Part shown: piece after piece, positions 1-64,000 of the stretch | Position numbering within the stretch: the stretch's first letter is position 1 | Layout of the letters: the number at the start of each line of letters is the position of its first letter | Sequence record: MK327933.1 | Length of the DNA: 64,000 nt | Source of the DNA: Escherichia phage vB_EcoM_G2285 | Reading direction: 5' to 3' (one strand) | The notes under the pieces: generated by a model | Seen by the model: the letters and a program-made list of their open reading frames with translations, nothing else | Databases searched by the model: none | What the model was told of the DNA's origin: nothing | Translations under genes and position numbers: made by a program

Positions 1-1
1 T

Positions 2-644
<643 letters not shown>

Positions 645-646
645 TA

Positions 647-874
647 ATGGACGATTTAATTCAAGCTATTAAATCAAACGACCTCGTTGCTACTCGAAAG
701 TTTTTTGAAAGTGCAATGGCAGAAAAAACGGTTCGTTTGATTGAAGCACGCAAAGCAGAAATCGCTTCTCAATTTTTGATTGAAGGCGAAGAACCTGAAG
801 AAGAAGAGAAAGCTTCGGAAGACGACGAAGATGATGACGATGAAGACGAATATGATGATGAGGACGATGAATAA
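647..874 (+). CDS. 67: Prohead core protein gp67 with acidic tail
   Basis: 75-aa ORF with D/E-rich C-terminus, at the T4 gene 67 position. Confidence 0.7.
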
Positions 875-1299
875 TGTATCTTATCCCTGAATCTTATGAA
901 TTGGTACTCGAAAATGTCGAAGCACTTATTCCTGAAGCACAGGGCCGAATCGATGCATTGTCTTCTGCTCTCGATATTGACGATATAAATACTATTATCG
1001 AGAACATGCTTGAAACTGAAACGGATTTAGCTGTTGCAATGGCTTCCATTATTAATGAAGAACAGTTAAATGAGTTTATCGTTAAACATGTTTCTTCTCG
1101 CGGTGAAGTCACTCGCACTAAAGACCGTAAAACTCGTGAACGTAACGCGTTCCAAACCACTGGTCTTTCTAAAGCAAAACGTAGACAAATCGCTCGTAAG
1201 GTCGTTAAAGCTAAAAAAGCTAACCCTTCAGGCCAAGTTAAAGGCTTGCGTAAGCGTAAAAAAGCTCTTAAACGTCGTAAAGCATTAGGATTAAGCTAA
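874..1299 (+). CDS. 68: Prohead core protein gp68
   Basis: 141 aa, basic C-terminus, ATGA-coupled to gene 67; synteny. Confidence 0.7.
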
Positions 1300-1940
1300 T
1301 GAATAAACCCGAGTTACTTATTGAAACTTGGGGTCAACCCGGTGAGATTATTGATGGCGTTCCAATGTTGGAATCTCATGATGGAAAAGATTCTGGCTTA
1401 AAACCAGGGCTTTATATAGAAGGTATTTTTCTTCAGGCAGAGGTTGTTAACCGAAATAAGCGTTTATATCCTAAACGCGTTTTGGAAAAAGCAGTAAGTG
1501 ACTATATTAAAGAACAAGTCGCAACCAAACAAGCCCTTGGAGAATTAAACCATCCACCTCGTGCAAATGTTGACCCCATGCAAGCCGCTATCATTATTGA
1601 AGATATGTGGTGGAAAGGAAACGATGTATATGGACGTGCTAGAATTATTGAAGGCGACCATGGTCCCGGCGATAAATTAGCTGCTAATATACGAGCTGGT
1701 TGGATTCCAGGTGTTTCCTCTCGTGGTCTTGGTTCTTTAACCGACACCAATAAAGGGTACCGTATCGTGAACGAAGGATTTAAATTAACCGTCGGCGTAG
1801 ATGCCGTATGGGGACCTTCTGCTCCAGATGCTTGGGTTACTCCTAAACAAATATCAGAATCAGAGAATTCGGTGGAAATCACCAAAAACAGTGCTGATGA
1901 AGCATTTAAAGCTCTCGCAGAGAGTTTAAAAGCATTATAA
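1299..1940 (+). CDS. 21: Prohead core scaffold protein and protease gp21
   Basis: 213 aa (T4 gp21 about 212); synteny between 68 and 22. Confidence 0.85.
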   Translation: MNKPELLIETWGQPGEIIDGVPMLESHDGKDSGLKPGLYIEGIFLQAEVVNRNKRLYPKRVLEKAVSDYIKEQVATKQALGELNHPPRANVDPMQAAIIIEDMWWKGNDVYGRARIIEGDHGPGDKLAANIRAGWIPGVSSRGLGSLTDTNKGYRIVNEGFKLTVGVDAVWGPSAPDAWVTPKQISESENSVEITKNSADEAFKALAESLKAL

Positions 1941-1943
1941 ATA
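1936..1943 (+). promoter_or_regulatory. Late promoter TATAAATA upstream of gene 22
   Basis: Exact TATAAATA about 30 nt upstream of the gene 22 ATG. Confidence 0.55.
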
Positions 1944-1973
1944 ATAATGTAATCTAAACCACAGGACACTAAA

Positions 1974-2786
1974 ATGATCAAAGAACAACTTTTGAAAGAA
2001 GCTCAGAACATCGAGACTTCAGTTGCTCTTAATAGTGTTTTCGAATCAGTAGAACTGTCTCCGGACGTTAAAGCTAATTTCAGCACTGTATTCGAAGCCA
2101 CCGTTAAGCAGGAAGCAGTCAAACTGGCTGAATCTCATATCAAAGCCATCGCCGAAAAAGCCGAAGAAGAAGTTGAAAAGGCTAAAGAAGATGCTGAAGA
2201 GAAAGCTGATAAAAAATTGGCTGAACAAGCTTCTAAATTCCTAGACCATCTTGCAAAAGAATGGCTCGCAGAAAACCAAATCGCAGTTGATAAAGGCATT
2301 AAAGCTGATTTGTTCGAATCCATGCTTGGTGGTCTGAAAGAACTGTTTGTTGAACATAACGTTGTTGTTCCAGAAGAATCTGTAGATGTTGTAGCAGAAA
2401 TGGAAGAAGAGCTGGCCGAACATAAAGAAGAAACCGCTCGTTTGTTCGAAGAAGTTACCAAACGTGATGCATATATCAATTACGTTCAGCGTGAAACCGC
2501 TATTAATGAAAGCGTAAAAGACCTGACTGAATCTCAGAAAGAAAAAGTTATTGGCCTGGTTGAAGGTATGGATTATTCTGACGCATTTGGTACTAAGTTA
2601 ACTGCTATTGTAGAAATGGTTAAAGGTTCTACTAAAGAAGAAGCCGCTATTACCGAAAGTATAAATACAGTTGACAATGACGCTGCCGGTCTTAATTTTG
2701 TTGCCGAAGCAGTTGACACTACCACAACTCAGGTAGAACAGAATTCTAATGTAAGTTTATATGCGAAAGTCGCATCTCGTTTCTAA
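1974..2786 (+). CDS. 22: Prohead core scaffold protein gp22
   Basis: 270 aa, acidic, coiled-coil-like; synteny. Confidence 0.8.
   Translation: MIKEQLLKEAQNIETSVALNSVFESVELSPDVKANFSTVFEATVKQEAVKLAESHIKAIAEKAEEEVEKAKEDAEEKADKKLAEQASKFLDHLAKEWLAENQIAVDKGIKADLFESMLGGLKELFVEHNVVVPEESVDVVAEMEEELAEHKEETARLFEEVTKRDAYINYVQRETAINESVKDLTESQKEKVIGLVEGMDYSDAFGTKLTAIVEMVKGSTKEEAAITESINTVDNDAAGLNFVAEAVDTTTTQVEQNSNVSLYAKVASRF
2660..2667 (+). promoter_or_regulatory. Late promoter TATAAATA inside the 3' end of gene 22 (P23-like)
   Basis: Exact TATAAATA about 140 nt upstream of the gene 23 start. Confidence 0.5.
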
Positions 2787-2803
2787 TTTAAAGGTTAACA
2801 CAA

Positions 2804-4372
2804 ATGACTACTATCAAAACTAAAGCTCAGCTCGTAGACAAATGGAAAGAACTGCTGGAAGGTGAAGGCCTGCCGGAAATCGCTAATAGCAAGCAGGCTA
2901 TTATCGCTAAAATCTTCGAAAACCAGGAAAAAGATTTCGAAGTATCCCCTGAATATAAAGACGAGAAAATCGCTCAGGCATTTGGTTCTTTCTTGACCGA
3001 AGCTGAAATTGGTGGTGACCATGGTTATAATGCTCAGAACATCGCAGCGGGTCAAACCTCTGGTGCAGTAACCCAAATTGGGCCGGCAGTTATGGGTATG
3101 GTTCGTCGTGCTATTCCTAATCTGATCGCTTTTGATATTTGTGGTGTTCAGCCTATGAACAGCCCTACCGGTCAGGTATTTGCTCTCCGTGCAGTATATG
3201 GTAAAGACCCTATCGCTGCCGGCGCTAAAGAAGCTTTCCATCCGATGTATGCTCCAGACGCGATGTTCTCTGGTCAGGGTGCTGCTAAGAAATTCCCAGC
3301 TCTGGCTGCTAGCACACAAACCACTGTAGGTGATATCTATACTCACTTCTTCCAGGAAACTGGTACTGTATATCTGCAAGCTTCTGTTCAAGTAACAATC
3401 GATGCTGGTGCGACTGATGCTGCTAAATTAGATGCCGAAGTTAAGAAACAAATGGAAGCTGGTGCACTGGTAGAAATCGCTGAAGGTATGGCTACTTCTA
3501 TCGCTGAACTCCAGGAAGGTTTCAACGGTTCTACCGATAACCCATGGAATGAAATGGGCTTCCGTATCGATAAACAAGTTATCGAAGCTAAATCTCGCCA
3601 GCTGAAAGCTGCTTACTCTATCGAATTAGCACAAGACCTCCGTGCAGTACACGGTATGGATGCTGACGCTGAACTGAGCGGTATTCTGGCTACAGAAATT
3701 ATGCTAGAAATCAACCGTGAAGTTGTTGATTGGATTAACTACTCGGCACAGGTTGGTAAATCTGGTATGACCCTGACTCCGGGTTCTAAAGCTGGTGTAT
3801 TTGACTTCCAGGACCCGATTGATATCCGTGGTGCTCGTTGGGCCGGTGAAAGCTTTAAATCTCTGTTGTTCCAGATTGATAAAGAAGCAGTTGAAATTGC
3901 TCGTCAAACCGGTCGTGGTGAAGGTAACTTCATTATCGCTTCCCGTAACGTAGTTAACGTACTGGCTTCAGTTGATACTGGTATTTCTTACGCTGCACAG
4001 GGTCTGGCTTCTGGTTTTAATACCGACACTACTAAGTCTGTATTTGCCGGTGTACTTGGTGGTAAATACCGCGTATACATCGACCAGTATGCTAAACAGG
4101 ATTACTTCACCGTTGGTTACAAAGGCGCTAACGAAATGGATGCAGGTATTTACTATGCTCCTTACGTTGCACTTACCCCACTGCGTGGTTCCGATCCTAA
4201 GAACTTCCAGCCGGTAATGGGCTTTAAAACTCGTTACGGTATCGGTGTTAACCCGTTTGCTGAAAGTTCCCTGCAGGCTCCAGGTGCTCGCATCCAGTCC
4301 GGTATGCCGTCTATCCTGAACAGCCTTGGTAAGAACGCTTACTTTAGACGTGTATATGTAAAAGGCATCTAA
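2804..4372 (+). CDS. 23: Major capsid protein gp23
   Basis: 522 aa (T4 gp23 521); sequence reads as gp23. Confidence 0.95.
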   Translation: MTTIKTKAQLVDKWKELLEGEGLPEIANSKQAIIAKIFENQEKDFEVSPEYKDEKIAQAFGSFLTEAEIGGDHGYNAQNIAAGQTSGAVTQIGPAVMGMVRRAIPNLIAFDICGVQPMNSPTGQVFALRAVYGKDPIAAGAKEAFHPMYAPDAMFSGQGAAKKFPALAASTQTTVGDIYTHFFQETGTVYLQASVQVTIDAGATDAAKLDAEVKKQMEAGALVEIAEGMATSIAELQEGFNGSTDNPWNEMGFRIDKQVIEAKSRQLKAAYSIELAQDLRAVHGMDADAELSGILATEIMLEINREVVDWINYSAQVGKSGMTLTPGSKAGVFDFQDPIDIRGARWAGESFKSLLFQIDKEAVEIARQTGRGEGNFIIASRNVVNVLASVDTGISYAAQGLASGFNTDTTKSVFAGVLGGKYRVYIDQYAKQDYFTVGYKGANEMDAGIYYAPYVALTPLRGSDPKNFQPVMGFKTRYGIGVNPFAESSLQAPGARIQSGMPSILNSLGKNAYFRRVYVKGI

Positions 4373-4396
4373 TCTTAATTGATTAAATCTTATTTT

Positions 4397-4414
4397 GGGA
4401 GACTTCGGTCTCCC
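4397..4414 (+). terminator. Intrinsic terminator after gene 23 (gggagac-ttcg-gtctccc followed by T-run)
   Basis: Perfect 7-bp stem, UUCG loop, then attttt. Confidence 0.7.
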
Positions 4415-4424
4415 ATTTTTGGTT

Positions 4425-4694
4425 TTATTTCTGTGCAATTTCGATGTAAGTTTTCAAAATATTTTGCCAATTAGGCATACCTTCTTGGACATATGCTGGA
4501 GAACAGTCTTTGTTTTTGAATGATGCAAGTTTATCAGTGGCCCAATAACCTTTAGCTCGAGCTTCAGAATCAACTTTCATCCATACTTTGTTGAAGGCGT
4601 TACCATTAACTTTTGCACCATATTTTTCTACTAACTTAACCGCTTCAGCTTCCAGAACTTTTAAAGTATCTCTTAAGAAACGTGCTTTAGTCAT
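4425..4694 (-). CDS. Hypothetical early protein, 89 aa, at the locus where T4 carries segD
   Basis: ATG at 4692-4694 preceded by GAGGAG; early-type promoter just upstream on the same strand; no recognisable motif. Confidence 0.55.
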   Translation of the reverse strand: MTKARFLRDTLKVLEAEAVKLVEKYGAKVNGNAFNKVWMKVDSEARAKGYWATDKLASFKNKDCSPAYVQEGMPNWQNILKTYIEIAQK

Positions 4695-4715
4695 TTTGTT
4701 TACTCCTCTGTAGTT

Positions 4716-4760
4716 GATAAGTCTATAGTATCACATACCAAATACGTTGTAAACAATCTT
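4716..4760 (-). promoter_or_regulatory. T4 early-type promoter (GTTTAC -35, TACTAT-like -10) for the 89-aa ORF
   Basis: Minus strand reads GTTTACAACGTATTTGGTATGTGATACTAT. Confidence 0.5.
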
Positions 4761-4768
4761 TATAAATA
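4761..4768 (+). promoter_or_regulatory. Late promoter TATAAATA for gene 24
   Basis: Exact TATAAATA 28 nt upstream of the gene 24 ATG. Confidence 0.6.
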
Positions 4769-4795
4769 ATCTATATCACATAAGGAAAAAATGCA

Positions 4796-6079
4796 ATGAG
4801 TAAAATCCAAAAATTATTGCGTGAATCTACAACGTCTACTAGCAACTCAATTGGTCGCCCAAATCTCGTTGCTTTGACTCGCGCTACGACTAAATTAATA
4901 TATTCTGACATTGTAGCAACACAAAGAACTAATCAACCTGTTGCTGCTTTTTATGGTATCAAATATCTTAACCCAGACAATGAATTTACATTTAAAACTG
5001 GTGCTACTTATGCTGGCGAAGTTGGATATGTAGACCGAGAAAAAATTACTGAACTCACAGAAGAATCAAAAGTCACACTAAATAAAGGTGATTTTTTCAA
5101 ATATAATAATATCGTTTATAAGGTGTTAGAAGATACACCATTTGCAGATATTCGAGAAAGTGATCTAGAATTAGCTCTTCAGATTGCAGTCGTTCATTTA
5201 AAGGTACGGTTATTTTCAGATGCAGCGGTAACAAGCAAATTTGAAAGCTCTGATAGCGAAATTTCTGATGCAAGATTCCAGATTAATAAATGGCAAACTT
5301 CAGTCAAATCTCGTAAACTTAAAACCGGCCTCACGGTTGAATTAGCGCAAGATTTGGAAGCGAATGGATTTGATGCCCCTAACTTCTTAGAGGATTTGCT
5401 TGCTACTGAAATGGCTGATGAAATTAATAAAGATATTCTTCAGTCTTTAATTACTGTATCGAAACGTTATAAAGTTACTGGAATTACTGACACCGGATTT
5501 ATTGACTTGAGCTATGCATCCGCTCCAGAAGCAGGTCGTTCATTATATCGAATGGTGTGTGAAATGGTATCACACATTCAAAAAGAGACAACTTATACTG
5601 CAACGTTTTGTGTAGCCTCAGCTCGTGCAGCTGCTATTCTTGCTGCTTCTGGTTGGTTAAAACATAAGCCAGAAGATGACAAGTATCTTTCACAAAATGC
5701 TTATGGATTCTTGGCAAATGGATTACCTCTTTACTGCGATACCAACAGTCCATTAGATTATGTTATTGTGGGTGTTGTAGAAAATATCGGCGAAAAAGAA
5801 ATTGTAGGGTCCATCTTTTATGCTCCATACACTGAAGGAGTAGATTTAGATGACCCGGAACATGTCGGTGCTTTTAAAGTTGTAGTTGATCCAGAAAGCT
5901 TGCAACCGTCTATCGGATTATTGGTTAGATATGCTTTATCAGCAAATCCTTACACAGTAGCAAAAGATGAAAAAGAAGCGAGAATAATTGATGGCGGGGA
6001 CATGGATAAAATGGCAGGACGTTCAGACTTGTCTGTTTTACTCGGTGTTAAGCTACCAAAAATTATCATTGATGAATAA
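4796..6079 (+). CDS. 24: Capsid vertex protein gp24
   Basis: 427 aa (T4 gp24 427); gp23-like fold signature. Confidence 0.9.
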   Translation: MSKIQKLLRESTTSTSNSIGRPNLVALTRATTKLIYSDIVATQRTNQPVAAFYGIKYLNPDNEFTFKTGATYAGEVGYVDREKITELTEESKVTLNKGDFFKYNNIVYKVLEDTPFADIRESDLELALQIAVVHLKVRLFSDAAVTSKFESSDSEISDARFQINKWQTSVKSRKLKTGLTVELAQDLEANGFDAPNFLEDLLATEMADEINKDILQSLITVSKRYKVTGITDTGFIDLSYASAPEAGRSLYRMVCEMVSHIQKETTYTATFCVASARAAAILAASGWLKHKPEDDKYLSQNAYGFLANGLPLYCDTNSPLDYVIVGVVENIGEKEIVGSIFYAPYTEGVDLDDPEHVGAFKVVVDPESLQPSIGLLVRYALSANPYTVAKDEKEARIIDGGDMDKMAGRSDLSVLLGVKLPKIIIDE

Positions 6080-6085
6080 AACAAA

Positions 6086-6106
6086 GGGACCTTACGGTCC
6101 CTTTTT
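6086..6106. terminator. Bidirectional hairpin terminator between convergent genes 24 and rnlB
   Basis: gggacc-ttac-ggtccc flanked by an A-run and a T-run. Confidence 0.7.
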
Positions 6107-6108
6107 CG

Positions 6109-7107
6109 TTATGATACTAATTCAATCCATGCAGGACGCAGAACATCTTGCACCATTCGGACTAATTCTTTCTTAACAAGATTCGGATTATCAGATGATG
6201 TTAATACAATACCTTCGCGAGAAGTTTCTTCCAGAATATCTTGAACAGTCAATCCCATCACTTTGCCAAAATCTTTTGGCGTTACATCCCCAATCTTAGA
6301 AATCACATTATTAACACGATTTAATGTAACATAGCAAGCTAGAACATCAAGCAAGTTTTTGTCAATTTCGGTTAATGGAACCTGAGTTTTAATAGGCTTA
6401 TCAGACTTTTTCTTTTCACTGAATTTAGAGTTCTTGCACTTAATAGCTACACGAGTACCGTTTGGCAGCCATTTAGGGAAACAAGGCTTCAGAACATAAC
6501 CTTCTGCTGTATTATTGCCAATAACATTAGCATCAAATACGCAATTATTTGCTTCGACAAGGTCTTCTGACGCAGTAGCATTATAAGCGGCTAAGACGGA
6601 ATCAAGGTCGTTTGGAATCGTGATAAGAGAATCAAATGTTCCACGTCCAAGCATTGGTGCCATTTTAAAACCGAATTCATTACAGAAATCTTGCATTTCG
6701 TAATCGGTCAAATACGTATTATCACCACTTTCTGTATTGATAAGGATATCGAACACATAAAAATCTTTTTCACCGTAGTCAACACCTTTCTGGATTCCAC
6801 CACCAGCGAATTCACCAAAGACCTGATATGATACAGCTCGAGAACTACCCATTACTTCTTGAACGTTTTTAATAGCCTTATCATACTTCTTGAGTACAAT
6901 TTCATAACCATAAAAATCTTCTGCTGGAAGAATAGGGCCTGTGCGCTTGGCGCATGTGACGTTGTCACGTTCAATTATTAACGAGAAGTTGGTCCCATGG
7001 ATTTTCTCACGTGCTACCCAAACACCAGTAGACAAACCATTAGTGTAGAGTTTTTCAATAAACTTAGAGTTATAGTGGTTTTCAAGACTGCTGTATTTCT
7101 TAAACAT
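6109..7107 (-). CDS. rnlB: RNA ligase 2 (Rnl2)
   Basis: 332 aa; nucleotidyltransferase motif I KIHGTN; reads as T4 Rnl2. Confidence 0.9.
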
Positions 7108-7226
7108 AAATCACCATTATAAATAATAATATCAAAATAATTAGCAGAGACTCTATCTCTGGCCCAATGTTTAATTTGAATGGATAGAACCTAGATTCAT
7201 TATACCATCAAAAAATGTAAAGCATA

Positions 7227-7478
7227 TTAGAACTTGATTTCTATCCAGCGCCCATCACGCTGGTCGTGATTAATTTTGTACTGAAAGCCATTATCACGTA
7301 ACCACTGCCCGACTTGCTCGGTGATAGTTAAATCATTCTTTGACGGGTAGTACGTGAATTGTGTCTGGCCTTTGTCAGCGGCTTTCTCTGCCATCGCAGA
7401 GAAGTTAGTAATAAAATCACTCAACAAATTAGCTTTAGTGGCCAGAGCCCTTTCTCTTAATTCCTGTGCAAAACTCAT
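7227..7478 (-). CDS. Hypothetical protein (24.2-like position)
   Basis: 83-aa ORF coupled to neighbours; no motif recognised. Confidence 0.5.
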   Translation of the reverse strand: MSFAQELRERALATKANLLSDFITNFSAMAEKAADKGQTQFTYYPSKNDLTITEQVGQWLRDNGFQYKINHDQRDGRWIEIKF

Positions 7479-7675
7479 TTCTTCACCTTTTTGTTAATCA
7501 AACGTTTACGGTATACAACTTTTTCTTTTGCTTTAAACTTTGACCGAGCTATCTCGGCTTTAGTCCATAGTAATCCAACTTCTTTAGGTTGTAAACCAAT
7601 TTTTTGAGCAATTTCTACGAATGAAAATCCCGCCTCATGTAATGTATAAACTTCAACTTCAGCTCTCATAATCAA
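7475..7675 (-). CDS. Small protein with predicted helix-turn-helix (24.3-like position)
   Basis: 66 aa; segment FSFVEIAQKIGLQPKEVGLLW resembles an HTH; basic C-terminus. Confidence 0.5.
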   Translation of the reverse strand: MIMRAEVEVYTLHEAGFSFVEIAQKIGLQPKEVGLLWTKAEIARSKFKAKEKVVYRKRLINKKVKK

Positions 7676-7750
7676 TCCCGTACTATTTGGTTTGTGCCAT
7701 TATATACATTAATCTCAAGTTGTGTTTTGTATGCTTTAAAAACGAAGAAA

Positions 7751-7764
7751 GGGGCCGAAGCCCC
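7751..7764 (-). terminator. Hairpin terminator downstream of hoc
   Basis: ggggc-cgaa-gcccc with a U-run on the minus strand. Confidence 0.6.
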
Positions 7765-7770
7765 TTACGA

Positions 7771-8901
7771 TTATGGATATGTATAGATGATACCAGTTTC
7801 CAAAGCAGTTTTATGGATGATGTATCCATTACGTGATTCTTGAACATCAACTTCTGGATAGTCTTTCAACATCTTCTGAAGAGTGTAACGATGCAGGTAG
7901 TATTTACTATCCGGATCTTCAGTTTTCCAATCTTTACCTTCTTCAGTCATTTTTTGTATTTCATCCATAACCCACCAACCGCACCAGATGTAAGCTGAAG
8001 TACGATGTGGAAGAGGATGAACATAAGGTAATTCACCTTCTGGTTCTGGAGCAACTTTATCAGTTACCTGAACTTGACCTTCCGCTGTAATAGTTTTGCT
8101 ATCATAATCAGTAGCAGTAACAGTAGCAGTAACTTCAATAGTTTGACTTCCAATAGATGAGGTATCAACGGTATATACATTAGTTGACCCTTCTACAGGA
8201 GAAGAATCTTTCTTCCATGAATACGTAATTTGCGCTTCTTCTGGAGCATCCGTAACATTAGCCGTAAATGTAGCTGAAGCATCTTGCTGAACGTTAATAG
8301 AAGGAGGAGTCAATGTAACCTGTGGATTCATTGTCTTCTTATTAACCGTTAATGATACTTCATTCGAAGTAACTTCCTTTGCATCATAATCTGTCGCGGT
8401 TACTTGGGCTACACATTTAATTCTTTTTACTCCACTTGTAGTTGGAGTATAGCTAAATGTAGAGTTAGTTTCTCCACCAACCTGTGAATCATCTACATAC
8501 CATTGATAAGTAGCGTTTGCGCCCGATGGCTGCGAAGCTAAAGCGGCAGTAAATTCAATAGCTGTTCCGATTACTCCAGCTGAAGGGCTATTAGGAGTTA
8601 CGGCTAAGGTAGTCGACTGTGTCTTATTTTTAACTGTGATAGTTGTTGTCGCTTCAGCCGTTTCCGGGCCTCCTTCAGAAAGTGTATTTGTTGCAACAAC
8701 TTTAATTGTTTTTGTTCCAGCAGGTCCTTTTAACACATAATCAAAAGTTTCTGCCGATCCTACTTGAGGAGCATCGTCTACACTCCATGCATAGGTAATA
8801 GTTCCGCCTCCAGTTTCACCACTGGGTGTAGCAGTAAACTGCTGAGTCTGATCTATAACTCCGGTAGGTGTTTTAGGAGTTATATCAACTGTAAAAGCCA
8901 T
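7771..8901 (-). CDS. hoc: Highly immunogenic outer capsid protein Hoc (Ig-like repeats)
   Basis: 376 aa (T4 Hoc 376); T/S/V-rich beta-type repeats and conserved C-terminal capsid-binding region. Confidence 0.85.
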   Translation of the reverse strand: MAFTVDITPKTPTGVIDQTQQFTATPSGETGGGTITYAWSVDDAPQVGSAETFDYVLKGPAGTKTIKVVATNTLSEGGPETAEATTTITVKNKTQSTTLAVTPNSPSAGVIGTAIEFTAALASQPSGANATYQWYVDDSQVGGETNSTFSYTPTTSGVKRIKCVAQVTATDYDAKEVTSNEVSLTVNKKTMNPQVTLTPPSINVQQDASATFTANVTDAPEEAQITYSWKKDSSPVEGSTNVYTVDTSSIGSQTIEVTATVTATDYDSKTITAEGQVQVTDKVAPEPEGELPYVHPLPHRTSAYIWCGWWVMDEIQKMTEEGKDWKTEDPDSKYYLHRYTLQKMLKDYPEVDVQESRNGYIIHKTALETGIIYTYP

Positions 8902-8910
8902 AAGTTATCC

Positions 8911-9579
8911 TTATTTTAATGTTACGAAAGAAGAATTGCGTGTTTCACGAATTAAAACTGATCCATCGCGATTAATATAATAAATTAAGCTAAATAATGT
9001 TTGGTGAGCAGAAGCGTGCACAAAACTAGTTGGGCGAGATTTCCAATCTGGGGTTTCGGCTATCCATTGATAAATCCACCAAGGAACAGTAACATATCCT
9101 GGGCCTTTGCCTAATTTAATGAGTGTAGGACTAAAATTTTCAGGCAGAACAAATTTTACTTCTTTATTTACCTCTGTCTCAGGCTCTTTTTCAGATTCAA
9201 TAACCTGAGTAATTGCTTCTTCGAATTTATCATGGTCGAATTCTTTTTCTTGTTCGACAACTTCTAATACTTCAACTTGTTCTGTTGGAGAATCAAACAA
9301 CAGAATAGCTTCTTCTTTAACTTCTTCGTTGGTGAAATTAACACCGTCCACATCATCTGCGGCAGTAATTAAATCGGTGATAGATAATCCATCAGTTTCA
9401 GGTAATGGTTCATCAGCCAGTGCGTTAAGAGCTTCTTCGATATCAATAACAATATTATCGAATGATTTTGTTTTCTTAACACTAATGCCAAATTGTTTCG
9501 CATATTCGAACAGTTTAGCTTTGGCTTCCTTTTTATCAGAAAGAGCACGTAACTCTTCAATATAGTCTTTATCGATCAT
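8911..9579 (-). CDS. inh: Inhibitor of prohead protease (Inh)
   Basis: 222 aa at the T4 inh position. Confidence 0.65.
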   Translation of the reverse strand: MIDKDYIEELRALSDKKEAKAKLFEYAKQFGISVKKTKSFDNIVIDIEEALNALADEPLPETDGLSITDLITAADDVDGVNFTNEEVKEEAILLFDSPTEQVEVLEVVEQEKEFDHDKFEEAITQVIESEKEPETEVNKEVKFVLPENFSPTLIKLGKGPGYVTVPWWIYQWIAETPDWKSRPTSFVHASAHQTLFSLIYYINRDGSVLIRETRNSSFVTLK

Positions 9580-9592
9580 GATATTTCCTCAT

Positions 9593-9600
9593 TATAAATA
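9593..9600 (+). promoter_or_regulatory. Late promoter TATAAATA upstream of uvsW
   Basis: Exact TATAAATA 30 nt upstream of the uvsW ATG. Confidence 0.5.
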
Positions 9601-9629
9601 TAACTATATTTATTACATGGTAATTTGAC

Positions 9630-11144
9630 ATGACTGACATTAAAGTACATTTTTATGATTTTAGTCACGTGCGCATTGAATGCGACGAAAGTACGTTTTA
9701 CGAACTTCGTGACTTTTTTAGCTTTGAAGCTGACGGGTATAAATTTAACCCAAAATATCGCTATGGGAACTGGGATGGTAGAATTCGACTTTTAGATTAC
9801 AATCGTTTGTTACCATATGGACTTGTAGGACAAATAAAAAAGTTCTGTAACAATATGAGTTATTCTGTATGGATTGACCCTAAAATCTTTGAGACCGAAG
9901 ACCTTACCAGGGAAGATTTTGACGCATGGCTTTCTAAACAAGAAATTTATTCAGGCAACGCCAAAATCGAACCGCATTGGTATCAAAAAGATGCAGTATA
10001 TGAAGGACTAGTTAATCGTCGTCGAATTTTAAACCTTCCGACATCAGCAGGTAAATCACTAATCCAAGCACTTTTAGCTCGGTATTATCTAGAGAACTAT
10101 GAAGGTAAAATTCTCATTATCGTCCCTACAACAGCATTGACAACCCAGATGGCTAATGATTTTGTTGATTATCGCTTGTTTAGTCATTCGATGATTAAGA
10201 AAATTGGCGGTGGTGCTGATAAAGCGGACAGAGCTAAAAACGACGCTCCAATTATTGTTGGCACATGGCAAACAGTAGTTAAGCAGCCTAAAGAATGGTT
10301 CTCTCAGTTCGGTATGATGATGAACGATGAATGCCACTTAGCAACAGGCAAAAGTATTTCTTCAATCATCTCAGGATTAAATAATTGCATGTTTAAATTC
10401 GGTTTATCCGGCTCATTAAGAGACGGAAAAGCCAATGTAATGCAGTACGTAGGTATGTTCGGTGAAATCTTCCGTCCTGTTAGCACGTCTAAATTAATGG
10501 AAGATGGACAGGTAACTGAGCTTAAGATTAATAGTATTTTCCTTCGTTATCCGGACGAATTCACCATTAAATTAAAAGGTAAAACATACCAAGAAGAAGT
10601 TAAAATTATTACCGGACTAAAACGACGTACAAAGTGGATTGCTCAACTTTCAGTCAAATTGGCTAAGAAAGACGAGAACGCCTTTGTAATGTTTAAACAC
10701 GTTACACACGGTAAAGAAATATTTGAAGCTATTAAAGAGCTTGGATACGAAAAAGTTTATTACGTATCAGGTGAAGTTGATACCGAAACACGTAACGCGC
10801 TTAAAGTCATGGCAGAAAATGGTAAAGGCATTATTATTGTCGCATCATATGGAGTATTCTCTACTGGTATTTCAGTCAAGAATCTTCATCATGTTATTTT
10901 TGCCCATGGTGTTAAATCAAAAATTATCGTACTTCAAACCGTAGGTCGCGTGCTTCGTAAGCATGGTTCTAAAGCTGTTGCTACAGTTTGGGATCTCATC
11001 GATGACGCAGGTGTAAAACCTAAATCATTAAATACTAAAAAGAAGTATACTCATCTTAATTACTTGTTAAAACACGGTATTGATCGTATCCAACGTTACG
11101 CTGATGAGAAATTTAACTATGTAATGAAAACAATTAATTTATAA
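9630..11144 (+). CDS. uvsW: UvsW RNA-DNA and DNA-DNA helicase (SF2)
   Basis: 504 aa; Walker A PTSAGKS and DECH box. Confidence 0.9.
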   Translation: MTDIKVHFYDFSHVRIECDESTFYELRDFFSFEADGYKFNPKYRYGNWDGRIRLLDYNRLLPYGLVGQIKKFCNNMSYSVWIDPKIFETEDLTREDFDAWLSKQEIYSGNAKIEPHWYQKDAVYEGLVNRRRILNLPTSAGKSLIQALLARYYLENYEGKILIIVPTTALTTQMANDFVDYRLFSHSMIKKIGGGADKADRAKNDAPIIVGTWQTVVKQPKEWFSQFGMMMNDECHLATGKSISSIISGLNNCMFKFGLSGSLRDGKANVMQYVGMFGEIFRPVSTSKLMEDGQVTELKINSIFLRYPDEFTIKLKGKTYQEEVKIITGLKRRTKWIAQLSVKLAKKDENAFVMFKHVTHGKEIFEAIKELGYEKVYYVSGEVDTETRNALKVMAENGKGIIIVASYGVFSTGISVKNLHHVIFAHGVKSKIIVLQTVGRVLRKHGSKAVATVWDLIDDAGVKPKSLNTKKKYTHLNYLLKHGIDRIQRYADEKFNYVMKTINL

Positions 11145-11169
11145 GGGCTTCGGCCCTTAGGAGATAAAA

Positions 11170-11400
11170 ATGGTACTTGAATTTAAACAATTTTTATACG
11201 AAGCATCTATTGACGAATTCATGGGTAAAATTGCTAGTTGTCATACCCTAGAAGGGCTTGAAGAATTGGAAGCTTATTATAAGAAACGTATAAAAGAAAC
11301 GGAATTAAAAGATACAGATGATATTTCTGTCAGGGATGCCTTAGCAGGTAAGCGTGCCGAACTTGAAGGCGATGATGAGGATGAGGAAGAAGACTTCTAA
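11170..11400 (+). CDS. uvsW.1: UvsW.1 small acidic protein
   Basis: 76 aa with acidic tail, directly after uvsW. Confidence 0.7.
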   Translation: MVLEFKQFLYEASIDEFMGKIASCHTLEGLEELEAYYKKRIKETELKDTDDISVRDALAGKRAELEGDDEDEEEDF

Positions 11401-11407
11401 TTAAAAA

Positions 11408-11440
11408 AAGGCCCGACCTTTTTGGAAGGGCCAAAAACCA
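11408..11440 (-). terminator. Hairpin with U-run on the minus strand ending the uvsY transcription unit
   Basis: ggccc/gggcc stem next to an A7 run on the plus strand. Confidence 0.45.
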
Positions 11441-11457
11441 TAGGCAAAAAGGTAACA

Positions 11458-11625
11458 CTATAGTAAAAGTTGGGTTTCGTTCAATTGCTCTTCTGAACTT
11501 TCTGAAACCGGCAATTGTTGGACATAATTATAACAAGGACCAGGATGTGCTGGGCCTTTGTCTGTTTCAACAACCAATGCAGAATCGATTGGAGTTTTAC
11601 AGACAACACAAATCTTATCTGACAT
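11458..11625 (-). CDS. Small cysteine-containing ORF (55 aa, not in the track), possible zinc ribbon
   Basis: Hand translation MSDKICVVCKTPIDSALVVETDKGPAHPGPCYNYVQQ...; minus-strand late-promoter motif (TATTTATA on plus at 11655-11662) just upstream. Confidence 0.4.
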   Translation of the reverse strand: MSDKICVVCKTPIDSALVVETDKGPAHPGPCYNYVQQLPVSESSEEQLNETQLLL

Positions 11626-11657
11626 GATTGCCTCCTAAGTTGAAATTACATATCTAT

Positions 11658-11882
11658 TTATACAACTCTCATATGCATATCAATGCCCATATCTTTAGAA
11701 TAAAAATATTCATCAAGATATCCGGCAAATTTTCCTTTAATATAAAGGACGTCTTCACCACACGGGTGGTTCGCCAGAATACGAATATCCTGACGACGTA
11801 GACGATACTTTTCCATTAAGAATTTAATTTCAGTTTCAAATTCTTCGTCATTATTAAAGGCATCTTCAATTGAATAACGCAT
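11658..11882 (-). CDS. Hypothetical protein (uvsY.-1/-2 position)
   Basis: 74-aa ORF coupled to uvsY. Confidence 0.5.
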   Translation of the reverse strand: MRYSIEDAFNNDEEFETEIKFLMEKYRLRRQDIRILANHPCGEDVLYIKGKFAGYLDEYFYSKDMGIDMHMRVV

Positions 11883-12295
11883 TATTGCCCCGCTTCAAAT
11901 TCTCGCATATCCTGGATATGTTTAAGTGCAAAACTACGAGACTTAACTGCGTCAAGTGCACCACTACAGAACTCAAGTAAAATTCCCCAGTATTGTAAAG
12001 TAGTCTCTATTTTAAGCACATCTTTATCTGCAGCCAGGACAGTTTTCATTTCAGATTTCTCATATCGGTCCATACTGAATTCATCACCATCACCTCGTCC
12101 CGAGTAGTAGTCTAATCTTGCTTTTAGAGCAGTTTTCTTCTGAGTCTCTACACGCAACATTTCTTTACGAATAAATGAGTGCTTACGTAGCCATTTGCTG
12201 TATAACTTAACATTATTCGCCGTCTCATATTGCAACTTTGTCGTATCAATAGCTAAGTCTGCGTCTAACTCTTCCTGTAAATCTTCCAGCTTCAT
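11882..12295 (-). CDS. uvsY: Recombination mediator UvsY
   Basis: 137 aa (T4 UvsY 137); synteny. Confidence 0.85.
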   Translation of the reverse strand: MKLEDLQEELDADLAIDTTKLQYETANNVKLYSKWLRKHSFIRKEMLRVETQKKTALKARLDYYSGRGDGDEFSMDRYEKSEMKTVLAADKDVLKIETTLQYWGILLEFCSGALDAVKSRSFALKHIQDMREFEAGQ

Positions 12296-12348
12296 AATAT
12301 TCTCTCTTTAACTAATAATCTCCCGGCTGTATCGGAAGGACCTAAAAC

Positions 12349-12376
12349 CATTATACATAGGTTGCCTTGAAGCATT
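12349..12376 (-). promoter_or_regulatory. Probable MotA-dependent middle promoter for uvsY (MotA box AATGCTTCA plus TATAAT)
   Basis: Minus strand reads AATGCTTCA then, about 12 nt on, TATGTATAAT. Confidence 0.45.
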
Positions 12377-12773
12377 ACACTCTATTGCTTGACGCTAACT
12401 GAAGTTTAATTTGTTCAATATCGTCAGGGTTGTCTACGACTGAAAATCTAATCTCTACTATAACAGTATAGTCATCATATACTGGCGTTACACTTACAGA
12501 AAGTTTGTCGATGCGTGGCTCATAGTTACGAACAGCCGCCTGGATATTACGCTCAATCGTATCGGCTGTAAGTGGTGTCATGTTCTCGAAAAGTTCGTCG
12601 ACCAAATCGCATCCAAATTCAGGGTCGAAGGGGCGTGAGCCTTTTCTAGTTGTCACTATACCAAGAAGACTATTTTTAATAGAACGAAGTCCTACAGAAC
12701 GAGCAACGTCCTTGTTCCAATCCATACGCATTTCTGGGTCGATATCTGAATAAAGTTTATTGATATTAGACAT
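12375..12773 (-). CDS. 25: Baseplate wedge protein gp25
   Basis: 132 aa (T4 gp25 132). Confidence 0.85.
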   Translation of the reverse strand: MSNINKLYSDIDPEMRMDWNKDVARSVGLRSIKNSLLGIVTTRKGSRPFDPEFGCDLVDELFENMTPLTADTIERNIQAAVRNYEPRIDKLSVSVTPVYDDYTVIVEIRFSVVDNPDDIEQIKLQLASSNRV

Positions 12774-13399
12774 TATAGTAACTCAAAGAATTCTTTGAGG
12801 CCTCGTATTGTGTGAACGTGTGACGCCCCACATTTGGGACATTTAATAGGGGTTGCTAGATAAATTGATGGTGATACTAAAAGATTTTTAATATTGATCA
12901 TGTCATCTTCTGTTATAAGGCCGTAAAGGTCGTTTATTTCTGCTTCAGTTAAATCTTCAACAGGGATGGACTCTCCATTGACAAAAACGGCCTCAATACA
13001 TGAAGCAATCATTAATGCGATATTTTTATCGTCAAATAATTTAGGTTGTCGGAACTTAATTTTAATACCGCTGAACGAATACCAGGGATCGGCCTGTTCA
13101 TCTAATTGAGTGTGCAATAAATTCATATAGACTTGAAATGAATGCCCACAGGAACAATTCCAGGTGTGTTCTTGATTCACTTCACCTAATGAATGTGCCC
13201 ACAGATTTACCAACAATAGCTCTGCTTCTTGTTTAGTCAAGTTTTTAGCATTAGAGCAATTAGTGATAATATTGTTCACTGCGGATTCAATAGTACCGGT
13301 AGCCCGCGCACCTATGAGTCCTAAATATTCTTTTAAAGTAAAGGCTCTACAATTCACTTCTTTATCGCCTAAACGTACGGTAAACGTATATTTGTACAT
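12773..13399 (-). CDS. 26: Baseplate hub assembly protein gp26
   Basis: 208 aa (T4 gp26 208). Confidence 0.8.
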   Translation of the reverse strand: MYKYTFTVRLGDKEVNCRAFTLKEYLGLIGARATGTIESAVNNIITNCSNAKNLTKQEAELLLVNLWAHSLGEVNQEHTWNCSCGHSFQVYMNLLHTQLDEQADPWYSFSGIKIKFRQPKLFDDKNIALMIASCIEAVFVNGESIPVEDLTEAEINDLYGLITEDDMINIKNLLVSPSIYLATPIKCPKCGASHVHTIRGLKEFFELL

Positions 13400-13417
13400 G
13401 TTAACTCCTTTATTGTG

Positions 13418-13429
13418 TATTTATAAATA
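13418..13429. promoter_or_regulatory. Overlapping divergent late promoters (TATTTATAAATA) for 26/25 and 51
   Basis: TATTTATA at 13418-13425 and TATAAATA at 13422-13429. Confidence 0.55.
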
Positions 13430-13446
13430 ATAGAAAAGGAGTAATT

Positions 13447-14199
13447 ATGGCTAATATAATTCGTTGTAAATTACCGGATGGTGTTCATCGTTTTAAGCCG
13501 TTCACCGTGGCGGATTATAGAGACTTTTTACTAGTTAGAAATGATATCGAACATCGTTCGCCACAAGAACAAAAAGAAATAATTGCCGATCTGATTGATG
13601 ATTATTTTAACGAATACCCTAAAACATGGCAACCATTTATATTCCTGCAAGTTTTTGCAGGCTCTATAGGCAAAACAAAAGTTCCCGTTATTTTCACTTG
13701 CCCTAAATGCTCTAAAGAAAAAACTGCACCATTTGAGATATATCAAAAAGAACTAGTCGAACCTGAACTTGATGTTGCTGGTATAAAAATACGTTTTTCT
13801 TTCCCTGAAAAGTTTTATGACAACAAAGCATTAATGATAAGTGAAAACATAAAAGAAATATATTATAATGATGAATGGTATCCATGGAATGATTTGACTG
13901 AAGAGAACCAAATCCAAGTAATAGAAGCAATAGACATTGACTCGCTCGAGAAGGTTATTGCTTCTATGAACCCTATTAATTTGACCCTTAGATTAGGTTG
14001 TTGTGAACATCATGTTAAAACATATACTGACATCTTAGAGGTTTTTAAATTGTTAGTTAACCCTGATGAGATTTTTACATTCTATCAGATAAACCATTCA
14101 CTAGTAAAGAGTCAATACACATTGGATTCTATTATGCAAATGATTCCTGTTGAACGTGGTATTGCTTTAACATTAGTAGAAAAGGACCATAAAAAATGA
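13447..14199 (+). CDS. 51: Baseplate hub assembly catalyst gp51
   Basis: 250 aa (T4 gp51 249). Confidence 0.8.
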
Positions 14200-15368
14200 C
14201 AGTATTCCAACGTCCAGGATATCCTAACTTAAGCGTTAAATTATACCAAGATTATTCGGCTTGGCAAGAAAATAGATACGTTGAACTCGCGGCAACAATA
14301 ACAACTTTAACCATGCGAGATTCACTATATGGAAGAAATGAAGGGATTCTTCAATTTTATGACACTAAAAACATCCACACTAAAATGGATGGTAGACAGA
14401 TAGTTCAAATCTCTGTTTCAAATTCAAACACGCCTCTCCAAGTTAGAACTCGAATTTATGGATGTAGACATTATTCTGTGTCTGTGGACTCAAAAGGCGA
14501 CAATATTATTGCAATTGAGCTTGGAACAATACATTCTATAGAGAACCTTAAATTTGGGCGTCCATTCTTCCCAGACGCAGGCGAATCTATACGTGAAATG
14601 TTAGGTGTCATATACAAAGATCGTGCGTTAATTACTCCGCCAATAAACACTATTAATGCTTATGTTCCTGATATCCCTTGGACAAGCACATTTGATGATT
14701 ATTTGGCATATGTCAGAGAATTAGGACTTGCTACAGCGAGTGATAAGTTCGTATTCGTATGGCAAGATATTTTAGGCGTAAACATGATTGACTACGATAC
14801 TCTTATTGGTCAGGAAGGCATTAAGATGGTTGTAGGTGAGCCAAATACCGTAGGTCAGTATATTCAAGAGCTTGAGTATCCATTAGTATGGGATTTCACC
14901 TGGATGACTAAAGCCAACCAATTTACAAGAGACCCTATTAAAAACGCCACAATATTTGCCCATTCATTTTTAGATACATCTATTCCGGTTATTGTTACAG
15001 GCGATGGTGATAATGCTATTCTTGTGTCAAGATCCGGTGGATATTCCGAAATGACCTATCGTAATGGATTTGAAGAAGCAAGTCGTCTTCAGACAATGGC
15101 TCAATATGACGGATATGCTAAATGCACTACTACAGGTAATTTTAACATAACGCCTGCTACTAAAATTATATTTGTTGACCAAAAGAACCAATTCAAATCC
15201 GAATTTTACGTCGATGAAGTTATTCATGAGTTATCAAATAACAACTCACAAACTCATCTGTACATGTTTACCAACTCAATGGTGTTAGAACCTGTTAACC
15301 CAGTTAAGGTTAAAAATGAACTTAAATCTGATTCTACCTCTAAAGAAAATAATTCTACCACAGTCTAA
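14196..15368 (+). CDS. 27: Baseplate hub protein gp27
   Basis: 390 aa (T4 gp27 391). Confidence 0.85.
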
Positions 15369-15849
15369 TAAAAAGGTAATGATTCCCAAATTAGGGCTCA
15401 AACATTATAATCTTTTAAAGGACGTTAAAGGCCCTGATGAAAACATGAAAATCTTAGCTGATTCTATTTGTAAAAATATGAGTCCCGCCGATTTTGATTT
15501 TGCATGTCTACACATATTGGAATTTAATAACAAACTTAAGTCTGAAGTTGAAAAAGATGGATTCACTTATAAACTAGATGACGTCTATGTATGCCAACGA
15601 ACAGAATTCCAATTCCAAGGTAATACTTTTTATTTTAGACCCCCAGGCAAATTTGAACAATTCGCTACAATCAGTGAAATGCTATCAAATTGCTTAATAA
15701 AAGTTAATGACGAAGAGAAAGAAATTTCTTTCCTTGAGATGCCTGCTTTTGTAATCAAATGGGCAGAAGACCTTTCGACAACTATTGCTATTCCAGGCCC
15801 TAATGGCCCTATTAAGGGTATAGCAGAAATTATTGGATTGCTTGAATGA
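15316..15849 (+). CDS. 28: Baseplate hub distal subunit gp28 (real start possibly ATG 15379)
   Basis: Synteny; track start overlaps gp27 by 53 nt, internal ATG at 15379 has AAAGG RBS. Confidence 0.7.
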
Positions 15850-17618
15850 AACCTGAAGAAATGAAATCCATGCGTAGAAATAAGGTCATTGCCGATAATA
15901 AACCACAAAAAGTAGCTGCAACAGCAGCTACCGATTCATTAGAAGCATTGAATGACATTTCATCAAAACTAGACGATGTCCAAGCCGCGTCTGAACTCAC
16001 ATCACAAAGTGTAGAAGATAAAGGCAATGGAATTATTGAATCAATTGGAGACTTAAAGAATTCGACAGATAATACTGCTGAAGGCACAGAGCTTATCGCA
16101 GAAGTTATTGAAAAACAAACTGAAGTCACTAAAAGTATAAACGAAGTTTCTAGTGCAATAAGCTCTAAGTTAGACCGATTAGCTACATTATTAGAGCAAA
16201 AATTACAAACATCTACCGCTATTCAAAATACAGGAGGCACCTCTCTTGAAGTAATTGAGAACGCAATACCTGTTAAAGTGGTTGAGAATGAAACTTCTGA
16301 TGAGCTGTTTAAAGCATTCCCTACACCTGAAAAGATTGATAATAAGCCAGACGAAGATTTCTTCCCGGCCCCGGTTCAAGAAAGTGCTAATTCTACTTCC
16401 GATTCTAAAGGCGGAATTAGCTTTAAATTGAGCGATAAAATTGCAATGCTCACCAAAACAGTTCAAGCAGGGTTTAATAAATCAATATCAATTTCAGACA
16501 GAATTGCTGGAATGCTTTTCAAATACACTATAACGGCTGCTATTGAAGCAGCAAAAATGGCCGCACTTATTCTTGGTATTGTTATCGGTATTGATTTATT
16601 GATAGTCCATTTCAAATATTGGACAGACAAGTTCACTTCTGCCTGGGATTTATTTGATGAAAACTTTACTAAATTCTCCGATGAAGCTAAAGAGTGGGGT
16701 AAATTCTTAAGTGATATATTCACTTCTATTGACTCGATAAAACAATTGTGGGAAGCTGGGGACTGGAGTGGTTTAACCGTTGCTATTGTCAAAGGTGTAG
16801 GAACAGCATTAATGAACTTAGGTGAACTAATTCAATTAGGAATGGCTAAACTCTCTGCGTCTATATTGCGTGCTATAGGTTTTGGCGATACAGCGGACGA
16901 AATAGAAGGACGCGCTTTGGAAGGATTCCAAGAAACTACTGGGAACACATTAAAGAAAGAAGACCAAGAGAAAGTCGCTAAATATCAAATGAAGCGTGAC
17001 GATGGGGAATTAGGAACCGTTTCTAAAGGTCTTGATATGTTACAACGCGGCAAAACATTCGTTACTAACTGGGTTCGTGGTAATGACAATAAAGAAGAGT
17101 TTAGTACAAGCGATGAGCGTGCTGCGGAATCGGCAAAATTAAAAGAGTTACCTGAAGAGGAGCGTAAAGAGGCGTATATAAAAGCTAATGAAACTCGTGC
17201 GGCACTAGTTAGATTTGAGGATTATATCGATAAAATCGATATGACTAATCCGGAAAATGCTAAAAACGTCGAGAAGTCTTATGCTGATTTAAGTAAACTT
17301 ATTAAAGACCCTGAACTTAATAAAACTCCTGTTGTTAAAAAGGAATTAGATGCTAGATTTGAAAAGCTAAATAATAAAATGGCTGAAGCCAAAAAGGCTC
17401 AGACAACAGTTAAGCCTGAATCTTCGTCTAAATCTCCGGAAGCAAAACAAGTTCAGTCAATAGAGAAAGGACGTGCTTCTGAATCTAAACAACAGCAACC
17501 GGTAGCGGCTATTAGTAACACAAATAATGTCGTCAAAAAGAATACCGTAGTCCAGAATATGACCCCTGTAACAAGTACAACGGCTCCTGGAATTTTCCAT
17601 GCCACCGGTGTTAATTAA
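15846..17618 (+). CDS. 29: Baseplate hub and tail-length determinator gp29
   Basis: 590 aa (T4 gp29 590). Confidence 0.85.
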   Translation: MKPEEMKSMRRNKVIADNKPQKVAATAATDSLEALNDISSKLDDVQAASELTSQSVEDKGNGIIESIGDLKNSTDNTAEGTELIAEVIEKQTEVTKSINEVSSAISSKLDRLATLLEQKLQTSTAIQNTGGTSLEVIENAIPVKVVENETSDELFKAFPTPEKIDNKPDEDFFPAPVQESANSTSDSKGGISFKLSDKIAMLTKTVQAGFNKSISISDRIAGMLFKYTITAAIEAAKMAALILGIVIGIDLLIVHFKYWTDKFTSAWDLFDENFTKFSDEAKEWGKFLSDIFTSIDSIKQLWEAGDWSGLTVAIVKGVGTALMNLGELIQLGMAKLSASILRAIGFGDTADEIEGRALEGFQETTGNTLKKEDQEKVAKYQMKRDDGELGTVSKGLDMLQRGKTFVTNWVRGNDNKEEFSTSDERAAESAKLKELPEEERKEAYIKANETRAALVRFEDYIDKIDMTNPENAKNVEKSYADLSKLIKDPELNKTPVVKKELDARFEKLNNKMAEAKKAQTTVKPESSSKSPEAKQVQSIEKGRASESKQQQPVAAISNTNNVVKKNTVVQNMTPVTSTTAPGIFHATGVN

Positions 17619-17626
17619 GGATTATT

Positions 17627-18736
17627 ATGATTAGTGTAAAAGAAATAGTAGTAGATGCAAAGGATTTAAATAAAGCAATCCCAGTCTCAGAAAGTGCTGG
17701 GCAAAGCACTAAAACCGAAACAACTACTAAAACTTATGTTGCTCAATTTCCTACAGGAAGAGCAGCCGGAAATGACTCCACAGGAGACTTCCAGGTAACA
17801 GACCTTTATAAGAATGGATTATTATTTACCGCGTACAATATGTCTGCACGCGATTCAGGATCCCTCAGGAATTTACGTCCGGCATATGCCGGTACTTCAT
17901 CTAATGGTATCATATCAGATTTAACTGATAATGTGAAAGATGCAGTGACTAAATTCTCAAATGGCTTGCTTCCTGCCGGAGCTAATAAGTCTACTATAAA
18001 CAAAACTCCTGTTGCTAATATACTTTTGCCACGTTCCAAATCTGATGTTGATACAACTTCACATCGTTTTAATGATATCGGTGATAGCCTTATTACTAAA
18101 GGTGGAGGTACTGCTACAGGTGTTTTAAGTAACATTGCTTCTACTGCAGTTTTTGGTGCATTAGATTCTATTACTCAAGGGCTTATGGCTGATAATAACG
18201 AGCAGATTTATACGACTTCTCGTAGTATGTATGGCGGTGCTGAGAACCGTACTAAAGTCTTTACATGGGATTTAACTCCTCGTTCAACTGAAGACCTTAT
18301 GGCTATTATAAACATTTACCAGTATTTTAACTATTTCTCATATGGTGAGACCGGTAAATCACAGTACGCCCAAGAGATTAAAAGTTATTTAGACGAATGG
18401 TACCGTTCAACGTTTATTGAGCCTATGACACCAGAAGATGCAGTAAAAAATAAGACATTGTTTGAAAAGATTACTGCGTCATTAACAAATGTATTAGTTG
18501 TAAGCAACCCTACAATTTGGATGGTTAAAAACTTTGGACACACGTCTAAATTTGACGGGTTAACCGATGTATTTGGCCCATGTCAAATTCAAAGCGTACG
18601 TTTTGATAAAACTCCAAATGGACAATTTAATGGTCTTGCTGTTGCTCCTAACTTACCATCAACATTTACGTTAGAGATAACAATGCGAGAAATTATTACA
18701 TTAAACCGTTCTTCACTTTATGCGGGGACTTTCTAA
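17627..18736 (+). CDS. 48: Baseplate tail-tube junction protein gp48
   Basis: 369 aa; synteny. Confidence 0.8.
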   Translation: MISVKEIVVDAKDLNKAIPVSESAGQSTKTETTTKTYVAQFPTGRAAGNDSTGDFQVTDLYKNGLLFTAYNMSARDSGSLRNLRPAYAGTSSNGIISDLTDNVKDAVTKFSNGLLPAGANKSTINKTPVANILLPRSKSDVDTTSHRFNDIGDSLITKGGGTATGVLSNIASTAVFGALDSITQGLMADNNEQIYTTSRSMYGGAENRTKVFTWDLTPRSTEDLMAIINIYQYFNYFSYGETGKSQYAQEIKSYLDEWYRSTFIEPMTPEDAVKNKTLFEKITASLTNVLVVSNPTIWMVKNFGHTSKFDGLTDVFGPCQIQSVRFDKTPNGQFNGLAVAPNLPSTFTLEITMREIITLNRSSLYAGTF

Positions 18737-19698
18737 TGTACTCTTTAGAAGAATTTAATAACCAAGCTATAAATGCAGATTTCCAACGAAACAATATGTT
18801 TAGTTGTGTATTTGCTACTACACCATCAACCAAATCGTCTTCACTAATTTCGTCAATTGGTAGTTTTGCTTATAATAACTTAGGGTTGGATTCCGATTGG
18901 CTAGGATTGACTCAAGGTGATATCAATCAGGGCGTAACAACCCTGATTACAGCAGGAACACAGAAATTAATTCGAAAATCAGGTATAAGTAAATATTTGA
19001 TTGGAGCAATGAGTCAACGTACGGTACAAAGCTTGTTAGGTGAGTTCACAGTAGGATCTTATCTGATAGACTTCTTCAATATGGCATATAATAATACAGG
19101 TTTAATGATTTATTCTGTAAAAATGCCTGAGAACCGATTATCTTATGAAACGGATTTCAACTATAACTCACCGAACATCCGAATTACCGGCCGTGAAATG
19201 GACCCATTAGTAATAAGCTTTAGAATGGATTCCGAAGCATCTAACTTTAGAGCAATGCAAGACTGGGTAAACTCGGTCCAAGACCCTGTAACAGGTCTTC
19301 GTGCTTTACCACAAGACGTCGAAGCAGATATTCAGGTTAATTTACATGCACGAAATGGTTTACCACATACCGCTGTCATGTTCACCGGATGTATTCCTGT
19401 TAGTGTCTCTTCTCCTGAGTTAACGTATGATGGTGATAATCAGATAACAGTTTTTGATGTAACATTTGCTTATCGCGTTATGCAATCAGGTGCTGTAAAT
19501 AGACAGGCTGCTTTAGAATGGCTTGAATCAGGACTTATTAGTAGTGTTTCAGGAATGTTTGGAAATAATCAGAATGATTCTGGTCTAGGAAGTGCAGTAT
19601 CAAGACTTTCTAGATTAGGTGGGACTGCTGGAGGTGTGTCTAATATAAACACATTGACAGGTGTGGTGAATTCTGCGTCAAGAGTTTTAGGACTATAA
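18736..19698 (+). CDS. 54: Baseplate tail-tube initiator gp54
   Basis: 320 aa (T4 gp54 320). Confidence 0.8.
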   Translation: MYSLEEFNNQAINADFQRNNMFSCVFATTPSTKSSSLISSIGSFAYNNLGLDSDWLGLTQGDINQGVTTLITAGTQKLIRKSGISKYLIGAMSQRTVQSLLGEFTVGSYLIDFFNMAYNNTGLMIYSVKMPENRLSYETDFNYNSPNIRITGREMDPLVISFRMDSEASNFRAMQDWVNSVQDPVTGLRALPQDVEADIQVNLHARNGLPHTAVMFTGCIPVSVSSPELTYDGDNQITVFDVTFAYRVMQSGAVNRQAALEWLESGLISSVSGMFGNNQNDSGLGSAVSRLSRLGGTAGGVSNINTLTGVVNSASRVLGL

Positions 19699-19704
19699 GA
19701 AAAA

Positions 19705-19721
19705 GGGAGACAACGTCTCCC
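19705..19721. terminator. Bidirectional hairpin terminator between gene 54 and the alt cluster
   Basis: gggagac-aac-gtctccc followed by a T-run. Confidence 0.65.
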
Positions 19722-19730
19722 TTTAGGGGT

Positions 19731-20024
19731 TTATTTACGGAATGAAAGGAATGCTGGTGCTCGGAATGGAGTATCATCTTTAGAGTATTTAACTAATACG
19801 ACCATTGGTACCTCTGTTTCTAAATGACCCGTCACTACACCCATAAAAATTTGATCGGTGTGTTCAGGGTCACGAAAGTTTTTAAGAGGTTCCATAGCAA
19901 TATGGAATGCACCTGGGAATACTCGATTCAATTCGTCAATCACAGCTTCGTTAAAAACATCATCCGCTGGGATAGCATCTTCAACTACTAGTTCTTGACC
20001 ATTAAAGCGAAGCATAGATTTCAT
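19731..20024 (-). CDS. Hypothetical protein below alt (about 97 aa from ATG 20024; track start at 20096 is TTG)
   Basis: ATG 20022-20024 with GAGGAAAA RBS; early-type promoter 20040-20090. Confidence 0.5.
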   Translation of the reverse strand: MKSMLRFNGQELVVEDAIPADDVFNEAVIDELNRVFPGAFHIAMEPLKNFRDPEHTDQIFMGVVTGHLETEVPMVVLVKYSKDDTPFRAPAFLSFRK

Positions 20025-20082
20025 AACGTTTTCCTCATGTTGTTGATGGGATGATAGTATCACACATCCATGTGTTTGTAAA

Positions 20083-22170
20083 CTATCCTTGGACAAATTT
20101 AAACGGAACCGATTCTAAATCCATTAAAGATGCTAACAGTTTCAATCCTTTAGGTGCACTAGTTTTTTCTATAAATGAGGAGAACGATACCGGCTCATCT
20201 GATTCGATTTCACCCGTCATAGCAACTACCTCGCCTGTTTCCATGAGAACATCACCATCGTAAATGACAGCTTCGTCCAACTGGTCCGAGGACATGACTT
20301 CAGCTTGAATAAATTTAAGGTTGGATTCTAAACCTGCACCAGTGTCAGATGACGCATCTGTAATTTTATTTATCTGCAAGAGAATGCCTCTAGGCAAAAT
20401 AATTTCTTGCTCATTAGGGTGATTACTCAACTGTCCTGGATAAATCACGTTAACTTTATGGGCGCCATCAATAGCCCATCCAACATTAACACGAATTTGT
20501 TCTGGCGCATGCATAGCGGTACGCACCAGACTAGGAGAAATAGTAACACCTTCGTCATTATTGTCAATGTTAAGCTCTTTGCGAACTTCTTCAGGAGCAA
20601 GTCCAAGGGCAACGTTCTCTTTAAACCCACCGAAAATAATAGGAGCTAGTGAAGTGGAAACATAGTTTCTGAAATAGAATACCTTATTTTTAACCATTGC
20701 TTCATAAATAGGCATTCTGATAGACTGAGCTCTATATAACGTTAGTCCTTCAGGTAAACGGTCTCCATTTAAAAACGCCGAATCAAGACCATCAATAGCG
20801 CGTTTAACTTCATCTTCATCTGCAACATCGTAAAAATCTGGTTTATAACGACCTAACAACATATTATTGATATCGGTATACGCGGAAGAGGCATATTCGC
20901 GAATAGCTCGTTTTTCAGCAACAGAGTATTGTTTAGGGTCCCGATTCATTGTTATATTAAAGGTGCCTCTAGCCGATTCTCGTGCATAAGTATACATCAC
21001 ATTAGACAAGAACGCTGATTTACGTTGTTTCCAAGTTTTTTCAGATACTTCAGCTAAAACATCGTCGGCCAGTTGGAAATTATCCCGTCTAAAATCTTCA
21101 AACCATTCGTCTTTAATAGAGTCTGCAATTTCATTTGCAGCTTCAACAAAAGCAGTTAATGCTTTAACAGATGTTGTTTTTCCAGTTTTAATTTTCTTAG
21201 CAAACTTTTCTAAAGTTGGCTTAATAACACTACCATAAGAAACTTCATCAGCAAATCTAAAGGATTCATCAATATGATTATAAATCTTATTTTCGATATC
21301 AGCAACTAAAGTGCCTTTTGCTGTGGATGATGCTTGGGCTAGTACGATTTCATATGCTTCAGGAAGTAATTCGGCTGTAGCCGGGCCACTAACTTCTTTA
21401 GCAGAATTTTCGTATTTCTGGAATAACTCACCTTCTTGGCGGTCAGCTTCTAAAGATTGGCTTGCGGCAATAGCGCGCCGAGAAATTTTAGTACGAGCAA
21501 TAACAGGCTTATCTTTACGTTTTTCTTCTACAGCAGCAATAGAACCAGCGATAGCCGTTTCTTTGGTGACCTTTTCACCAGTCTTTTTACTCACATAAAC
21601 TTCGCCAACATCAGAATCTACTTTCGTGTATAACTCTGTGTTAATGTTAGGGATGCCTTTAATATCTTCAATGTTGGCATTTTTACGAACCATCATCACA
21701 TAGGTGTGTTTACCTGTGAATTGATACATTGCCGACAATACTTTAAAACGACCACCGGTTTTAGTAGAAACTAAACGAGCAAGAAGAGTTTGAAGCTGTT
21801 GTCCACGTCCTTTCAATTTCTTGGTAGGGAATCGGAACAGAACTGCATCCATACGAAGAGCTTTAACTTGTTCATATACTGTATTGAAAATGGTGTTGAT
21901 TGCATCAATAGGAGCAGGACCAAGGCCATTTTTCAATTCGGCGAGATTACCCTTTTCAGACAGACTCATAATAACAACATGAGCGTATTTGTCGCCAAGT
22001 TTAACTTGTTTTACAGCGTCGCCTTCGGAAAGGTAAGAGAATAAACGAACTACAATATTTGTATCGATATCACCAATTTTCCAGACTTGTGGAACTTTAG
22101 CTTTAGGGTTCAAATTGACGACAGGAAGACTGCCTTCAGATTCAAACACTTCATTTAATTGTTCAGACAT
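20083..22170 (-). CDS. alt: Alt, capsid-packaged ADP-ribosyltransferase
   Basis: 695 aa; ART-like R...STS...E-x-E pattern (YRAQSIR, YVSTSL); T4 alt position. Confidence 0.8.
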   Translation of the reverse strand: MSEQLNEVFESEGSLPVVNLNPKAKVPQVWKIGDIDTNIVVRLFSYLSEGDAVKQVKLGDKYAHVVIMSLSEKGNLAELKNGLGPAPIDAINTIFNTVYEQVKALRMDAVLFRFPTKKLKGRGQQLQTLLARLVSTKTGGRFKVLSAMYQFTGKHTYVMMVRKNANIEDIKGIPNINTELYTKVDSDVGEVYVSKKTGEKVTKETAIAGSIAAVEEKRKDKPVIARTKISRRAIAASQSLEADRQEGELFQKYENSAKEVSGPATAELLPEAYEIVLAQASSTAKGTLVADIENKIYNHIDESFRFADEVSYGSVIKPTLEKFAKKIKTGKTTSVKALTAFVEAANEIADSIKDEWFEDFRRDNFQLADDVLAEVSEKTWKQRKSAFLSNVMYTYARESARGTFNITMNRDPKQYSVAEKRAIREYASSAYTDINNMLLGRYKPDFYDVADEDEVKRAIDGLDSAFLNGDRLPEGLTLYRAQSIRMPIYEAMVKNKVFYFRNYVSTSLAPIIFGGFKENVALGLAPEEVRKELNIDNNDEGVTISPSLVRTAMHAPEQIRVNVGWAIDGAHKVNVIYPGQLSNHPNEQEIILPRGILLQINKITDASSDTGAGLESNLKFIQAEVMSSDQLDEAVIYDGDVLMETGEVVAMTGEIESDEPVSFSSFIEKTSAPKGLKLLASLMDLESVPFKFVQG

Positions 22171-22210
22171 AGTGTTTTCCTTTTAGTAATAATTTATATT
22201 TATGCCAAAA

Positions 22211-22226
22211 AGAGCCCGAAGGCTCT
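22211..22226 (-). terminator. Hairpin terminator (agagcc-cgaa-ggctct)
   Basis: Perfect 6-bp stem, CGAA loop, adjacent A-run on plus. Confidence 0.55.
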
Positions 22227-22435
22227 TAATCCACAATCGGAAGCAAAGTACGATAAACTTCAAAATTAGGGCCTTTTTCGTACCCATTAACGTTATCTAC
22301 GAAAACCCGATACGAATTTTCATTAGGAAAATCTAATATAATCTGAGAGCAAGAGGTGGAAACATCTCCACCATCCTTCTTAGCTACAATAACTGTTTCT
22401 AAATAAGCTTTCATTATAAACCTGTCTGGGACCAC
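22226..22435 (-). CDS. Hypothetical protein (alt.1 position)
   Basis: 69-aa ORF between ligase and alt. Confidence 0.4.
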   Translation of the reverse strand: MVPDRFIMKAYLETVIVAKKDGGDVSTSCSQIILDFPNENSYRVFVDNVNGYEKGPNFEVYRTLLPIVD

Positions 22436-23907
22436 GGTCCAAATACGTCTTCAAACGAATCCGCTTCTGTTTTATCAAAACGGAACCCTTTAATAATTGG
22501 AAGGAAAATACCTACAGTACCTTCACGGCCTTTAGAATGAACCCAACCATTACATTCACAATCAGCGATACGTCCAATTAATTTACCTTCACGAGCTTCG
22601 GTCATTAATCGTTCACGGTCTAAATCATGACGCTCGTCTAAAGGAATAAGAACCTTTACACCGTCAACTGTTTTATGAGTTGTATCTTTAAAACCTGAAC
22701 CACAATCGGTTGTAATACGACGACAACGTGATACGAGTTCGACACCACCTAATTTGTTAGGGTCTTTAGAGTGTTCATAGTATCCTACAACTTCTAAAGC
22801 GATATCAATAACTTCTTTAAATTTAATTAGGTTCTTAGAGCGTTTGTTTTCCCAGTATGAATCACGGTTTTTAAGGATAATACCTTCAAGACCTTGGTCA
22901 ACATATTTTTTATAAACCACTTTAGCTTCATCAAGATTACGAACTAACTGGTTTTCGATAGGTTCAATTCGTTTAAAGCCTTCAGCCATATTTTCAAGAG
23001 CAGCAAAACGAACATCGTATTTCTGACCTTTAATTTTGCCATCAGAATAGACTTCATCTAAAGGAACATAGTCCCAGGCTTGAAGAACCATACCTTCCGC
23101 TTCTTTAGGAGAAATAGTCCCTTGAAGAGATTTATTTGCTAAACCATTTGAAGTGCTACGGTCTGCAACTTGCACTTCTTCGGATTCTTCATTATCACCA
23201 AATAAGAACGACAGGTCATTTCCTGAGCTCACAGCCTTTTTAATATCGAATGAATGATAAACTAATTCACCGTCGATTAAAACCCCATTAGGGTGTCTTT
23301 CACGAGCTTCTTTAGTCATTTCCATTAGTTCATCCGCTAATAGAGTAAGACCATGATATTCGTTGCCGGCACGAGAAAAGAATTGAACACCATCATCGCG
23401 AACTTCAGCGAAACAACGAGCACCATCTGCTTTTAATTGGGCAAATGCAGGCCATTTAATATTTTTAGTAATCAATTTCTCATCATATGCAGATGCTAAC
23501 ATCTGTGGTTGCAATTGAATAAGTCCAGGCCACACCTTATTCGCTATAGACACTGAAGCACCTACTTCAAGGTCGCGCATCATTACACGACGAAGGACTT
23601 CTACATCATCAGGTTTACCATCAGCGATATAACCCATGAGCTCTTTAATTGCAGCATTACCAGTGAGTTTACGAGTGGCTAATGTGAACTCAATAAAATC
23701 CAACATGGCATCTAATTCAAGAAGACCATACGCTTGAGACCTTTCACCTGGTCCTGGCCATTTCTTAATATAATACTGGATACCACGTGCATATGTTAAA
23801 CGATACACACGTTCAAGTAATTTGTTGTCCTTATTTTTCTTAAGGATTTCCTGTTTTGTTTTAGTAGAACCGATCGCAGCTATTTGGTTTAAAATATCTA
23901 AAATCAT
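22414..23907 (-). CDS. 30: ATP-dependent DNA ligase gp30
   Basis: 497 aa; ligase motif I KADGAR; T4-ligase-like ends. Confidence 0.9.
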   Translation of the reverse strand: MILDILNQIAAIGSTKTKQEILKKNKDNKLLERVYRLTYARGIQYYIKKWPGPGERSQAYGLLELDAMLDFIEFTLATRKLTGNAAIKELMGYIADGKPDDVEVLRRVMMRDLEVGASVSIANKVWPGLIQLQPQMLASAYDEKLITKNIKWPAFAQLKADGARCFAEVRDDGVQFFSRAGNEYHGLTLLADELMEMTKEARERHPNGVLIDGELVYHSFDIKKAVSSGNDLSFLFGDNEESEEVQVADRSTSNGLANKSLQGTISPKEAEGMVLQAWDYVPLDEVYSDGKIKGQKYDVRFAALENMAEGFKRIEPIENQLVRNLDEAKVVYKKYVDQGLEGIILKNRDSYWENKRSKNLIKFKEVIDIALEVVGYYEHSKDPNKLGGVELVSRCRRITTDCGSGFKDTTHKTVDGVKVLIPLDERHDLDRERLMTEAREGKLIGRIADCECNGWVHSKGREGTVGIFLPIIKGFRFDKTEADSFEDVFGPWSQTGL

Positions 23908-24173
23908 TTGATGTCCTCGATTTTGGTTACGGTTCTATTATAAGCCACTTCATCTAGAAGCGATTTCAGCGTTTTCTGATAAGTGGTAATCCATTTACCG
24001 AGACCTTCAACATAGTATTCTGAAATGTAGATGAACCCTTGTTCAACACACTCTTTAAATATTTCTGCGTCTTTTACTGAACGAAACAATGGCCGGTCTC
24101 GAAAGAACATGTTAACGTGACCGTAGTCACGCGTTGTGTTTTTGCCATCTGTAATATCATGAACTACAAACAT
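23904..24173 (-). CDS. Hypothetical protein (30.1 position)
   Basis: 89-aa ORF coupled to ligase. Confidence 0.5.
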   Translation of the reverse strand: MFVVHDITDGKNTTRDYGHVNMFFRDRPLFRSVKDAEIFKECVEQGFIYISEYYVEGLGKWITTYQKTLKSLLDEVAYNRTVTKIEDIK

Positions 24174-24182
24174 AATTAACCC

Positions 24183-24371
24183 TTAACAATTTATAGACCA
24201 AGTCCATTTAGACGAATCTAAAGGAAAGTTTTGAATCGTCCACCACGGCTGCATATCAGTTGGTCCTGGGGTTCGCCAGGTATATGGAGTACGTGTTGTC
24301 GAGGGGCCACCAATTTGATTAGGCCATGCACCTGGACTTGTTGCACCAGATTCTTTAAGCAAATCCGCCAA
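24183..24371 (-). CDS. Small Pro/Trp-rich ORF of uncertain reality
   Basis: 62-aa ORF filling the gap between two coupled genes; odd composition. Confidence 0.3.
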   Translation of the reverse strand: MADLLKESGATSPGAWPNQIGGPSTTRTPYTWRTPGPTDMQPWWTIQNFPLDSSKWTWSINC

Positions 24372-25007
24372 TCATTTTAAAAGGTCTTCACGATCTGAAT
24401 CTGAATTATGCTCAGGTGGAACCAAACGAGATTCAATATCATCCCACGTGTGTACACGTTGTGCAGTACGAGGAATGGCATCACGTTCACCACGGGCCAA
24501 CCAATAAATCGGTACATTGAGAATTTCTGCCGCATGGTCACAGTGATGAGCTAAATCGTCAACGTAACAAATTACGTTATATTTTGTTTTAGCTAGTTCG
24601 AATAATTGTTCCTTTGACGAATCATGACCACACATCATTACTTCAGAAAAGGCACCTGGGAACAAAGCATTCAAATTAAATTGTCTATTCAATCGAGCAT
24701 CAATTGAATCACCTAGCGCCGTCACGGCTACAAAATTATAGTCTTCTTTTAGTTTATTGATAACTCGAAGAGCATCTGAATAAGGCGCTAAGTAACGAAT
24801 AAAATCAGAGCGATTATATTTTTCTATTAATTGTTTACCAAGGTTATCGTCGGTATTGAATAGTTTACCAGGAGAAATAAATTTTTCATCCTGAATCATT
24901 TTTAAAATATGTTCTAATGGAAGATTATATTTTTGGGCAAAATAAGGAAGTCCAGATTGCCAGCTTAAACATACACCATCAATATCAGTCAAAATAGTAG
25001 GCTTCAT
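24372..25007 (-). CDS. HAD-superfamily phosphatase-like protein (30.2 position)
   Basis: N-terminal DIDGV motif (HAD DxDxV/T). Confidence 0.6.
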   Translation of the reverse strand: MKPTILTDIDGVCLSWQSGLPYFAQKYNLPLEHILKMIQDEKFISPGKLFNTDDNLGKQLIEKYNRSDFIRYLAPYSDALRVINKLKEDYNFVAVTALGDSIDARLNRQFNLNALFPGAFSEVMMCGHDSSKEQLFELAKTKYNVICYVDDLAHHCDHAAEILNVPIYWLARGERDAIPRTAQRVHTWDDIESRLVPPEHNSDSDREDLLK

Positions 25008-25471
25008 AAAGAGTCTCTTAATAGGTTTAACACATCAATAAATTCAGCTTCGGTTAGTATTGTATCATCTTTTGTTAGACCACTGGCCATGCTGTGCTTC
25101 AAAATTTTTCCTTTAGAGGCTTGTAAGGCATCACGAAACCCCTTGTTTTGGATCGCGGCTTCAAAATACGCATTTGTGTATAATTCTTTCCACGCTTCGG
25201 AGTATCTTGAAAACGGAACTCCTAACCAGAAGAGAGTCCCACGGTCCTGAGCTCTTGCATAAGACCTTCCAGCTTGCTGTGCGGCCAGTCCTGACAGCCC
25301 AAATATACGTCTTTGTTGTTCAACATTTTTCACCTTACATCCTTGGAGAAATCCTTCAAGACCTCCGAATTGAATACCATCCATAACAAAAGGCCATTGA
25401 GCAAAGTTACTTAATGCACACGACGGCCACTTGAAATTACTTCTTATTTCTAATTCAGACATCTTTAACAC
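25004..25471 (-). CDS. Possible NADAR/YbiA-like (DUF1768) protein (30.3 position)
   Basis: Pattern LSNF...F..DG..F.G.E...Q..K near the N-terminus resembles NADAR; inference, not verified. Confidence 0.45.
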   Translation of the reverse strand: MLKMSELEIRSNFKWPSCALSNFAQWPFVMDGIQFGGLEGFLQGCKVKNVEQQRRIFGLSGLAAQQAGRSYARAQDRGTLFWLGVPFSRYSEAWKELYTNAYFEAAIQNKGFRDALQASKGKILKHSMASGLTKDDTILTEAEFIDVLNLLRDSL

Positions 25472-25673
25472 TTATAATTTCAACATCAGCCCAATGACCG
25501 TATCCAGGTATACGGTCTTCGATAGATAAATTTCTGACATTTTTAGGCATTTTAATTGACGTAACGTATGGTTCTAAACGGTTTTCCGCGTAATATGGAA
25601 AAACGTCGGTTACACGATAAGTAACTTCAATCATTTCCGTACCAAACAATTTCTGGATTAATTTATTCAACAT
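25455..25673 (-). CDS. Hypothetical protein
   Basis: 72-aa ORF with AAAGGG RBS. Confidence 0.45.
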   Translation of the reverse strand: MLNKLIQKLFGTEMIEVTYRVTDVFPYYAENRLEPYVTSIKMPKNVRNLSIEDRIPGYGHWADVEIISVKDV

Positions 25674-25676
25674 GTT

Positions 25677-25901
25677 TCAACCCTTTAATAGGAGATAACT
25701 CTTTACCCATACGTATGTCAGAAGTCCCATCAACCCATTGAACAGCATACGCTTCATTGACAATTCCAGCGGCGGTTTTAAATTCATATACTGCTCAATT
25801 TCACATACTGAACCATTTTTATGTTTCCATAAGCAAATCGTATCAATAGAACCTGCGATACCGTTAGAAACATATTTGCGTTCGAAGTTGGTGTAGTTCA
25901 T
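25677..25901 (-). CDS. Hypothetical protein
   Basis: 74-aa ORF. Confidence 0.4.
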   Translation of the reverse strand: MNYTNFERKYVSNGIAGSIDTICLWKHKNGSVCEIEQYMNLKPPLELSMKRMLFNGLMGLLTYVWVKSYLLLKG

Positions 25902-26008
25902 TTTATTCTCCAGTTGTTTTATTGATTAGGTGGTACAAGTCTATAGTAACACATCCTACAGGAGAGTAAACATCTTTTTTAAACTTTTTCTGCCCTAAAC
26001 GCACAAAA

Positions 26009-26026
26009 GGGAGACCGAAGTCTCCC
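26009..26026 (-). terminator. Hairpin terminator (gggagac-cgaa-gtctccc)
   Basis: Perfect 7-bp stem with CGAA loop, A-run on plus side. Confidence 0.65.
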
Positions 26027-26031
26027 TAAAA

Positions 26032-26211
26032 TTATGCAACAACCTTTCCAAAACGAGAAGCATCATCTCGAAGAACTGCACGTGCTCTGCGCATGATCTT
26101 CTCAACTGTTTGATTAATACGATAGTTCGACCCACGCTTGTATCCAGCGCGTTTAGAGGTACCATCAACTTTCTTTTCAACTGCTTTCTTTGCTTTAGCT
26201 TGTTTTGCCAT
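26032..26211 (-). CDS. Small basic protein, 59 aa (not in the track)
   Basis: Hand translation MAKQAKAKKAVEKKVDGTSKRAGYKRGSNYRINQTVEKIMRRARAVLRDDASRFGKVVA; AAAGAG RBS; terminator directly downstream. Confidence 0.5.
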   Translation of the reverse strand: MAKQAKAKKAVEKKVDGTSKRAGYKRGSNYRINQTVEKIMRRARAVLRDDASRFGKVVA

Positions 26212-26473
26212 TATAAATTCTCTTTAAATGAAAATGCAGGACTTATTGACATTGCCTGCGCAAGCCCTCAAGGGGAACATAGGTTTTGGATATTTAACGA
26301 CAGGATAACCATAAACCTGTCATCATACCAACCACGACTTAGACAGATAACCTTTTCTGACGCGTGATAGTACAAAATACATTCAAGAGGTACACCGTAA
26401 AACTGCCGTGGTCTTAAAACTATAATGATTCGCAAATCATTAATCAGACAGTTCGACGGCTCCTCGATTTAAC

Positions 26474-26722
26474 TTACTTCAGGGTAATAACAAAATGACG
26501 TACTGCTTTACGAGCTGCAGAAGCCAAAGGCTTAGCATATTTCAGTTCATCTTTTGCTTCCAGTTCAGAGGCCAAAGCTGCCTGTACCGGGTTCAGATGT
26601 TTGAAATAACGCAGGATTTCCAGTGCTTCGGCTTCAACATCAATCGACGCGCCGTAGTTTTCGTGACCGTTATTCCATGCGTTTCGTTGCAGTTCAAGAG
26701 CGTGTTGTAATTGTTTAATCAT
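26474..26722 (-). CDS. rIII: rIII lysis-inhibition accessory protein
   Basis: 82 aa (T4 rIII 82); position below gene 31. Confidence 0.75.
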   Translation of the reverse strand: MIKQLQHALELQRNAWNNGHENYGASIDVEAEALEILRYFKHLNPVQAALASELEAKDELKYAKPLASAARKAVRHFVITLK

Positions 26723-26838
26723 TTTAAATTCTCAATTCGAGATAATATTTAGTAGCCACGTTCGTCTGAATTTCACCTTCTTTCGACAAGTCTCTCAGTT
26801 GTAGGCTACCGCTTAGAAGAGTGTTCTCTTCATATAGT

Positions 26839-26846
26839 TATTTATA
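26839..26846 (-). promoter_or_regulatory. Late promoter for rIII (TATTTATA on plus)
   Basis: Exact match directly below the gene 31 stop. Confidence 0.5.
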
Positions 26847-27179
26847 TCACTTATAAAGACACGGAATAGCTTTATAGTGGCATGTTACGAATTTCTGTTT
26901 AATTTCTTTAGGTTGTTTAAGTCCCAAAGCCACAAATGGATGTGGAACATTTCGAATTTGTCCAACTGGTAGTGGAGTCAAATCACCGACTTCAACAAAA
27001 CCTTCAGGAACATCAGGACCCACAGAATGAACTACACATAGTTCAGGAACTTCACCTTGAACACGTTTACCAATCACAAGTCCTGATTCGGTAACTTCTT
27101 CATCACCTGCTTGAGCGGGTTCAGAAACCAGAATGACATATTCACCAACAGCACGAATTGGGAGTTGTACTTCAGACAT
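26847..27179 (-). CDS. 31: Co-chaperonin gp31 (GroES analogue)
   Basis: 110 aa; reads as T4 gp31. Confidence 0.9.
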
Positions 27180-27236
27180 CTTATTTCCTTGTTGTTTGAC
27201 GATAGATTAATAATACCATACTATTCGTAAAGCATA

Positions 27237-27545
27237 TTACATAAGAAGCAAACGTTCTACCGGAGTACCATCAACCGAAATTACTTTATCAAGGCGGAAA
27301 GAACGCCACTGACCTAACTTGGTATCGAATGCTCGAACTGATTCACGAGGTTCAGAACGAACTTCTGTTGCCGGATTGTTATTTTCATATTTGACTTCAA
27401 GTTCATCGCGGGAGGCAAACATCGTACGAACATCACCGTTAGCCTTTTCAAATACAACACAATGAACGCCTACAGACAGAATAGTTTTAATACGTTCACG
27501 AAGAACCATAGTTTCTTGTTCAGTTAAAATCATATTATTCACCAC
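27237..27545 (-). CDS. Hypothetical protein (31.1 position)
   Basis: 102-aa ORF. Confidence 0.5.
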   Translation of the reverse strand: MVNNMILTEQETMVLRERIKTILSVGVHCVVFEKANGDVRTMFASRDELEVKYENNNPATEVRSEPRESVRAFDTKLGQWRSFRLDKVISVDGTPVERLLLM

Positions 27546-28116
27546 AAAAGTTTCGAATTTGTTCCCAATTCAGAGAACGAAGATTATTACGAGAGTACTG
27601 AATTACTTCAATACCAGCTTGTTTAAGAATGTCTGCCCAATTTTCAGGAGACCGGTCATATAATTCTGCATATACAACCTTTTTAATGCCTGACTGTGTG
27701 ATAGCTTTAGTGCAATCAGGACATGGAGAAAGTGTCGTATACAACGTAGCACCTTCAATAGAATTACCTTTACGAGCTGCAAACAAAATTGCATTCAATT
27801 CAGCATGGATTTCGTTATTAGCAGACCATACACTATGAGCAGCCCGATGTTCTTTAGCCAAAACAAAATTATCTGCCCGTCCAAATGCTGTAGTGCCTTC
27901 TTTATGTCCAGCAACGATGTCCGGGCTTGGTTTATTCTTCAACCAGCCGTTTTCGGATGCATGTTCGCAACAGTTTGTACCACCTGAAGGAGAGCCATTA
28001 TAACCTGTAGAAATAATGCGTCCATCTTTTTCAATGACGGCACCAACTTTCCATGAACAACATTTTGATTCTTGAGAAATCAAATAAGCAATTTGAAGAT
28101 ATGTGCTAGCTTTCAT
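27535..28116 (-). CDS. cd: dCMP deaminase
   Basis: 193 aa (T4 Cd 193); zinc-deaminase motifs HAE and PCxxC. Confidence 0.9.
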   Translation of the reverse strand: MKASTYLQIAYLISQESKCCSWKVGAVIEKDGRIISTGYNGSPSGGTNCCEHASENGWLKNKPSPDIVAGHKEGTTAFGRADNFVLAKEHRAAHSVWSANNEIHAELNAILFAARKGNSIEGATLYTTLSPCPDCTKAITQSGIKKVVYAELYDRSPENWADILKQAGIEVIQYSRNNLRSLNWEQIRNFCGE

Positions 28117-29108
28117 TATTGAACCTTATTAATATAAGTTAACAGCTCTTTAGTTTGTTCCCAACTGATGCACGCATCGGTAACGGAAACGCCATAGGAC
28201 ATATTATCAGAAATTTTTTGATTTCCTTCATGTAGGAATGATTCTATCATAATTCCTTTGACCAAATCATTAGCTGCTAAATTTTTACCAATACCAATTT
28301 GATTGCTATAATGCCCAGCAGCGTTTGCATGGCTACAGTCAACCATTACATAATGATTCAGACCTACTGCACTTGCTTTGTTAGAAGCTTCTTGAATATC
28401 AGAAGAATGATAGTTCGGGCCGTTGGTCCCGCCACGCAATACGATATGCGTATTCTGATTACCTTCAGCTTCAACAATGCCTACAGTACCATCGACGTCC
28501 ATACCCATATACCGATGAGGCCGGGCGGCACTATACATCGCGTCTGTAGCTACTTTAATAGAACCATTGGTCGCGTTCTTGAAGCCTACGCACATCGGTA
28601 GACCTGAAGCAATTTCACGATGTGTCTGACTTTCAGTCGTACGGGCGCCAATAGCAACCCATGAGAAAATACCAGAAAGATACTTAATCGTGAATGGGTC
28701 TAATACTTCAGTTGCTAACGGAAGTCCCATACGTAGAAGTTTACGACACAATGTTCGTGCAACTATAAGACCGTGGTTCATATCAAAACTTCCGTCAAGA
28801 TATGGATCATTTACAAGACCTTTCCAACCTACGGTAGTTCGAGGCTTTTCAAAATAAACGCGCATCACTAACAGAACATTAGGAAGACGAGTTTGAAGTT
28901 CAGCCAGACGTTTGCCGTATTCAACAGCAGCAATAGGGTCATGAATTGAACAAGGACCTACAACAATAAGTTTGCGTGGGTCTTCACCGTTCATAATCGA
29001 ATTAACTTGTTCGCGATGAGAAGCCACTTGTGATGCGTAAGCTTCCGACAAAGGAATAATCTCAGCCAGTTCTTTTGGAGAAATAAGTTTTCTGACGACA
29101 GGTAACAT
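28116..29108 (-). CDS. 3-deoxy-D-arabino-heptulosonate-7-phosphate (DAHP) synthase, class I AroG/AroF/AroH type
   Basis: 330 aa; blocks GPCSIHDP, RVYFEKPRTTVGWKGL, GARTTESQ, GFKN, LRGG, DCSHAN, ESFLHEGNQ and TDACISWE align to E. coli AroG; ATG with AAGGA RBS; stop overlaps cd start. Confidence 0.9.
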   Translation of the reverse strand: MLPVVRKLISPKELAEIIPLSEAYASQVASHREQVNSIMNGEDPRKLIVVGPCSIHDPIAAVEYGKRLAELQTRLPNVLLVMRVYFEKPRTTVGWKGLVNDPYLDGSFDMNHGLIVARTLCRKLLRMGLPLATEVLDPFTIKYLSGIFSWVAIGARTTESQTHREIASGLPMCVGFKNATNGSIKVATDAMYSAARPHRYMGMDVDGTVGIVEAEGNQNTHIVLRGGTNGPNYHSSDIQEASNKASAVGLNHYVMVDCSHANAAGHYSNQIGIGKNLAANDLVKGIMIESFLHEGNQKISDNMSYGVSVTDACISWEQTKELLTYINKVQ

Positions 29109-29116
29109 AACAATCC

Positions 29117-29305
29117 TTAGTAGATATAAACAGATTCTGATTCAACAATACCTTTAACCGGATTAGACAGGCTAAGTTGGTAGTACTCAGATTTATGACC
29201 ATTCTCGATAGTAATGAGATAGCTCTCATTATAGTGTTCCGTATACTCGAGTTGCTTCAACAAGACCATCACTGCATAATTTAAGATTAGTAATTTGGTC
29301 ACCAT
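29117..29305 (-). CDS. Hypothetical small protein (overlaps next ORF; real start may be internal)
   Basis: ORF only. Confidence 0.3.
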   Translation of the reverse strand: MVTKLLILNYAVMVLLKQLEYTEHYNESYLITIENGHKSEYYQLSLSNPVKGIVESESVYIY

Positions 29306-29465
29306 CTTTAGGATTAACGATTATGAGAAAAGAACGTGGAGATTCTTGAATAACTCGTAATGTTGCATCTTGGAAACGTTCAGACACTTTATTGATGAGT
29401 GCTTGAGCAAATTCTTTTACTTTAATCTGAAATTCGTGTACTGTAATTGGGTTTTCACTTAGCAT
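29229..29465 (-). CDS. Hypothetical protein
   Basis: 78-aa ORF just below an early promoter. Confidence 0.45.
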   Translation of the reverse strand: MLSENPITVHEFQIKVKEFAQALINKVSERFQDATLRVIQESPRSFLIIVNPKDGDQITNLKLCSDGLVEATRVYGTL

Positions 29466-29469
29466 TTCT

Positions 29470-29520
29470 ATTTCCTCATTTGTTGGTAGAGTTATAGTAT
29501 CACAACTCCACCATGTTGTA
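29470..29520 (-). promoter_or_regulatory. T4 early-type promoter
   Basis: Minus strand GTTTACAACATGG...TGATACTAT. Confidence 0.5.
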
Positions 29521-29525
29521 AACCA

Positions 29526-29807
29526 TTAAATTGCTTTGCATTCAATTTTTTGTGTACCGAAATTGATATCACATTGGATAACTAAATCGCCGTCAAGATC
29601 AAATACCACGATGACGTGTGCAGACCCAGGGAGAAGAGTAATAGCAATAGAATCTACTTGGTCTGGGAGCAAAGCATTGAGTACATGAGTTAGTTGAGCA
29701 TGAACTCTGAGTTCGGCCGCATTATCAAGCACTTCAAACATATTATTAGCAATAATCTGACTGAAGACTACCTTTACAATTTCAGAATAAGTAGGGAACA
29801 GTTTCAT
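29526..29807 (-). CDS. Hypothetical protein
   Basis: 93-aa ORF. Confidence 0.45.
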   Translation of the reverse strand: MKLFPTYSEIVKVVFSQIIANNMFEVLDNAAELRVHAQLTHVLNALLPDQVDSIAITLLPGSAHVIVVFDLDGDLVIQCDINFGTQKIECKAI

Positions 29808-29814
29808 AATTACC

Positions 29815-30039
29815 TCAGTGTACAGTATTTACTTTAACTCGAACAACAAATCGCTCGGTTGGTTCACCTACAGGAACAAACTCTACATGATATTCGCCTT
29901 TGTAACGAGTATTCAGGTCGTTACGAATTTCGGTAAGCTTGTTGATTAATGTAGAACTCATATTAAGTCCCACTAGTTTACGAAGCATTTTGTATGCTTC
30001 ATCTTCGATTTCATGATGTTTATCGTACATAGTTTTCAT
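29815..30039 (-). CDS. Hypothetical protein
   Basis: 74-aa ORF. Confidence 0.45.
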   Translation of the reverse strand: MKTMYDKHHEIEDEAYKMLRKLVGLNMSSTLINKLTEIRNDLNTRYKGEYHVEFVPVGEPTERFVVRVKVNTVH

Positions 30040-30211
30040 TTAACCATTCAATTGCCTGGTCGACGTTATCAAATATACCGCCGTCCAAACGTTCTTCATG
30101 CTCATAGTCCAGCACATCAATACCGAACTGTCCATTTACTAAAGGCCAGGCAACAAACAAATATTCTTTATGCTGTTCGATGGCCTCAATCACTTCATAT
30201 AATCGTTTCAT
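30020..30211 (-). CDS. Hypothetical acidic protein
   Basis: 63-aa ORF coupled to pseT. Confidence 0.45.
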   Translation of the reverse strand: MKRLYEVIEAIEQHKEYLFVAWPLVNGQFGIDVLDYEHEERLDGGIFDNVDQAIEWLNENYVR

Positions 30212-31298
<1,087 letters not shown>

Positions 31299-31299
<1 letters not shown>

Positions 31300-31598
31300 T
31301 ATTTTATTCCTAAGAAAGTTTCAAGAATACGAATGTTATGCTCGCGCCGGTCTTTATTAATTTCAGCAACGTTTTTATTAATTGACGTACTTCTAACGTT
31401 TGAAGAAATAAATTTAATCATATGACTTTTGAGTTGTTGCAAATCCAACCCTTTTTCTTTAGCAGCTTTACGAAGAGCTTTACCTGCTTCATCTAGTGCC
31501 TTTGCTGCATCTTTGTCATAATTGACAAGTGACATTCCACGGCAGATATCAATATACTCATCAGACCGTTTGATGTAATTCTCTAGTAATGTTTTCAT
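31299..31598 (-). CDS. Hypothetical protein
   Basis: 99-aa ORF below an early promoter. Confidence 0.45.
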
Positions 31599-31604
31599 TT
31601 AGAT

Positions 31605-31660
31605 TTCCTCAATTATCCATAGGAGCATTATACTCTGCTCCCGAGAGTTTGTAAACTATT
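31605..31660 (-). promoter_or_regulatory. T4 early-type promoter; near-identical copy at about 61410-61470
   Basis: gcattatactctgctc...agagtttgta shared by both copies. Confidence 0.5.
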
Positions 31661-31880
31661 TTACTAAAGATTCAATATACTCATGAAGAGCTTTAGTCGC
31701 TACTGCCCACTTATTCTGATATTCATTTTTCAGATTAGCACGAGACTGAACTAACAAGCGGTCATTAGTCGGAGGCAAAGATTCTAATCGTTGAATCTGT
31801 CGCCCATAAATCATAGCCGCCATTTCAGATTCATAGATAAGCCCTTTAACGTGTTCAAGCTGTTCTTTAGTCATTGGCAT
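31656..31880 (-). CDS. Hypothetical protein (pseT.1 position)
   Basis: 74-aa ORF. Confidence 0.45.
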   Translation of the reverse strand: MPMTKEQLEHVKGLIYESEMAAMIYGRQIQRLESLPPTNDRLLVQSRANLKNEYQNKWAVATKALHEYIESLVK

Positions 31881-32161
31881 TTTTCCTCTTTTAAACCACT
31901 ACGATAATAACATAACATAGTCTTCTGGTCATGTACATATCTTTTTACGTCGTTTAACCAGATACGAAATTCTTGAGAGTCTTCAAATGGCATTCCAACC
32001 CACGGATTACCATCAATAACCTTTACTTGCCATTTCTGGTTGTATTCGGAAATAGGCGTAGGCCATGAAGGATGTAAAGTTTCTTTAGGGCTTACTGGCA
32101 CATCCTGAGTACATCCAACTAGGAGACCAATAGATAATACAACTGCGGTTAATTTAATCAT
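31871..32161 (-). CDS. pseT.2: Outer-membrane spanin (o-spanin, lipoprotein)
   Basis: Signal peptide with lipobox LLVGC; adjacent to i-spanin; T4 assignment from memory. Confidence 0.6.
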   Translation of the reverse strand: MIKLTAVVLSIGLLVGCTQDVPVSPKETLHPSWPTPISEYNQKWQVKVIDGNPWVGMPFEDSQEFRIWLNDVKRYVHDQKTMLCYYRSGLKEEKCQ

Positions 32162-32514
32162 TCTGAGAGCTTCCTGAGGTCTTCTGCAAAGGAATCGAAG
32201 GACCTGTTGATTTGTTTTTCAACCAATCCTGGTTTACTTGCCACCACGTTCTTCTTCTTCGAATCCTTACGGAGCTTTTCATTTTCGGCCTTAAGTTGGT
32301 CAACTAAAACACGGTTCTTATAAGTCATTTCTTCGATTGACTGATATTGAACCTTGAAGTCGTCTAATACTTTAGCATTGTTTTTAGCAGTCTCTTTAAC
32401 AGAAGCCAATTCAGTATTCAGCGAATCGACTTTATGGTTCAGAAATGCTATTGTTACAGTAGCAACAACCGCAAAAGCTGCCACTACAATATATGATGCA
32501 TTTACTTTAAGCAT
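32158..32514 (-). CDS. pseT.3: Inner-membrane spanin (i-spanin)
   Basis: N-terminal TM helix then coiled-coil region. Confidence 0.6.
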   Translation of the reverse strand: MLKVNASYIVVAAFAVVATVTIAFLNHKVDSLNTELASVKETAKNNAKVLDDFKVQYQSIEEMTYKNRVLVDQLKAENEKLRKDSKKKNVVASKPGLVEKQINRSFDSFAEDLRKLSE

Positions 32515-33002
32515 GTTTGAATAATCTCAATGATTTCGTCTCGGGATAATCCATTGATAAGAACGGTTTTCAAACCATCACACTGGATTTTGTACGATTC
32601 AAACAATACACACAACTCTTCTGCTGTATGATACGGACTTGAAATTCCGAGGCGGTTGAATTTGTCGGTAAGAGGGTCGCAAATAATGTAGAATTTTATA
32701 CCTGCGATATGTACGTTTGGTTGACTAATATTAATGAACACATTAGCGTCATATTTAGTCAAATTGTTTTGAAGAAATTCTACCATGGCATTAACTGCTT
32801 CCGGCATAGCTTCGCGTTTCTCTTCAGCGTATCGGGTGGAATACTCTTTTTGTTTTACTTTCTTTTTAAGATTTTTGGCCAGTGTAACACGTAGGTCAGT
32901 AAGATAACCAACTGCACGTCCTTTCTTAAAGACCCGGATTCCGTCAGTTGTGTCTCCAAAAGCGGTTACGACCATATCGTTAGTAATCAATTGCATATTC
33001 AT
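32502..33002 (-). CDS. alc: Alc, inhibitor of host transcription (start refined to ATG 33002; track start 33065 over-extended)
   Basis: Internal ATG with GAGGAG RBS gives 166 aa (T4 Alc 167); early promoter occupies 33003-33064. Confidence 0.6.
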   Translation of the reverse strand: MNMQLITNDMVVTAFGDTTDGIRVFKKGRAVGYLTDLRVTLAKNLKKKVKQKEYSTRYAEEKREAMPEAVNAMVEFLQNNLTKYDANVFINISQPNVHIAGIKFYIICDPLTDKFNRLGISSPYHTAEELCVLFESYKIQCDGLKTVLINGLSRDEIIEIIQTCLK

Positions 33003-33064
33003 AATTTTCTCCTCGTGTTGTTGATAAAAGCCATAGTAACACCATCCTTGGTGTTTGTAAACCA
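33003..33064 (-). promoter_or_regulatory. T4 early-type promoter upstream of alc
   Basis: Minus strand GTTTACAAACACCAAGGATGGTGTTACTAT. Confidence 0.5.
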
Positions 33065-34198
<1,134 letters not shown>

Positions 34199-34245
34199 TC
34201 AGTTAGTTTTTTTTAAATTGTACCACAATCCTTGTGGTATGTAAA

Positions 34246-34656
34246 CTACTTTTTCTTATGTTGGATATTCCAAGGCGGGTTGAACTTTTTGATAAAAAGC
34301 GGTTCTTCAAGGTCCATTGTTGCGATGGTCATTGAACCAAGTTCGTTGGTGACTGAAAGGTCAAAACATTGGCGGGCCCAGAATTCAACCTTTTTGCCTT
34401 GCATTAAGGCATCCAAAATCATAAGTGATTTTCTTGAATCTGAAGTCTGGTCTTTTCGATTTATGGCTGTTCGATAATAGTTAATGCGTTTCTTTAAATT
34501 CTTGGTTTTACCAATATACACAAGTTCGTCATCTATAGCAATAGCATATATGACATTTTTCTTATTAGGGACATCGACTGTTTTAATTGTTGCATCTTCT
34601 AATAGCTCCAATTCCGTATATTTAATAAAGGAATATTCGGCGGCGATATCTTTCAT
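34246..34656 (-). CDS. denA: Endonuclease II
   Basis: 136 aa (T4 DenA 136); GIY-YIG-like YAIAIDDELVYIGKT. Confidence 0.8.
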   Translation of the reverse strand: MKDIAAEYSFIKYTELELLEDATIKTVDVPNKKNVIYAIAIDDELVYIGKTKNLKKRINYYRTAINRKDQTSDSRKSLMILDALMQGKKVEFWARQCFDLSVTNELGSMTIATMDLEEPLFIKKFNPPWNIQHKKK

Positions 34657-34664
34657 AATAAAGT

Positions 34665-34679
34665 GGGACCGAAGTCCCG
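34665..34679 (-). terminator. Hairpin (gggac-cgaa-gtccc) between nrdB and denA
   Basis: Perfect stem with CGAA loop. Confidence 0.5.
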
Positions 34680-34682
34680 TCC

Positions 34683-35185
34683 TTAGAAATATTTTTTGTA
34701 CGAATTGATTACATTTTGGTCTACATCATTATCAATTTGTGCGACAAGATAAGAACTGATTTCAACTTCTTGTGGGGCTGCTTGAACCAAATCAGAGTTC
34801 AAATACTCACGAATCCATGGAATAGGATGACGAGTTGATACGTCTTTAAGAGGACATGGCAGACCACAACTACGCATACGAGACACGGTAAGATAATCCA
34901 CAAATTCACTTAGGATTTTAACATTTAGACCTGGAAGAGCACCATCTTTAAACAAGTGTTCAGCCCATTCTTTTTCTTGAGCGTTAACTTCCATGAAAAT
35001 ATCAACTGCTTCTTGTTCACACTCTTGAGCAATTTTGACCCATTCATCACCGTCTTCGCCATCTTGTAAAGCACGAATAATATATTGAGTGCCCTTGAGG
35101 TGGAGCTGTTCATCACGAGCAATGAACTTCATAATCTTGGCATTACCTTCCATGATTTCCATATTCTTGTGGAAGTTAAAGGTAC
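34683..35185 (-). CDS. nrdB: Ribonucleotide reductase small subunit NrdB, exon 2 (track start 35216 is an artefactual TTG)
   Basis: R2 motifs MEGNAKI and IARDE; junction placed by conservation so the Cys codon is split T|GT. Confidence 0.8.
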
Positions 35186-36274
35186 CGTATGTTCGATTGA
35201 GCTCGCTAATTCTCAACCCGTTCTCTTATGAACTGCTGCATGTTACCATGCAGTCCAGACTATATCACAATCCCGGAGGGATTCTCCCCATTTCGAGTCG
35301 CTTGACCCTACGTCCGAAGACTAGTCGTTGAACCTTGTTTTGCAATTGTCGCCGTGCCATCGTTTATATGTTGATGGTGATAAATCTTTCTTATCACAAT
35401 ATGGACAATTCAATTGAATTCTATTTGGATTTAATTTACATCTGTCATTATGTTTTAGATAAAATCCAGGACCTTTACCAATGTGACCACAGAAATCACA
35501 TGTGATTTCTTTTTGTGCAGGATGGGTCCCGTTCTTAACCATTTCTAATGTTTTTGCTGATGTTCTTTTCTTATGGTCTTCTGATAAGAAATGATGTGAA
35601 CCGTCATTTACCCGTTTTGATTGAGTTTCTGACTGCATTTTACCACCGCAAAATACATGAGTACCTTCTTTTATAGCTGCAATATTGCGTTCTTTAACTT
35701 TTGCAATATGCTCAGCTTGTTGAAAATTATGTATACCTAATGCAACTCTATTTAAATTAGATTTACGCTGTATTTCACCATCTAAAAGATGAAATGTACC
35801 ATTTTCTATCTTAGATTTAATAGAGGCAATATTTTTAGCTCGTACTTCAGGGATATTAAAAATCTGGATTTCTCTAGATTTTGCGGCTTTAGAAGCTAAT
35901 TCAGAAATTTCTTCAGGAGAATATTTCATTCTAAGCTTTATAGCATGACAAGCCTGGTAATCTTTTTGAGCTAAATGTATATCATAATGTTCCTGTATAG
36001 AAAGGCACATCAAATTATCTAAATCATTATTTTCACGGTTACCGTCTTTATGATGCATTTCGTATGTTCTTCCATCAGAATCTTTAGGTATAGGTCCGTT
36101 AGCATCTATCCAAATTTTTCTATAGTTCAATTGTGCATCCTCTTAAAAGTATAATCATATTTATATTATACTAATTAAAGGTGCAAGCAAAACCTTGGCT
36201 GCTAGTTTTCCATAAAGGACTTTCCAGCAATTAAAGGAGTTTTCGATAAACGTTACCGTTTAAAGGCGCATTTT
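35186..36274 (-). mobile_element. Group I intron in nrdB (about 1089 nt) containing an intact homing-endonuclease ORF
   Basis: Exon 1 reading frame hits TAA right after the inferred 5' splice site; 3' region shares catgtcaccatgcag/cagactata/tttcgagtc/cttgaccc blocks with the td intron; ends in G. Confidence 0.75.
35321..36130 (-). CDS. I-TevIII: HNH homing endonuclease I-TevIII (full length, 269 aa); start codon here reads TTG
   Basis: HNH motif HHKDGNRENNDLDNLMCLSIQEHYDIH and C-terminal cysteine clusters; lies inside the nrdB intron. Confidence 0.8.
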   Translation of the reverse strand: MNYRKIWIDANGPIPKDSDGRTYEMHHKDGNRENNDLDNLMCLSIQEHYDIHLAQKDYQACHAIKLRMKYSPEEISELASKAAKSREIQIFNIPEVRAKNIASIKSKIENGTFHLLDGEIQRKSNLNRVALGIHNFQQAEHIAKVKERNIAAIKEGTHVFCGGKMQSETQSKRVNDGSHHFLSEDHKKRTSAKTLEMVKNGTHPAQKEITCDFCGHIGKGPGFYLKHNDRCKLNPNRIQLNCPYCDKKDLSPSTYKRWHGDNCKTRFND

Positions 36275-36950
36275 ACGCAAAAGATACATAAAAACGAATA
36301 GCTTCCAATGCGTTGATTACATGGAGGCAAAGGTAAAGAGATTTCATTAAAGCACGTTTAGCTTCGGCTTCTTGTTTAATAGCTCGGTTTAAACGAAAGA
36401 CGGCATCAGGAGATTCTTTAGCTAGTTCTACAAATTCTTTAGCGTTTTCCCAATAACGAGCTTTAACCAGAACATCATCATAATATCGTCCGATAGATTC
36501 GGCACGCTTCATAATAGCTTCATCTAATACAATCTCATCAAACACCTTCGATGGATCTGTATAAAGATTTCGCATAATATGAGTATATGAACGAGAGTGA
36601 ATAGTTTCACTGAAAGTCCATGTAGCAACCCATGTATCTAATGAAGGGTCTGAAAGCAATGACATAAGTACCGCAGATGGTGCTCTACCTTGGATAGAAT
36701 CTAATAATGATTGATACTTAAGGTTGTTGGTAAAGATGTCCTGTTGGAACTGTGGAAGCTTATTAAACTGGGCCGAATCCAACATCAAGTTTACTTCCTC
36801 GGGACGCCAAAAGAACGAGAGCTGCCGCTCAATGAGTTCTTCAAATACTCGATGTCGTTGAATATCATATCGAGCTAAACCTAATCCAGAACCAAAGAAC
36901 ATCGGTTCATTCAAAACATTGACTTGTTGTGTGTTAAAAACTGTACTCAT
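36275..36950 (-). CDS. nrdB: Ribonucleotide reductase small subunit NrdB, exon 1
   Basis: 225 codons ending ...EAIRFYVSFA, conserved R2 iron-centre region. Confidence 0.8.
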
Positions 36951-37003
36951 TATATTTTCTCACTTAGTTTAACTCATCCATGAGTAAATTATAATCAAAA
37001 GTC

Positions 37004-39259
37004 TTAAAGCTTACAAGCAGAACAATCTTCTGCTTTAGGTGTTTCTAATTCATAGTCGTCTGTACCAGACCCATCACGAGTGTTATGATAGTAGAGGTTT
37101 TTTCCGCCAAAGTACCAGAAGTAAAGCAGATCGTCAAGCATTACTGACATTGGCACTTTACCTTTCTCAAATACTGCAGGGTCATAGTAAGTATTAGCAG
37201 AAGCAGATTGACACACCCATTTCAACATGATAGCAACTTGGGTCAAATAAGGTTTATTACCTTTCTTAGCAAGTTTCCACGCATAGTCGTAAAGACTCAT
37301 GTTATGTTCGATATTAGGAACAACCTGACGGAAGTTGCCTTCTTTAGATTCTTTAATACTTACTGGACCACGTGGTGGCTCAATCCCATTTGTAGAGTTA
37401 GATACTTGACTGCTTGACTCACAAGGCATGAGTGCAGACAACGTTGAGTTACGAATTCCATGTTCTTTGAGTTCAGCTCGAAGTTCTTCCCAATCACATA
37501 CGTAGTTCGGGGCTGCGATTTGGTCAATCTTTTTATTGTACCAGTCGATAGGTAATTCGCCTCTAGACCATTTAGTGTCTGAATAATACTCGCAACATCC
37601 TTTTTCTTTGGCGAGTTTGATTGATGCTTTGATAAGGCCATATTGCAATCTCTCAAACAATTCATGAGTCAAATCGTTAGCGTCTTCATATGAAGCAAAG
37701 TTAGAAGCTAACCATGCAGCATAGTTCGTAACACCAACACCAAGATTACGACGCTTTTTGGCTTTTAAAGCTTCTGGAACCGGATAATCTTGATAGTCTA
37801 ACAGGTTATCAAGTGCACGTACTTGTACTTCAGCAAGTTCATTAATTTTATCTTGGTCTTGCCAATCAAATTTATCTAATACAAAGGCAGAAAGAGTACA
37901 GAGGCCCACTTCAGCATCAGGACCATTCACATCATTAGTTGGAATAGCGATTTCACAACATAAGTTACTCTGTCGAATTGGAGCTTTTTCACGAATAAAT
38001 GGAGTGTAGTTATTCGTGTTATCAACAAACTGTGGATAAATTCGAGCAGTACCAGAACGTTCAGTCATGAACAATTCAAAGAGTTCTAGTGCTTTGATTC
38101 TTTTCTTTCTGATTGTTGGGTCTTTTTCAGCTTTCTCATAAAGCTCACGGAATTTATCTTGATCTTCAAAGAATGAGTAATATAGTTCGCCTGACATTTC
38201 GTGAGGGCTAAATAAAGTAATATAATCATTTTTACCAAGGCGTTCCATCATGAGGTCATTAATCTGAATTCCGTAGTCCATATGTCGAATACGGTTTTCA
38301 TCCACGCCTTTGTTATTTTTCAGAACTAATAGGTTCTCTACTTCTAAGTGCCACATCGGATAATACGCTGTAGCAGCACCACCACGAATACCACCTTGAG
38401 AACAAGATTTTACTGCAGTTTGGAAATGTTTCCAGAATGGAATAACACCCGTATGTCGAACTTCACCCATACCGATCTTAGAACCTTCTGCACGAAGCAT
38501 ACCAACGTTGATACCAATACCAGCTCGTTTAGAAATATATTCAATAATTGATGCTGAAGTTTTGTTAATAGATTTTAACGAATCACCGGCTTCAATAACT
38601 ACACAACTAGAGAACTGGCGAGTCGGAGTACGAGCACCTGCCATAATTGGGGTTGGCAATGAAACTTGATGAGTAGAAACGGCATCATAAAAACGAATAA
38701 TATGTTTCAAACGGTCATGAGTTTCGTCTTGGTGTAAGGCCATGCCAATAGCCATGATAGCAAACTGTGGAGTTTCATAAATCTTCCCAGTTGTTTTATC
38801 TTTAACTAGATATTTTTCTTTAAGCTGCATAGCACCAGCATAAGTCAGGTCAAAGTCTCGTTCATGTTTAATCTGTGAATCGAGATAAATGATTTCTTCT
38901 GCAGAATATCTAGACAACAACTCAGGATCGTATTTGCCTTCATTAACACAATACGAGATATGGTCGATAAAAGCAGGCGGTTCAAACTGCCCATATACAT
39001 CTTTACGAAGTGCAAACATTAGCCCTTTGGCGGCGACATACTGATAATCAGGTTCTTCGACAGAAATCGAGTTAGCTGCAACTTTAATACAAATCTTCTG
39101 GATATCTTTGGTGCTCATCCCGTCGACAAGATGGGTCTTAATTTCTTCGTACAATTCATATGGGTCAATTTGTGTTCCTTCACATTGCCAAGTTAAGACT
39201 TGAATAATTTTCTGTGCATCAAAATTTTGGGATACACCACTGCTCTTAGTTACTTGCAT
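37004..39259 (-). CDS. nrdA: Ribonucleotide reductase large subunit NrdA
   Basis: 751 aa (T4 NrdA 754); N-terminal ATP-cone and class I catalytic motifs. Confidence 0.9.
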   Translation of the reverse strand: MQVTKSSGVSQNFDAQKIIQVLTWQCEGTQIDPYELYEEIKTHLVDGMSTKDIQKICIKVAANSISVEEPDYQYVAAKGLMFALRKDVYGQFEPPAFIDHISYCVNEGKYDPELLSRYSAEEIIYLDSQIKHERDFDLTYAGAMQLKEKYLVKDKTTGKIYETPQFAIMAIGMALHQDETHDRLKHIIRFYDAVSTHQVSLPTPIMAGARTPTRQFSSCVVIEAGDSLKSINKTSASIIEYISKRAGIGINVGMLRAEGSKIGMGEVRHTGVIPFWKHFQTAVKSCSQGGIRGGAATAYYPMWHLEVENLLVLKNNKGVDENRIRHMDYGIQINDLMMERLGKNDYITLFSPHEMSGELYYSFFEDQDKFRELYEKAEKDPTIRKKRIKALELFELFMTERSGTARIYPQFVDNTNNYTPFIREKAPIRQSNLCCEIAIPTNDVNGPDAEVGLCTLSAFVLDKFDWQDQDKINELAEVQVRALDNLLDYQDYPVPEALKAKKRRNLGVGVTNYAAWLASNFASYEDANDLTHELFERLQYGLIKASIKLAKEKGCCEYYSDTKWSRGELPIDWYNKKIDQIAAPNYVCDWEELRAELKEHGIRNSTLSALMPCESSSQVSNSTNGIEPPRGPVSIKESKEGNFRQVVPNIEHNMSLYDYAWKLAKKGNKPYLTQVAIMLKWVCQSASANTYYDPAVFEKGKVPMSVMLDDLLYFWYFGGKNLYYHNTRDGSGTDDYELETPKAEDCSACKL

Positions 39260-39346
39260 ATATTCCTCAGTATAGGTTGATAGACATTACTCCAAACGGG
39301 ATAGTATTTATCCCGTTAATTTATTATACACTTTTAAACTGAAGCG

Positions 39347-39601
39347 TTAATTATCCACAGCAATAATTTCTTCATATTCTTTAGGTGTCAAGACTGTGAT
39401 ATCAAAATAAACCAACGGTTCTTTTTCTATACCGAATCCACCACAGAATTCACGATATTCGTAAATTCGTTCATGTGAATAACAAATGAATCGTTCACCT
39501 TTAACTGTGATTTCACTATTTGGTGAAGGGATATCTAGTTCGGTAGGATTTTTCATTTCAAAAATTGTGGTGCCATATGAATTAATAAAACGTAAAATCA
39601 T
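39347..39601 (-). CDS. Hypothetical protein (nrdA.1-like position)
   Basis: 84-aa ORF between td exon 2 and nrdA. Confidence 0.45.
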   Translation of the reverse strand: MILRFINSYGTTIFEMKNPTELDIPSPNSEITVKGERFICYSHERIYEYREFCGGFGIEKEPLVYFDITVLTPKEYEEIIAVDN

Positions 39602-39913
39602 TTATACCGCCATTTTAGCTTTGATAGTTGGATGAGATTCGTAATTTTTAAGAACGAAATCAGAATGTGTCATCGTTCCAGTAACCCAGTCCATTTGGAT
39701 TTTTGTAGGCCAATTCTCAAAATTACTAGGCCAATTAATTTCAAGAGAACATAACTCTTTAGGTTCACGACGAAGAACTTCTTTGCATTGTTCTACATGA
39801 TTGCTGTAGATATGCGTATTGCCGCCTGAGAACACTAAATCACCTGGGATAAGGTTACACATCTTCGCTACAATATGAACTAACGTAGCATATGATGCAA
39901 TATTAAATGGAAG
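39602..39913 (-). CDS. td: Thymidylate synthase, exon 2 (the track's initial M is the intron's terminal AUG)
   Basis: Begins LPFNIASY...; 103 codons; junction matches T4 td splice site (...CAUAAUG|CU...). Confidence 0.85.
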   Translation of the reverse strand, partial: LPFNIASYATLVHIVAKMCNLIPGDLVFSGGNTHIYSNHVEQCKEVLRREPKELCSLEINWPSNFENWPTKIQMDWVTGTMTHSDFVLKNYESHPTIKAKMAV

Positions 39914-40929
39914 CATTATGTTCAGATAAGGTCGTTAATCTTACCCCGGAATTATATCCAGCTGCATGTCACCATGCAGATCAGACTATATCTCCAACTT
40001 GTTAAAGCAAGTTGTCTATCGTTTCGAGTCACTTGACCCTACTCCCCAAAGGGATAGTCGTTAGGCATTTATGTAGAACCAATTCCATTTATCAGATTTT
40101 ACACGATAAGTAACTAATCCAGACGAAATTTTAAAATGTCTAGCTGCATCTGCTGCACAATCAAAAATAACCCCATCACATGAAATCTTTTTAATATTAC
40201 TAGGCTTTTTACCTTTCATCTTTTCTGATATTTTAGATTTAGTTATGTCTGAATGCTTATGATTAAAGAATGAATTATTTTCACCTGAACGATTTCTGCA
40301 TTTACTACAAGTATAAGCAGAAGTTTGTATGCGAACACCGCACTTACAAAACTTATGGGTTTCTGGATTCCAACGCCCGTTTTTACTTCCGGGTTTACTG
40401 TAAAGAGCTTTCCGACCATCAGGTCCAAGTTTAAGCATCTTAGCTTTAACAGTTTCAGAACGTTTCTTAATAATTTCTTCTTTTAATGGATGCGTAGAAC
40501 ATGTATCACCAAACGTTGCATCAGCAATATTGTATCCATTAATTTTAGAATTAAGCTCTTTAATCCAAAAATTTTCTCGTTCAATAATCAAATCTTTCTC
40601 ATATGGAATTTCTTCCAAAATAGAACATTCAAACACATTACCATGTTTGTTAAAAGACCTCTGAAGCTTTATAGAAGAATGGCATCCTTTTTCTAAATCT
40701 TTAAAATGCCTCTTCCATCTCTTTTCAAAATCTTTAGCACTTCCTACATATACTTTATTGTTTAAAGTATTTTTAATCTGATAAATTCCGCTTTTCATAA
40801 ATACCTCTTTAAATATAGAAGTATTTATTAAAGGGCAGTCCTACAATTTAGCACGGGATTGTCTACTAGAGAGGTTCCCCGTTTAGATAGATTACAAGTA
40901 TAAGTCACCTTATACTCAGGCCTCAATTA
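39914..40929 (-). mobile_element. td group I intron (1016 nt) carrying I-TevI
   Basis: Starts UAAUUGAGGCCUGAGUAUAAGG on the minus strand right after exon 1 ...TTCTTGGGT; length equals the T4 td intron. Confidence 0.85.
40061..40798 (-). CDS. I-TevI: GIY-YIG homing endonuclease I-TevI
   Basis: 245 aa; N-terminal GIYQIKNTLNNKVYVGSAKDFEKRW; reads as T4 I-TevI. Confidence 0.9.
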   Translation of the reverse strand: MKSGIYQIKNTLNNKVYVGSAKDFEKRWKRHFKDLEKGCHSSIKLQRSFNKHGNVFECSILEEIPYEKDLIIERENFWIKELNSKINGYNIADATFGDTCSTHPLKEEIIKKRSETVKAKMLKLGPDGRKALYSKPGSKNGRWNPETHKFCKCGVRIQTSAYTCSKCRNRSGENNSFFNHKHSDITKSKISEKMKGKKPSNIKKISCDGVIFDCAADAARHFKISSGLVTYRVKSDKWNWFYINA

Positions 40930-42328
<1,399 letters not shown>

Positions 42329-42374
42329 TTTTATTTGATAGGGCTACTATAACATAACCCTATCTGATTGTACA

Positions 42375-42767
42375 CTACTTTTTAAAAGTTTTTTGCAAAA
42401 GTTTGATGATTTCGTCGACGTTGGTTTCATCTACAATACAATGGATTTTTGTTACACCTAAAGTTATACCTTCGTTAGTAGGTTGAGGCTTTACTAAATC
42501 TACCTCAGTAAAGTATTTGAACTCGTCAGGATAAATCTCAAAATAAGTTTCAATTTCACCACCGGCAGAACATACCGTACCATCTTCCATAGTTACACTT
42601 ACTACGTTTGACGTATCGCTATCATAATCAGGTTCCATTCCGTTTACAACAAAACTAGGCCCGTGGAGTTCAATCAATTTTAACATCTTAGCGTTATTAT
42701 GTGGTGCTTCTTGAACAAAGTCGTCTTTAAATATAAGATTTTCCGATTTCCATTTTGATTTCCTCAT
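42375..42767 (-). CDS. Hypothetical protein (frd.2 position)
   Basis: 130-aa ORF below an early promoter. Confidence 0.45.
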   Translation of the reverse strand: MRKSKWKSENLIFKDDFVQEAPHNNAKMLKLIELHGPSFVVNGMEPDYDSDTSNVVSVTMEDGTVCSAGGEIETYFEIYPDEFKYFTEVDLVKPQPTNEGITLGVTKIHCIVDETNVDEIIKLLQKTFKK

Positions 42768-42769
42768 GT

Positions 42770-42840
42770 TGTTGATAGGTCTATACTAACACATCTAGGG
42801 AAGAAGTAAACAACTTTTTCGGCAATTTACAGATACTCAA
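42770..42840 (-). promoter_or_regulatory. T4 early-type promoter
   Basis: Conserved gttgataggtctatactaacac block on plus. Confidence 0.45.
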
Positions 42841-42842
42841 AA

Positions 42843-42860
42843 GGGAGACCGAAGTCTCCC
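42843..42860 (-). terminator. Hairpin terminator downstream of gene 32
   Basis: gggagac-cgaa-gtctccc with adjacent A-run on plus. Confidence 0.65.
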
Positions 42861-42866
42861 AATTTA

Positions 42867-43766
42867 TTATAGACCAGCTAACAGGTCATCGAGGTCGCCA
42901 TCGTCAGAAGACGAGGAACTCATGAAGTCATCTTCAGTTTTTGCAGAACCAAAGGCTTCCATGTCTTTATCAAAATCGTCAAGGTCAGAAGCAACTTTAT
43001 CTGCAACAGAAGCTGCGGCAGCTGCTGCACCACCAAGAGCGGCAGTACCAAGAACTTGATTAAATTTAGTATTCAATTCTTCAAACGATTTGAACTTATC
43101 TTTAGAAGTCATTTCAGAAAGGTCAACCATTTGTTCGAACAATTCTTTCTGGAAAGATTCATCATCAATGTTTGGAATTGCAGATTGATTCAGGAATTTA
43201 GATTCGTCGTAGTTACTGAAACCAGAAACCTGTTTAACTTTCAGCACGAAGTTAGCACCTTCCCATGGGCAAGTTACATCAACAGGAGTTTCACCCATTT
43301 CAGTATCGACTGCAATCATTGCATTGATTTTGTCCCAAATCTTTTTACCGAAACGATATTTAAATACTTTACCTTCATTATCTGGAGCTTGTGGGTCTTT
43401 AACAACCAGGATATTAGCCCAATAAGAAGTTTTACGTTTCAGTTGAGAATATTCAGTTTTGTTGGTATTGTACAGGTCATTTTTACTAATGTACTGACAT
43501 ACAGGACAAGAGTCATAATCACCGTGTGTAGATGAACAGGTTTCAATATACCATTTACCATTTTTCTTGAACCCGTGGTTAACAAGAATTGTAAACGGAA
43601 GTGCGTCATCTGTTTTCGCCGGCAGGAAACGAATTACCGCTTGACCATTACCGGATGCATCGAGTTTCAGCTTCCATTCACCTTTATCTTCTGAAGAGAA
43701 ACCTTTGTTACCATTCAGTTTAGCCATCTGAGCTGCGAGGTCTGCGGTACTTTTACGTTTAAACAT
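42867..43766 (-). CDS. 32: Single-stranded DNA-binding protein gp32
   Basis: 299 aa; reads as T4 gp32 including Zn site [14 protein letters not shown] and acidic C-terminus. Confidence 0.95.
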
Positions 43767-43860
43767 TTTATTTGCCTTTATTTAGATTATTAATTAAATT
43801 TTACAGTTGGTTGCTACGACACTTATACCTCGTAGCTGGTATGTTTTATTTATACGGTAA
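43767..43860 (-). promoter_or_regulatory. Gene 32 leader: autoregulatory translational operator (hairpin plus A/U-rich tract) and late promoter (TATTTATA on plus at 43847-43854)
   Basis: Hairpin gctacga...tcgtagc and A/U-rich run upstream of the ATG; operator role from T4 knowledge. Confidence 0.55.
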
Positions 43861-43883
43861 TTCTAACACAGATAAAATAAAGC

Positions 43884-44537
43884 TTAATACTTACATGATT
43901 TTATTGTTTCTATGAACAATTTCTTAGCAGCATTTCTATCGATTTGAAGTATTTTTCGATATGCCTTTAATTTGGTAGAATAATTTTGCCAGACTAAGTT
44001 ATCGGTGAGTTCGTCGTGCTTATCTATAATATTCAAAAATGAGTCCAACAATAAGAAAGTCTCAAATGAAATTATATTGCTTTGTAGCAATTTGAATATG
44101 TAGCTCGACTGAACGTTGTTATTATAATCAAATATCTCTTGAAGCGCACTAACTTCAACTTTCTTACTAAAATAGTAGATGTTACGTACGTCTTCAGCAA
44201 ACGTCTCCTTGGCTTGTTTGAGACGTCCAATATATTCCCTATAGAAAACTAATGCATCAGCGTCTGATATCTCACCAATCCATGCGTCTTGGTTAGCAAC
44301 TAAGTTGCTTATGAATATCAAGGTGAGTTCCTTCAATTTATATTTCTCTGCTAGTTTTTCAAAGAAATATTTATCTCGGCGTTTTTGATACGCGTTATCC
44401 GAAACACGCATGCACCAGTTATATTTGATTACGTCATACCGACCACCAAAATGGTTTTTGCACATCAAGTATAGTTTATATACCGATTTTCCATTAATAT
44501 AACGTTCTCCATCAGGAGGCATGCGTATTTTAATCAT
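43884..44537 (-). CDS. 59: Helicase loader gp59
   Basis: 217 aa (T4 gp59 217); sequence matches. Confidence 0.9.
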   Translation of the reverse strand: MIKIRMPPDGERYINGKSVYKLYLMCKNHFGGRYDVIKYNWCMRVSDNAYQKRRDKYFFEKLAEKYKLKELTLIFISNLVANQDAWIGEISDADALVFYREYIGRLKQAKETFAEDVRNIYYFSKKVEVSALQEIFDYNNNVQSSYIFKLLQSNIISFETFLLLDSFLNIIDKHDELTDNLVWQNYSTKLKAYRKILQIDRNAAKKLFIETIKSCKY

Positions 44538-44872
44538 AATAAGAAATCTAACGTATTAGTTTTTTCGCCACGAGCAACTGATGGGCGAAGCATGTTTTCG
44601 TCAATTGCTTCGCTTGTAATTTTTTCAACAATTCCTGTAGGAATAAATTTAGCAAATTGTGTTTCTGGAATAGAATTTTCTTCCAAGAAAGCAGTTGTTG
44701 CTTCTAAATAAGACATACCAAATTGTTCAACCATGGATTCGATAATGAATCCGTTTTCTTGCCGGTCAAGCAATTTAGCGATATCATCTTTATCGTGTTT
44801 TACTGCTAATTCTTGTTCAGATAAACCGGCCTCATCAACCGGTTTAATATCACTTAGTGAAAACTGTGTCAT
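44534..44872 (-). CDS. 33: Late transcription co-activator gp33
   Basis: 112 aa (T4 gp33 112); synteny. Confidence 0.8.
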   Translation of the reverse strand: MTQFSLSDIKPVDEAGLSEQELAVKHDKDDIAKLLDRQENGFIIESMVEQFGMSYLEATTAFLEENSIPETQFAKFIPTGIVEKITSEAIDENMLRPSVARGEKTNTLDFLL

Positions 44873-45137
44873 AAAGCTCGACTACCTCTTCGTTTTCAGC
44901 TTCAAATTGATCACGAGCGTCTTTATGATAAAGAGCTAACAAACGATTAAACATTTTTCCATCGACACCAAGCTCTTCTTTAGCACGAGTACGAATGTCT
45001 TTAATCAGTTCATTATAACCAGAAATTTTAAGTTTGTTATCGGAAGCTTCCTTGACTAGTTTAGCCAGTTCTTCACCATGCACATCTTGATTAAATTCAA
45101 CTGCTTCTTTCTTAGCCATGTTTACCTCAGAATTCAT
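44850..45137 (-). CDS. dsbA: Double-stranded DNA-binding protein DsbA
   Basis: 95-aa ORF between rnh and 33. Confidence 0.65.
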   Translation of the reverse strand: MNSEVNMAKKEAVEFNQDVHGEELAKLVKEASDNKLKISGYNELIKDIRTRAKEELGVDGKMFNRLLALYHKDARDQFEAENEEVVELYDTVFTK

Positions 45138-46044
45138 TAATTACACTTGTTAATTTAGAAAGACCAGATTTTACAAAGTATGAATAAATCTTGCCTTTAG
45201 GTTGTTGTTTATATGAGTTATAATACTCTATAATGGTTGAAGCAATATTATCAGGGATATAATCAAAATCAATGAGAACCAAATTTTCTTGATACCGTTT
45301 ATATTCTTCTGCACTTAATAATACTTCAGCTTGAGAACGGTCATTGGCAATTGCTTCAATAATCGATGTTTTCATACTCGGGGTTCGTTCACCATCAACT
45401 CTGGTAAACCAGAAGTCTCCACGAACTCGAACAGATGCAACACCATCCTTACGGTCACCTTTAAGAATTTTAGTCATGCAATCAATTTCAGCAGAACCAT
45501 TCTTAATTTTAACCCATTTTTTCTGTGGTGGCGACCACTGTTTAACGTTAGGATATTTGTGTAATTGCGTAAAGTCACCATCTGATGCAACAATACATAC
45601 CTTATGACCAGCTAATGACAAATATTTAGTTAATACACCGATATGGTCGTCCGCTTCATACTTGTCAATATCCATTACAACGTATGGCATGTATTTCTTA
45701 ATCTCATCAACAACTTGATGGAGTGCAGTAAAATATCCTTCCCAATCCCACTTTGAAGCTTCACGATCGGTTTTACGATTTTTCTTGTAATAGTAAGCAA
45801 AGTCACGACGCCAATAACCTGAAGTAGCATTATCCATACACAATACAAATTTTGTATAGCCTTGCTTACGGAACATCACTACGTTTTTACGAATTGAATT
45901 CAAGATTACATGTCGAACCATTGGAACAGTAATTTTATCGCCGTCTTCAAAGTTGTTTAATGCGGCCGCCAATGCAATGTTACTAAAGTCGGCAAGTGCA
46001 ATACCTTCTTTGTAATCTTCATCCAACATCATTTCTAAATCCAT
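45127..46044 (-). CDS. rnh: RNase H (5'-3' exonuclease, FEN family)
   Basis: 305 aa (T4 RNase H 305). Confidence 0.85.
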   Translation of the reverse strand: MDLEMMLDEDYKEGIALADFSNIALAAALNNFEDGDKITVPMVRHVILNSIRKNVVMFRKQGYTKFVLCMDNATSGYWRRDFAYYYKKNRKTDREASKWDWEGYFTALHQVVDEIKKYMPYVVMDIDKYEADDHIGVLTKYLSLAGHKVCIVASDGDFTQLHKYPNVKQWSPPQKKWVKIKNGSAEIDCMTKILKGDRKDGVASVRVRGDFWFTRVDGERTPSMKTSIIEAIANDRSQAEVLLSAEEYKRYQENLVLIDFDYIPDNIASTIIEYYNSYKQQPKGKIYSYFVKSGLSKLTSVINEF

Positions 46045-46049
46045 ATGAA

Positions 46050-46105
46050 CCTCTTGTTCAGTTAGTCAACTTGTCTATAGTAACACACTCATTTGAAAGC
46101 GTAAA
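46050..46105 (-). promoter_or_regulatory. T4 early-type promoter upstream of rnh
   Basis: Conserved block cttgtctatagtaacacac on plus. Confidence 0.45.
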
Positions 46106-46109
46106 CTGG

Positions 46110-46117
46110 TATAAATA
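46110..46117 (+). promoter_or_regulatory. Late promoter TATAAATA for gene 34
   Basis: Exact motif 30 nt upstream of the gene 34 ATG. Confidence 0.6.
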
Positions 46118-46147
46118 AGTATTATTGAAACAATAAAGGAAAAACGA

Positions 46148-49100
46148 ATGGCCGACATCAAACGTAAGTTCAGAGCCGAAGACGGTCTGGACGCCGGTGG
46201 CGACAAGATTGTTAACGTAGCATTAGCCGACCGTACAGTAGGTACTGATGGCGTAAACGTTGACTTCCTGGTACAAGAAAACACCGTTCAAGTATATGAT
46301 TCTACGCGTGGATATAACAAAGGATTTGTTGTTCTTTATGACAACCGATTATATCAAGCAATAAATGATATCGTGTCTCCTTCCGGGGCATTTAACCTTT
46401 TACAATGGCGTGCAGTTCGTACCGATGCACAATGGATAACTGTCGCTTCTGGGACTTATCAACTTTCTTCAGGTGAATCGATTTCGGTTAACACTGGTGC
46501 CGGTAATGATATGGTTTTCACATTACCAAATGCGCCGGTTGATGGTGATACTGTTGTTTTGGCTGATATTGGTGGAAGAACCGGGACAGTTAAAGTACAG
46601 ATTAACGCGTCTGTGCAGAGTATTTTAAACTTTAGAGGTGAACAAGTTCGTACAGTTTTAATGACGCGCCCACGTTCACAACTATTGTTTGTGTTTAGTA
46701 ATCGTTTGTGGCAGATGTATATTACCGATTATGGTAAAGAATCAATCACTGTTACACCTGCTGCACCATATCAAGCACAAGCAAATGATTTTATCGTTCG
46801 TCGTTTTACTAGTGCAGCACCAATCAACATTACACTTCCACGTAATGCTAACAATGGTGATATAATCAGCCTAGTCGATTTAGATAAATTAAACCCACTG
46901 TATCATACAATTGTTAAAACATTTGACGATACAACGTCTATTGGTGAAGTCGGGACTCATACTGCCGAAGGCAGAAATGACTCCGACGCGTTTTTTGTTT
47001 TTGATGCTGCAAATAGTTTATGGCGTATATGGGAAGGCGACCAGAAATCGCGTCTTCGTATTATCCGTGCGGATTCAAATATTCGTCCAAATGAAGAAGT
47101 TCTTATTTTTGGCACAAATAACGCTACAGCCGGAACTATTAATCTTACGCTGCCTTCCGGAATTTTGAGTGGTGACACTGTTAAAATTTCAATGAACTAC
47201 ATGCGTAAAGGCCAAACAGTAAAAATTAAAGCTGCCGAAGGTGATACAATTGCTTCTTCTGTTGCATTGCTTCAGTTCCCTAAACGTTCTGAATATCCAC
47301 CTGATGCTCAATGGGTCTCTGTTACTGAACTAGAATTCAATGGCACTACTTCATATGTTCCTGTATTAGAATTATCGTATATCGAAGACACCGTTGCTGG
47401 TACACGTTATTGGGTTGTTCAACAAAACGTCCCTACGGTAGAACGTGTTGATGCTGGAACTGATACAACTAGAGCTCGTGTAGGTGTTATTGCTCTTGCT
47501 ACTCAAGCGCAAGCAAATGTTGATTTAGAGAATACTCCAGCTAAAGAAGTGGCTATTACTCCTGAAACGTTGGCAAATCGTACAGCAACTGAAGCTCGAC
47601 GTGGTATCGCTAAAATTGCTACAACAGCACAAGTTAATCAGAATTCCACAGCATCATTTGTGGACGATACTATTGTTACGCCTAAAAAACTAAATGAGCG
47701 TACAGCAACTGAAACTCGTCGCGGTCTTGCTGAAATTGCTACTCAGGCTGAAACCGATGCTGGTCTTGATGACACAACGATTATTACACCTAAGAAACTG
47801 CAGGCACGTCAGGGTTCAGAAACACTATCTGGTATAGTTAAATATGTATCAACTACTTCTGCTACTCCTGCTGAAACTCGTGGGGCCGCAGGCACTAACG
47901 TTTATAATAAAACCGTAAATAATTTAACTATTTCTCCTAAAGCCCTTGACCAATATAAAGCAACTTATGCTCAACAAGGTGCAGTAATTTTAGCTGTTGA
48001 TAGTGAAGTAATTGCTGGTCAATCCCAAGCAGGTTATTCTCACGCTGTAGTAACTCCTGAAACACTACATAAGAAAACTTCTACTGATGGACGTATTGGT
48101 TTAATTGAAATTGCTACGCAAGCAGAAACTAATGCTGGGACTGATTATACACGTGCAGTAACGCCTAAGACGTTAAATGATAGGAAAGCTACGGAAGGAT
48201 TATCCGGCATAGCCGAACTTGCTACGCAAGTTGAATTTGATACTGGAACTGACGATACTCGTATCTCAACTCCACTGAAAATTAAAACTCATTTTGATTC
48301 TTCTGACCGTACCAGTGTTAATTCTGATTCCGGACTTATTGAAGAAGGAACCTTGTGGAACCATTATACTCTTGATATTTCTAAAGCAAATGAAACACAA
48401 CGTGGTACACTTCGCGTAGCGACCCAGGCAGAATCTAATGCAGGAACTTTAGATGATGTTCTTATTACTCCTAAAAAGCTTTTAGGGACTAAGTCCACTG
48501 AAACGTCTGAAGGCGTAATTAAGGTTGCTACTCAGGCTGAAACTATAACAGGAACTTCTGCTAATACTGCTGTATCTCCTAAGAATTTAAAATGGATTGT
48601 CCAGAATGAACCAACATGGGCTGCTACTACAGCAATTCGTGGATTTGTTAAAACTTCATCTGGTTCAATTACATTCGTTGGTAATGATACAGTTGGTTCA
48701 ACACAACCTTTAGAATCATATGAAAAAAATAGCTATGCTATATCTCCATATGAATTAAACCGTGTACTTGCTAACTACTTGCCATTAAAAGCAAAAGCTG
48801 CTGACGCAAATTTATTAGATGGTCTAGATTCATCTCAGTTCATTCGTAGGGACATTGCACAGACGGTTAATGGTTCACTAACCTTAACCCGACAAACGAA
48901 TCTGAGTGCCCCTCTTGTATCATCTAGTACGGCTACGTTTGGTGGTTCGGTATCTGCTAATAGTACATTAACTATTTCTAATACAGGTGCTTCAACTCGC
49001 TTAATATTTGAAAAAGGTCCACAAACTGGAAACAACCCTGCTCAGGCGATGAATATCCGTGTATGGGGTAACCAATTCGCCGGCGGTTCTGATACATCTC

Positions 49101-50023
49101 GTGCTACGATATTTGAAGTTGGTGATGAAACATCTAACCACTTTTATTCACAACGGGATAACCTTGGTAATATTACTTTCAGCATCAACGGTACAGTTCG
49201 GCCGATTAATGTTAATGCATCCGGAACATTGAATGCTAATGGTGCGGCAACATTTGGACGTTCGGTGACAGCACAGGGTGAATTTATAACCTATAGCGCA
49301 AACGCATTCAGAGCAATTAGTGGTAATTACGGATTCTTTATTCGTAATGATGGCGGCAGCACATATTTTATGCTTACTGCATCTGGTGATCAGACTGGCG
49401 GATTTAATGGATTACGTCCTTTAGCTATTAATAATGCATCCGGCCAAGTAACGATTGGTGAAAGCTTAATCATTGCCAAAGGTGCTACTATAAATTCAGG
49501 TGGTTTAACTGTTAACTCGAGAATTCGTTCTCATGGCACTAAAACCGCTGATTTATACACCCGTGCACCGACATCTGATACTGTAGGATTCTGGTCAATT
49601 GACATTAATGATTCAGCTACTTATAACCAATTCCCGGGTTATTTTAAAATGGTTGAAAAAACTAATGAAGTGACTGGGCTTCCATACTTAGAACGTGGCG
49701 AAGAAGTTAAATCTCCTGGTACATTGACTCAGTTTGGTAATACACTTGATTCACTTTACCAAGATTGGATTACTTATCCAACAACTCCAGACGCACGTAC
49801 CACTCGCTGGACACGTACATGGCAGAAAACTAAAAATTCTTGGTCAAGTTTTGTTCAGGTATTTGATGGTGGAAACCCTCCTCAACCTTCTGATATTGGA
49901 GCTTTACCTTCTGATAATGCAACAATCGGAAACTTGACAATAAGGGATTTCTTAAGGATTGGTAATGTCCGCATTATTCCAGACCCTGTGAATAAATCTG
50001 TTAAATTCGAGTGGATTGAATAA
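46148..50023 (+). CDS. 34: Long tail fibre proximal subunit gp34
   Basis: 1291 aa (T4 gp34 1289); internal fibre repeats. Confidence 0.9.
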   Translation: MADIKRKFRAEDGLDAGGDKIVNVALADRTVGTDGVNVDFLVQENTVQVYDSTRGYNKGFVVLYDNRLYQAINDIVSPSGAFNLLQWRAVRTDAQWITVASGTYQLSSGESISVNTGAGNDMVFTLPNAPVDGDTVVLADIGGRTGTVKVQINASVQSILNFRGEQVRTVLMTRPRSQLLFVFSNRLWQMYITDYGKESITVTPAAPYQAQANDFIVRRFTSAAPINITLPRNANNGDIISLVDLDKLNPLYHTIVKTFDDTTSIGEVGTHTAEGRNDSDAFFVFDAANSLWRIWEGDQKSRLRIIRADSNIRPNEEVLIFGTNNATAGTINLTLPSGILSGDTVKISMNYMRKGQTVKIKAAEGDTIASSVALLQFPKRSEYPPDAQWVSVTELEFNGTTSYVPVLELSYIEDTVAGTRYWVVQQNVPTVERVDAGTDTTRARVGVIALATQAQANVDLENTPAKEVAITPETLANRTATEARRGIAKIATTAQVNQNSTASFVDDTIVTPKKLNERTATETRRGLAEIATQAETDAGLDDTTIITPKKLQARQGSETLSGIVKYVSTTSATPAETRGAAGTNVYNKTVNNLTISPKALDQYKATYAQQGAVILAVDSEVIAGQSQAGYSHAVVTPETLHKKTSTDGRIGLIEIATQAETNAGTDYTRAVTPKTLNDRKATEGLSGIAELATQVEFDTGTDDTRISTPLKIKTHFDSSDRTSVNSDSGLIEEGTLWNHYTLDISKANETQRGTLRVATQAESNAGTLDDVLITPKKLLGTKSTETSEGVIKVATQAETITGTSANTAVSPKNLKWIVQNEPTWAATTAIRGFVKTSSGSITFVGNDTVGSTQPLESYEKNSYAISPYELNRVLANYLPLKAKAADANLLDGLDSSQFIRRDIAQTVNGSLTLTRQTNLSAPLVSSSTATFGGSVSANSTLTISNTGASTRLIFEKGPQTGNNPAQAMNIRVWGNQFAGGSDTSRATIFEVGDETSNHFYSQRDNLGNITFSINGTVRPINVNASGTLNANGAATFGRSVTAQGEFITYSANAFRAISGNYGFFIRNDGGSTYFMLTASGDQTGGFNGLRPLAINNASGQVTIGESLIIAKGATINSGGLTVNSRIRSHGTKTADLYTRAPTSDTVGFWSIDINDSATYNQFPGYFKMVEKTNEVTGLPYLERGEEVKSPGTLTQFGNTLDSLYQDWITYPTTPDARTTRWTRTWQKTKNSWSSFVQVFDGGNPPQPSDIGALPSDNATIGNLTIRDFLRIGNVRIIPDPVNKSVKFEWIE
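47500..48620 (+). repeat. Degenerate tandem protein repeats inside gp34
   Basis: Seven or eight roughly 35-40-aa units of the form (I/V)TPK.L..R.ATE..RG.A.IATQAE. Confidence 0.5.
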
Positions 50024-50031
50024 GAGGTATT

Positions 50032-51159
50032 ATGGAAAAATTTATGGCTAAGTTTGGACAAGGATACGTCCAAACGCCATTTTTATCGGAAAGCAATTCA
50101 GTACGATTTAAATTAAGCATAGCGGGATCTTGCCCGCTATCAACATCTCCTGCTTATATTAAGTTTCAAGATAATCCACTTGGGTCCCAGGTTTTTTCCG
50201 TTGGATTAAACGTTCGTGTAATAAATCCTACAACAGGTGCAGTAGTTGAATCTAAGTCATATAATTTCTCTACTGAAAACGACGCAACGTCAAGTGCATT
50301 TGTTACTTTCATGGACACATATGCTTCAAATTTTATATTTGCTCTTGTTACTAACGCTAAAACAAACTTTCCACCCGAAGTTCTTGCATGGTTTACTAAA
50401 GCTGGGAGTTCTGTTATTCCATTAGCTCAACAAGTTTTAAATATAGTGGACATTTCTTATTCGGCATTTTATATTTCTGGTAAGAATGCTATAGCACTAG
50501 AACATATTAAGTATAGTAATAAGAAAACTTCAACCGACTATAGTACACCACTTGATGTTGTGTACGACATGATCGATGATATTGGTGCTACCGGCTTCCC
50601 TAGACGTACGTATGAATCGTCAGACACATTTTTATCTGCTGTTGGAGGTACTAATAATGAAATTAAAAGGATGCCTACAACGTCCCTTATTACACCTCTC
50701 GCTGGGTATAAATTGAAGCCTGGAGATTTCCTTTATATGAAATTCCAACTAATGGCCGATGCTGATTTGTTAGCACAAGGGACGACACGACTTTCTATTC
50801 GTTTCTTTAAATCTCCTTCTACTTCACCTATTTCATTTAAGGATACAAACTTTGATGGGGTTGCAGGTGAATGGAAGATATATGAAGACTACATAGAAAT
50901 TCCTGCTGGTGCTGACGGGTTCACGATTTATTGTTATCGTACAGCTCCAGTTGGGCAAGGTGGATTAAGAAACGTTATATTCACCGAAGTATCATGTAAT
51001 GGAAGCGTTTCAAAACCTGCTGAGTTTGGTATAAATGGTATTCGTGTAAATTATGTTTCAGAATCTTTAAGTGCTCCAGACATAATGACATTACCTACTC
51101 AATCTTCAACTGATACTGGTAAGGTATTTGGACAAGAATTTAAAGAAGCATCAGAATAA
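50032..51159 (+). CDS. 35: Long tail fibre hinge protein gp35
   Basis: 375 aa; synteny. Confidence 0.8.
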   Translation: MEKFMAKFGQGYVQTPFLSESNSVRFKLSIAGSCPLSTSPAYIKFQDNPLGSQVFSVGLNVRVINPTTGAVVESKSYNFSTENDATSSAFVTFMDTYASNFIFALVTNAKTNFPPEVLAWFTKAGSSVIPLAQQVLNIVDISYSAFYISGKNAIALEHIKYSNKKTSTDYSTPLDVVYDMIDDIGATGFPRRTYESSDTFLSAVGGTNNEIKRMPTTSLITPLAGYKLKPGDFLYMKFQLMADADLLAQGTTRLSIRFFKSPSTSPISFKDTNFDGVAGEWKIYEDYIEIPAGADGFTIYCYRTAPVGQGGLRNVIFTEVSCNGSVSKPAEFGINGIRVNYVSESLSAPDIMTLPTQSSTDTGKVFGQEFKEASE

Positions 51160-51165
51160 ATTTAG

Positions 51166-51183
51166 GGAGACCGAAGTCTCCCA
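51166..51183 (+). terminator. Intrinsic terminator after gene 35
   Basis: gggagac-cgaa-gtctccc followed by atttttg. Confidence 0.7.
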
Positions 51184-51189
51184 TTTTTG

Positions 51190-51197
51190 TATAAATA
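51190..51197 (+). promoter_or_regulatory. Late promoter TATAAATA for gene 36
   Basis: Exact motif 25 nt upstream of the ATG. Confidence 0.6.
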
Positions 51198-51221
51198 TGG
51201 TATACATATAAGGAGACAACT

Positions 51222-51884
51222 ATGGCCGATTTAAAAGCTGGTAGTACAACTGGCGGTGCCGTTATATGGCATCAAGGTAATTTCCCTTTAATGCCAGCAG
51301 GTGATGACGTCCTGTATAAAACGTTTAAACTCTATTCAGAATATAATAAACCACAAGCTGCTGATAACGATTTCGTTTCTAAAGCTAATGGTGGTACTTA
51401 CGCCGTGACCGTTCGATTTAATGGAGGCGTACATGTTCCTACTGTAGGTAGTAGTCAACAGTGTGGTGTTTATCCAGGTAACGGTGATGCAGCTACTTTT
51501 GCTATGGCAAATATAGATATTGTTTCGTGGAATGGTATTGGTTTTAAATCATCGCAAGGTTCAGCAGCTCGAACTGTTGTAATTAATGCACGTAATGGTG
51601 ATATTAATACAAAAGGCGTTGTGTCGGCAGCTGGTCAAGTAAGAAGCGATATGACTGCTCCGGTTGCAGCAAATGATCTCACAAGAAAAGATTATGTTGA
51701 TGGACGAATAAATATTGTTACGGATAACGCAAATTCCCGTGTATTGCGTAAAGGCGATACCATGACTGGTACTTTAACAGCACCAAACTTTTTCTCACAG
51801 AATCCGGCGTCTGAGGCTAATCATGTTCCTCGTTTCGACCAGATTGTAATTAAAGATTCTGTTCAAGATTTCGGCTATTATTAA
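51222..51884 (+). CDS. 36: Long tail fibre distal connector gp36
   Basis: 220 aa (T4 gp36 221). Confidence 0.85.
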
Positions 51885-51892
51885 GAGGACTT

Positions 51893-54800
51893 ATGGCTAC
51901 ATTAAAACAGATACAATTTAAAAGAAGCAAAGTGGCAGGTGCACGTCCTGCTGCTTCAGTATTAGCCGAAGGTGAATTGGCTATAAACTTAAAAGATAGA
52001 ACACTTTTTACTAAAGATGACCTCGGTAATATTATTAGCCTAGGCTTTGCTAAGGGCGGGGATATTAACGGTAATGTAACCCAAAATGGTGGTTATTTAC
52101 AGAACGGTACATATAATCTCAATGGAAATCAGTTTGTTTATGCAGGAAAATATATTGAATTTTTACCTAAAATAGCTGGTAATGGCGCTTGGGTAAATCA
52201 ACACCTAAATAAAGCTCCTATCTTTACAGATTTAAGTTCAACTACTGCTGTTTCAGAATACCATCCGCTGATTAAACAACGCTATAAAGATGGAACTTTT
52301 TCTGCTGGCACATTAGTAAACGAAGGTAGTTTTAAATTCCATTATATTGATGAAACCGGGACTTCAAAATACTGGACTTTTAATAGAAATGGTAATTTCA
52401 TCGTAGATTCTGGCAATATTGAAGTTCGTACCGGTAATATTTCTGCTTCAGGCAATATTAACTCCGCTAATGGTATTATCACCGGGCCTGAAATTGTTAC
52501 CAAAAATATTAATTTCAGTACAAAAACATTTGTCGCTAACGCCAACATCGGGTATGATTGGGTTTCTTTACCTACCTGGGTTTATAATCCGCCAGCTGAT
52601 GGTTCTGATAATACTACTAACGGTTTAAACTATTTGCGTAAATTGCGTGCATCAAGTGCATCAAGTATTTTCCATGAAATTGCTGATTGTCGAAAAGGCA
52701 AGCCGCAAGAAATTTCTTGGTGGACTGGTGTAGGTCCTTCGTCTTTCCAATGGGCGTTTGATACCTCTGGGCGTATTACCGCAGGTAAATCTATTTCAGT
52801 AGGTCTTCCTGATAACGGGGCAAATGGACGTTATCCTTTAGATTCTGCCATTTCTATTGGTATTGCAATTGGTGATAATGACACCGGTATTAAATGGGTC
52901 CGCGACGGTGTTATTGATTTCATGGCTAACGGTATTTCATCCGCTACCATTTTGAATAACGGTATTAACAGCACTAAGAAATTGATGGTCGGTTATAGCC
53001 GCGATTCTGGTACTACTTGGGATTTTCCTAATAATAATCAGGCAATGTTTACAGCAAGAACTGATGTTGATGGAAATAATAACGGTGATGGACAAACTCA
53101 TATCGGTTATAGCAGCAATGCCAAGATGTATCACTATTTCCGTGGTACAGGTCGTATGGCTGTTGGTATGGCAGAAGGTTTAATTGTTGAGCCAGGTATT
53201 TTAGATATTAAAACTGGTTCAAATTCATTAAATTTACGTGCTGATGGAACTATTTCTTCTATTCAAAGAATTAAATTTGATAACGGGGTACTTCTTACCG
53301 GGGCTAGAGCTGACGGTATTCAACTTGATGCGCCTACATCAGTAGATGGCACTAAAACTATACTGTGGGGTGCTGGTACTCGCGCAGGTCAGAATAAAAA
53401 CTATATATCTATTAAAGCGTGGGGTAATTCATTTAATGCCACTGGTGATAAATCTCGTGAAACCGTTTTTGAAGTATCAGATTCACAAGGTTACCATTTT
53501 TATTCTCAGCGAGTTGCTCCTGGTGCAGGTTCTACTGTCGGACCTATTCAATTCCGAGTTAATGGCGGTTTATTAACTTCAGGTAGTATTGTTGCTTCCG
53601 GTTCTATTACAACTGAATCTTCTTTGAGTGTTAATAATGGCATGTCAGTAAACGGCCAAGCTAAATTCGGCGGAACAGCAAACGCATTGAGAATTTGGAA
53701 CGCTGAATATGGCGCTATTTTCCGTCGTTCAGAAACAGCATTGCACATTATTCCTACCCTTAAAGACCAAGGAGAAAATGGTGAAATAGGTAATCTTCGT
53801 CCATTGAGCATCGCACTTCATAACGGTATGGTACAAATGCGTCATTCTGTCACGTTAGGCGATGATGGTAGAGGTGGCAATATGATTACTGTGGACAACG
53901 ATAACAAACGTGTTGTTGTTGCTAGTAATAGTCGTATTTCTCCTAATTACCGTATGCAGATAGGACATTCCGCTTATATTGATGCTGAATGTACTAATAC
54001 TGTTCGACCGGCTGGTGCAGGTTCATTTGCTTCCCAGAATAATGAAGACGTTCGTGCCCCGTTCTATATGAATATTGATAGAACAGATACAAGCGCTTAT
54101 GTTCCTATTGTGAAACAAAGATACGTTCAAAATAATAGTTGTTATTCTATTGGTACTTTAATTAATGGTGGTAACTTTAGAGTTCATTATCATGAAGGTG
54201 GAGACGGTGGTTCGACTGGTGCTGTTATAAAGGATCATGGATGGGAATTTAATAAAAACGGTGATTTTTATTCTCCTGGTAAATTAGGCGCTGGTAATGT
54301 TCGTATTGGTACTGATGGTAACATCACTGGCGGCACTGGTAATTTTGCTAACTTGAATACCACAATAAATAACCTTAAGACGGATATTGTGTCGAGTTAC
54401 CCAATTGGTGCTCCGATTCCTTGGCCTACTGATACACCTCCTGACGGTTACGCTATTATGGAAGGTCAGACCTTTGATAAGTCTGCATATCCAAAGTTAG
54501 CTGTTGCATATCCTAGCGGTGTTATTCCAGATATGCGCGGGCAAACTATCAAGGGTAAACCTAGTGGACGAGCCGTGTTAAGTGCAGAAGCTGATGGTAT
54601 TAAGTCTCATAGCCATAGTGCATCTGCTTCAAGTACTGACTTAGGCACTAAAACCACATCGTCGTTTGATTACGGCACTAAAACCACGAATAACACCGGG
54701 GCGCATACGCACAGTGTGAGCGGTACAGCCGCAAGTGCCGGAAACCATACTCATAGTGTCACAGGCGCATCAGCAGAAAGACGGTACACACCAAATGGGT

Positions 54801-55039
54801 CAACACATGAGGTAGTGGCTGCGGTCAGGGTGAATACAAGTGCTGCAGGAGCGCACACTCATAGTGTCAGCGGCACAGCTGCATCTGCAGGTGCTCACGC
54901 ACATACTGTCGGTATTGGTGCTCATACGCACTCTGTTGCGATTGGCTCACATGGACACACCATCACCGTTAACGCTGCTGGTAACGCGGAAAACACGGTT
55001 AAAAACATTGCTTTTAACTATATCGTTCGTTTAGCATAA
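51893..55039 (+). CDS. 37: Long tail fibre distal subunit gp37 (receptor-binding tip)
   Basis: 1048 aa; conserved N-terminus; C-terminal His-rich HxH repeat block. Confidence 0.9.
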
Positions 55040-55044
55040 GGAGA

Positions 55045-55058
55045 GGGGCTTCGGCCCC
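55045..55058 (+). terminator. Intrinsic terminator after gene 37
   Basis: ggggc-ttcg-gcccc followed by ttttt. Confidence 0.7.
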
Positions 55059-55068
55059 TTTTTATAAT

Positions 55069-55620
55069 ATGAAACTCTATCACTATTATTTTGACACTAA
55101 AGAATTTTACAAAGAAGAAAATTATAAACCATTAAAAGGCGTAGGATTTCCGGCTCATTCGACACCAAAAAAACCTTTAGACCCTAAAGAAGGCTATGCT
55201 GTTTTATTTGATGAACGCGAACAAGAATGGGTATATGTTGAAGACCATCGTGGAAAAACAGTATGGACTTATGATAAGCAAAAAATTGTTATTGACACTC
55301 CGGGTGCTCTTCAAAATGTTACTACGGAAGAACCTGGTGAATTTGACATTTGGACCGACGACGGGTGGAAGGAAGATGAAGCATATAAACGCGTAGTTCA
55401 ACGTGATAAGAAAATTCATGAACTCTATAAATTATTCAGTGTTTTAAGTTCTCTTATTGACGCAGAGGTTGCTAATAGAGAAGAAAAGCGAAAATTTAAA
55501 GAGCTCAAAAAATTCTTTGCCCTTTTAGAAAAACACGAACATCTTGGCGGTGAATTCCCTAAATTCCCTGACCTTGAAAACAAATCTATTGTCAAAACGA
55601 TTATAAATATCTTTAAGTAA
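55069..55620 (+). CDS. 38: Tail fibre assembly chaperone gp38 (T4 type)
   Basis: 183 aa (T4 gp38 183). Confidence 0.85.
   Translation: MKLYHYYFDTKEFYKEENYKPLKGVGFPAHSTPKKPLDPKEGYAVLFDEREQEWVYVEDHRGKTVWTYDKQKIVIDTPGALQNVTTEEPGEFDIWTDDGWKEDEAYKRVVQRDKKIHELYKLFSVLSSLIDAEVANREEKRKFKELKKFFALLEKHEHLGGEFPKFPDLENKSIVKTIINIFK
55602..55609 (+). promoter_or_regulatory. Late promoter TATAAATA for holin t
   Basis: Exact motif inside the 3' end of gene 38, 20 nt upstream of t. Confidence 0.55.
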
Positions 55621-55629
55621 GGAGGTATT

Positions 55630-56289
55630 ATGGCAACACCAAAAGTATCATTTTCGCCTAGTGATATTCTATTTGGGTTGCTAGATCGTATTTTCAAAGA
55701 TAACGCTACTGGAAAGGTTTTAATGTCCCGAGTAGCGGTAATTATTCTTTTGTTCCTAATGGCACTAATATGGTACAAAGGAAGTATTTTGCTGGATTAT
55801 TATGTAAGAGCTAAGTATGATACTTATACTGAAATAATCCAAAAAGAACGAGCTTTACGTTTTGAATCTGCGGCTCTAGAACAACTGCAAATAGTTCATA
55901 TCTCATCTGGTGCAGATTTTAGTGCTGTGTATTCTTTCAGACCTAAAAACTTAAATTATTTTGTCGACCTTATAGCTTATGAAGGCAAACTACCTAGCAC
56001 AATTTCTGAAAAGTCCCTTGGCGGATTCCCAGTGGATAAAACGGCCAATGAATATATAATTCATTTAAGTGGCCGTCATTTCTCATCTAAATCTGAATTT
56101 GCATTTTTGCCTACAAAATCTAAGACTGCCGAACTTTCTTATATGTATAGTTGTCCATACTTTAATTTGGATAACATCTATGCCGGAACTGTGACGATGT
56201 ATTGGTATAAGGGGAGTAATATACTTGAGGAAGATCGCTTAGCGGCTATATGCAACCAAGCGATCCGAATACTAGGAAGGGCTAAATAA
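55630..56289 (+). CDS. t: Holin T
   Basis: 219 aa (T4 T 218); single N-terminal TM helix and large periplasmic domain. Confidence 0.9.
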   Translation: MATPKVSFSPSDILFGLLDRIFKDNATGKVLMSRVAVIILLFLMALIWYKGSILLDYYVRAKYDTYTEIIQKERALRFESAALEQLQIVHISSGADFSAVYSFRPKNLNYFVDLIAYEGKLPSTISEKSLGGFPVDKTANEYIIHLSGRHFSSKSEFAFLPTKSKTAELSYMYSCPYFNLDNIYAGTVTMYWYKGSNILEEDRLAAICNQAIRILGRAK

Positions 56290-56562
56290 TTAGTTGTTAG
56301 AATACATCGCTAAATGACGATAAATATTTTCAAAACCTTCATTGAATTCACTAATCAGTGTTTTCTTTTCTTCGGCAGTTAAATTTGTAATTAGTTTTCT
56401 GAACGAATTCTGATTTAGCTGCCGACCATCTTTTTTAATTCCAATCTCATTCAAGAATCCGATGAAACTTGCTCGGTCTTCAACAATATCTTCCCTAGAG
56501 AATTTAATCAAAATAGAAGCAATAGTAATAATTTCACGTACGATTTCAATATCTTTATTCAT
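56290..56562 (-). CDS. asiA: Anti-sigma-70 factor AsiA
   Basis: 90 aa; reads as T4 AsiA. Confidence 0.9.
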   Translation of the reverse strand: MNKDIEIVREIITIASILIKFSREDIVEDRASFIGFLNEIGIKKDGRQLNQNSFRKLITNLTAEEKKTLISEFNEGFENIYRHLAMYSNN

Positions 56563-56608
56563 AACGTTTTATTCATTCCACTTAGTTGATATGGATATAG
56601 TACCATTA

Positions 56609-56824
56609 TCAGTGTTGATTGTAAACAGCTTTTTCTACGCTTTTAACGTAATTGGTATAGTCTTCCTGTTCGTACGAGTGTAAGGCTAAGAACAGAGCTA
56701 ATAGTTCATTATAGACTAAAGCCTCACGCTCACGTTCGGCCTCTACTACGTTCTGAAGATTATGGCTCATATTGTTCCTTATAACTATCAATGTAGTCCT
56801 GTATGTCAAAGAATGATATTTCAT
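56609..56824 (-). CDS. Hypothetical protein (start uncertain)
   Basis: 71-aa ORF overlapping the next ORF. Confidence 0.3.
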   Translation of the reverse strand: MKYHSLTYRTTLIVIRNNMSHNLQNVVEAEREREALVYNELLALFLALHSYEQEDYTNYVKSVEKAVYNQH

Positions 56825-57146
56825 ATTCTAGGACATTAAGAGCCCGTTCTTCAGTATAGTCAGAACCAAAGACGATAGTGATTTCACCGGGTTTAGAATG
56901 ACTGAAATCAACACTAAACTCAAGTCGAGAGCAGACTTCATCTTCCATATCTATGATAACACTACGATACACTTCTCGGTTAATCTGATAAAGCTCTGCA
57001 AGTTCTTCACAACGAATAACAAGTTCAGTGGCAGGATTTTCTTTGATTTTAGTAAGCATAGTCTTTACCCTTATGTTTTTGTTTACGTTTAGATTGAAGT
57101 TCTGATTTCTTCTTGTCCTTATGGACGGAAGCCTTATTGAAATCAT
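56760..57146 (-). CDS. Hypothetical protein (real start probably internal, near 57059)
   Basis: 128-aa ORF. Confidence 0.4.
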   Translation of the reverse strand: MISIRLPSIRTRRNQNFNLNVNKNIRVKTMLTKIKENPATELVIRCEELAELYQINREVYRSVIIDMEDEVCSRLEFSVDFSHSKPGEITIVFGSDYTEERALNVLEYEISFFDIQDYIDSYKEQYEP

Positions 57147-57361
57147 GTTTTGCTACAAGATTGTTCATAATGCTTTATAACCTCGTTTAAACATTTACTA
57201 GTGAAAGAAAACTTTTTAGCCACAGAACATTCGATAATGTGCTCTTTCAAATCTTTAGAGTCGGTATATCCCATCTCAGTAATAAAGTGGCGAATTAAAG
57301 CTTTATTCTTATCATTAACAGAATTAAAATAATCTGCTTTAGAATCAATTATTCTCATCAT
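57143..57361 (-). CDS. Hypothetical protein
   Basis: 72-aa ORF. Confidence 0.4.
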   Translation of the reverse strand: MMRIIDSKADYFNSVNDKNKALIRHFITEMGYTDSKDLKEHIIECSVAKKFSFTSKCLNEVIKHYEQSCSKT

Positions 57362-57626
57362 CTAATTTCCTTAATTGATATTGCAACGAGCTAATAATTT
57401 CTTCGTTCATTTTAATATACATGTCACGCAAGAAAGGTTTTAACCCATCACGAATAATTGCTAACGTATCACCTTTACATAAATTAACCAAATAAGGATG
57501 GTCTAAAGCGTCCCAACCAGGCTGATTAGCATACATACCATAGTTTTCTTCCATCATATGATTAAGACGTTTGATATCTTGGATACGTGATTCAATAGCA
57601 TCTTTCTGGAGTTGTTTAATATTCAT
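57345..57626 (-). CDS. Hypothetical early protein; size and position compatible with Arn but unverified
   Basis: 93 aa in the asiA-motA island; assignment is weak inference. Confidence 0.3.
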   Translation of the reverse strand: MNIKQLQKDAIESRIQDIKRLNHMMEENYGMYANQPGWDALDHPYLVNLCKGDTLAIIRDGLKPFLRDMYIKMNEEIISSLQYQLRKLDDENN

Positions 57627-58087
57627 TAATAAAGGTCCTCTGAATAAAGTTCTTTCTCACTTCCGCCACGTTCAATACGTACCTGTCCAGCATACGTTGC
57701 AATAATCATTGCTTCTTCGCGAGTCCAGTAATTAGAGTATTGGTCGATAAAGCCTTGGTCGTCACCACAAACTTGTTGTGAGACTAATTGAGGACCAACT
57801 ATATCAAGTACTTCAGCCATATCTTTAGAGTAATGACGAACTCCAGGAATAACCAGAGTTCCACCACTCTTCAATTTAAACCTATTAGCTGCACATACTA
57901 TAACACGTTGAACTTTTTGGTCATTATTCCAATAGCATGTTTGCCAACAGATTTCAGGAACTTCATTCATTATATCATCAGCAGAATAATTATAACCGTA
58001 GGACTGGAATTTTTCTGCTAGACTTTCAGGAGTCTCACGAGACAAGGCCAAATCTAATAGCTCTAAACGTTCTTTAAATGATTTCAT
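57626..58087 (-). CDS. Hypothetical protein, 153 aa
   Basis: Coupled ORF with several cysteines; no motif recognised. Confidence 0.5.
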
Positions 58088-58413
58088 TTAAACCATTCCT
58101 TAATACGTTGCCAAATAGATTTTTGTGCTTGTTTATTTACACCAATCGAACGAATAACCGGTTGTGACTGCTGATATTCTTTATAATCTTCTTTATAGAT
58201 TTCGTAAGCTGCATCAACAAATGAACTGATCGCTGCCATGTAGTTTTTACGAAGGCCGAATGGTGCGTCATTATTTTCACGAATAACCATATATTGGCCT
58301 GCTTTAATCTTTACAATTGTCCCTAAATAAGCCCCGTGGTACCAAATATCCCATCCTTCCTGAGTAGGTTCTGCACATTTACGAAGTTCGTTAATAATAT
58401 TCAGCTTATTCAT
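58084..58413 (-). CDS. Hypothetical protein (motA.1 position)
   Basis: 109-aa ORF. Confidence 0.5.
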
Positions 58414-58423
58414 TATGTATTCC

Positions 58424-59056
58424 TCACAGTACGTTAGTTACAAGGGTAATGATTTCTTTGGACACATTAGGGAAGTCAATGTAAGTATATTTACCACCGA
58501 TCTTAATCTTAACATCATTTTCAAGAGAAGTAAACAGCTTTGATTCAGTTTCTGACATGTTATATGCAAATATTCTAAGACAACCATCTCGACGAATTTC
58601 GATCTGACGAATACCTAGAACTCGTTTTGCAAATCGAACTTCCAAGTTACTACGGTTTTCACCAATTTCTTTAACTTCAACTTTATCTTTAATATTTTCA
58701 AAAACAAAGTTTGCTAGTTCATGCATTTCAGGAGTAACTCCACGTGCTTTTCTAGTGTTACGTTTCTGAAGAAGTTCTGGAGCATTTTCTTGGGCAAAGA
58801 GGTCCGCCGCTTTTTGGATAATATCCATTGCTTCGCCTGTTGCTATAAGTCCATCACCGGATTTTTCGACTAAACCTTTCTTAATCAATACACCAATGTT
58901 AGAGTTAACAACCGATGCATTGTATTCCGCTTCCAGAGCTTCACGGACATTGGCAGCAGTAGTGAAGTTGTTCTTAATGATATAAACCATTATTGCAGCA
59001 GTTTTTTCATTCAGAGCGTTTTCAGAAGCTTTGATGATGTAAGTAACTTTAGACAT
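58424..59056 (-). CDS. motA: Middle-transcription activator MotA
   Basis: 210 aa (T4 MotA 211); N-terminus MSKVTYIIKAS matches. Confidence 0.9.
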   Translation of the reverse strand: MSKVTYIIKASENALNEKTAAIMVYIIKNNFTTAANVREALEAEYNASVVNSNIGVLIKKGLVEKSGDGLIATGEAMDIIQKAADLFAQENAPELLQKRNTRKARGVTPEMHELANFVFENIKDKVEVKEIGENRSNLEVRFAKRVLGIRQIEIRRDGCLRIFAYNMSETESKLFTSLENDVKIKIGGKYTYIDFPNVSKEIITLVTNVL

Positions 59057-59059
59057 TTT

Positions 59060-59130
59060 ATTTCTCCAATTTGGTTGTTTTGTTTTGATAGGTCTATAAT
59101 ATCATGTTTGAAGCACATGTAAACTGTTTT
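59060..59130 (-). promoter_or_regulatory. T4 early-type promoter upstream of motA
   Basis: Minus strand GTTTACATGTGCTTCAAACATGATATTAT. Confidence 0.55.
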
Positions 59131-59152
59131 GTGAGAAAAAATGCACAAAAAG

Positions 59153-59168
59153 GAACCCGAAGGTTCCT
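59153..59168 (-). terminator. Hairpin terminator after the gene 52 unit
   Basis: ggaacc-cgaa-ggttcc flanked by A-run and T-run. Confidence 0.6.
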
Positions 59169-59272
59169 TACTTTTTAAAGTGGGCTGCTATTAAACCTAT
59201 AGCTAAGCCTGTCGCCAGGCCTAGAATAACAGCAAAGATACATAGTAACAAGAACTCGACTCCAAGGCTCAT
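59168..59272 (-). CDS. Small hydrophobic peptide, 34 aa (not in the track)
   Basis: Hand translation MSLGVEFLLLCIFAVILGLATGLAIGLIAAHFKK; ATG overlaps the gene 52 stop (ATGA). Confidence 0.4.
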   Translation of the reverse strand: MSLGVEFLLLCIFAVILGLATGLAIGLIAAHFKK

Positions 59273-60594
59273 AGAGCCTCCAAATCTTTAACATACTCAG
59301 TTACCACATCAGTAGACTTCCAATACTCATTTTCTTCTTTCTTAGCCTTAGCTTCTTCCGCTAGTTTACGTGCTTCATCGGAAGTGATATGGAAGATGTT
59401 AAGGCCTACCAGTTTATCGACATGTTCTTTATACATTTCGATTTGTGCTAGCTCTTCAGTCAAAGCTTTACGTGTCTTGCCCTGAATCACAATTTCGCCA
59501 CTGATAACTTTTTTGATGAAGTGTGCCTTAGCAAAAGCAAGTTTAAATGCTTTTTCAGATTCAAGGATTTTGTTGTCAATACGTTTCTGAACGTAAGTCT
59601 TACGGACTTCAACAAAATCTTTGATTAAGTCCACTACGTTATCGTAGACCGCTAATTTACCCTTTTCATTAATAACTGTGATGTTTTGTGAACGACGTTC
59701 GATGAGACTGAAATCTTTCATGATTTTTTCATGACGTAGCTCTTCATCATCAGGAAGCGAGTACTCTTTACGGAACTTCACCTTAAACCCAAAGCCGTGT
59801 TCACCACAATCATCTTCCCATGAGATTAGACCTTTGTCTTCCAATGGGTCAAGAACCTTACTCACATACGTTTCACGGTCGAATTTATATGGGATTTCAG
59901 TTATCTGCATTTGAGTGCGAGATGTGAACTTATATGTTCCGTGAATCTCATAACGCCCATCAACTTCATGTACTTCACCACGGAATTCCGGGAATTCAAC
60001 TTTTGGCTTAGTGACATTTTTACCTTGAAGAGCTTGTAATACAGCCTTTTTGACTGATTTAAAACTATGAGGCAGAATATTTGTTGCGTAACCGGTTGCA
60101 ATACCAGATACACCATTCAAAAGAACTGTCGGAATAATAGGAAGATAGAATTTTGGTGGAATGTGTTCTTTATCTTCATGAGCTGGAGCATATTCAGTAT
60201 CTTTATATACGTTATAGAAATTTTTACTTACACGAGCAAAAATATAACGAGATGCTGCAGCTTTTTGGACTGTTCTAGAACCAAAGTTGCCTTGGCCATC
60301 TAACAGTGGATAGTTGTTGTTCCATGTGTTAGCCATCAATGCACCTGCATCTTGTGCAGAAGATTCACCATGGTGATAACCTAAATCTGCAACGCCGCCT
60401 GCAATTGACGCAAGTTTATGAAATTTTTCTTTATTACCACGAGCCAAATCTAACGCACGATGGACCACAAAACGTTGAACCGGCTTAAATCCATCAATCA
60501 TGTTTGGGATTGCACGGTTTTCAACGGTGTACATCGCATATGCTAAGGCTTCGTTATCAATAATACTTTTTAGATTACGAGAATTAAATTGCAT
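59269..60594 (-). CDS. 52: DNA topoisomerase II medium subunit gp52
   Basis: 441 aa (T4 gp52 442); GyrA-like N-terminus with catalytic-Tyr region. Confidence 0.9.
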   Translation of the reverse strand: MQFNSRNLKSIIDNEALAYAMYTVENRAIPNMIDGFKPVQRFVVHRALDLARGNKEKFHKLASIAGGVADLGYHHGESSAQDAGALMANTWNNNYPLLDGQGNFGSRTVQKAAASRYIFARVSKNFYNVYKDTEYAPAHEDKEHIPPKFYLPIIPTVLLNGVSGIATGYATNILPHSFKSVKKAVLQALQGKNVTKPKVEFPEFRGEVHEVDGRYEIHGTYKFTSRTQMQITEIPYKFDRETYVSKVLDPLEDKGLISWEDDCGEHGFGFKVKFRKEYSLPDDEELRHEKIMKDFSLIERRSQNITVINEKGKLAVYDNVVDLIKDFVEVRKTYVQKRIDNKILESEKAFKLAFAKAHFIKKVISGEIVIQGKTRKALTEELAQIEMYKEHVDKLVGLNIFHITSDEARKLAEEAKAKKEENEYWKSTDVVTEYVKDLEAL

Positions 60595-60739
60595 ATTTTC
60601 ACCATACTAATGAACGAATAACCATTATAACATCCGAAATGAAAAGCACTACTTGGATTAGCCCAAACATCACACCGTAGTACAGAACAGTAAGCAACAA
60701 CAAGAGCCCGAAGGCTCCTGCTAAGATTTTCTTAATCAT
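60584..60739 (-). CDS. Small membrane protein, 51 aa, possibly ac (not in the track)
   Basis: Hand translation MIKKILAGAFGLLLLLTVLYYGVMFGLIQVVLFISDVIMVIRSLVW; length equals reported T4 Ac; assignment unverified. Confidence 0.4.
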
Positions 60740-60884
60740 TGCTCGCCTTTAACACGTTAAGAAGAGCTAAGACCGCTAAGGTACCTTGTGATACCGCCTG
60801 TTGAAATACTGTTGTTTCGCCTGTAACTAAAGTGCTAACGAATAAAAACGACCAACACAGCAATGCAATAATCCATGCTACCAT
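60732..60884 (-). CDS. Small membrane protein, 50 aa (not in the track)
   Basis: Hand translation MVAWIIALLCWSFLFVSTLVTGETTVFQQAVSQGTLAVLALLNVLKASND; GAGG RBS; stop overlaps next start. Confidence 0.4.
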   Translation of the reverse strand: MVAWIIALLCWSFLFVSTLVTGETTVFQQAVSQGTLAVLALLNVLKASND

Positions 60885-60936
60885 TTTAATTACCTCAAAA
60901 ATAAATTAAAGGCCCAACTTAATAGGCCTATATAAA

Positions 60937-61383
60937 TTAGTAACTCTGCAGAATGAATTTGAAATTATCTGCCAGAAGACGGTTCATTTCAGTGAGTGTT
61001 TGATATTCTGATGTATGATTGCGAGTGAATGCCAGAGCCAATTGACCTTTACCGTAACCAGTGGTCAGTGGTTTCATGTTCTTAGCTGCAACAAAGATTA
61101 CATCATATTCAATATTGTTAGTGCCCATGGTACGGGCTAGTTGCGAACGGCCTTGACGAATGTGAGAAAGAATTGCATCCAACCCTTGTTTAGAACGTTG
61201 ACGTCCTACAAAGAATCGTGCTGCTACTTGTCGCCAATCAGATGAACCTTTAACAAAGAAGTAAAAACCTTCACGAGAACGAAACTCTTTAGAAACTTCA
61301 GAACCGTATTCACCATTACGAACTACTGCAACAACTTCACCGCCAACTGCCAGAAGGTCTTTACGAGTTAAATATTTGGACAT
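60937..61383 (-). CDS. ndd: Nucleoid disruption protein Ndd
   Basis: 148 aa; C-terminal [20 protein letters not shown]...NFKF matches T4 Ndd. Confidence 0.8.
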
Positions 61384-61389
61384 GCTAAT

Positions 61390-61459
61390 TTCCTCAATTG
61401 ATTAATGTTTTTGTAATCCATGAGAGCATTATACTCTGCTCTCAAGAGTTTGTACAATT
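61390..61459 (-). promoter_or_regulatory. T4 early-type promoter upstream of ndd (copy of the 31605-31660 element)
   Basis: Near-identical roughly 45-nt block. Confidence 0.5.
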
Positions 61460-61660
61460 TTATTCAGCTATATCAGAACGTTCAAAAAGCTCTTCAACAG
61501 TTAAACATTCAGTGTCATCTTCAATAAAGAATCGAGTCCAACACGTTGGGGCGATACAGTTATGAGTTTGTCCGGCGATAGAAGCTACACGAATAAGCTG
61601 CTGGCCATTATTCAGAACAAATTTTTCACCAATTTCAACATCTTTAAAAAGCTTAGCCAT
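61460..61660 (-). CDS. Hypothetical protein
   Basis: 66-aa ORF between two early promoters. Confidence 0.45.
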   Translation of the reverse strand: MAKLFKDVEIGEKFVLNNGQQLIRVASIAGQTHNCIAPTCWTRFFIEDDTECLTVEELFERSDIAE

Positions 61661-61910
61661 TTTGTGTTCCTCATATTTTGATAGGACTACTATACCATAA
61701 TCCTACCTTGATGTAAACAATTAAATTACATTAAAATACGTTAAAGCCAACCATGTTCCAGTGAACGAACATGCGATGTAAAAACCCGTATCACAAATTG
61801 TTCTTAGTACAATAAGAAGTGCATTTTTCATAAGTACCTCAATGCAATTGAAAATATTATACAAATCATAGGGATACTAAGCAACCATATTCCGATCCAC
61901 ATTTTAGAGC

Positions 61911-62174
61911 TCATATCTCAACTTCCGCGAGTTCCATATATCCTTTGTTGATAACCTCTTTAAGGTCTTTAGAAAGAATAACATTAAAATGGTCGTTCAT
62001 ATGTCCATTAACCAGACGAGTTATTTCGGCTTCAGATGACATATAAGGCACGTCTGAGTCCCAATGAGATAGGCCTAAATGGGTATAAATCATCCCTTCG
62101 TCATCTGCAGTGTTGTACATTGAAACAAATTCGCCTGTTACTTTATGTTTTGCGTAGAAAAATTTAAATTTCAT
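61911..62174 (-). CDS. Hypothetical protein
   Basis: 87-aa ORF below an early promoter. Confidence 0.45.
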   Translation of the reverse strand: MKFKFFYAKHKVTGEFVSMYNTADDEGMIYTHLGLSHWDSDVPYMSSEAEITRLVNGHMNDHFNVILSKDLKEVINKGYMELAEVEI

Positions 62175-62242
62175 GATGTTATCCTCTTTTAGATAGGACT
62201 ACTATATCATAGTCCTACTTAGTTGTAAACACTTTTGTGAAA

Positions 62243-62800
62243 TTAAAGATGAAGATACCACCCGTTGTAGTTGCTCTTGCGGACGATTTTCTTTAGGTCT
62301 TCATGGTCTCCCACGAACTTTATAGAATAAGAGAAGACGTCAGGTGAGGTTTCTTTGACATCTAATATAATAATGCAATCTGCGACTCGATGGTTCAAGA
62401 AGGGCCCTATATTGATTCCATTACCACCCGGATAATCACCACTGTATCCTGTGGTAACCGAAATCCATTTCGAATCCATCTGATGGGTCTTTACTTCTAC
62501 GCGTAGACCACAGTACTTAGGATGAGCTAAAACGTCCCATGCATACGTGTACGGGTCTTCTACATCTTCAATACCTTTATTAACATATCCATCTAGCCAA
62601 TTTGCTACTACATACTCTGCAAAGACCGCAACCTTACAACGTCGAACTACATCTTCTTTGTTTTGGCCAGGATTTTGGCTCAGGGAATACCGAGCAGTGT
62701 CAGCAATCTTCACCTTCATTTCACTAGTCAAAAACTCATTCGACAGGATAAATGTCGGAAGACTCTTCAGCCTCAACAGTCCCAAGTTCGTCTTTACCAT
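62243..62800 (-). CDS. denB: Probable endonuclease IV DenB (start refined to ATG 62800)
   Basis: Internal ATG with GAGG RBS gives 185 aa, the T4 DenB length; position next to rIIB; no motif verified. Confidence 0.5.
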   Translation of the reverse strand: MVKTNLGLLRLKSLPTFILSNEFLTSEMKVKIADTARYSLSQNPGQNKEDVVRRCKVAVFAEYVVANWLDGYVNKGIEDVEDPYTYAWDVLAHPKYCGLRVEVKTHQMDSKWISVTTGYSGDYPGGNGINIGPFLNHRVADCIIILDVKETSPDVFSYSIKFVGDHEDLKKIVRKSNYNGWYLHL

Positions 62801-63023
62801 AGATACCTCTGATGTGTAGTTCGCCAAAATAAATGCGGTCACCTTCTTCAAGATATTCTGCATCTACAGGCGGAATTTCAATAACAACTTCGTCACATTC
62901 TAACCAGCCGTAGTGTGCATCGCCAGGATGTTTTACCAATTTAGCACAATAAACTGATTTACACTTATGATGACCACGAAGATTAGCAATTTTGGATTCT
63001 GATACGTCAAATGGATGAATCAT
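62736..63023 (-). CDS. Hypothetical protein (rIIB-proximal)
   Basis: 95-aa ORF overlapping the refined denB start by 65 nt. Confidence 0.4.
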   Translation of the reverse strand: MIHPFDVSESKIANLRGHHKCKSVYCAKLVKHPGDAHYGWLECDEVVIEIPPVDAEYLEEGDRIYFGELHIRGIYGKDELGTVEAEESSDIYPVE

Positions 63024-63044
63024 AATTACCCCTAAAGAAAAAAA

Positions 63045-63059
63045 GGGACCGAAGTCCCC
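63045..63059 (-). terminator. Hairpin downstream of rIIB
   Basis: gggac-cgaa-gtccc next to an A-run on plus. Confidence 0.55.
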
Positions 63060-63064
63060 AATTA

Positions 63065-63991
63065 TTATTCTGCAAACAATTCAGTAACGTCTGAAATTAC
63101 TTCATAACGACATGTACGCATCTTAGCATCACCATAGTCAACCGGGATGGATACAACATCACGTGGATGAACTTTAACCTTAACAACTTTATCTGAGCTA
63201 GAACCAAAGTAACGAATATATGATTTAGCACAAACATGTAGACCACGGGAGCAGGTTTGAGTATCATCATCGTTAACACGAGTACGAGGCATTGAAACAA
63301 CTTTACCAGGCGAGTTATCAAATGTGCCACTATAACAGTCTAAATAGTCCTTACGAACTACTTTCCATGCGTAGAAATGTCCGTCTTCAGTAATTTCAAT
63401 ATCATTTGCAACCAAGAAGTCGAATAAACGTTGTACAGCTTTTTCGCTTGGGTTTTCTAACAGGTTTTCAAGGAATGGCAGATAGAATTTAAAGTCTTCA
63501 CCTTTTTCCATGGAATCAATAATACGGTTAACCAGCCCTGAACGAATCTCTATACCTTGATAAAATAAACTACCACCTTCAATAGTAACATTACCATCAA
63601 CAAACTTAGTAATAGCTTTCTTGATGTTAATAAGTTCGACAGCTTTACTAAGGTTTCCTGCGACCAGATTAGCTTTAATTTCTTCAAAATTTGCATGACT
63701 TGATGGGGTCGCATTGTATGCTACGCGTCCTTCAATAATTGAAATAAATTTAGATGACGCGTTCCATACGATTTCAGGACGATGGCCGCCGATAATAGGT
63801 TCATCATTTTCTGGAACTTCTTCAACTTTCGAAGTCTCATCTTCGGCTTTAAAATTCTTAACAATCTTACGAAGAGTATCTGTTGAAATGTCGAAGTAAT
63901 CAGCAATTTCCCGACGGGTCCATTGACCTGATTCAACCAGTCTGTAAGCTTCTAACTGTTCTTCTTTGGACAAGCATTTGATATTGTACAT
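63065..63991 (-). CDS. rIIB: rIIB membrane-associated protector from prophage-induced early lysis
   Basis: 308 aa; C-terminal two-thirds reads as T4 rIIB (…FLENLLENPS…FDFLVANDIEITEDG…RTCRYEVI…). Confidence 0.9.
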   Translation of the reverse strand: MYNIKCLSKEEQLEAYRLVESGQWTRREIADYFDISTDTLRKIVKNFKAEDETSKVEEVPENDEPIIGGHRPEIVWNASSKFISIIEGRVAYNATPSSHANFEEIKANLVAGNLSKAVELINIKKAITKFVDGNVTIEGGSLFYQGIEIRSGLVNRIIDSMEKGEDFKFYLPFLENLLENPSEKAVQRLFDFLVANDIEITEDGHFYAWKVVRKDYLDCYSGTFDNSPGKVVSMPRTRVNDDDTQTCSRGLHVCAKSYIRYFGSSSDKVVKVKVHPRDVVSIPVDYGDAKMRTCRYEVISDVTELFAE

Positions 63992-64000
63992 AATGTTTCC

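Follow-up and report, generated by a model that had tools for sequence, protein, structure and literature searches.

Small proteins made early in infection, such as Alc, AsiA, Arn, IPI* and Dmd, serve the T-even phages in host takeover and counter-defence. The T4-type phages also carry PeSL units, promoter-early stem-loop cassettes that flank ORFans (Arbiol 2010, PMC2839356; Comeau 2014, PMC4122927), and the promoter consensus reported for the PST/T4 phage pair is TTTACW-N17-TAYWAT (PMC4122927). For the homing endonuclease gene segD of T4, a 2010 review stated that no segD-specific promoter had come out of bioinformatic searches and that its transcripts may be vanishingly low (PMC2988022).

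We analysed a 64-kb stretch of DNA, referred to as the window, in which the local gene order is 20, 67, 68, 21, 22, 23, ORF, 24, rnlB, 24.2, 24.3, hoc, inh. T4 has the same order with segD, annotated on the minus strand, in place of the ORF, as an earlier reading of the window from its letters alone (hereafter the sequence-only reading) had stated. That reading had also described a minus-strand gene of 89 amino acids, equipped with a strong GAGGAG ribosome-binding site and a promoter of early type, between the late genes 23 and 24, and the list of open reading frames, the promoter scans and a class of 12 related promoter sites all bear this description out.

Organization of the cassette and its signals

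The ORF, its ribosome-binding site and its promoter make up a compact cassette between the terminator of gene 23 and the late promoter of gene 24 (Table 1). Its product has a computed mass of 10.2 kDa and a computed pI of 9.5. The promoter has the form GTTTACA-17-TG-n-TACTAT, with the A/T-rich stretch ATTATTTATAAAGATT upstream of it. At the right, the conserved border of the cassette consists of the box TATAAATA, which is the T4 late-promoter consensus, together with the abutting early -35; the box is unchanged in 7 of 7 aligned sequences, that of the empty-site phage Shfl2 included. At the left border, the hairpin of the gene 23 terminator also folds on the minus strand (-15 kcal/mol, z = -5.2), where it is followed by AAAAUAAG and has no U-run. 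Thus the ORF lacks a canonical intrinsic terminator of its own, and its transcript is predicted to run on as antisense into gene 23. Such an antisense run could itself be a selected function.

Table 1. Features of the gene 23/24 locus in coordinates of the 64-kb window
Feature	Position	Strand	Description and source
Gene 23 (major capsid)	2804-4372	plus	ORF list and annotation of the 98.8%-identical phage PhAPEC2
Gene 23 intrinsic terminator, left cassette border	4396-4426	plus	8-bp stem, UUCG loop, T-run; terminator scan; also annotated in PhAPEC2
Hairpin part of the terminator	4396-4415		
ORF coding sequence	4694 to 4425	minus	ATG start, TAA stop at 4425-4427, 89 aa; ORF list
Exchangeable segment	4429-4702		AV116 has 933 bp here: Dhaka-type ORF and SegD-like gene
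Shine-Dalgarno GAGGAG	4703-4708	minus	8 nt upstream of the ORF ATG; sequence read directly
ORF transcription start (putative)	near 4717-4718	minus	
Early-type sigma-70 promoter of the ORF	4725-4754	minus	Promoter scan
-10 of the ORF promoter	4725-4730	minus	TACTAT
TG of the ORF promoter	4732-4733	minus	
-35 of the ORF promoter	4748-4753	minus	TTTACA (GTTTAC at 4749-4754), then 17-nt spacer
Late-promoter box of gene 24	4761-4768	plus	TATAAATA; abuts the early -35 of the opposite strand
Gene 24	4796-6079	plus	ORF list and annotation of PhAPEC2

A generic sigma-70 scan of the 800-bp stretch around the ORF returned 2 sites against 2.5 expected, a result that is not significant alone. For the motif GTTTAC-N18-TANNNT, in turn, the window contains 12 sites where 0.98 would be expected, and none of 100 shuffles reached 12. 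All 12 sites, the ORF promoter among them, lie on the minus strand, which also bears homologues of T4 alt, 30, cd, pseT and alc. The ORF promoter belongs to this class of the phage's own GTTTAC-type sigma-70 promoters; it is closely similar to several other sites of the class (GTTTACAA...TGTGATACTAT) and also fits the PST/T4 consensus given above. When the promoters were aligned, the -35 block was found to be invariant in Mosig-, Dhaka- and Gapriverviruses, in T4 and in one metagenomic T-even phage; in all of these the -10 conforms to TAnnAT. This conservation extends across genera although the ORF protein has diverged to about 30% identity. Likewise, GGAG is found at the same place in the ribosome-binding sites of JS98, VR20, Bp7 and L008, the last a metagenomic T-even phage. 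The DNA fold of positions 4715-4770 on the minus strand revealed no stem-loop at the ORF promoter (-1.2 kcal/mol, z = +0.59), while 6 of its 11 sister promoters of the class have one, with fold z between -1.6 and -3.2. About half of the window's other early promoters thus have a stem-loop that the ORF promoter lacks, and this counts against the main reading proposed below. A literature search for a transcriptome or time-course paper on RB69 or a Mosigvirus retrieved none.

In an A+T-rich genome the length of an ORF is no evidence by itself, as illustrated by a 156-codon antisense ORF inside gene 23.

That the 89-aa ORF is a real protein-coding gene, kept by selection, is shown by the class of its promoter, the conservation of that promoter, purifying selection and a confident fold. 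In unsaturated pairs (those of JS98, VR5 and Bp7, dS 0.14-0.44), dN/dS was 0.05-0.10; for JS98/VR5 dS was 0.37 and dN 0.03, and omega was 0.10 for JS98/Bp7 and 0.05 for VR5/Bp7. Structure prediction, which the sequence-only reading had proposed as a check, gave a confident single domain with no PDB neighbour (AlphaFold, 18-sequence alignment, pLDDT 93.5, pTM 0.79). With high confidence, the protein is predicted to fold as one compact domain of three helices (residues 3-25, 31-48 and 76-88) and a beta-hairpin (52-60 and 66-70). The frame is intact in about 240 phage records with a single frameshifted exception, phage mogra, in which a 1-nt deletion in an A5 run splits the ORF; it was the only Mosig-type copy that aligned in two pieces in the tblastn search of phage records. 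The frameshift is either a sequencing error or a sign that the ORF is dispensable in the laboratory. Phage 310Ecol104PP carries a truncated fragment of 64 aa (P0022).

The ORF family and the gene 23/24 interval across phages

The ORF protein matched the PHROG 6003 family (E = 2.7e-44, with residues 1-89 aligned to positions 1-90 of the 90-position profile), and RB69ORF188c, JS98 orf173, VR7 gp190 and PhAPEC2_170, the last annotated as similar to RB69ORF188c, are members of the same family. It is 98-100% identical to its Mosigvirus orthologues, and phages AV118 and vB_EcoM_G2285 encode the very same protein. A stretch of 601 bases around the ORF gave full-length matches at 98-99% identity to about 120 complete phage genomes, all of them RB69-like T-even phages among the matches listed; PhAPEC2, mogra and AV116 were checked by taxonomy to be Mosigviruses. 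The window itself belongs to an RB69-like Mosigvirus. By tblastn, the family was found in 240 of 50,697 phage records, about 119 of which were at least 90% identical (Mosig-type) and 120 below 60%. A word-indexed search of 5.8 billion proteins yielded 23 clusters at E <= 0.01, and an exhaustive HMM search of 1.84 billion representatives yielded 9 matches, 7 of them in the family; one of these seven, P0023, looks chimeric and was left out of the family set for that reason. Two long proteins, P0025 (996 aa, 9 stretches) and P0026 (1347 aa, Ig-like repeats), were rejected as spurious, since they offered only summed weak matches to the NGN-helix segment. A scan of IMG/VR returned only sequenced Dhaka- and Gapriver-type genomes.

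The gene is thus already annotated in about 240 phage records, yet it is uncharacterised: every source labels the family "hypothetical", the sole exception being "curcumin reductase", an automatic name that is plainly mistaken. In the literature searched we found no mention of RB69ORF188c, and the string "ORF188c" matched only genes of 44RR and RB49. A preprint describes Emp, an early growth-inhibiting peptide of Mosigvirus AV110; as indexed, it appears to be without the terms capsid, gp23, gp24 and 89 aa, and Emp is unlikely to be this ORF.

The family falls into three clades. The Mosig-type comprises the window and the metagenomic L017 and L018, the Dhaka/Gapriver-type comprises JS98, VR5, Bp7, VR20 and L008, and a third clade lies outside the T-even phages with Acinetobacter phage ABPH49 (filed under Vequintavirinae), L010 and L019. 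Mosig-type proteins stand at least as far from the Dhaka-type (25-39% identity) as from the non-T-even type (28-44%). The 18-sequence alignment shows M1, K3, F6, N30-G31-N32, N35, A45 and Q70 to be invariant, with L14 and L21 listed too; we read these residues, placed on the predicted model, as mostly core or loop positions, that is, as structural. In all three clades every member is basic (pI 8.0-9.8) and of about 10 kDa. The homologues of ABPH49, L010 and L019 are located away from capsid genes, in long same-strand arrays of small genes, one of which includes a T7 gp0.6-like gene. A search for a conserved partner gene in these three contexts found none; the ORF alone is common to all three and is the sole protein that they share with the window.

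When we compared the interval between genes 23 and 24 across T-even phages, four states were distinguished. It is empty, at 83-100 bp, in Tequatrovirus Shfl2 and FelixPlatter, Moonvirus Merlin, Karamvirus PG7, Klebsiella phage Phi_KR8 and Kagamiyamavirus EcS1, and emptiness is the state of most T-even genera sampled. The ORF stands alone in Mosigviruses, in the Dhakaviruses JS98, VR5 and Bp7, in Gaprivervirus VR20 and in the three metagenomic T-even phages L008, L017 and L018; its opposite-strand placement was confirmed in PhAPEC2 and in each of these named and metagenomic phages. T4 has segD alone. In Mosigviruses AV116 and LF82-2 and in Dhakavirus 04086, the ORF is followed after 3 nt by a SegD-like gene on the same strand, with a single promoter upstream of the pair; in 04086 the SegD reading frame is unannotated. 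Within T-even genomes, the ORF family is bound to this single site.

These states bear on the idea that the promoter is the selected feature and the protein incidental, antisense transcription into gene 23 serving to damp premature capsid expression. The missing U-tract terminator on the ORF strand would suit it, as would the persistence of the promoter block in front of other cargo, namely T4 segD. We nevertheless hold it to be highly improbable: the empty-slot phages are without the promoter too, purifying selection on the amino-acid sequence is strong, the ribosome-binding site is conserved, homologues occur in unrelated genomic contexts, and sequences of 30% identity lead to a confidently predicted conserved fold.

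No homology of the ORF to a characterised T4 protein, a finding that would have spoken against the sequence-only reading, or to a solved structure was found by sequence, profile and structure searches. Pfam gave no significant match (DUF4859, at E = 0.022, was below its cutoff), NCBIfam and PADLOC, which models defence proteins, gave nothing meaningful above threshold, a sequence profile search of the PDB hit designed helical proteins only (E >= 0.12), and Foldseek of the model against the PDB had no match at E <= 0.001. Among the folds of known function considered, solved or modelled, neither the anti-defence proteins of the PDB nor small basic proteins of the HU/IHF and RelE/ParE kinds matched the model significantly. 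In a viral structure library, the only significant match was an unnamed 88-aa protein of 29% identity, which most likely belongs to the same family.

The GIY-YIG, profile and family tests that we ran gave no sign of a nuclease. The sequence-only reading had stated that the ORF is no Seg enzyme, and we agree: with 89 aa, it had no GIY-YIG match in Pfam even at E <= 10. A homing endonuclease remnant was rejected, as hhalign of the family profile against T4 SegD returned a probability of 0.9%. Inspection by eye for a beta-beta-alpha-metal (HNH-like) site in the hairpin-helix part led to the idea being dropped, since the Mosig-type is without histidine and neither His nor Cys is conserved in the family.

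Exchange of ORF alleles and the SegD-type endonucleases

The blastn comparison of the window with AV116 showed 96.9% identity up to position 4428 and 96.3% from 4703, with nothing alignable between; the shared right flank begins with the GAGGAG site. Between the two phages gp23 is 99% and gp24 100% identical, while the ORF proteins share 30%. The AV116 ORF instead shares 99% identity with its counterpart in Dhakavirus 04086 and 93% with the one in JS98, and the SegD proteins of AV116 and 04086 share 84%; between the window and JS98, gp24 is 70% identical. These breakpoints and identities indicate that a unit made of a Dhaka-type ORF and SegD took the place of the stretch lying between the terminator of gene 23 and the ribosome-binding site. 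Thus ORF alleles of 30% identity have been exchanged whole between phages whose capsid genes are 99-100% identical. The simplest reading is that the swap probably came about by endonuclease-driven homing with co-conversion of the adjoining ORF, given what is known of Seg enzymes (PMC2988022).

The sequence-only reading had called the interval a hotspot for mobile-element traffic. The traffic itself is supported by data: the interval is empty in six phages (five of named T-even genera and an unclassified Klebsiella phage), a SegD-like gene stands beside the ORF in AV116, LF82-2 and 04086, and the ORF allele was swapped between near-identical phages. One adjustment is called for: the ORF is no recent cargo but the regular occupant of the slot in three genera and in unclassified T-even phages.

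The SegD proteins are 219-223 aa long, and the SegD-like protein of the AV116 type, which occurs in about 33 records at 95% identity or more and in 5 more at 80-90%, is 59% identical to T4 SegD. T4 segD resembles the ORF in its slot, in its antisense orientation and in its stop codon, which falls within the gene 23 terminator's T-run. Upstream of it we identified TTTACA-17-TG-n-TATTAT (T4 107281-107253, minus strand), which agrees with the consensus at 10 of 12 positions and is the best site in the region. This promoter aligns base for base with that of the ORF and likewise abuts TATAAATA of gene 24, so that T4 segD and the ORF share a homologous TTTACA-17-TAnnAT promoter next to the gene 24 late promoter. 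The proteins themselves are unlike, SegD having a GIY-YIG domain and about 220 aa and the ORF product being a single compact domain of 89 aa. The alignment suggests that T4 inherited a cassette of the ORF type that either lacks the ORF or had it replaced by segD. The comparison also gives a testable answer on T4 segD, a conserved sigma-70-type promoter in front of the gene, contrary to the 2010 review (PMC2988022).

The proximity of the two genes raises the question of whether the ORF is tied to SegD, as a helper, a regulator, an immunity factor against cleavage or simply DNA that bears the SegD target. The 3-nt gap and single promoter in AV116, LF82-2, ATK47 and Dhakavirus 04086 could be read in this way, as could the position of T4 segD behind a homologous promoter block and the coincidence of the allele swap with the presence of SegD. 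We consider such a tie improbable, since roughly 200 of the approximately 240 ORF records are without the AV116-type SegD (about 38 have it at 80% identity or more), segD occurs in T4 in the absence of the ORF, no endonuclease adjoins the ORF in the non-T-even members, the ORF has no sequence relation to SegD, and passive co-conversion predicts the linkage without any functional tie. In the reading that we prefer, SegD-type endonucleases would have used the ORF promoter as a landing site and would drag the ORF allele along by co-conversion. The locus would then illustrate how a homing endonuclease can exploit the promoter of an accessory gene and bring a foreign allele into a 99%-identical genome, and would be a tangible example of how nucleases set the limits of genetic exchange among phages.

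Candidate functions and known systems

Judged from its context, we give about an even chance to the ORF product being an early, accessory, non-essential protein that binds a host macromolecule, for takeover or counter-defence; the weight of this estimate lies on the "early accessory binder" and not on a named target. The host RNA polymerase, still unmodified, would transcribe the ORF within minutes of the onset of infection, and its protein, no enzyme, would act by stoichiometric binding to some macromolecule of the enterobacterial host. Host takeover or counter-defence is proposed because of the early promoter, the small size, the fast divergence and the small early-type neighbours in unrelated phages. 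A binder is preferred to an enzyme because of the length of 89 aa, the mostly structural invariant residues (as we read them on the model), the lack of a match to a catalytic family in our searches and the conserved basic pI. The gene appears accessory because the slot is empty in Shfl2, FelixPlatter, Merlin, PG7, Phi_KR8 and EcS1.

The charge of the protein also invites another explanation, and it should be noted that, against the host-binder reading, a basic charge fits nucleic-acid binding equally with protein binding. The ORF product could be a nucleic-acid-binding regulator of the phage's own programme, acting on DNA or RNA at the capsid cluster or on early or late transcripts. Its net positive charge (pI about 9.5) is kept in all clades despite identities of 30%, its size and the alpha/beta make-up of the predicted fold are common among small DNA and RNA binders, and its position beside genes 23 and 24 is constant in all T-even members. 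Even so, we regard this regulator as an unlikely alternative to the early binder of a host macromolecule.

The position between 23 and 24, kept in every T-even member found, could also mean a capsid-linked role, and this too stands against the host-binder reading. In such a role, the ORF product would be an early chaperone, or a decoy that handles gp23 and gp24 or masks them from capsid-sensing host immunity. The invariance of a site between the major capsid and the vertex genes is what commends this proposal. However, early timing and the opposite strand are a mismatch with late capsid expression, and the ORF is absent from most T-even genera sampled despite very similar gp23 and gp24. We take the protein to be neither structural nor capsid-specific because PhAPEC2 flags gp22, gp23 and gp24 as structural virion proteins and not the ORF, because relatives in other phages lie away from capsid genes, and because an allele of 30% identity coexists with gp23 and gp24 that are 99-100% identical; the protein would then be dispensable for particle formation. 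On this evidence a capsid-related role is distinctly improbable.

Returning to the early accessory binder, a more far-reaching version can be put forward, tentatively and as a rather speculative extension. The ORF product may be a new early counter-defence or host-takeover protein with an unseen fold, and the two alleles of 30% identity may represent alternative specificities that SegD-type endonucleases shuttle between co-infecting T-even genera. If true, the exchange of an adaptive accessory gene within an otherwise frozen capsid module would be carried by a selfish nuclease. On a sober view, the ORF is one more uncharacterised small early T-even gene, of which each such genome has dozens. 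Nevertheless, its confident fold without a structural neighbour and its tiny phage-restricted family make it a clean and tractable candidate for functional screens.

Compared with the small early proteins Alc, AsiA, Arn, IPI* and Dmd, the ORF product is presumably alike, from general knowledge of these proteins, in being small, probably early, dispensable, patchy in distribution and fast-diverging. It differs from them in that no sequence or fold similarity between them and the ORF protein was found and, being basic, it is no acidic DNA mimic like Arn or Ocr. The likeness to the PeSL cassettes lies in a small ORFan with its own strong sigma-70-like early promoter fitting TTTACW-N17-TAYWAT, in a probably non-essential ORF, and in a module exchanged between related phages with breakpoints at regulatory elements. 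Unlike those cassettes, the ORF promoter has no stem-loop of its own and the ORF resides in the conserved late capsid block instead of a hyperplastic region, and whereas PeSL units recombine with one another, the exchange of the ORF is associated with a homing endonuclease.

A predicted segD promoter and ORF–SegD pairs

When we compared the slot between genes 23 and 24 across T-even phages, we found a predicted promoter upstream of T4 segD, the GIY-YIG homing endonuclease gene on the minus strand, that is homologous in both sequence and position to the promoter of the 89-aa ORF occupying this slot in Mosig, Dhaka and Gapriver phages (see table). According to a 2010 review (PMC2988022), searches had failed to identify a promoter specific to segD. 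In AV116, LF82-2 and Dhakavirus 04086, the ORF is paired between genes 24 and 23 with a SegD-like GIY-YIG gene in an apparent two-gene operon; the SegD-like reading frame of 04086 (223 codons) is unannotated.

Coordinates of the features described in this part
Feature	Sequence	Position	Strand	Remarks
Predicted segD promoter	T4 (L007)	2254-2282 = T4 genome 107253-107281	minus	TTTACA-17-TG-n-TATTAT; 10/12 consensus positions
ORF + SegD-like pair	AV116 (L029)	2501-3430
ORF + SegD-like pair	LF82-2 (L030)	2501-3430
ORF + SegD-like pair	Dhakavirus 04086 (L031)	2231-3172
55-bp tandem duplication	window	477-586 (copies 477-531 + 532-586)		3′ end of portal gene 20; copies 98% identical
Extra hypothetical gene, gene 24/rnlB	Merlin (L013)	2815-3306	minus	142-182 aa across the three phages
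Extra hypothetical gene, gene 24/rnlB	PG7 (L014)	2817-3245	minus
Extra hypothetical gene, gene 24/rnlB	Phi_KR8 (L015)	2812-3360	minus
GTTTAC-N18-TANNNT sister promoters with stem-loop	window	starts 29494, 31627, 33033, 34217, 61689, 62201	minus	z -1.6 to -3.2
Other GTTTAC-N18-TANNNT sister promoters	window	starts 7567, 20054, 46077, 56597, 58506	minus

Variants and naming of the ORF

Codon 64 of the ORF (window 4503-4505) encodes Cys (TGT) in the window versus Gly (GGT) in PhAPEC2, mogra and the cluster representative, and the Cys64 variant was matched exactly in phages AV118 and vB_EcoM_G2285. In mogra (L032 301-569), loss of 1 nt from an A5 run shifts the frame, and the ORF is annotated there as two pieces, 38 and 51 aa long; this is a natural knock-out or else a sequencing error in the homopolymer. 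The 90-aa family member P0016 (metagenomic L017, 4001-4273) is named "NADPH-dependent curcumin reductase CurA" in one source (JGI), evidently a mis-annotation.

Variation among the neighbouring capsid genes

Vertex gene 24 is present in two tandem copies in Dhaka-, Gapriver- and two metagenomic T-even sequences (L002, L004, L005, L006, L008 and L017), and in L017 the duplication accompanies a Mosig-type ORF allele. A second variable slot adjoining the capsid genes is the gene 24/rnlB interval: Merlin, PG7 and Phi_KR8 carry an extra minus-strand hypothetical gene there, and the window, T4 and EcS1 do not.

The tandem duplication near the end of portal gene 20 shifts the reading frame because 55 bp is not a multiple of three; the portal ORF of the window ends in ...QIEGYSSDV, and the usual C-terminus was found in a separate short ORF (window 510-647). 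A 321-bp query over this region spanned 266 bp in the eight best-matching phage records, which are therefore without the duplicated copy. The duplication may have arisen by mutation in this isolate alone or be an artefact of assembly.

Sister promoters and their stem-loops

Like that of the ORF, the 11 other GTTTAC-N18-TANNNT promoters of the window all lie on the minus strand. A stem-loop occupies the spacer or overlaps the -10 element in six of these 11, and those at 61689 and 62201 have identical stem sequences. These six stem-loops resemble those of PeSLs, the promoter-early stem-loop units that flank ORFans in T4-type phages.

Follow-up and report, generated by a model that had tools for sequence, protein, structure and literature searches.

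The gene at 25004-25462 on the minus strand of the DNA analysed here is very probably an intact adfN (gene 30.3 of phage T4), encoding a counter-defence enzyme of the NADAR superfamily directed against DarTG1. That DNA, the window, is a 64,000-nucleotide stretch from Escherichia phage vB_EcoM_G2285 (MK327933.1). For the window copy, identity to T4 AdfN, fold, catalytic residues and gene integrity are established. The function of gp30.3/AdfN is already known, having been published in 2023-2025 and replicated, and the window gene is a further copy.

NADAR proteins reverse DarT1-catalysed ADP-ribosylation of guanine, and phage NADARs have been noted (Schuller et al., Mol Cell 2023; PMC11543638). 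Phage gp30.3 hydrolyses guanine-ADP-ribose in DNA in vitro and does not hydrolyse thymidine-ADP-ribose (Cihlova et al., Toxins 2024; PMC11125620); in uninfected cells, T4 gp30.3/AdfN gives no protection from DarT1 (PMC11125620). DarTG1 resistance of T2 and T4 was mapped to gene 30.3, renamed adfN, whose deletion in T2/T4 lowers plaquing on DarTG1 E. coli by about four logs; T4 adfN supplied in trans suffices to rescue RB69 on DarTG1 hosts (Johannesman et al., bioRxiv 2024/Nat Commun 2025; PMC11825919, PMC11257639). RB69 is DarTG1-sensitive: a T insertion at nucleotide 411 costs its protein the last 15 residues. Bas46 and Bas47, the closest RB69 relatives tested, carry full-length adfN and are DarTG1-resistant (Johannesman et al.; PMC11825919, PMC11257639). 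E36A, K43A and C-terminal truncation each impair T4 AdfN, and the purified protein alone strips ADP-ribose from DNA in vitro (PMC11825919). In an independent T4 transposon screen (HIDEN-SEQ), 30.3/adfN was conditionally essential when DarTG1 was present and not otherwise (bioRxiv 10.1101/2025.11.20.689424). The sequence-only reading had proposed a counter-defence against DarTG-like systems. This agrees with the T4 ortholog (97.4% identical) being the anti-DarTG1 protein AdfN, but its scope narrows to DarT1 (guanine) and does not take in DarT2 (thymine).

The open reading frame (ORF) list gives 25004-25471 (minus strand) as 155 codons with a GTG start. This ORF, singled out in the sequence-only reading as a 155-aa protein, is real and far beyond chance, as judged by its homologs and by its match to Pfam PF08010 (Phage_30_3), with E about 5e-69, a score of 231 bits (cut-off 36), and model positions 1-138 of 138 covered. 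Its 5′ end reads ...GTG TTA AAG ATG TCT GAA..., and the annotations of T4 (NP_049816.1, 152 aa) and phage mogra begin the protein at the ATG that lies here at 25462. The residue numbers E36 and K43, as published for T4 AdfN, fit the ATG start only. On both grounds the gene is taken as 25004-25462: by sequence, the true start is likely ATG 25462 and the product 152 aa, not 155, and the GTG start is rejected. The genes at this locus are as follows:

24372..25007, minus strand: gene 30.2, downstream of adfN; HAD-like core, 211 aa, with a premature TGA versus relatives
25004..25462, minus strand: adfN (gene 30.3) CDS, 152 aa plus TGA stop, ATG at 25462-25460; from the ORF list, Pfam and the T4/mogra starts
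25463..25471, minus strand: three additional codons (GTG-Leu-Lys) of the mechanical ORF call; probably untranslated, homolog annotations beginning at the ATG
25455..25673, minus strand: gene 30.4, upstream of adfN; PHROG 2042 (E 1.3e-34), sequence and synteny

The stop of gene 30.4 overlaps the adfN start by 8 nt (ATGTCTGA), which suggests translational coupling inside one early transcription unit. The adfN stop in turn overlaps the ATG of gene 30.2 (ATGA). Directly upstream of adfN there is no convincing promoter or Shine-Dalgarno sequence. A scan of 23800-27300 for sigma-70 promoters and terminators returned sites no more numerous than in shuffled sequence and is uninformative on expression. 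Since that scan did not rise above chance, we infer adfN expression from synteny and the gene overlap.

Membership of the NADAR superfamily, which the sequence-only reading had suggested from a motif, is borne out. The motif ALSNFAQWPFVMDGIQFGGLEGFLQGCK occupies residues 16-43 of the 152-aa protein; the LSNF pattern quoted earlier is there, but the gap between LSNF and the following F is four residues long where the quoted pattern has three. The residues concerned are:

25334..25414, minus strand: NADAR active-site motif LSNF...DG..F.G.EGFLQ..K, residues 17-43; from the sequence, its invariance in 91 homologs and the YbiA alignment
25357-25355, minus strand: catalytic E36; T4 AdfN E36A is impaired (PMC11825919)
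25336-25334, minus strand: phosphate-binding K43; T4 AdfN K43A is impaired (PMC11825919)
25094..25096, minus strand: H123, the phage-type third catalytic residue; invariant in 91 homologs, following the last predicted strand, 120-122

The 91 homologs were drawn from a large protein database and are the basis of our alignment and family profile. Invariant across all of them are P13, A16-F20, E36, G37, F38, Q40, K43 and H123. PF08719 (NADAR) is matched by 37 of the 91 (best E 1.5e-7), and several of the 91 were already labelled YbiA/DUF1768 by JGI. The 91-sequence profile matches E. coli YbiA (2b3w) with E 0.0046, spanning the SNF...E..FQ..K motif and aligning E36 and K43 with the E and K of YbiA. 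For the window protein alone, the PF08719 search, which the sequence-only reading had named as a check on itself, gave no match at E<=1, and nothing was found in PDB sequences (phmmer), NCBIfam or PADLOC. Because these direct sequence searches gave nothing, the NADAR link needed the family alignment and the fold. Another check named there, structure prediction and comparison with NADAR structures, came out in favour: the AF2 model of the window protein has pLDDT 93.2 and pTM 0.89, and in Foldseek the only NADAR structures take the first three places (probabilities 1.00, 1.00 and 0.97).

NADARs use a catalytic Glu and a phosphate-binding Lys; at the third position YbiA has Glu, DarT1-linked members have Asp and phage gp30.3 proteins have His (PMC11543638, PMC11125620). 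Equivalent Glu/Lys pairs within the E..FQ..K motif are E43/K50 in PnNADAR and E88/K95 in E. coli C7 NADAR. The window protein has the Glu/Lys pair (E36, K43) and the polar or charged residue of the last strand (H123).

By its closest DNA records the source phage is an RB69-like Mosigvirus, T4-like. For 24000-26000, DNA identity is highest to Escherichia phage mogra (96.6%) and stays below 99% in every record. T4 and RB69 share the gene order seen here: gp54, alt, alt.1, ligase (30), 30.1, 30.2, 30.3, 30.4 ... 30.9, rIII, 31, 31.1, cd. The gene thus keeps the 30.4-30.3-30.2-30.1-ligase position in the T-even early block that is characteristic of the AdfN family, and the order around 30.4/adfN is the same in T4, RB69, mogra and PhAPEC2. 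The window gp30.3 is the same protein as in PhAPEC2 (100% identity); identity is 99% with the mogra protein, 97.4% with that of T4 and 97.8% with RB69's truncated form. Homologs are encoded in 1510 phage records (tblastn) and fall into two groups: one at least 80% identical, from Escherichia, Shigella and other enterobacterial T-even phages, and one less than 60% identical, from Klebsiella, Acinetobacter, Aeromonas, Vibrio and other T4-like phages, with a small number from other phage families. The window protein matches PHROG 652, labelled ‘unknown function’, and the annotation is ‘hypothetical protein’ in nearly all of the 65 homolog records listed of the 1510.

Two further features of the block were observed. 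Between 30.4 and 30.9, at 25677-25990, about 0.9-1.5 kb is missing versus PhAPEC2, RB69 and mogra; what is lost comprises 30.6 (or mogra's alternative genes there) and the greater part of both 30.7 and 30.8. A 74-aa ORF at 25677-25901 joins the first 40 residues of gp30.7 to sequence lying just upstream of 30.4 in mogra. Two separate intergenic stretches of PhAPEC2 correspond to 25897-25987, which suggests a deletion through recombination between repeated upstream regions. At 28116-29108 (minus strand), directly downstream of the dCMP deaminase gene, lies a gene for a 330-aa DAHP synthase (phospho-2-dehydro-3-deoxyheptonate aldolase; Pfam DAHP_synth_1, E 2.2e-75). It is also present in mogra and is absent at that position in T4 and RB69; it is an auxiliary gene of aromatic amino-acid biosynthesis in a T-even phage.

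The sequence-only reading had set gp30.3 beside a HAD-type phosphatase at 24372-25007. Homologs of gp30.2 conserve its DIDGV motif (D8, D10; DxDGV type), T96 and a DD motif further along, but the profile evidence for a phosphatase is weak: Pfam HAD_2 scores E 0.01, under the family cut-off, and the best solved-structure match of gp30.2 alone is the 5′(3′)-deoxyribonucleotidase 2jao at E 0.29. A 7-sequence gp30.2 profile matches the deoxyribonucleotidase at E 2e-5, a value inflated by a true NT5C member from Vibrio phage D485. In that phage an NT5C-type 5′(3′)-deoxyribonucleotidase (L007 3453-3959; Pfam NT5C, E 6.2e-11) lies directly downstream of the adfN homolog, in the place of the weakly HAD-like gp30.2 of the T-even phages.

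Gene 30.2 in the window is shortened. The TGA at 24372-24374 (minus strand) falls within the 30.2 frame (24183-25007); the DNA alignment shows CGA (Arg) at this codon in mogra and RB69, and the PhAPEC2 protein also has Arg. As a result gp30.2 has 211 aa instead of about 274. Either a genuine polymorphism or an error in sequencing may account for the TGA. The HAD-like core is retained, since the missing C-terminal part shows little conservation between T4 and RB69 and the homologs of Ac42 and Aeh1 do without it.

These neighbours bear on two readings in which DarTG1 is not the whole account of the gene. In the first, adfN and the coupled HAD/NT5C-like 30.2 would form a conserved two-gene module of the Straboviridae, with gp30.2 processing a phosphorylated product once AdfN has freed ADP-ribose from DNA, or tuning the preference of AdfN for infected cells; a variant gives adfN a second, essential-like role beyond DarTG1, on the strength of its conservation across genera (97% aa versus 43-83% for its neighbours). 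We consider this improbable. Genes 30.3 and 30.2 lie side by side in T4, RB69 and Acinetobacter phage Ac42 and almost so in Aeromonas phage Aeh1; outside Straboviridae, the two phages checked (Ralstonia RSP15, Brevundimonas Kikimora) lack the adjacency. NADAR-HAD adjacency was rejected as evidence for a functional module, being limited to Straboviridae in the phages checked and adequately explained by common descent.

In the second reading, which we hold to be very improbable, gp30.3 would serve phage NAD/ADP-ribose metabolism or regulate Alt, ModA and ModB by removing ADP-ribose from protein or RNA, possibly with gp30.2 disposing of the sugar phosphate. The Alt ADP-ribosyltransferase is indeed encoded at 20083-22170, as the sequence-only reading had it (ADPrib_exo_Tox, E 2.9e-28; 93% identical to RB69 Alt). 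A link between Alt and AdfN was sought, and no evidence for one was found beyond their 2.8 kb proximity; ModA and ModB are elsewhere. The proposed ties of gp30.3 to an Alt ‘island’ and to the HAD neighbour thus gain no support. The ATGA overlap, the pairing in T4, RB69, Ac42 and Aeh1 and the NT5C-type HAD protein directly after the adfN homolog in D485 speak for this reading; against it, the adjacency is ordinary T4-core synteny, lost in RSP15 and Kikimora, and the window's own 30.2 has a premature stop. T4 Alt modifies arginine on proteins, a linkage different from guanine-ADP-ribose, which also counts against a role in regulating it. All tested NADARs, that of T4 included, are reported to act on guanine-ADP-ribose in DNA and not on thymidine-ADP-ribose (PMC11125620). 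Purified AdfN works alone in vitro (PMC11825919), and in the transposon screen the DarTG1 passage names 30.3/adfN only, 30.2 appearing nowhere in the paper (bioRxiv 10.1101/2025.11.20.689424).

The reading as an intact adfN depends also on the state of the window copy. It is 97.4% identical to T4 AdfN across all 152 residues, at the same length, and none of the four substitutions (K11R, E89P, I120V and M125I) falls at an invariant position. The C-terminal helix, missing from the inactive RB69 allele, is intact:

25007..25051, minus strand: C-terminal helix, residues 138-152 (EAEFIDVLNLLRDSL); from RB69 alignments and a predicted helix at 138-151, identical to T4

The T insertion of RB69, after codon 137, is absent: in the DNA alignment the window has CTAAC-CGAAG where RB69 has CTAACTTGAAG. 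Codon differences from T4 adfN number 33 synonymous and 4 non-synonymous, and protein identity to T4 is 97% for adfN versus 43% for alt, 66% for ligase, 60% for 30.1, 83% for 30.2 and 53% for 30.4. This excess of synonymous changes, together with 97% identity amid diverged flanks, indicates that adfN is under strong purifying selection as an active gene.

It is accordingly extremely improbable, in our judgement, that the window adfN is a non-functional remnant, as in RB69, in a DarTG1-sensitive phage. The source phage is an RB69-like Mosigvirus and decay is visible in neighbouring genes (the nonsense codon in 30.2 and deletions over 30.5-30.8), but the ORF, free of the RB69 insertion, is complete and encodes the C-terminal helix and every invariant residue, its product is 100% identical to that of PhAPEC2, and its differences from T4 are mostly synonymous (33 versus 4). 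Least credible, with next to no probability, is a YbiA/COG3236-type N-glycosidase acting on riboflavin-pathway intermediates, a second activity known from NADAR proteins, as an auxiliary metabolic gene: the YbiA-defining Glu of the last strand is replaced by His, the T4 ortholog shows a clear phenotype with DarTG1 and removes ADP-ribose from DNA, and YbiA too hydrolyses guanine-ADP-ribose in vitro (PMC11125620).

Conservation in the block is uneven. Both adfN and gene 31 have about 97% protein and about 90% DNA identity to T4, against 43-83% and about 75-80% for their neighbours, and so stand as islands of unusual conservation, or of past exchange, in the diverged block 20083-28116. T4 has an internal, out-of-frame ORF within the gene, 30.3′ (75 aa); at 25100-25326 (minus strand) of the window its frame stops after 34 codons. 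This interruption argues, at the sequence level, against 30.3′ being a real gene, and 30.3′ was rejected as the cause of the high adfN conservation.

As an intact adfN, the gene would act as follows. Once DarTG1 is triggered, DarT1 would place ADP-ribose on guanine of single-stranded phage DNA and so block replication. AdfN, produced from the early 30.x gene block, would hydrolyse the guanine-ADP-ribose bond, restoring the base and letting replication resume; it would be in effect an ‘orphan antitoxin’, a relative of DarG1. In catalysis E36 would contact the ribose and K43 bind the phosphate, with H123 replacing the Glu or Asp of other NADARs, and the C-terminal helix would be required for full activity. 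The window copy is presumably expressed and active, in which case the source Mosigvirus should resist DarTG1; we predict this because T4 AdfN rescues RB69 and because Bas46 and Bas47, with full-length adfN, are resistant. For annotation, the window copy can be named adfN with confidence. The predicted resistance, unlike the sensitivity of RB69, is relevant to the choice of phage for hosts with DarTG systems.

Among known systems, the most distant from the window protein are the DarG1/DarT1-associated NADARs (BC4488 family; G. lovleyi NADAR 8bat and E. coli C7 NADAR), at 13% identity. These are bacterial and encoded beside DarT1, whereas phage adfN is an orphan, and they have Asp in the last strand where the window protein has His; a further difference from these antitoxins is that T4 AdfN leaves uninfected cells exposed to DarT1. 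The Phytophthora nicotianae NADAR (8bau, a complex with ADP-ribose) is from an oomycete and 18% identical, and E. coli YbiA (2b3w)/PF08719 (DUF1768) is 18-21% identical; both have Glu as the third catalytic residue where the window protein has His. RB69 gp30.3 (NP_861905.1) comes from the same genus and is 97.8% identical over 137 residues. It is a natural truncated allele from a DarTG1-sensitive phage, whereas the window copy lacks the T insertion. RB69 is the Mosigvirus type member, and its DNA is arabinosylated hydroxymethylated. T4 AdfN (NP_049816.1) differs from the window protein by the four substitutions and by residing in a Tequatrovirus rather than a Mosigvirus genome, and the 30.3′ ORF annotated in T4 is not conserved in the window. 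T4 AdfN and the window copy share the 30.4 and 30.2 flanks, E36, K43, H123 and the C-terminal helix.

Follow-up and report, generated by a model that had tools for sequence, protein, structure and literature searches.

The stretch between rIII and gene 30.9 in T4-like phages is very probably transcribed and made up of RNA structures that are maintained by selection; one of these, the H-type pseudoknot designated module D, represents a new and widely conserved motif. Furthermore, module A, which T4 and the closest Mosigviruses carry in the same gap, is a single 36-nt ToxI repeat of the ToxIN type III toxin-antitoxin (abortive-infection) systems. The window analysed was a 64,000-nt stretch of Escherichia phage vB_EcoM_G2285 (MK327933.1), a Mosigvirus and T4-like phage. 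On its minus strand, gene 31 is followed by rIII, the gap, an ORF of 59 aa, a hairpin, and then more small genes (Table 1). The 901 bases around the site were matched by 768 phage records in all, with up to 98.9% identity to Mosigvirus genomes (mar005P1, JK42, and G53). In the T4 reference NC_000866, rIII is located at 130785-131033 and 30.9 at 130364-130540, and 244 unannotated bases separate them. For comparison, the rIII-30.9 gap was taken from 7 GenBank and about 40 IMG/VR loci (L numbers below), which were found via gp30.9 or DNA patterns.

Table 1 Features of the rIII-30.9 region, with positions in the window
Feature	Position	Strand	Remarks
Gene 31	26847-27179	-	
Module H, nested hairpin	26751-26810	-	In the 31-rIII gap; folded and compared across loci
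rIII, 82 aa	26474-26722	-	PHROG 1457 lysis inhibition accessory protein, E 3.8e-43; named rIII in relatives
rIII-30.9 gap, 262 nt	26212-26473	-	Non-coding
Module B, 89-nt branched hairpin	26380-26469	-	MFE -26.4 kcal/mol, z -3.0
Perfect hairpin AAUGAUU-UGCG-AAUCAUU (gene strand)	26424-26441	-	Inner hairpin of module B
Module C, nested hairpin	26331-26368	-	By eye
Module D, H-type pseudoknot	26276-26327	-	Covariance model 66.2 bits, E 9e-15
Module E1, small hairpin GUUCCCC-UUGA-GGGCUUG	26261-26278	-	Consensus GUWCCC..GGRCUUG
Module E2, hairpin GCAGG/CCUGC	26236-26261	-	Last element before the 30.9 ribosome-binding site
Shine-Dalgarno-like AAAGAGAA of 30.9	26218-26225	-	From sequence
Gene 30.9, 59-aa basic protein	26032-26211	-	Corresponds to T4 30.9
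Intrinsic terminator GGGAGAC-UUCG-GUCUCCC, then UUUU	26005-26026	-	Ends the 31-rIII-30.9 transcription unit
T4-type early promoter-like GTTTAC-N17-TACTAT	25943-25971	-	From sequence

The earlier note on this DNA presented the 59-aa ORF as unannotated. The ORF is indeed ATG-started and Lys/Arg-rich, and the ribosome-binding site ascribed to it was found as a Shine-Dalgarno-like AAGAG 8 nt upstream; however, it is T4 gene 30.9 and is annotated in most relatives, hundreds in all, mostly as a hypothetical protein, with ATK47 and T4 calling it 30.9. The product, gp30.9, was assigned to PHROG 1427 (E 1.5e-30) and shares the synteny of that family, being encoded 3' of rIII and followed by a terminator, so that it agrees with PHROG 1427 on both counts. 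No Pfam family was matched by gp30.9. Homologues were detected with tblastn in 1003 phage records, whose hosts include Escherichia, Klebsiella, Enterobacter, Yersinia, Salmonella, Serratia, and Citrobacter, and the identity to T4 was 95% over residues 17-56. All of the source-named gp30.9 clusters (64/64) came from T4-like phages or phage-like contigs, and one cluster corresponds to an old UniProt entry, [quoted passage not shown]. The sequence SKRAGYKRGSNxRINQTVEKIMRRARAVLRDDASRFGK forms the conserved core. An AlphaFold2 model based on a 33-sequence alignment (mean pLDDT 68.8, pTM 0.37) consisted of a Lys-rich disordered N-terminus and a single long basic helix of residues 20-54, and the nucleic-acid binding suggested in the earlier note is plausible for such a predicted structure. 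Judging from its citation in PMC9409239, a previous paper deals with the in vivo expression of gp30.9. Thus gp30.9 is a real and already known protein, and that half of the earlier note was mostly a rediscovery.

The hairpin directly downstream of 30.9 had been taken for a terminator, and folding bore this out with a dG of -19.2 kcal/mol and a z of -5.3 against shuffles; a simple terminator scan did not list it. In G53 and ATK47, the corresponding element carries a terminator annotation. Together with the adjacent early promoter-like site, which matches the PST/T4 PeSL consensus TTTACW-N17-TAYWAT (PMC4122927), it forms a PeSL-type composite at 25943-26026. Within the gap itself, no PeSL combination of terminator and TTTACW-N17-TAYWAT promoter was present, and the simple scan, which had missed the 30.9 terminator, found no consensus promoter or terminator in 26212-26473. 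In T4, early, middle, and late promoters drive the transcription of rIII (PMC9409239). Since these promoters lie ahead of the gap and the first terminator found downstream is the one at 26005-26026, transcripts of the gap are to be expected during most of infection.

The gap was confirmed as 262 nt of non-coding DNA, as the earlier note had claimed, with a counterpart of 244 nt in T4. Its 262 bases were matched by 773 phage records, including T4 (blastn). Between the window and T4, 206 of 212 aligned gap positions were identical (97.2%), whereas the flanking coding sequences of rIII and 30.9 were 86.7% and 91.5% identical, respectively. The statement that the gap holds no minus-strand ORF of any size did not stand, as a TTG-started 55-aa ORF is present at 26268-26435. 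Judging from the indels that disrupt it in other phages, this ORF is not a gene: in the closest relative, L001, an indel of one base divides it between different frames, and in T4 only 20 aa are left. Annotators of related genomes call differing small ORFs (36-60 aa) in the gap, and no ORF common to the genera was found within it when related loci were compared. No tRNA was detected in the gap, nor any tandem repeat in 25950-26900. The Rfam scan proposed in the earlier note assigned the gap to no family: Rfam 15 gave no meaningful match for 25500-27200 with E up to 10, and no match for 13 related loci with E up to 1.

The structure conserved most widely in the gap was module D. Its first stem, S1, is formed by AUGACAGG with CCUGUCGU, 26316-26323 pairing with 26297-26304, and its second, S2, by GGUU at 26307-26310 with AACC at 26282-26285; loop 3 is A-rich (UAAAUAUCCAA). 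Among 23 distinct sequences from several genera, 91.4% of the pair cells were paired compared with 68.6% after shuffling, and 12 of the 17 pairs were changed on both sides. None of 500 shuffles reached the observed value on any measure. As a control, the partners were slid by 1-3 columns, and the pairing fell to 27-56%. S2 was shortest in the window and T4, with 4 bp, and longest in L022, with 9 bp (UUAGUAGUU/AACUACUAA), and it covaried freely. The alignment of D was fitted to the structure by hand; an independent MAFFT alignment ran colinear with it and contained almost no gaps. The second pair of S1 was kept as a U.G wobble in 20 of the 23 sequences, and pairs 9-80 and 15-74 of module B were invariant G.U wobbles. 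On the opposite strand these pairs would be A.C mismatches; accordingly, the strand that folds is the gene strand. A reading of D as a micro-ORF (AUGAUG...UAA) was ruled out, as neither the frame nor the stop codon is conserved.

The covariance search across T-even genomes that the earlier note had suggested was carried out with a model of D on the window and 25 loci (297 kb in total), and the window's D scored 66 bits with an E of about 1e-14. Every T4-like locus contained exactly one copy of D, always in the rIII-30.9 gap. No other copy was found in the 64-kb window with the covariance model, and regex scans for all modules yielded no further copy that was accepted there; an E1-like regex match at 11246-11260, which falls within an ORF, was attributed to chance. 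An extra copy of D (60.7 bits, E 3e-13) was observed in L036, a 55-kb uncultured phage contig, where it takes up the 58-nt spacer that separates tRNA-Asp from tRNA-Pro within a 12-tRNA cluster. Neither rIII nor 30.9 was found near this copy within the 12.5 kb examined, and the stretch matched cultured phages in its tRNA parts only. A fixed-pattern search for D in 185,579 species genomes, one genome per species, gave 83 matches, none of them with S1/S2 after filtering, and these were regarded as chance matches.

Module B, which lies next to rIII in the window, contains the stems GAGG/CCUC, GCCGU/ACGGU, and GAACUGUC/GGCAGUUU in addition to an inner hairpin. This inner element is the perfect hairpin reported in the earlier note; the hairpin exists as described, at 26424-26441 instead of about 26413-26432. 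Standard pairs accounted for 99.3% of the pair cells of B, and 5 pairs were changed on both sides among 16 distinct sequences, which are closely related to each other. On four of the five measures, none of 500 shuffles came up to the observed value, and 24 of 500 did so on the fifth, further pair types. The changes included CCGU/ACGG to CCAU/AUGG, and AACUGUC/GGCAGUU to AACUGUU/AACAGUU or AAUUGUC/GACAAUU. In L055, the inner hairpin was changed from AAUGAUU/AAUCAUU to AUCGAUU/AAUCGGU, and the pairing was kept by double changes.

The remaining modules are smaller. Module C was recognised by eye as an outer stem AUCACG/CGUGGU and an inner stem CAGA/UCUG with a conserved loop AAAGGUUA and a 3' UCUAAGU; also by eye, the inner stem became CAGC/GCUG in L008 and L027, and the outer stem GCUCUAUG/CAUAGAGC in L014. 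T4 has no module C. The second GC-rich stem of the earlier note was recovered as CCCC/GGG (26261-26278), which belongs to E1, and GCAGG/CCUGC (within 26236-26261), which belongs to E2. E1 occurred in most related loci at varying positions, first in L014, L027, L029, and L032, and later elsewhere. E2 has a conserved 14-nt loop CAAUGUCAAUAAGU, followed by AUUUUCAUUU; in L028 and L030 its stem was replaced by GAACUGG/CCAGUUC with the loop unchanged. The folding energy of E2 by itself is not distinctive. Module H is found in the 31-rIII gap in the window and T4, and directly upstream of 30.9 in L010-type phages. It showed compensatory differences in the outer stem (GGUAGCC/GGCUACU versus GGGAGC/GCUCCC) and in the inner stem (CUGA/UCAG versus CCGA/UCGG). 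Hence the suggestion in the earlier note of a small RNA or regulatory leader was right as to a conserved RNA structure and understated its extent, as several folds are present and not one hairpin.

The order of the modules differed among phages. It was B-C-D-E1-E2 in the window, A-B-C-D-E1-E2 in the closest Mosigviruses, A-B-D-E1-E2 in T4, and A-B-F-D-E1-E2 in L006, L040, and L048. More distant arrangements comprised G-D-A-F-E1-H (L010), D-A-F-E1-G' (L020), F-D-E1-G' (L022), E1-D-C'' (L027), E1-F-D-hairpin (L032), and E1-D-A-C'' (L148). D was the constant member of the gap, and A, B, C, F, G, and H were gained, lost, and reordered across genera. In some loci D began right at the rIII stop codon and in others about 150-300 nt beyond it, and its distance to either gene ranged from 0 to about 300 nt. 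Because order and content are shuffled, D has a copy in a tRNA cluster, and H has been relocated, the modules are independent units and not parts of one leader of fixed geometry; the shuffling and the tRNA-cluster copy thus favour autonomous RNAs over a fixed leader.

The identity of module A became clear from the gap of L025, which contains G, D, A, F, two more hairpins, E1, and H. When this gap was compared with plasmids and complete E. coli genomes, only positions 88-117, which correspond to module A, gave matches. These had 90-93% identity and occurred at 2-10 places per record, mainly in small mobilisable plasmids. In plasmid pNMEC-O75B, the matches formed an array of 5.6 units of 36 nt, AGGTGATTTGCTACCTTTAAGTGCAGCTAGAAATTC, directly upstream of a gene annotated as "type III toxin-antitoxin system ToxN/AbiQ family toxin". 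The main difference in the Mosigvirus unit, AGGTGATTCGCTACCTTAAGTGCGGCTAGAAAATC, was a compensatory change of U-A to C-G. The T4 unit, GGAGATTCACTGCCTTAGTGTGAGCTAAAT, was more diverged, and its stem 2 was kept via CAC/GUG. The pseudoknot stems of the unit covaried among 13 distinct phage and plasmid units, the two inner positions of stem 2 being paired in all 13, with three and two pair types, respectively. Single ToxI-like units were also observed in IMG/VR contigs of unrelated phages, among them the 142,349-bp genome of phiTE, the phage from which pseudo-ToxI was first described (PMC3475682).

The window itself has no module A owing to a 32-nt deletion directly after the rIII stop codon, as is also the case in moha and CEV1. 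Correspondingly, similarity to toxI repeats was absent from the window gap and was shown by module A of the relatives only. There was no ToxI-type tandem array of 30-60-nt repeats at the window gap, and no ToxN/AbiQ, CptN, or TenpN gene beside it, the neighbour being the single-helix gp30.9, which lacks a Pfam match. D does combine a pseudoknot with an A-rich single strand, a generic feature that is no proof of ToxI membership. In addition, no relevant match was obtained when the gap of the window, with its modules B, C, D, and E, was searched by BLAST against plasmids and 5,426 E. coli genomes. As these modules have no detectable counterpart there, and D none in the pattern search of the species genomes, there is no support for their being mimics of a host RNA.

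T4 overcame ToxIN only after experimental evolution (PMC9391042), so its diverged copy of A is evidently insufficient as protection by itself. Our searches of the T4-ToxIN-TifA papers and of the other searchable literature brought up no reference to a ToxI-like sequence in T4, nor any pseudo-ToxI or structured RNA at the T4 rIII-30.9 site.

From these results the following picture can be drawn. Rather than a spacer, the window gap is very probably the transcribed non-coding part of the 31-rIII-30.9 unit, and it comprises four or five modules (B, C, D, and E1/E2), each folding separately and having its fold maintained by selection on the RNA. In T4-like phages, the rIII-30.9 site acts as a cassette locus for such modules. 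Carried within mRNA from early, middle, and late promoters, the modules would be abundant all infection long. They may then serve in trans as decoys or as protein-binding RNAs, with putative targets in counter-defence or host take-over and possibly after processing of the transcript. The E2-type hairpin would separate them from gp30.9, which may be a partner. That the modules are autonomous RNAs acting in trans in this manner is a tentative reading that could well prove wrong; we favour it because the modules are shuffled like genes, an antitoxin module with a counter-defence precedent lies among them, and a copy of D has become part of a tRNA cluster. Both the lack of a host counterpart for the modules in the window and the fact that T4, with its diverged A, still required evolution against ToxIN speak against action in trans. 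The universality and near invariance of D fit a housekeeping or cis role equally. A more specific form of trans action, in which the gap is an RNA anti-defence island whose modules D, B, C, F, and G inhibit or decoy RNA-binding immune effectors beside the ToxI mimic, maybe with gp30.9, seems rather unlikely.

The main alternative is that the gap is mRNA architecture acting in cis, as the 3' UTR of rIII and the 5' leader of 30.9. The structures would block exonucleases or RNase E and thereby set the half-life of the mRNA, or they would tune the translation of 30.9 or partial termination. The region indeed lies within one transcription unit closed by a strong terminator, and an E2, H, or G' hairpin always stands just 5' of the 30.9 Shine-Dalgarno site. 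The neighbouring 31-rIII gap has hairpins too, one of which sequesters the rIII Shine-Dalgarno site in many relatives, and the lack of a host counterpart for the window modules also agrees with a cis role. On the other hand, module order and content differ by genus, with D at no constant distance from either gene; one copy of D sits between two tRNAs, far from rIII and 30.9; and the antitoxin RNA in the same gap has no obvious cis role. We consider this explanation unlikely for the gap as a whole, though it deserves serious weight. The constant position of the E2/H/G' hairpin beside the 30.9 ribosome-binding site suggests at least some cis regulation, and E2 may well act in cis; the trans and cis models are not exclusive.

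It is improbable that the modules are recombination debris or mobile DNA cassettes of the PeSL kind, kept because they promote shuffling and devoid of RNA function. The hyperplastic T4-type region, the composite element downstream of 30.9 with gene 30.8 missing exactly there, and the clear shuffling of modules would be expected from such cassettes; however, the compensatory double substitutions and strand-specific G.U pairs show selection for RNA helices, the nucleotide identity of the gap is above that of the flanking genes, and the modules are without the promoter consensus that defines PeSLs. Still less probable is a self-cleaving ribozyme, in which D, alone or with E1, would be pistol-like and process the transcript. 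The hairpin loop of D pairs downstream and is followed by GUUAAAUA, an arrangement that resembles the P1-pseudoknot-linker part of the env25 pistol ribozyme, and E1 provides a small hairpin nearby. Nevertheless, neither pistol nor any other ribozyme was matched in an Rfam scan at a permissive threshold (E up to 10), D has no space for a pistol P2 strand, and E1 is not always beside D and may be on either side of it. The A-rich tail of D also resembles that of preQ1-I aptamers, a likeness that the Rfam model (E up to 10) did not support. Finally, a small protein gene hidden in the gap is scarcely conceivable, for although the 55-aa ORF and the 36-60-aa ORFs called in relatives would suggest one, the former is disrupted in L001 and T4, none is shared by the genera, and the substitutions follow helix covariation and not codon periodicity.

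T4 is a reference phage, yet the 244-nt gap is blank in its annotation and holds several selected RNA structures, none of which is in Rfam. D is universal among the relatives examined, and the same site has a ToxI copy in T4 and many coliphages. If the modules act in trans, RNA-based counter-defence would extend from one Pectobacterium phage to the T-even phages, in the form of small and testable RNAs; if they act in cis, the gap would be an unusually elaborate, modular control region of an mRNA.

The motifs of the gap are new, while RNAs of their general kind are already known, and they occur in a model phage. Module A is like the pseudo-ToxI of phiTE, a phage non-coding RNA that copies the ToxI repeat and that, when expanded, allows phiTE to escape ToxIN (Blower et al. 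2012, PMC3475682); the pattern used to search for such units also retrieved the phiTE contig. Unlike the phiTE element, the T4-type A is a single unit within an mRNA among unrelated folds and is absent from the window, and any role of the T4-type copies in escape is putative. ToxI, CptI, and TenpI all form small H-type pseudoknots that have an A-rich stretch and a second stem showing covariation (PMC12283969). D has this general architecture, which is generic; unlike the type III antitoxins, it is not in tandem, has no adjacent toxin gene, and shows no sequence similarity to host loci. PeSLs, the mobile terminator and early-promoter cassettes of T4-type phages (PMC2839356, PMC4122927), resemble the gap modules in being short conserved non-coding cassettes tied to shuffling in hyperplastic regions. 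However, a PeSL is a simple stem-loop with a promoter, whereas the gap modules are pseudoknots or multi-helix folds with no promoter consensus and with selection at the RNA level. The small stable RNAs rnaC and rnaD of the T4 tRNA cluster are, like the modules, structured phage RNAs co-transcribed with other genes, and they also recall the copy of D inside a tRNA cluster; by eye, neither showed evident similarity to module F. An H-type pseudoknot is also known in a T-even leader, that of the T4 gene 32 mRNA. The gene 32 pseudoknot occupies a fixed site in the autoregulatory operator of its own gene, whereas D keeps no fixed distance to any gene.

Across the non-coding gap between rIII and gene 30.9 (window 26212-26473, minus strand), the window and T4 were 97.2% identical at the aligned bases, whereas the flanking genes were only 87-91% identical. 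This difference points either to very strong constraint on the gap or to a recent exchange of the segment between genera.

The gap of several relatives contained two further structured RNAs that were absent from the window (Table). Module F, a multi-helix RNA of ~135 nt with the invariant sequence GCUAAYGGUGUGCAACAGAU, was located in the rIII-30.9 gap in every case, on either side of the H-type pseudoknot (module D). Compensatory changes were observed in 16 of its 38 predicted pairs and no match was found in Rfam; module F looks like another new RNA family. Module G had the following elements: an outer stem, CCCA, a hairpin whose UGUACG loop was conserved, and GUAA. Its two stems covaried between genera, and its placement inside the gap varied.

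Positions of the RNA modules and related strings.
Feature	Locus and position	Strand	Context
E1-like string CCCTAGAAGGGCTTG	window 11246-11260	plus	within a 76-aa ORF (11170-11400)
Module D copy (60.7 bits)	L036 6797-6848	minus	between two tRNA genes
Module F	L006 about 815-950; L010, L014, L018, L022, L031, L032 and others		not in window
Module G	L010, L017, L018, L020, L022		not in window
Module H, nested hairpin GGUAGCC...GUCGAAAG...GGCUACU	window 26751-26810	minus	between gene 31 and rIII
Module A, ToxI-like repeat	L001 998-1030; also L003, L004; T4 (L007, NC_000866) about 130745-130775		

Module D was also detected outside this gap. In an uncultured phage contig of 55 kb (L036), a D copy occupied the whole spacer between tRNA-Asp (6855-6929) and tRNA-Pro (6720-6796) of a 12-tRNA cluster, and neither rIII nor 30.9 was found near the cluster. 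This copy was most similar to the CC31-type D. The string in the window resembling the small hairpin E1 is probably a chance match.

The gap between gene 31 and rIII was also structured. Module H was common to the window and T4, and in the Klebsiella-type relatives it was found directly upstream of 30.9 with compensatory changes. A weak promoter-like match, TTCAGA-17-TATTAT (window 26770-26742), was overlapped by module H. In many relatives a small hairpin enclosed the Shine-Dalgarno site of rIII (window about 26725-26745); its sequence was ACCUC-AUUU-GAGG in many genera and UCUC-GAAU-UGAGA in the window. Upstream of this hairpin lay a late promoter, TATAAATA (window 26839-26846), together with nested hairpins that were variable.

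Downstream of 30.9 (window 25455-25971), the window was missing gene 30.8, which the closest relatives have, and the terminator-early-promoter composite directly abutted a 74-aa ORF (25677-25901). The first 40 aa of this ORF matched the Gp30.7 family (PF06919), the remainder was unrelated, and a 72-aa gene of PHROG 2042 followed. This arrangement looks like the shuffling associated with PeSL, the mobile stem-loop and promoter cassette.

Immediately 3' of the rIII stop codon, T4 and most Mosigvirus relatives carried one ToxI-like type III antitoxin repeat (module A), which was 90-93% identical to plasmid-borne toxI arrays of E. coli. Just below 26473, the window had no such repeat, owing to a clean 32-nt deletion, as in phages moha and CEV1. 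Intergenic ToxI-like units, single or of 1.5-2 units, were also observed in several unrelated phage contigs (L144-L153; IMG/VR, 5-162 kb), often with a terminator-like hairpin downstream; that of phiTE (L146; 142,349 bp) was followed by a tRNA-like T-arm. Pseudo-ToxI, the phage-encoded copy, therefore seems to be distributed more broadly in phages than the single published case.

Follow-up and report, generated by a model that had tools for sequence, protein, structure and literature searches.

DAHP synthase (DAHPS) is the shikimate pathway's flux-controlling entry step. In the E. coli enzymes AroG and AroF the inhibitor site is capped by N-terminal residues from the partner subunit, and the first 8-9 N-terminal residues are said, after work by Shumilin et al. 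in 2002 and Jossek et al. in 2001, to play a part in inhibition. Within the AroG pocket, Q151 and S180 touch the main chain of the inhibitor and D155 makes a stabilising salt bridge; substitution P150L results in complete feedback resistance, and S180F and F209A/S also confer feedback resistance (PMC9529685).

A DAHPS gene is already known in phages, being annotated in more than 200 phage genomes, and a 2020 preprint (10.1101/2020.01.19.911818) suggested that the Mosigvirus copy is an auxiliary metabolic gene (AMG) of unknown function. What is annotated as “phospho-2-dehydro-3-deoxyheptonate aldolase” in Mosigvirus and further T4-like phages, phrog_5045, which PHROGs places in the category “moron, auxiliary metabolic gene and host takeover”, is the same gene as the one described here. 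It is an AMG in that it encodes a host-type enzyme in a virulent phage, lies outside the core gene set and is variably present among close relatives. Other phage AMGs acting at flux-controlling host steps are likewise single host-type enzymes that vary among related phages; the phage DAHPS differs from them in its target, the shikimate pathway, and in that the literature lists the gene without studying it: genome papers mention it, and no enzyme assay, complementation or infection phenotype was found in the searchable literature. The novelty that a reading of the locus made from the sequence alone (hereafter, the sequence-only reading) had implied for this gene is overstated: most of its carriers have it annotated as DAHP synthase, PHROGs gives it a family of its own and the literature mentions it as a Mosigvirus AMG. 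Of the two grounds on which that reading would have given up novelty, annotation and characterisation, the first applies, while no experimental characterisation was found.

We analyzed a 64,000-nucleotide stretch (the window) of Escherichia phage vB_EcoM_G2285 (MK327933.1), a T4-like phage of the Mosigvirus type. Features of the locus are collected in Table 1. The sequence-only reading had placed a 330-aa ORF with its own ribosome binding site in the early cd-pseT region, translationally coupled to cd; the limits of the ORF proved exact, on the minus strand, and the Shine-Dalgarno sequence and the overlap with cd were both seen. The DAHPS stop codon TAA (28118-28116) and the cd start codon ATG (28116-28114) have one base in common, a layout typical of translational coupling. 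The flanking genes are closely related to those of RB69 (94% identity for cd and 95% for the resident cd.2). In alignments, the promoter-like site matches the cd.3-cd.2 gap of T4 almost base for base, and an early promoter is annotated in this gap in the T4 record. The DAHPS gene of the window is located downstream of this conserved T4-type early promoter, and judging from this position it is probably expressed early. The td and frd genes lie ca. 12 kb from DAHPS, also within the window; td is split, and an Rfam scan of it for group I introns gave no match at the gathering threshold.

Table 1. Features of the DAHP synthase locus (positions are those of the window)
Feature	Position	Strand	Basis
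DAHP synthase CDS, type I-alpha, 330 aa, ATG start	28116..29108	-	ORF call; Pfam, NCBIfam, PHROG and PDB matches
Shine-Dalgarno sequence AAGGA, 5 nt 5′ of the DAHPS ATG	29114..29118	-	Direct sequence reading
TAATG, DAHPS stop over cd start	28114..28118	-	Sequence reading
cd, dCMP deaminase, directly 3′ of DAHPS, same direction	27535..28116	-	PF00383, 1.7e-26
Resident T4/RB69-type cd.2 (DUF7320)	29229..29465	-	Pfam, 7e-35
Site resembling a sigma-70/T4 early promoter (TTTACA-N17-TACTAT, TG present), in the cd.3-cd.2 gap	29494..29522	-	Promoter scan
Degenerate second copy of cd 5′ end, ATGAGAGCTATCTCAT versus ATGAAAGCTAGCACAT at 28116	29210..29229	-	Window versus RB69 alignment; repeat comparison
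Remnant of donor phage cd.2 3′ end (..SYLITIENGHKSEYYQLSLSNPVKGIVESESVYIY*)	29117..29215	-	Alignment; partial DUF7320 match
Codons D137-G146 (DPFTIKYLSG), inhibitor-pocket segment	28671..28700	-	I141 = AroG P150, K142 = Q151, G146 = D155
Codon P171 = AroG S180, inhibitor main-chain-binding serine	28596..28598	-	Alignment; PMC9529685
Codon Y200 = AroG F209, feedback-resistance position	28509..28511	-	Alignment; PMC9529685

The ORF product is a type I-alpha DAHP synthase. The PF00793 search proposed in the sequence-only reading gave a strong match (E = 2.2e-75, 253.5 bits at a cutoff of 25.5), and the protein also exceeded the cutoffs of the equivalog model TIGR00034 for aroFGH (428.8 bits versus 173.2) and of NF009395 (457.1 versus 343). 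Its residues 1-330 aligned with profile positions 8-337 of 341 of phrog_5045 (E = 3.2e-181), and the E. coli AroF structure 6AGM was matched at the sequence level with E = 5e-105. The AlphaFold model (pLDDT 92.7, pTM 0.92) shows a (beta/alpha)8 barrel that is extended at its N-terminus and bears an additional beta-hairpin, the regulatory one, which is kept (strands 198-203 and 209-214); when compared by Foldseek with the N. meningitidis and E. coli DAH7PS enzymes, it gave a TM score of 0.96 and an rmsd of 1.4 Å. The profile, PDB and fold matches rule out a chance ORF or a misannotation. The E4P loop KPRT, the feature that tells DAHPS from KDO8PS, is intact at K88-P89-R90-T91, which together with the TIGR00034 score rules out KDO8P synthase or another PF00793 subfamily.

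As the sequence-only reading had claimed, the metal ligands and the PEP-binding Arg and Lys residues are all intact in the alignment with AroG, AroF and AroH. The motifs GPCSIHDP (C53), CSHAN (H260), ESFLHEGNQ (E289) and TDACI (D311) supply metal ligands that correspond to AroG C61, H268, E302 and D326 and are invariant in 124/124 aligned sequences, and PEP residues R83, K88, G154-A155-R156, K177 and R225 correspond to AroG R92, K97, G163-A164-R165, K186 and R234. Catalytic residues are also invariant across phage copies that are only 59-77% identical and come from isolates of seven annotated genera. We infer that the enzyme is catalytically competent and metal-dependent and that it would convert PEP and erythrose-4-phosphate to DAHP.

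The phage protein is 51% identical to Tyr-sensitive AroF (6AGM) and 47% identical to Phe-sensitive AroG (1KFL/1QR7), the range for AroH, AroG and AroF being 44-51%. With AroF and AroG it shares identical metal, PEP and E4P residues and the fold (TM 0.95-0.96), and it is AroF-like at two sites (in AroG numbering, a Pro at 147 and a Gly at 211); it is unlike both in a 1-aa insertion after RGG, in two short deletions near the C-terminus and in the inhibitor pocket. The AroG model NF006723 (365.6 bits, cutoff 568) and the AroH model NF009396 (385.6 bits, cutoff 463) were not reached, and no AroF-specific NCBIfam model was among the profile-search output. A true AroG orthologue is thus ruled out by the AroG-specific cutoff. 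Since the protein is nearer to AroF and fails both the AroG and AroH cutoffs, the label “AroG-type” that the sequence-only reading had given it is valid only loosely, in the sense of class I-alpha.

Bacterial homologues are at most about 55% identical to the phage enzyme, and the best of them (ca. 54-55%) is located in an ordinary chromosomal context. The GC content of the gene is 41.6% and its GC3 is 0.30, versus 52-53% and 0.51-0.57 for E. coli aroF, aroG and aroH; its codon-usage score is within the range of other window ORFs (z = -0.6), while the E. coli genes score z = -3.9 to -5.2 on the same scale. The low identity to the E. coli enzymes and to the best bacterial match and the phage-like codons rule out a recent capture from the E. 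coli host, in agreement with the earlier description of the gene as AT-rich, phage-like and no recent host fragment.

The phage enzyme has 52 residues before the catalytic Cys, versus 59-61 in AroH, AroG and AroF, i.e., 7-9 fewer, which bears out the earlier figure of about nine. The short N-terminus is common to all T4-like copies examined (isolates of seven annotated genera). The conserved inhibitor pocket of AroG, AroF and AroH, composed of P150, Q151, D155, S180, F209 and the N-terminal cap, is not conserved in the phage enzyme, where all five of these residues are substituted. The phage clade is set apart from the bacterial enzymes by just six positions (P150I, Q151K, D155G, S180P, F209Y and T223A in AroG numbering), five of which belong to a set of 11 that have been published as inhibitor-site or feedback-resistance positions (hypergeometric p = 6e-8). 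Each of these clade-specific substitutions is conserved at 96-100% among proteins that are 57-77% identical overall. Among the best 120 database clusters, a list that is skewed toward the query, the catalytic Cys is preceded by 48-53 residues in the 25 clusters of the phage clade, which show I/P-K/R at 150-151, Pro at 180 and Tyr at 209; bacterial-type matches have at least 58 residues before the Cys and retain Q151 and S/T180. This residue-level reading of the pocket was not found in the searchable literature.

The phage clade is naturally changed at the positions altered in the engineered AroG variants P150L, S180F, F209A/S and those of Q151, as well as in the C. glutamicum AroF designs Q159A, S188F and D163A; every T4-like copy examined has this set of changes at positions that metabolic engineers mutate for feedback resistance. 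The residues seen in phages (I, K, G, P and Y) differ from the engineered choices, co-occur and are evolutionarily fixed. Since the N-terminal cap is missing and five pocket residues are replaced, shut-off by Phe, Tyr or Trp has most likely been lost and the phage DAHPS would be naturally deregulated. Presence of the substitutions in all T4-like copies thus strengthens what had been a guess from the shorter N-terminus. If biochemistry confirms deregulation, it would explain how one gene opens the host aromatic pathway and would provide a natural deregulated enzyme for the production of aromatic compounds.

The substitutions are near-invariant rather than drifting, and the pocket could therefore still be in use, perhaps for another effector, rather than simply disabled. 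One can imagine that the enzyme remains allosteric, with the pocket re-tuned either to another ligand (for example, a metabolite that is anionic or specific to the phage) or to a partner protein, so that the phage itself sets the flux. The regulatory beta-hairpin scaffold kept in the predicted structure is consistent with this, as is the positive charge that Q151K adds to the site, and the conservation of the six substitutions at such overall divergence indicates constraint, not decay. However, there is no candidate ligand, loss of the N-terminal cap takes away part of the site, and the same residues are at the tight-dimer interface, so their conservation may be structural. We consider a re-tuned pocket unlikely. 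Its stronger form, in which the six substitutions have re-lined the pocket for a new effector or partner and made the entry to the shikimate pathway a valve under the metabolic state of the phage, is slightly more doubtful; were it true, biotechnology would at the minimum gain a DAHP synthase scaffold in which full feedback resistance has evolved naturally.

We think it rather probable, instead, that the gene provides a competent, early-transcribed and deregulated DAHPS that feeds the host shikimate pathway during infection. The enzyme would be transcribed early, together with cd, from the promoter between cd.3 and cd.2, and its rebuilt pocket would prevent shut-off by Phe, Tyr or Trp. The Enterobacterales host would provide the remaining enzymes of the pathway; across 135 kb of a close relative, no further shikimate gene is annotated. 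Since the step controls flux and the rest is host-supplied, one phage gene should suffice. During the shut-down of host gene expression, carbon would then keep moving into chorismate and the compounds made from it, namely the aromatic amino acids needed to build phage protein and possibly also pABA/folate. A benefit to the phage can be expected from this scheme, but since T4 and RB69 manage without DAHPS, any such benefit must be conditional.

The useful product may instead be another chorismate derivative, the main candidate being pABA/folate for the folate-dependent nucleotide enzymes td, frd and dCMP hydroxymethylase. The position of DAHPS in a nucleotide-metabolism region, its coupling to cd, the proximity of td and frd in the window and the presence of dCMP hydroxymethylase in a close relative all fit such a role. 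This support is purely positional, however, and the hyperplastic cd-pseT interval is crowded with small genes that are unrelated to one another; the close relative has no annotated pabA/B/C or fol gene, and folate is required only catalytically. We accordingly hold a folate-centred role to be about as doubtful as the valve. It is quite improbable that the products are irrelevant and the enzyme acts by draining PEP and/or erythrose-4-phosphate, thereby reshaping host PTS uptake or pentose-phosphate flux: an unregulated DAHP synthase would indeed use up both substrates, and close relatives carry genes for pentose-phosphate-derived sugars, e.g., arabinose-5-phosphate isomerase, but a drain does not require strict conservation of the full catalytic machinery and of a specific pocket signature, and RB69 has the arabinose genes but lacks DAHPS. 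A link between DAHPS and the Mosigvirus arabinosyl-hmC sugar genes is likewise unsupported, given that RB69 is without DAHPS and DAHPS-bearing genera are diverse.

The spread of the gene across T-even genomes was also determined, as the sequence-only reading had proposed. DAHPS is carried by 212 phage records, and in 212/212 the match covers at least 80% of the protein; 139 records are at least 95% identical, and the NicPhage protein is 100% identical to that of the window. Carriers include NicPhage, JS09, ST0, APCEc01, PhAPEC2, PEi20/26, X20 and EcS1; most of the 212 records annotate the gene as DAHP synthase and some as a hypothetical protein. The locus in relatives is the same, between cd.2 and cd. 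T4 and RB69 lack the gene; the slot is empty in RB69 and holds cd.1 in T4, in line with the sequence-only reading, which had put DAHPS outside the canonical T4 set and small cd.x ORFs in its place.

DAHPS has diverged in step with the flanking genes cd and pseT (Spearman 0.72), which, together with phage-like codons, argues that the gene has long been resident in phages and has been retained. Among five near-identical Mosigvirus copies dN/dS ranged from 0.07 to 1.5, with only 1-8 substitutions per pair, too few for the ratio to be informative. The least credible reading makes DAHPS an inert passenger, a decaying moron swept along by recombination, or else a misannotated relative with another activity such as that of KDO8P synthase. 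T4 and RB69 can dispense with the gene, and it adjoins a recombination scar; against this reading, it is full-length in every record, none of its catalytic residues varies among the genera sampled, its codons are fully phage-like, and the KPRT motif and a TIGR00034 score above the equivalog cutoff speak against KDO8PS.

The scar is located upstream of DAHPS. The degenerate repeat of the cd 5′ end marks the left junction of the inserted cassette. The adjacent cd.2 remnant, probably a pseudogene, aligns with the C-terminus of Kanagawavirus/Marfavirus-type Cd.2 and not with that of the resident type. As judged from these alignments, the scar shows that DAHPS came into an RB69-like backbone from another T4-like phage, and it provides a clean small example of accessory-cassette swapping at conserved gene junctions of T4-like phages. 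In other records, the remnant is annotated as a hypothetical protein of 41-62 aa.

The DAHPS gene is almost certainly one for a type I-alpha DAHP synthase, the entry enzyme of the shikimate pathway, since profile matches, conserved residues and model superposition all agree and every feature testable in silico is present. Its product matches PF00793 (2.2e-75), the NCBIfam equivalog TIGR00034 (aroFGH; 428.8 bits, cutoff 173.2) and the E. coli AroF structure 6AGM (5e-105), and is 51, 47 and 44% identical to the E. coli enzymes AroF, AroG and AroH, respectively. The metal ligands C61, H268, E302 and D326 and the PEP ligands R92, K97, G163-A164-R165, K186 and R234 (AroG numbering) are kept, as is the KPRT loop that binds erythrose-4-phosphate, and all these residues are invariant in 124 of 124 aligned sequences. 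The PF00793 match and the catalytic residues conserved in the AroF/G/H alignment thus support the class I assignment made in the sequence-only reading. From an alignment of 49 sequences, AlphaFold gave a model with mean pLDDT 92.7 that superimposes on DAH7PS structures from N. meningitidis and E. coli with a TM-score of 0.96 at 1.4 A and retains the extra beta-hairpin typical of type I-alpha enzymes.

The reading frame described earlier was recovered in the window, with its own Shine-Dalgarno sequence and an overlap with the dCMP deaminase gene, cd. The minus-strand gene order is pseT, three small ORFs, cd.2, DAHPS, cd, a 31.1-like gene, gene 31 and rIII; this is the order of the T4 cd-pseT interval, but DAHPS stands in place of T4 cd.1. 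DAHPS can reasonably be expected to be transcribed early, since a promoter-like site in the cd.3/cd.2 gap aligns with the corresponding gap of T4, for which the T4 record annotates an early promoter, and a sequence scan found no terminator-like site between it and DAHPS.

Features of the DAHPS region, of other parts of the window and of related loci (L-numbers, other phage records)
Feature	Coordinates	Strand	Basis or remark
DAHPS ORF, 330 aa, ATG start	28116..29108	-	ORF call in window
Shine-Dalgarno AAGGA of DAHPS	29118-29114	-	sequence
TAATG overlap: DAHPS TAA stop and ATG of cd, one base in common	28118-28114	-	sequence
dCMP deaminase (cd), next gene after DAHPS		-	PF00383, 1.7e-26
PseT polynucleotide kinase, upstream of DAHPS	30212-31111	-	
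Promoter-like site in cd.3/cd.2 gap	29522-29494	-	near base-for-base alignment with T4 gap
Small putative scar ORF, overlaps cd.2 end	29117-29305	-	degenerate cd start, then foreign cd.2 3' end
211-aa ORF	24372-25007	-	directly downstream of gp30.3 homologue
gp30.3 homologue	25004-25471	-	PF08010
Split thymidylate synthase (TS)	39602-41478	-	window
td exon 1	40927-41478	-	PF00303 profile positions 1-175 of 266
I-TevI-like GIY-YIG homing endonuclease ORF	40061-40798	-	
C-terminal TS segment	~39602-39916	-	
ORFs between DAHPS and cd	L008 3498-3839; L009 3483-3818; L010 3480-4049; L011 3457-4082		

The feature is already known. Phage NicPhage has an annotated protein of identical sequence, and DAHPS is present in 212 phage records: identity is at least 95% in 139 of them, 60-80% in 47 and less than 60% in 26. 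Most of these records call the product DAHP synthase or phospho-2-dehydro-3-deoxyheptonate aldolase; in several it is still a "hypothetical protein". PHROGs v4 places it in phrog_5045, category "moron, auxiliary metabolic gene and host takeover", and the phiC120 genome paper mentions a DAHPS domain (PMC8022965). A literature search found no enzymology, genetics or metabolomics of phage DAHPS. Several labels in the records are of note: phage JK45, whose DAHPS region is 98% identical to that of Mosigvirus phages, is filed as Tequatrovirus; the protein cluster P0001 is labelled an E. coli protein, and its 170,875-bp contig is a phage genome; and O157 typing-phage records label cd "ribD riboflavin biosynthesis protein" and pseT "zeta toxin".

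Feedback insensitivity had been guessed from a shortened N-terminus, and the N-terminus is indeed short, with 52 residues ahead of the catalytic Cys versus 59-61 in AroH, AroG and AroF. Residues D6 and D7 of the partner AroG subunit reportedly cap the inhibitor site, and AroF without Ile11 is said to be Tyr-insensitive. Changes in the inhibitor pocket itself are more telling in the alignment: AroG P150, Q151, D155, S180 and F209 correspond to I141, K142, G146, P171 and Y200 of the phage protein. According to a review on engineering the feedback control of DAHPS (PMC9529685), AroG P150L confers complete Phe resistance, and S180F and F209A/S are also resistant; Q151 and S180 (Q152 and S181 of AroF) contact the inhibitor main chain, S180 is "conserved across the species", and D155, which forms a stabilising salt bridge, is a design target.

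We aligned the DAHPS copies of seven T4-like isolates, six of other annotated genera plus the window's own (the Mosigvirus-like window, Kanagawavirus Entb_45 and PEi26, Winklervirus X20, Kagamiyamavirus EcS1, Marfavirus P545 and Bragavirus phiP4-3). These copies are 59-77% identical, and all seven have in common a short N-terminus and two invariant strings, LDPFTIKYL and SGLPM. Among the 120 best clusters from a search of 5.8 billion proteins, 25 belong to the phage clade, and every one of these has 48-53 residues ahead of the Cys, P180, K/R151 and Y209; the bacterial-type clusters, which are best matches to the phage query rather than a random sample, have at least 58 residues and keep Q151 and S/T180. 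With the two groups defined by positions 151 and 180, only six of 350 positions (150, 151, 155, 180, 209 and 223) are at least 90% conserved inside each group and different between groups. Five of the six are among the review's 11 inhibitor-site or resistance positions (PMC9529685; hypergeometric p=6e-8, the list having been drawn up after the alignment had been seen). N-terminal length splits the groups almost as cleanly, with 26 clusters at 53 residues or fewer versus 25 in the signature group. P0022, a divergent T4-like metagenomic copy, has K151 and P180 but retains P150.

A distant DAHP synthase (38% identical) with a long N-terminal extension, presumably acquired independently, is encoded by Aeromonas phage HJ05 (L012, 2899-4062; 79 kb, not T4-like). 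It has A-H at AroG positions 150-151 and P at 180, so it too departs from P-Q/S, and the metagenomic proteins P0109 and P0110 have A-G at 150-151 and P at 180. These residues may reflect recurrent deregulation.

The hosts of DAHPS-carrying T4-like phages are all Enterobacterales, which possess a complete shikimate pathway. Across 135 kb of a relative with 98% identity, no further shikimate genes are annotated; its remaining 35 kb presumably holds, by T4 layout, mostly structural genes. DAHP synthase is well established as the main control point for carbon entering the pathway (PMC9529685). Since the hosts have the full pathway and the phage appears to bring only this control-point enzyme, one early-expressed DAHPS that does not respond to Phe, Tyr or Trp would increase the flow to chorismate, or maintain it, during host transcription shut-off. 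The pocket residues make insensitivity to aromatic amino acids probable; the whole chain, including a physiological benefit to the phage, we favour on balance. Of the rival readings, a pocket re-tuned as a site for another effector is suggested by how little the six substitutions vary and by the beta-hairpin retained in the model. A second, with folate/pABA as the relevant product, rests on position, td and frd lying inside the window at ~39.6-42.1 kb and dCMP hydroxymethylase being present in a close relative. Further rivals are a drain on the substrates and a gene carried as an inert passenger. Feedback insensitivity leads to a precise prediction that can be tested: the DAHP synthases of T4-like phages should be natural feedback-resistant variants combining P150I, Q151K, D155G, S180P, F209Y and T223A with N-terminal truncation.

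Between the dCMP hydroxymethylase and DNA polymerase genes of JK45 (L020, NC_054940, 25043-30145), outside the window, a phosphoheptose isomerase, a GlmU-like bifunctional protein and an arabinose-5-phosphate isomerase are annotated. We take this cluster to be an RB69-type arabinosyl-hmC DNA-modification cluster; a link to DAHPS via the pentose-phosphate pool is speculation.

Recent capture of DAHPS from the host is ruled out by its phage-like codon usage and by the distance of the nearest bacterial proteins. Its GC3 (0.30) and codon score (z=-0.6) are within the range spanned by 35 other long ORFs of the window, from which E. coli aroF/G/H differ by 4-5 sd. The closest bacterial proteins, ~50-55% identical, belong to unrelated phyla, and no donor can be named; the best match, P0024, is encoded next to nfuA-like and metH genes, on a contig that looks chromosomal. 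Among T4-like copies, pairwise divergence of DAHPS correlates with that of the genes flanking it, cd and pseT (Spearman 0.72, p=2e-4), and every locus is arranged as cd.2-DAHPS-(cd.1-like)-cd, which points to long residence in T4-like phages.

The presence of the gene is variable even inside the genus Mosigvirus, since in the type phage RB69 (L013, NC_004928, 6743-7503) cd.2 abuts cd; in T4 (L002, 3619-4762) cd.1 occupies the slot. One or two added ORFs lie between DAHPS and cd in X20, EcS1, P545 and phiP4-3, those of X20 and EcS1 being about as large as T4 cd.1, and none in the window and the Kanagawavirus phages.

Alignment of RB69 with the window defines an exact indel. After the cd.2 stop, the window carries a degenerate second cd 5' end (ATGAGAGCTATCTCAT vs ATGAAAGCTAGCACAT), then ~100 nt, DAHPS and the real cd. 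The ~100-nt stretch translates to a Cd.2 C-terminus of the Kanagawavirus/Marfavirus type, not of the resident T4/RB69 type. The simplest reading of this arrangement is that a cassette of donor cd.2 3' end and DAHPS recombined into an RB69-like backbone, with the right crossover inside cd and the left junction ~16-20 nt into cd; alternatively, RB69 lost DAHPS through recombination of the two short repeats. The small ORF overlapping the cd.2 end, annotated in related records as a 41-62 aa "hypothetical protein", is probably not a gene; it resembles a pseudogene or a scar of recombination that records how the cassette entered.

Elsewhere in the window, the split thymidylate synthase resembles the classic T4 td intron, unlike td of the close relative JK45, which is uninterrupted; no group I intron matched Rfam at the gathering threshold in the window td. 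The 211-aa ORF has no Pfam match, and its N-terminal sequence (MKPTILTDIDGV...) resembles a HAD-type phosphatase motif.

Follow-up and report, generated by a model that had tools for sequence, protein, structure and literature searches.

An undeleted nrdB group I intron with a full-length I-TevIII reading frame in Escherichia phage vB_EcoM_G2285

The nrdB gene of Escherichia phage vB_EcoM_G2285 (MK327933.1) is interrupted by what is, with a probability of about 95 %, an undeleted wild T-even group I intron that holds an intact I-TevIII HNH gene in its P6a loop. The window analysed here is the whole stretch of 64,000 nucleotides in which this locus was found. The anatomy of the locus, its identity to the T4 and RB3 counterparts, the presence of the essential residues, the base-pair covariation, and a mosaic footprint were all computed in this study; splicing, expression timing, and endonuclease activity in G2285 itself we infer. 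The element is already known and, with the intact form characterised in RB3, is ordinary.

The divided nrdB gene and its intron

In the open reading frame listing of the window, nrdB appears on the minus strand as two pieces (36273-36950 and 34683-35216), both of which match Pfam Ribonuc_red_sm (profile positions 9-141 for the first and 171-271 for the second). When position 36275 is joined to 35185, the 676 nt and 503 nt add to 393 codons with the stop, and the frame is kept. In an alignment with E. coli R2 (E = 5.5e-127), the spliced NrdB of 392 aa shows no gap at the junction, which reads FYVSFAC/TFNF in the spliced NrdB and FYVSFAC/SFAF in E. coli R2. Only the junction that uses the omega-G at 35186 yields both the conserved Cys codon and the reading frame. 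The coordinates in the earlier note, which had nrdB split into two exons by an intron of about 1089 nt, therefore hold. The ligated-exon RNA junction predicted after the loss of 1089 nt is UUUGCGU/GUACCUUUAAC, the second part of which begins GUACCUU.

The intron is preceded by U (36275) and its last base is G (35186). Outside the segment that is deleted in T4 (NC_000866, T4p230/T4p231), it matches the T4 nrdB intron base for base at 598 of 598 positions, covering the ribozyme and the retained ORF sequence, and the identity extends through the splice junctions to 31 nt and 16 nt of the adjoining exons. The T4 record carries the annotation 'group 1A intron in nrdB', and the T4 nrdB intron is a classic self-splicing intron (PMC1865063). 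On this identity, the element is assigned as the T4-type nrdB group I intron.

The fold was modelled from P1 to P9.2 with the P3/P7 pseudoknot (Table 1), giving 72 pairs in 14 helices, including the P4-P6 domain and the IA-specific P7.1/P7.2. Across four distinct homologues, every one of the 288 cells (100 %) has a standard pair, compared with 31-40 % when the partners are slid. Three pairs are changed on both sides (two in P2 and one in P9) and three show wobble-only changes, in a covariation sample of only four distinct sequences and with a fold model derived from the G2285 sequence itself. The P1 pairs are invariant in 4/4 of the distinct sequences, with the U-G wobble at the 5′ splice site. 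At gathering thresholds, there is no Rfam match in the whole window. In a permissive search, RF00028 (Intron_gpI) gives a hit of 35.6 bits (E = 7.7e-07; gathering score 50), with the 3′ core (P7, P3′, P8, P7′, P9) placed correctly and the 5′ half misplaced into the ORF. Both the low score and the misplacement are due to the ORF insertion of ~850 nt that parts the two intron halves, and we take the shortfall to reflect how poorly the model copes with ORF-bearing introns rather than to speak against membership. The group I fold that the earlier note put forward for checking is supported by a full set of pairs and a correctly aligned, although sub-threshold, 3′ core. The non-coding ends of the element, its group I core, and the excision of its identical T4 counterpart from RNA led us to reject three other identities, namely a group II intron, an intein, and a free-standing endonuclease insertion.

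Table 1. Features of the nrdB locus in the window (helices are from the structure model)
Feature	Position	Strand	Details
nrdB exon 1	36275..36950	-	676 nt; terminal U at 36275; Pfam Ribonuc_red_sm N-terminal half
nrdB exon 2	34683..35185	-	503 nt, including stop codon 34683-34685; Pfam Ribonuc_red_sm
Group I (IA-type) self-splicing intron, predicted	35186..36274	-	1089 nt; T4 identity, structure model, Rfam 3′ core
5′ ribozyme half	36187..36278	-	all pairs standard; two compensatory pairs in P2 across homologues
P1	36275-36278 (exon GCGU) + 36266-36269 (intron GCGC)	-	U36275-G36269 wobble
P2	36247-36262	-
P3 5′ strand	36234-36239	-
P4/P5	36200-36229	-
P6 5′ strand; P6a 5′ strand	36197-36199; 36187-36193	-
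3′ ribozyme half	35186..35343	-	compensatory pair in P9; blocks common to td intron
P6a′; P6′	35337-35343; 35332-35334	-
P7; P7′	35322-35326; 35258-35262	-
P7.1; P7.2	35312-35321; 35295-35308	-
P3′; P8	35284-35289; 35269-35283	-
P9; P9.1/9.2; omega-G	35236-35253; 35191-35233; 35186	-
I-TevIII ORF	35321..36130	-	269 codons + TAG; TTG start; in P6a loop
HNH catalytic domain	35987..36121	-	residues 4-48; H26, H27, N39, H48 present
I25M codon	36056-36058	-	adjoins catalytic H26
Two zinc fingers, CX2CX12-13HX3C	35342..35500	-	residues 211-231 and 242-263; regular expression
T4 late-promoter motif TATAAATA	36158..36165	-	upstream of I-TevIII ORF
SD-sequestering hairpin	36134..36185	-	-14.9 kcal/mol; z = -3.95
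Shine-Dalgarno AAGAGG	36139-36144	-	8 nt upstream of TTG
Segment deleted in T4	35572..36062	-	491 nt; 4-nt placement ambiguity (35572-36062 or 35576-36066)
Mosaic patch	35189..36400		T4/TadeuszReichstein ancestry in JK45/KAW3E185-like exons; ancestry comparison
Exon 1 positions transferred from PMC1865063	36288..36291		surrounding 31 nt identical to T4

The td intron with I-TevI is also present in the window, with its ORF at 40061-40798. Like the nrdB intron, it is a phage group IA intron in which a peripheral loop houses a homing endonuclease ORF that is expressed late, and the P7.1-P7.2 and J8/7-P7′-P9 blocks of the two are near-identical. Two blocks, one of 25 nt (92 % identity) and one of 32 nt (90.6 %), agree with the conserved 3′ blocks that had been noticed earlier. 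I-TevI, of the GIY-YIG type, works as a monomer and cuts 23/25 nt upstream, whereas the HNH enzyme I-TevIII works as a dimer and cuts 14/16 bp upstream (PMC2988022, PMC1865063).

The I-TevIII reading frame and its expression signals

The ORF is free of internal stops, and its final 23 nt extend into P6a′, P6′, J6/7, and P7. It matches Pfam HNH_3 (E = 1.2e-11, 44.4 bits against a cut-off of 24.8) and carries two CX2C...HX3C clusters, as expected from the earlier description of a full-length HNH ORF with C-terminal cysteine clusters. Alanine at H26, H27, N39, H48, C211, C214, C242, or C245 abolishes cleavage or binding in I-TevIII (PMC1865063), and all of these residues are kept in G2285. The zinc-finger motif is as defined in PMC1865063, where the role of the region is DNA binding and dimerisation. 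Alignment to the RB3 I-TevIII CDS (CAA41802, X59078.1), a comparison suggested in the earlier note, gives 266 of 269 residues identical in an HNH-family protein, with no frameshift in the ORF, and PHROG 12324 is matched from end to end (residues 1-269 of 269, E = 6.6e-193). The ORF product is identified as I-TevIII, its 99 % identity to the enzyme that has been characterised being decisive for membership. A PDB sequence search with I-TevIII returned no solved homologue, the best hit (E = 0.28) being spurious. A Pfam FlgM match on residues 74-114 (26.2 bits, cut-off 25) was also rejected as spurious, the region being a lysine-/serine-rich helical linker of a DNA endonuclease. As reported earlier, the ORF does start on TTG, but this is not a peculiarity of G2285, the codon being conserved in 9/9 copies compared, including T4 and the GenBank annotation of RB3.

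Intron ORFs of this kind are under late or middle promoters and are regulated through a sequestered ribosome-binding site (PMC2988022). The late promoter, Shine-Dalgarno sequence, and hairpin of G2285 agree with that arrangement, and in a transcript begun after the late promoter the hairpin is not formable (-0.8 kcal/mol). It is proposed that the intron RNA would fold to the P1-P9.2 core and excise itself by the standard guanosine-initiated two-step transesterification, joining U36275 to G35185, which would restore a functional class Ia RNR beta subunit. In the early and middle nrdB pre-mRNA, the ribosome-binding site of the ORF would be locked in the hairpin. Late in infection, the intron-internal promoter would give a shorter transcript without the hairpin; since this transcript cannot form it, I-TevIII would be translated from the TTG. 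Repair from the intron-bearing genome would then copy the intron and adjacent exon sequence. The G2285 enzyme is potentially active, as the earlier note worded it, which is apt wording for an inferred activity.

Relationship to the introns of other phages

The RB3 intron (X59078.1 / CAA41802) agrees with that of G2285 in gene, insertion site, intron position, 269-codon ORF, TTG start, catalytic and zinc-finger residues, late promoter, Shine-Dalgarno sequence, and hairpin context. RB3 I-TevIII is an active, characterised enzyme (Robbins et al. 2007, PMC1865063), and the intron in RB3 nrdB, together with its I-TevIII, is attributed to Eddy & Gold 1991, as cited in PMC2988022. I-TevIII is annotated in the records of both RB3 and RB5. 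Their introns differ from that of G2285 by 13 nt changes over ~1090 nt, two of which are single-A indels (1089 versus 1091 nt), and in both an additional A stands close to the 3′ splice site. From the window to RB3, the protein differences are Y23D, M25I, and T265A, and the RB3 exons are only 77-84 % identical to those of G2285. RB3 has mobE between nrdA and nrdB, whereas there is no mobE in the ORF listing of the window.

The closest copy of the intron is in TadeuszReichstein (Bas43, MZ501106), where it is also 1089 nt, of T4 type, and undeleted, with two differences. The TadeuszReichstein protein has I25 and G246, compared with M25 and D246 in G2285. Over the final ~100 nt of exon 1, the two phages are also nearly identical (one difference), but the remainder of exon 1 and the entire exon 2 are only 77-86 % identical.

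In T4, the intron is 598 nt. The deletion, which lies wholly inside the P6a loop and is bounded by the imperfect direct repeat GGAAGAACATA / AGAAGACCATA (9/11 nt), takes the HNH motif, shifts the frame, and leaves a 97-codon zinc-finger remnant. With the T4 record describing an H-N-H I-TevIII made defective by a deletion, the earlier description of a shorter T4 intron with a truncated, inactive enzyme is correct. Inheritance of the T4 intron relies on MobE (PMC2790892); the G2285 intron is undeleted and lies in a window without mobE. In the annotated phage collection surveyed, there are 126 intron-bearing records, in four genera, and 84 of these have the undeleted ORF. Intact I-TevIII is the usual state among sequenced T4-like phages and the truncated copy of T4 is the outlier. 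The intact form is known from RB3, as the earlier note states, but is not confined to it.

Mosaic ancestry and the M25 variant

The intron and its flanking exons differ in ancestry. A patch of ~1.2 kb, made up of the last ~126 nt of exon 1 and the whole intron, has breakpoints at 36402/36400 and 35189/35169. Intron identity to other full-length copies is 87-100 % by region and 95.6-100 % in the 3′ core, yet exon identity is only 71-86 % to the less related phages (T4, RB5, S16, HY03, Bp7, and TadeuszReichstein). This difference fits homing with co-conversion of the exon. It is plausible, at somewhat less than even odds, that the patch instead stems from ordinary homologous recombination in which both phages carried an intron, rather than from endonuclease-initiated homing into an intronless allele. 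T-even genomes are mosaic everywhere, and the closest exon relatives, JK45 and KAW3E185, themselves have an RB3-type intron; the recipient may therefore already have had the intron, in which case the homing site would be disrupted. However, the patch is centred on the intron and reaches ~126 nt beyond it on the side of the cleavage site, against <17 nt at the opposite end, an asymmetry that is as expected for repair from a break at -14/-16.

M25 is found in none of the deposited records, with I25 in 77. Because it adjoins H26/H27, which are essential for cleavage, and sits beside the general-base histidine, a change that is private to G2285 might impair catalysis by I-TevIII, leaving an intron that splices but is a stagnant passenger as in T4, despite the full-length ORF. 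Homing endonuclease genes are expected to decay after fixation, and MobE, the trans mobiliser of the defective T4 intron (PMC2790892), has no gene in the window. Such an impairment is nonetheless improbable. The replacement of Ile by Met is conservative and keeps the residue hydrophobic, the HNH_3 score is still 44 bits with M25, and the ORF has no further unusual change, Y23 and T265 being found in other I-TevIII copies. The mosaic patch also points to this very intron lineage having been transferred recently. It is very doubtful that G2285 carries precisely the undeleted form from which the nrdB intron of laboratory T4 descends, together with a private M25 of consequence next to the active site.

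A gene-disrupting insertion that has made nrdB a split pseudogene is virtually negligible as an explanation, for although Rfam gives no gathering-threshold match and several deposited genomes list two separate NrdB CDSs, the sequence is identical to the self-splicing T4 intron (PMC1865063), the group I core is complete with the U-G pair at the 5′ splice site and the terminal G, the frame is precisely kept across the junction, and curated records annotate a two-piece join, the split CDSs being artefacts of annotation pipelines.

With the undeleted intron and intact I-TevIII gene as the preferred reading, nrdB is to be annotated as a single spliced gene, not as two fragments, and the I-TevIII ORF as starting at TTG, since the internal ATG picked by some pipelines would remove the HNH motif. 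The local mosaic may be a natural case in which an intron was transferred and the exons were co-converted asymmetrically, a phenomenon that is already well documented. Should M25 change how fast the enzyme cleaves, which metal it prefers, or whether it nicks or breaks the DNA, G2285 would hold a naturally occurring variant, altered next to the active site, of the one HNH homing endonuclease for which cutting as a dimer has been reported.

The interrupted nrdB gene and its intron

Based on Pfam matches, the two outer ORFs of the locus encode the ribonucleotide reductase small chain, covering N-terminal profile positions 9-141 and C-terminal positions 171-271. Joining of the exons with removal of 1089 nt gives a 392-aa NrdB in frame, which aligns with E. 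coli R2 (E = 5.5e-127) without a gap at the junction (FYVSFAC/TFNF vs FYVSFAC/SFAF), and the exon and intron coordinates proposed from the first reading of the sequence proved exact. The final exon base is U36275 and the final intron base G35186; as read from the sequence, moving the junction by 1 base either way loses the conserved Cys codon. A GGGAC-UUCG-GUCCC hairpin and U-rich stretch (34665-34678) lie between the nrdB stop (34683) and the start (34656) of the next gene, denA (34246-34656, 136 aa, matching Pfam GIY-YIG); the homologous hairpin site is marked as a putative transcriptional terminator in the record of phage KAW3E185.

Features of the split nrdB locus and of the intron structure model.
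Feature	Position	Strand	Remarks
nrdB exon 1	36275-36950 (676 nt)	minus	within 225-aa ORF 36273-36950
nrdB exon 2	34683-35185 (503 nt)	minus	within 177-aa ORF ending at 34683
I-TevIII ORF	35321-36130	minus	269 codons, TTG start; between the nrdB pieces
T4 late-promoter motif TATAAATA	36158-36165	minus	upstream of I-TevIII ORF
Shine-Dalgarno AAGAGG	36139-36144	minus	8 nt ahead of TTG
Hairpin pairing the Shine-Dalgarno	36134-36185	minus	predicted, -14.9 kcal/mol
P1		minus	exon GCGU with intron GCGC; U-G wobble at splice site (model)
P2		minus	GUAA tetraloop (model)
P3, P4, P5, P6		minus	model
P6a	5' strand 36187-36193; 3' strand 35337-35343	minus	loop contains the ORF (model)
P7		minus	pseudoknot with P3 (model)
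P7.1, P7.2		minus	UUCG loop on P7.1 (model)
P8		minus	model
P9, P9.1, P9.2		minus	GUAA loop on P9 (model)

The intron matches the 598 nt nrdB intron of T4 (NC_000866) at every retained base, with a common prefix of 212 nt and a common suffix of 390 nt; 491 nt are absent in T4 and present here. The T4 record labels its copy 'group 1A intron in nrdB' and its I-TevIII a 'defective DNA endonuclease ... deletion in proximal half; H-N-H family'. With this deletion the HNH motif is lost and the frame changes: reading from the TTG in T4 ends after 22 codons. Both end-points fall within an imperfect direct repeat (GGAAGAACATA / AGAAGACCATA), and the crossover has 4 nt of exact microhomology. Phage RB3 provides the full-length reference (GenBank X59078.1); its 810 nt 'I-TevIII' CDS (191-1000) also starts on TTG. 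The contrast between T4 and RB3 drawn in the earlier note is correct, and the alignment to I-TevIII that it proposed shows only three residues differing from RB3 (Y23D, M25I, and T265A, window to RB3). Likewise, PHROG 12324 ('intron-like DNA endonuclease') covers residues 1-269 of 269 (6.6e-193), and phrog_27406, the family of the 97-aa T4 remnant, aligns with residues 173-269.

The T4 nrdB intron is one of three group I introns in that phage (PMC1865063) and has been called self-splicing (PMC2790892). At the level of sequence, the base-for-base match to it is decisive for group I identity. Rfam gave no match at gathering thresholds. A permissive search produced a match to Intron_gpI over 35236-35476, at 35.6 bits against a gathering score of 50 (E = 7.7e-07), with the 3' core (J6/7, P7, P3', P8, P7', P9) aligned correctly and the 5' half misplaced into the ORF; such a result is to be expected with about 850 nt between the two intron halves. 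An explicit structure model was therefore written. The covariance-model fold suggested earlier holds for the 3' core and fails for the 5' half, while the explicit P1-P9.2 model pairs throughout.

Pairing was tested on the ORF-less cores of nine phages (four distinct sequences). Standard pairs fill 288 out of 288 cells of the model alignment, compared with 31-40 % after a shift of the 3' partners by 1-3 columns. All substitutions within helices keep the pairing, by compensation in two P2 pairs and one P9 pair or by wobble in P2, P6a, and P9; the others fall in loops or joining regions. This covariation favours the model, being supportive rather than decisive for a small sample and a model derived from the same sequence. 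The final 23 nt of the ORF also serve as P6a', P6', J6/7, and P7, its TAG stop (35321-35323) standing at the P7/P7.1 boundary.

The blocks said to be shared with the td intron of the same window are present, at nrdB intron positions 960-984 (P7.1'-P7.2, 92 % identity) and 1009-1040 (J8/7-P7'-P9, 90.6 %). The td gene (thymidylate synthase; 39602-41478, minus) is also split, into exon pieces 40927-41478 and 39602-39916, and its intron contains a 245-aa GIY-YIG ORF (40061-40798, minus) resembling full-length I-TevI. For the td intron, too, Rfam gave no match at gathering thresholds.

The endonuclease and its expression

The middle ORF matches Pfam HNH_3 (E = 1.2e-11, 44.4 bits, cut-off 24.8). I-TevIII is a dimer on which the mobility of the RB3 intron depends; H26A, H27A, N39A, and H48A abolish cleavage while DNA binding is kept, and disruption of its zinc fingers (motif CX2CX12-13HX3C) at C211/C214 or C242/C245 impairs both (Robbins et al., PMC1865063). 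Here the eight tested residues are all kept, as are the two finger motifs (211-231 and 242-263), in agreement with the 269-codon HNH ORF with C-terminal cysteine clusters first described. A private I25M change (C-to-G at 36056, codon 36056-36058) lies directly beside catalytic H26/H27. A 55-mer centred on this G, built so that every 28-nt seed must contain the variant base, matched no phage record, compared with 77 for the C version. It is quite improbable that I25M costs activity, because Ile to Met is conservative.

Between the HNH and finger regions, the linker (residues ~113-205, window 35515-35795) contains roughly four or five ~22-aa units in tandem, with G-x-H-x-F/A at the end of each (NGTFHLL, GIHNF, GTHVF, GSHHF, GTHPA). 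These units match no Pfam family; the only nearby match, FlgM on residues 74-114, is marginal and probably spurious.

The TTG start noted earlier is conserved, together with the Shine-Dalgarno and spacing, in all nine copies compared, the most diverged being that of Salmonella phage S16. An internal ATG called by some pipelines (e.g. the 690-nt CDS in MZ501106) would drop the HNH motif. The predicted Shine-Dalgarno hairpin is more stable than shuffled sequences (-14.9 vs a mean of -6.25 ± 2.19 kcal/mol, z = -3.95), and a transcript starting past the late promoter is predicted to be unable to form it (-0.8 kcal/mol). The same layout of late promoter and sequestered Shine-Dalgarno is reported for the three T4 intron ORFs (PMC2988022). 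The sequence GCACCTTTAATTAGT (36170-36184, intron positions 91-105) lies immediately upstream of the late-promoter region, with some overlap. It resembles the exon 2 start at the homing site, GTACCTTTAACTTCC, and would fit a putative operator for I-TevIII autorepression that PMC2988022 mentions.

Mosaic ancestry of the locus

Over about 24 kb surrounding the locus, identity to Escherichia phage vB_EcoM_G2469, Shigella phage JK45, and others is 96-97 %, and the gene order is that of T4 (rnlA-denA-nrdB-nrdA-td-frd); the source is a T4-like phage. The intron differs from that of T4 at no position, from that of Escherichia phage TadeuszReichstein at 2, and from the RB3/JK45/KAW3E185 lineage at 12-13, which places it in the T4 lineage rather than the latter. 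In contrast, the nearest exons are those of JK45 and KAW3E185 (exon 1 95-97 %, exon 2 99 % identity), those of T4 and TadeuszReichstein being just 76-86 % identical.

Breakpoints were mapped at sites separating JK45 from TadeuszReichstein. From 36945 to 36402 the window is JK45-like, bar a short T4-like patch (36822-36918); from 36400 to 35189 it is TadeuszReichstein-like, except at one exon 1 site and one intron site; and from 35169 onward it is JK45-like again. Approximately 1.2 kb, the final ~126 nt of exon 1 and the intron, is of other ancestry than its flanks, and reaches further on the I-TevIII cleavage side. Homing with exon co-conversion would leave such a pattern. Two intron-bearing phages could also have produced the mosaic by ordinary recombination, the less probable of the two routes, though by no means negligible.

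The T4-like patch (97 nt; nrdB nt 33-129) matches T4 and KAW3E185 at every base, unlike JK45, which is ~100 % identical to the window over the rest of exon 1. Its downstream edge coincides with the nick site of the HNH endonuclease MobE at nrdB nt 122-126 (PMC2790892), window 36825-36829; the patch may be what short-patch repair left after MobE nicked a genome that did not take up mobE. Only 53 nt (36951-37003), with no mobE or nrdB.1, separate nrdA (stop 37004) from nrdB (start 36950). Both genes are likewise absent there in JK45, whereas T4, RB3, and RB5 have nrdB.1 and mobE, a free-standing HNH endonuclease gene, in this position.

Distribution and annotation

Among 50,697 phage records, the whole nrdB locus (34683-36950) matched 879, the first 200 nt of the intron 126, and the 491-nt segment absent from T4 84; in 79 records the match covers 80 % or more of the full split locus. 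Based on these counts (84 with the segment, 126 with the intron), the intact I-TevIII form is the usual state and the T4 deletion the exception. Carriers belong to Tequatrovirus, Mosigvirus, Dhakavirus, and Gelderlandvirus, with recorded hosts in Escherichia, Shigella, Salmonella, Yersinia, and Klebsiella.

By every testable criterion except the Rfam gathering score, and as judged from sequence, the element is the T-even nrdB group I intron with I-TevIII, a member of both known families. The finding is already known, the element being annotated in dozens of deposited genomes; many records name the ORF 'I-TevIII', 'intron-associated endonuclease 3', or 'intron-like DNA endonuclease'. In many deposited genomes nrdB is entered as two or three unjoined CDSs instead of one spliced gene, or I-TevIII is given as a 'hypothetical protein' or begun at an internal ATG, for example phage Bp7 (HQ829472, 316-992) and three other compared loci. 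These labels are recurring annotation artefacts. The remaining value of the locus is in annotation hygiene and as a tidy natural case of intron transfer.
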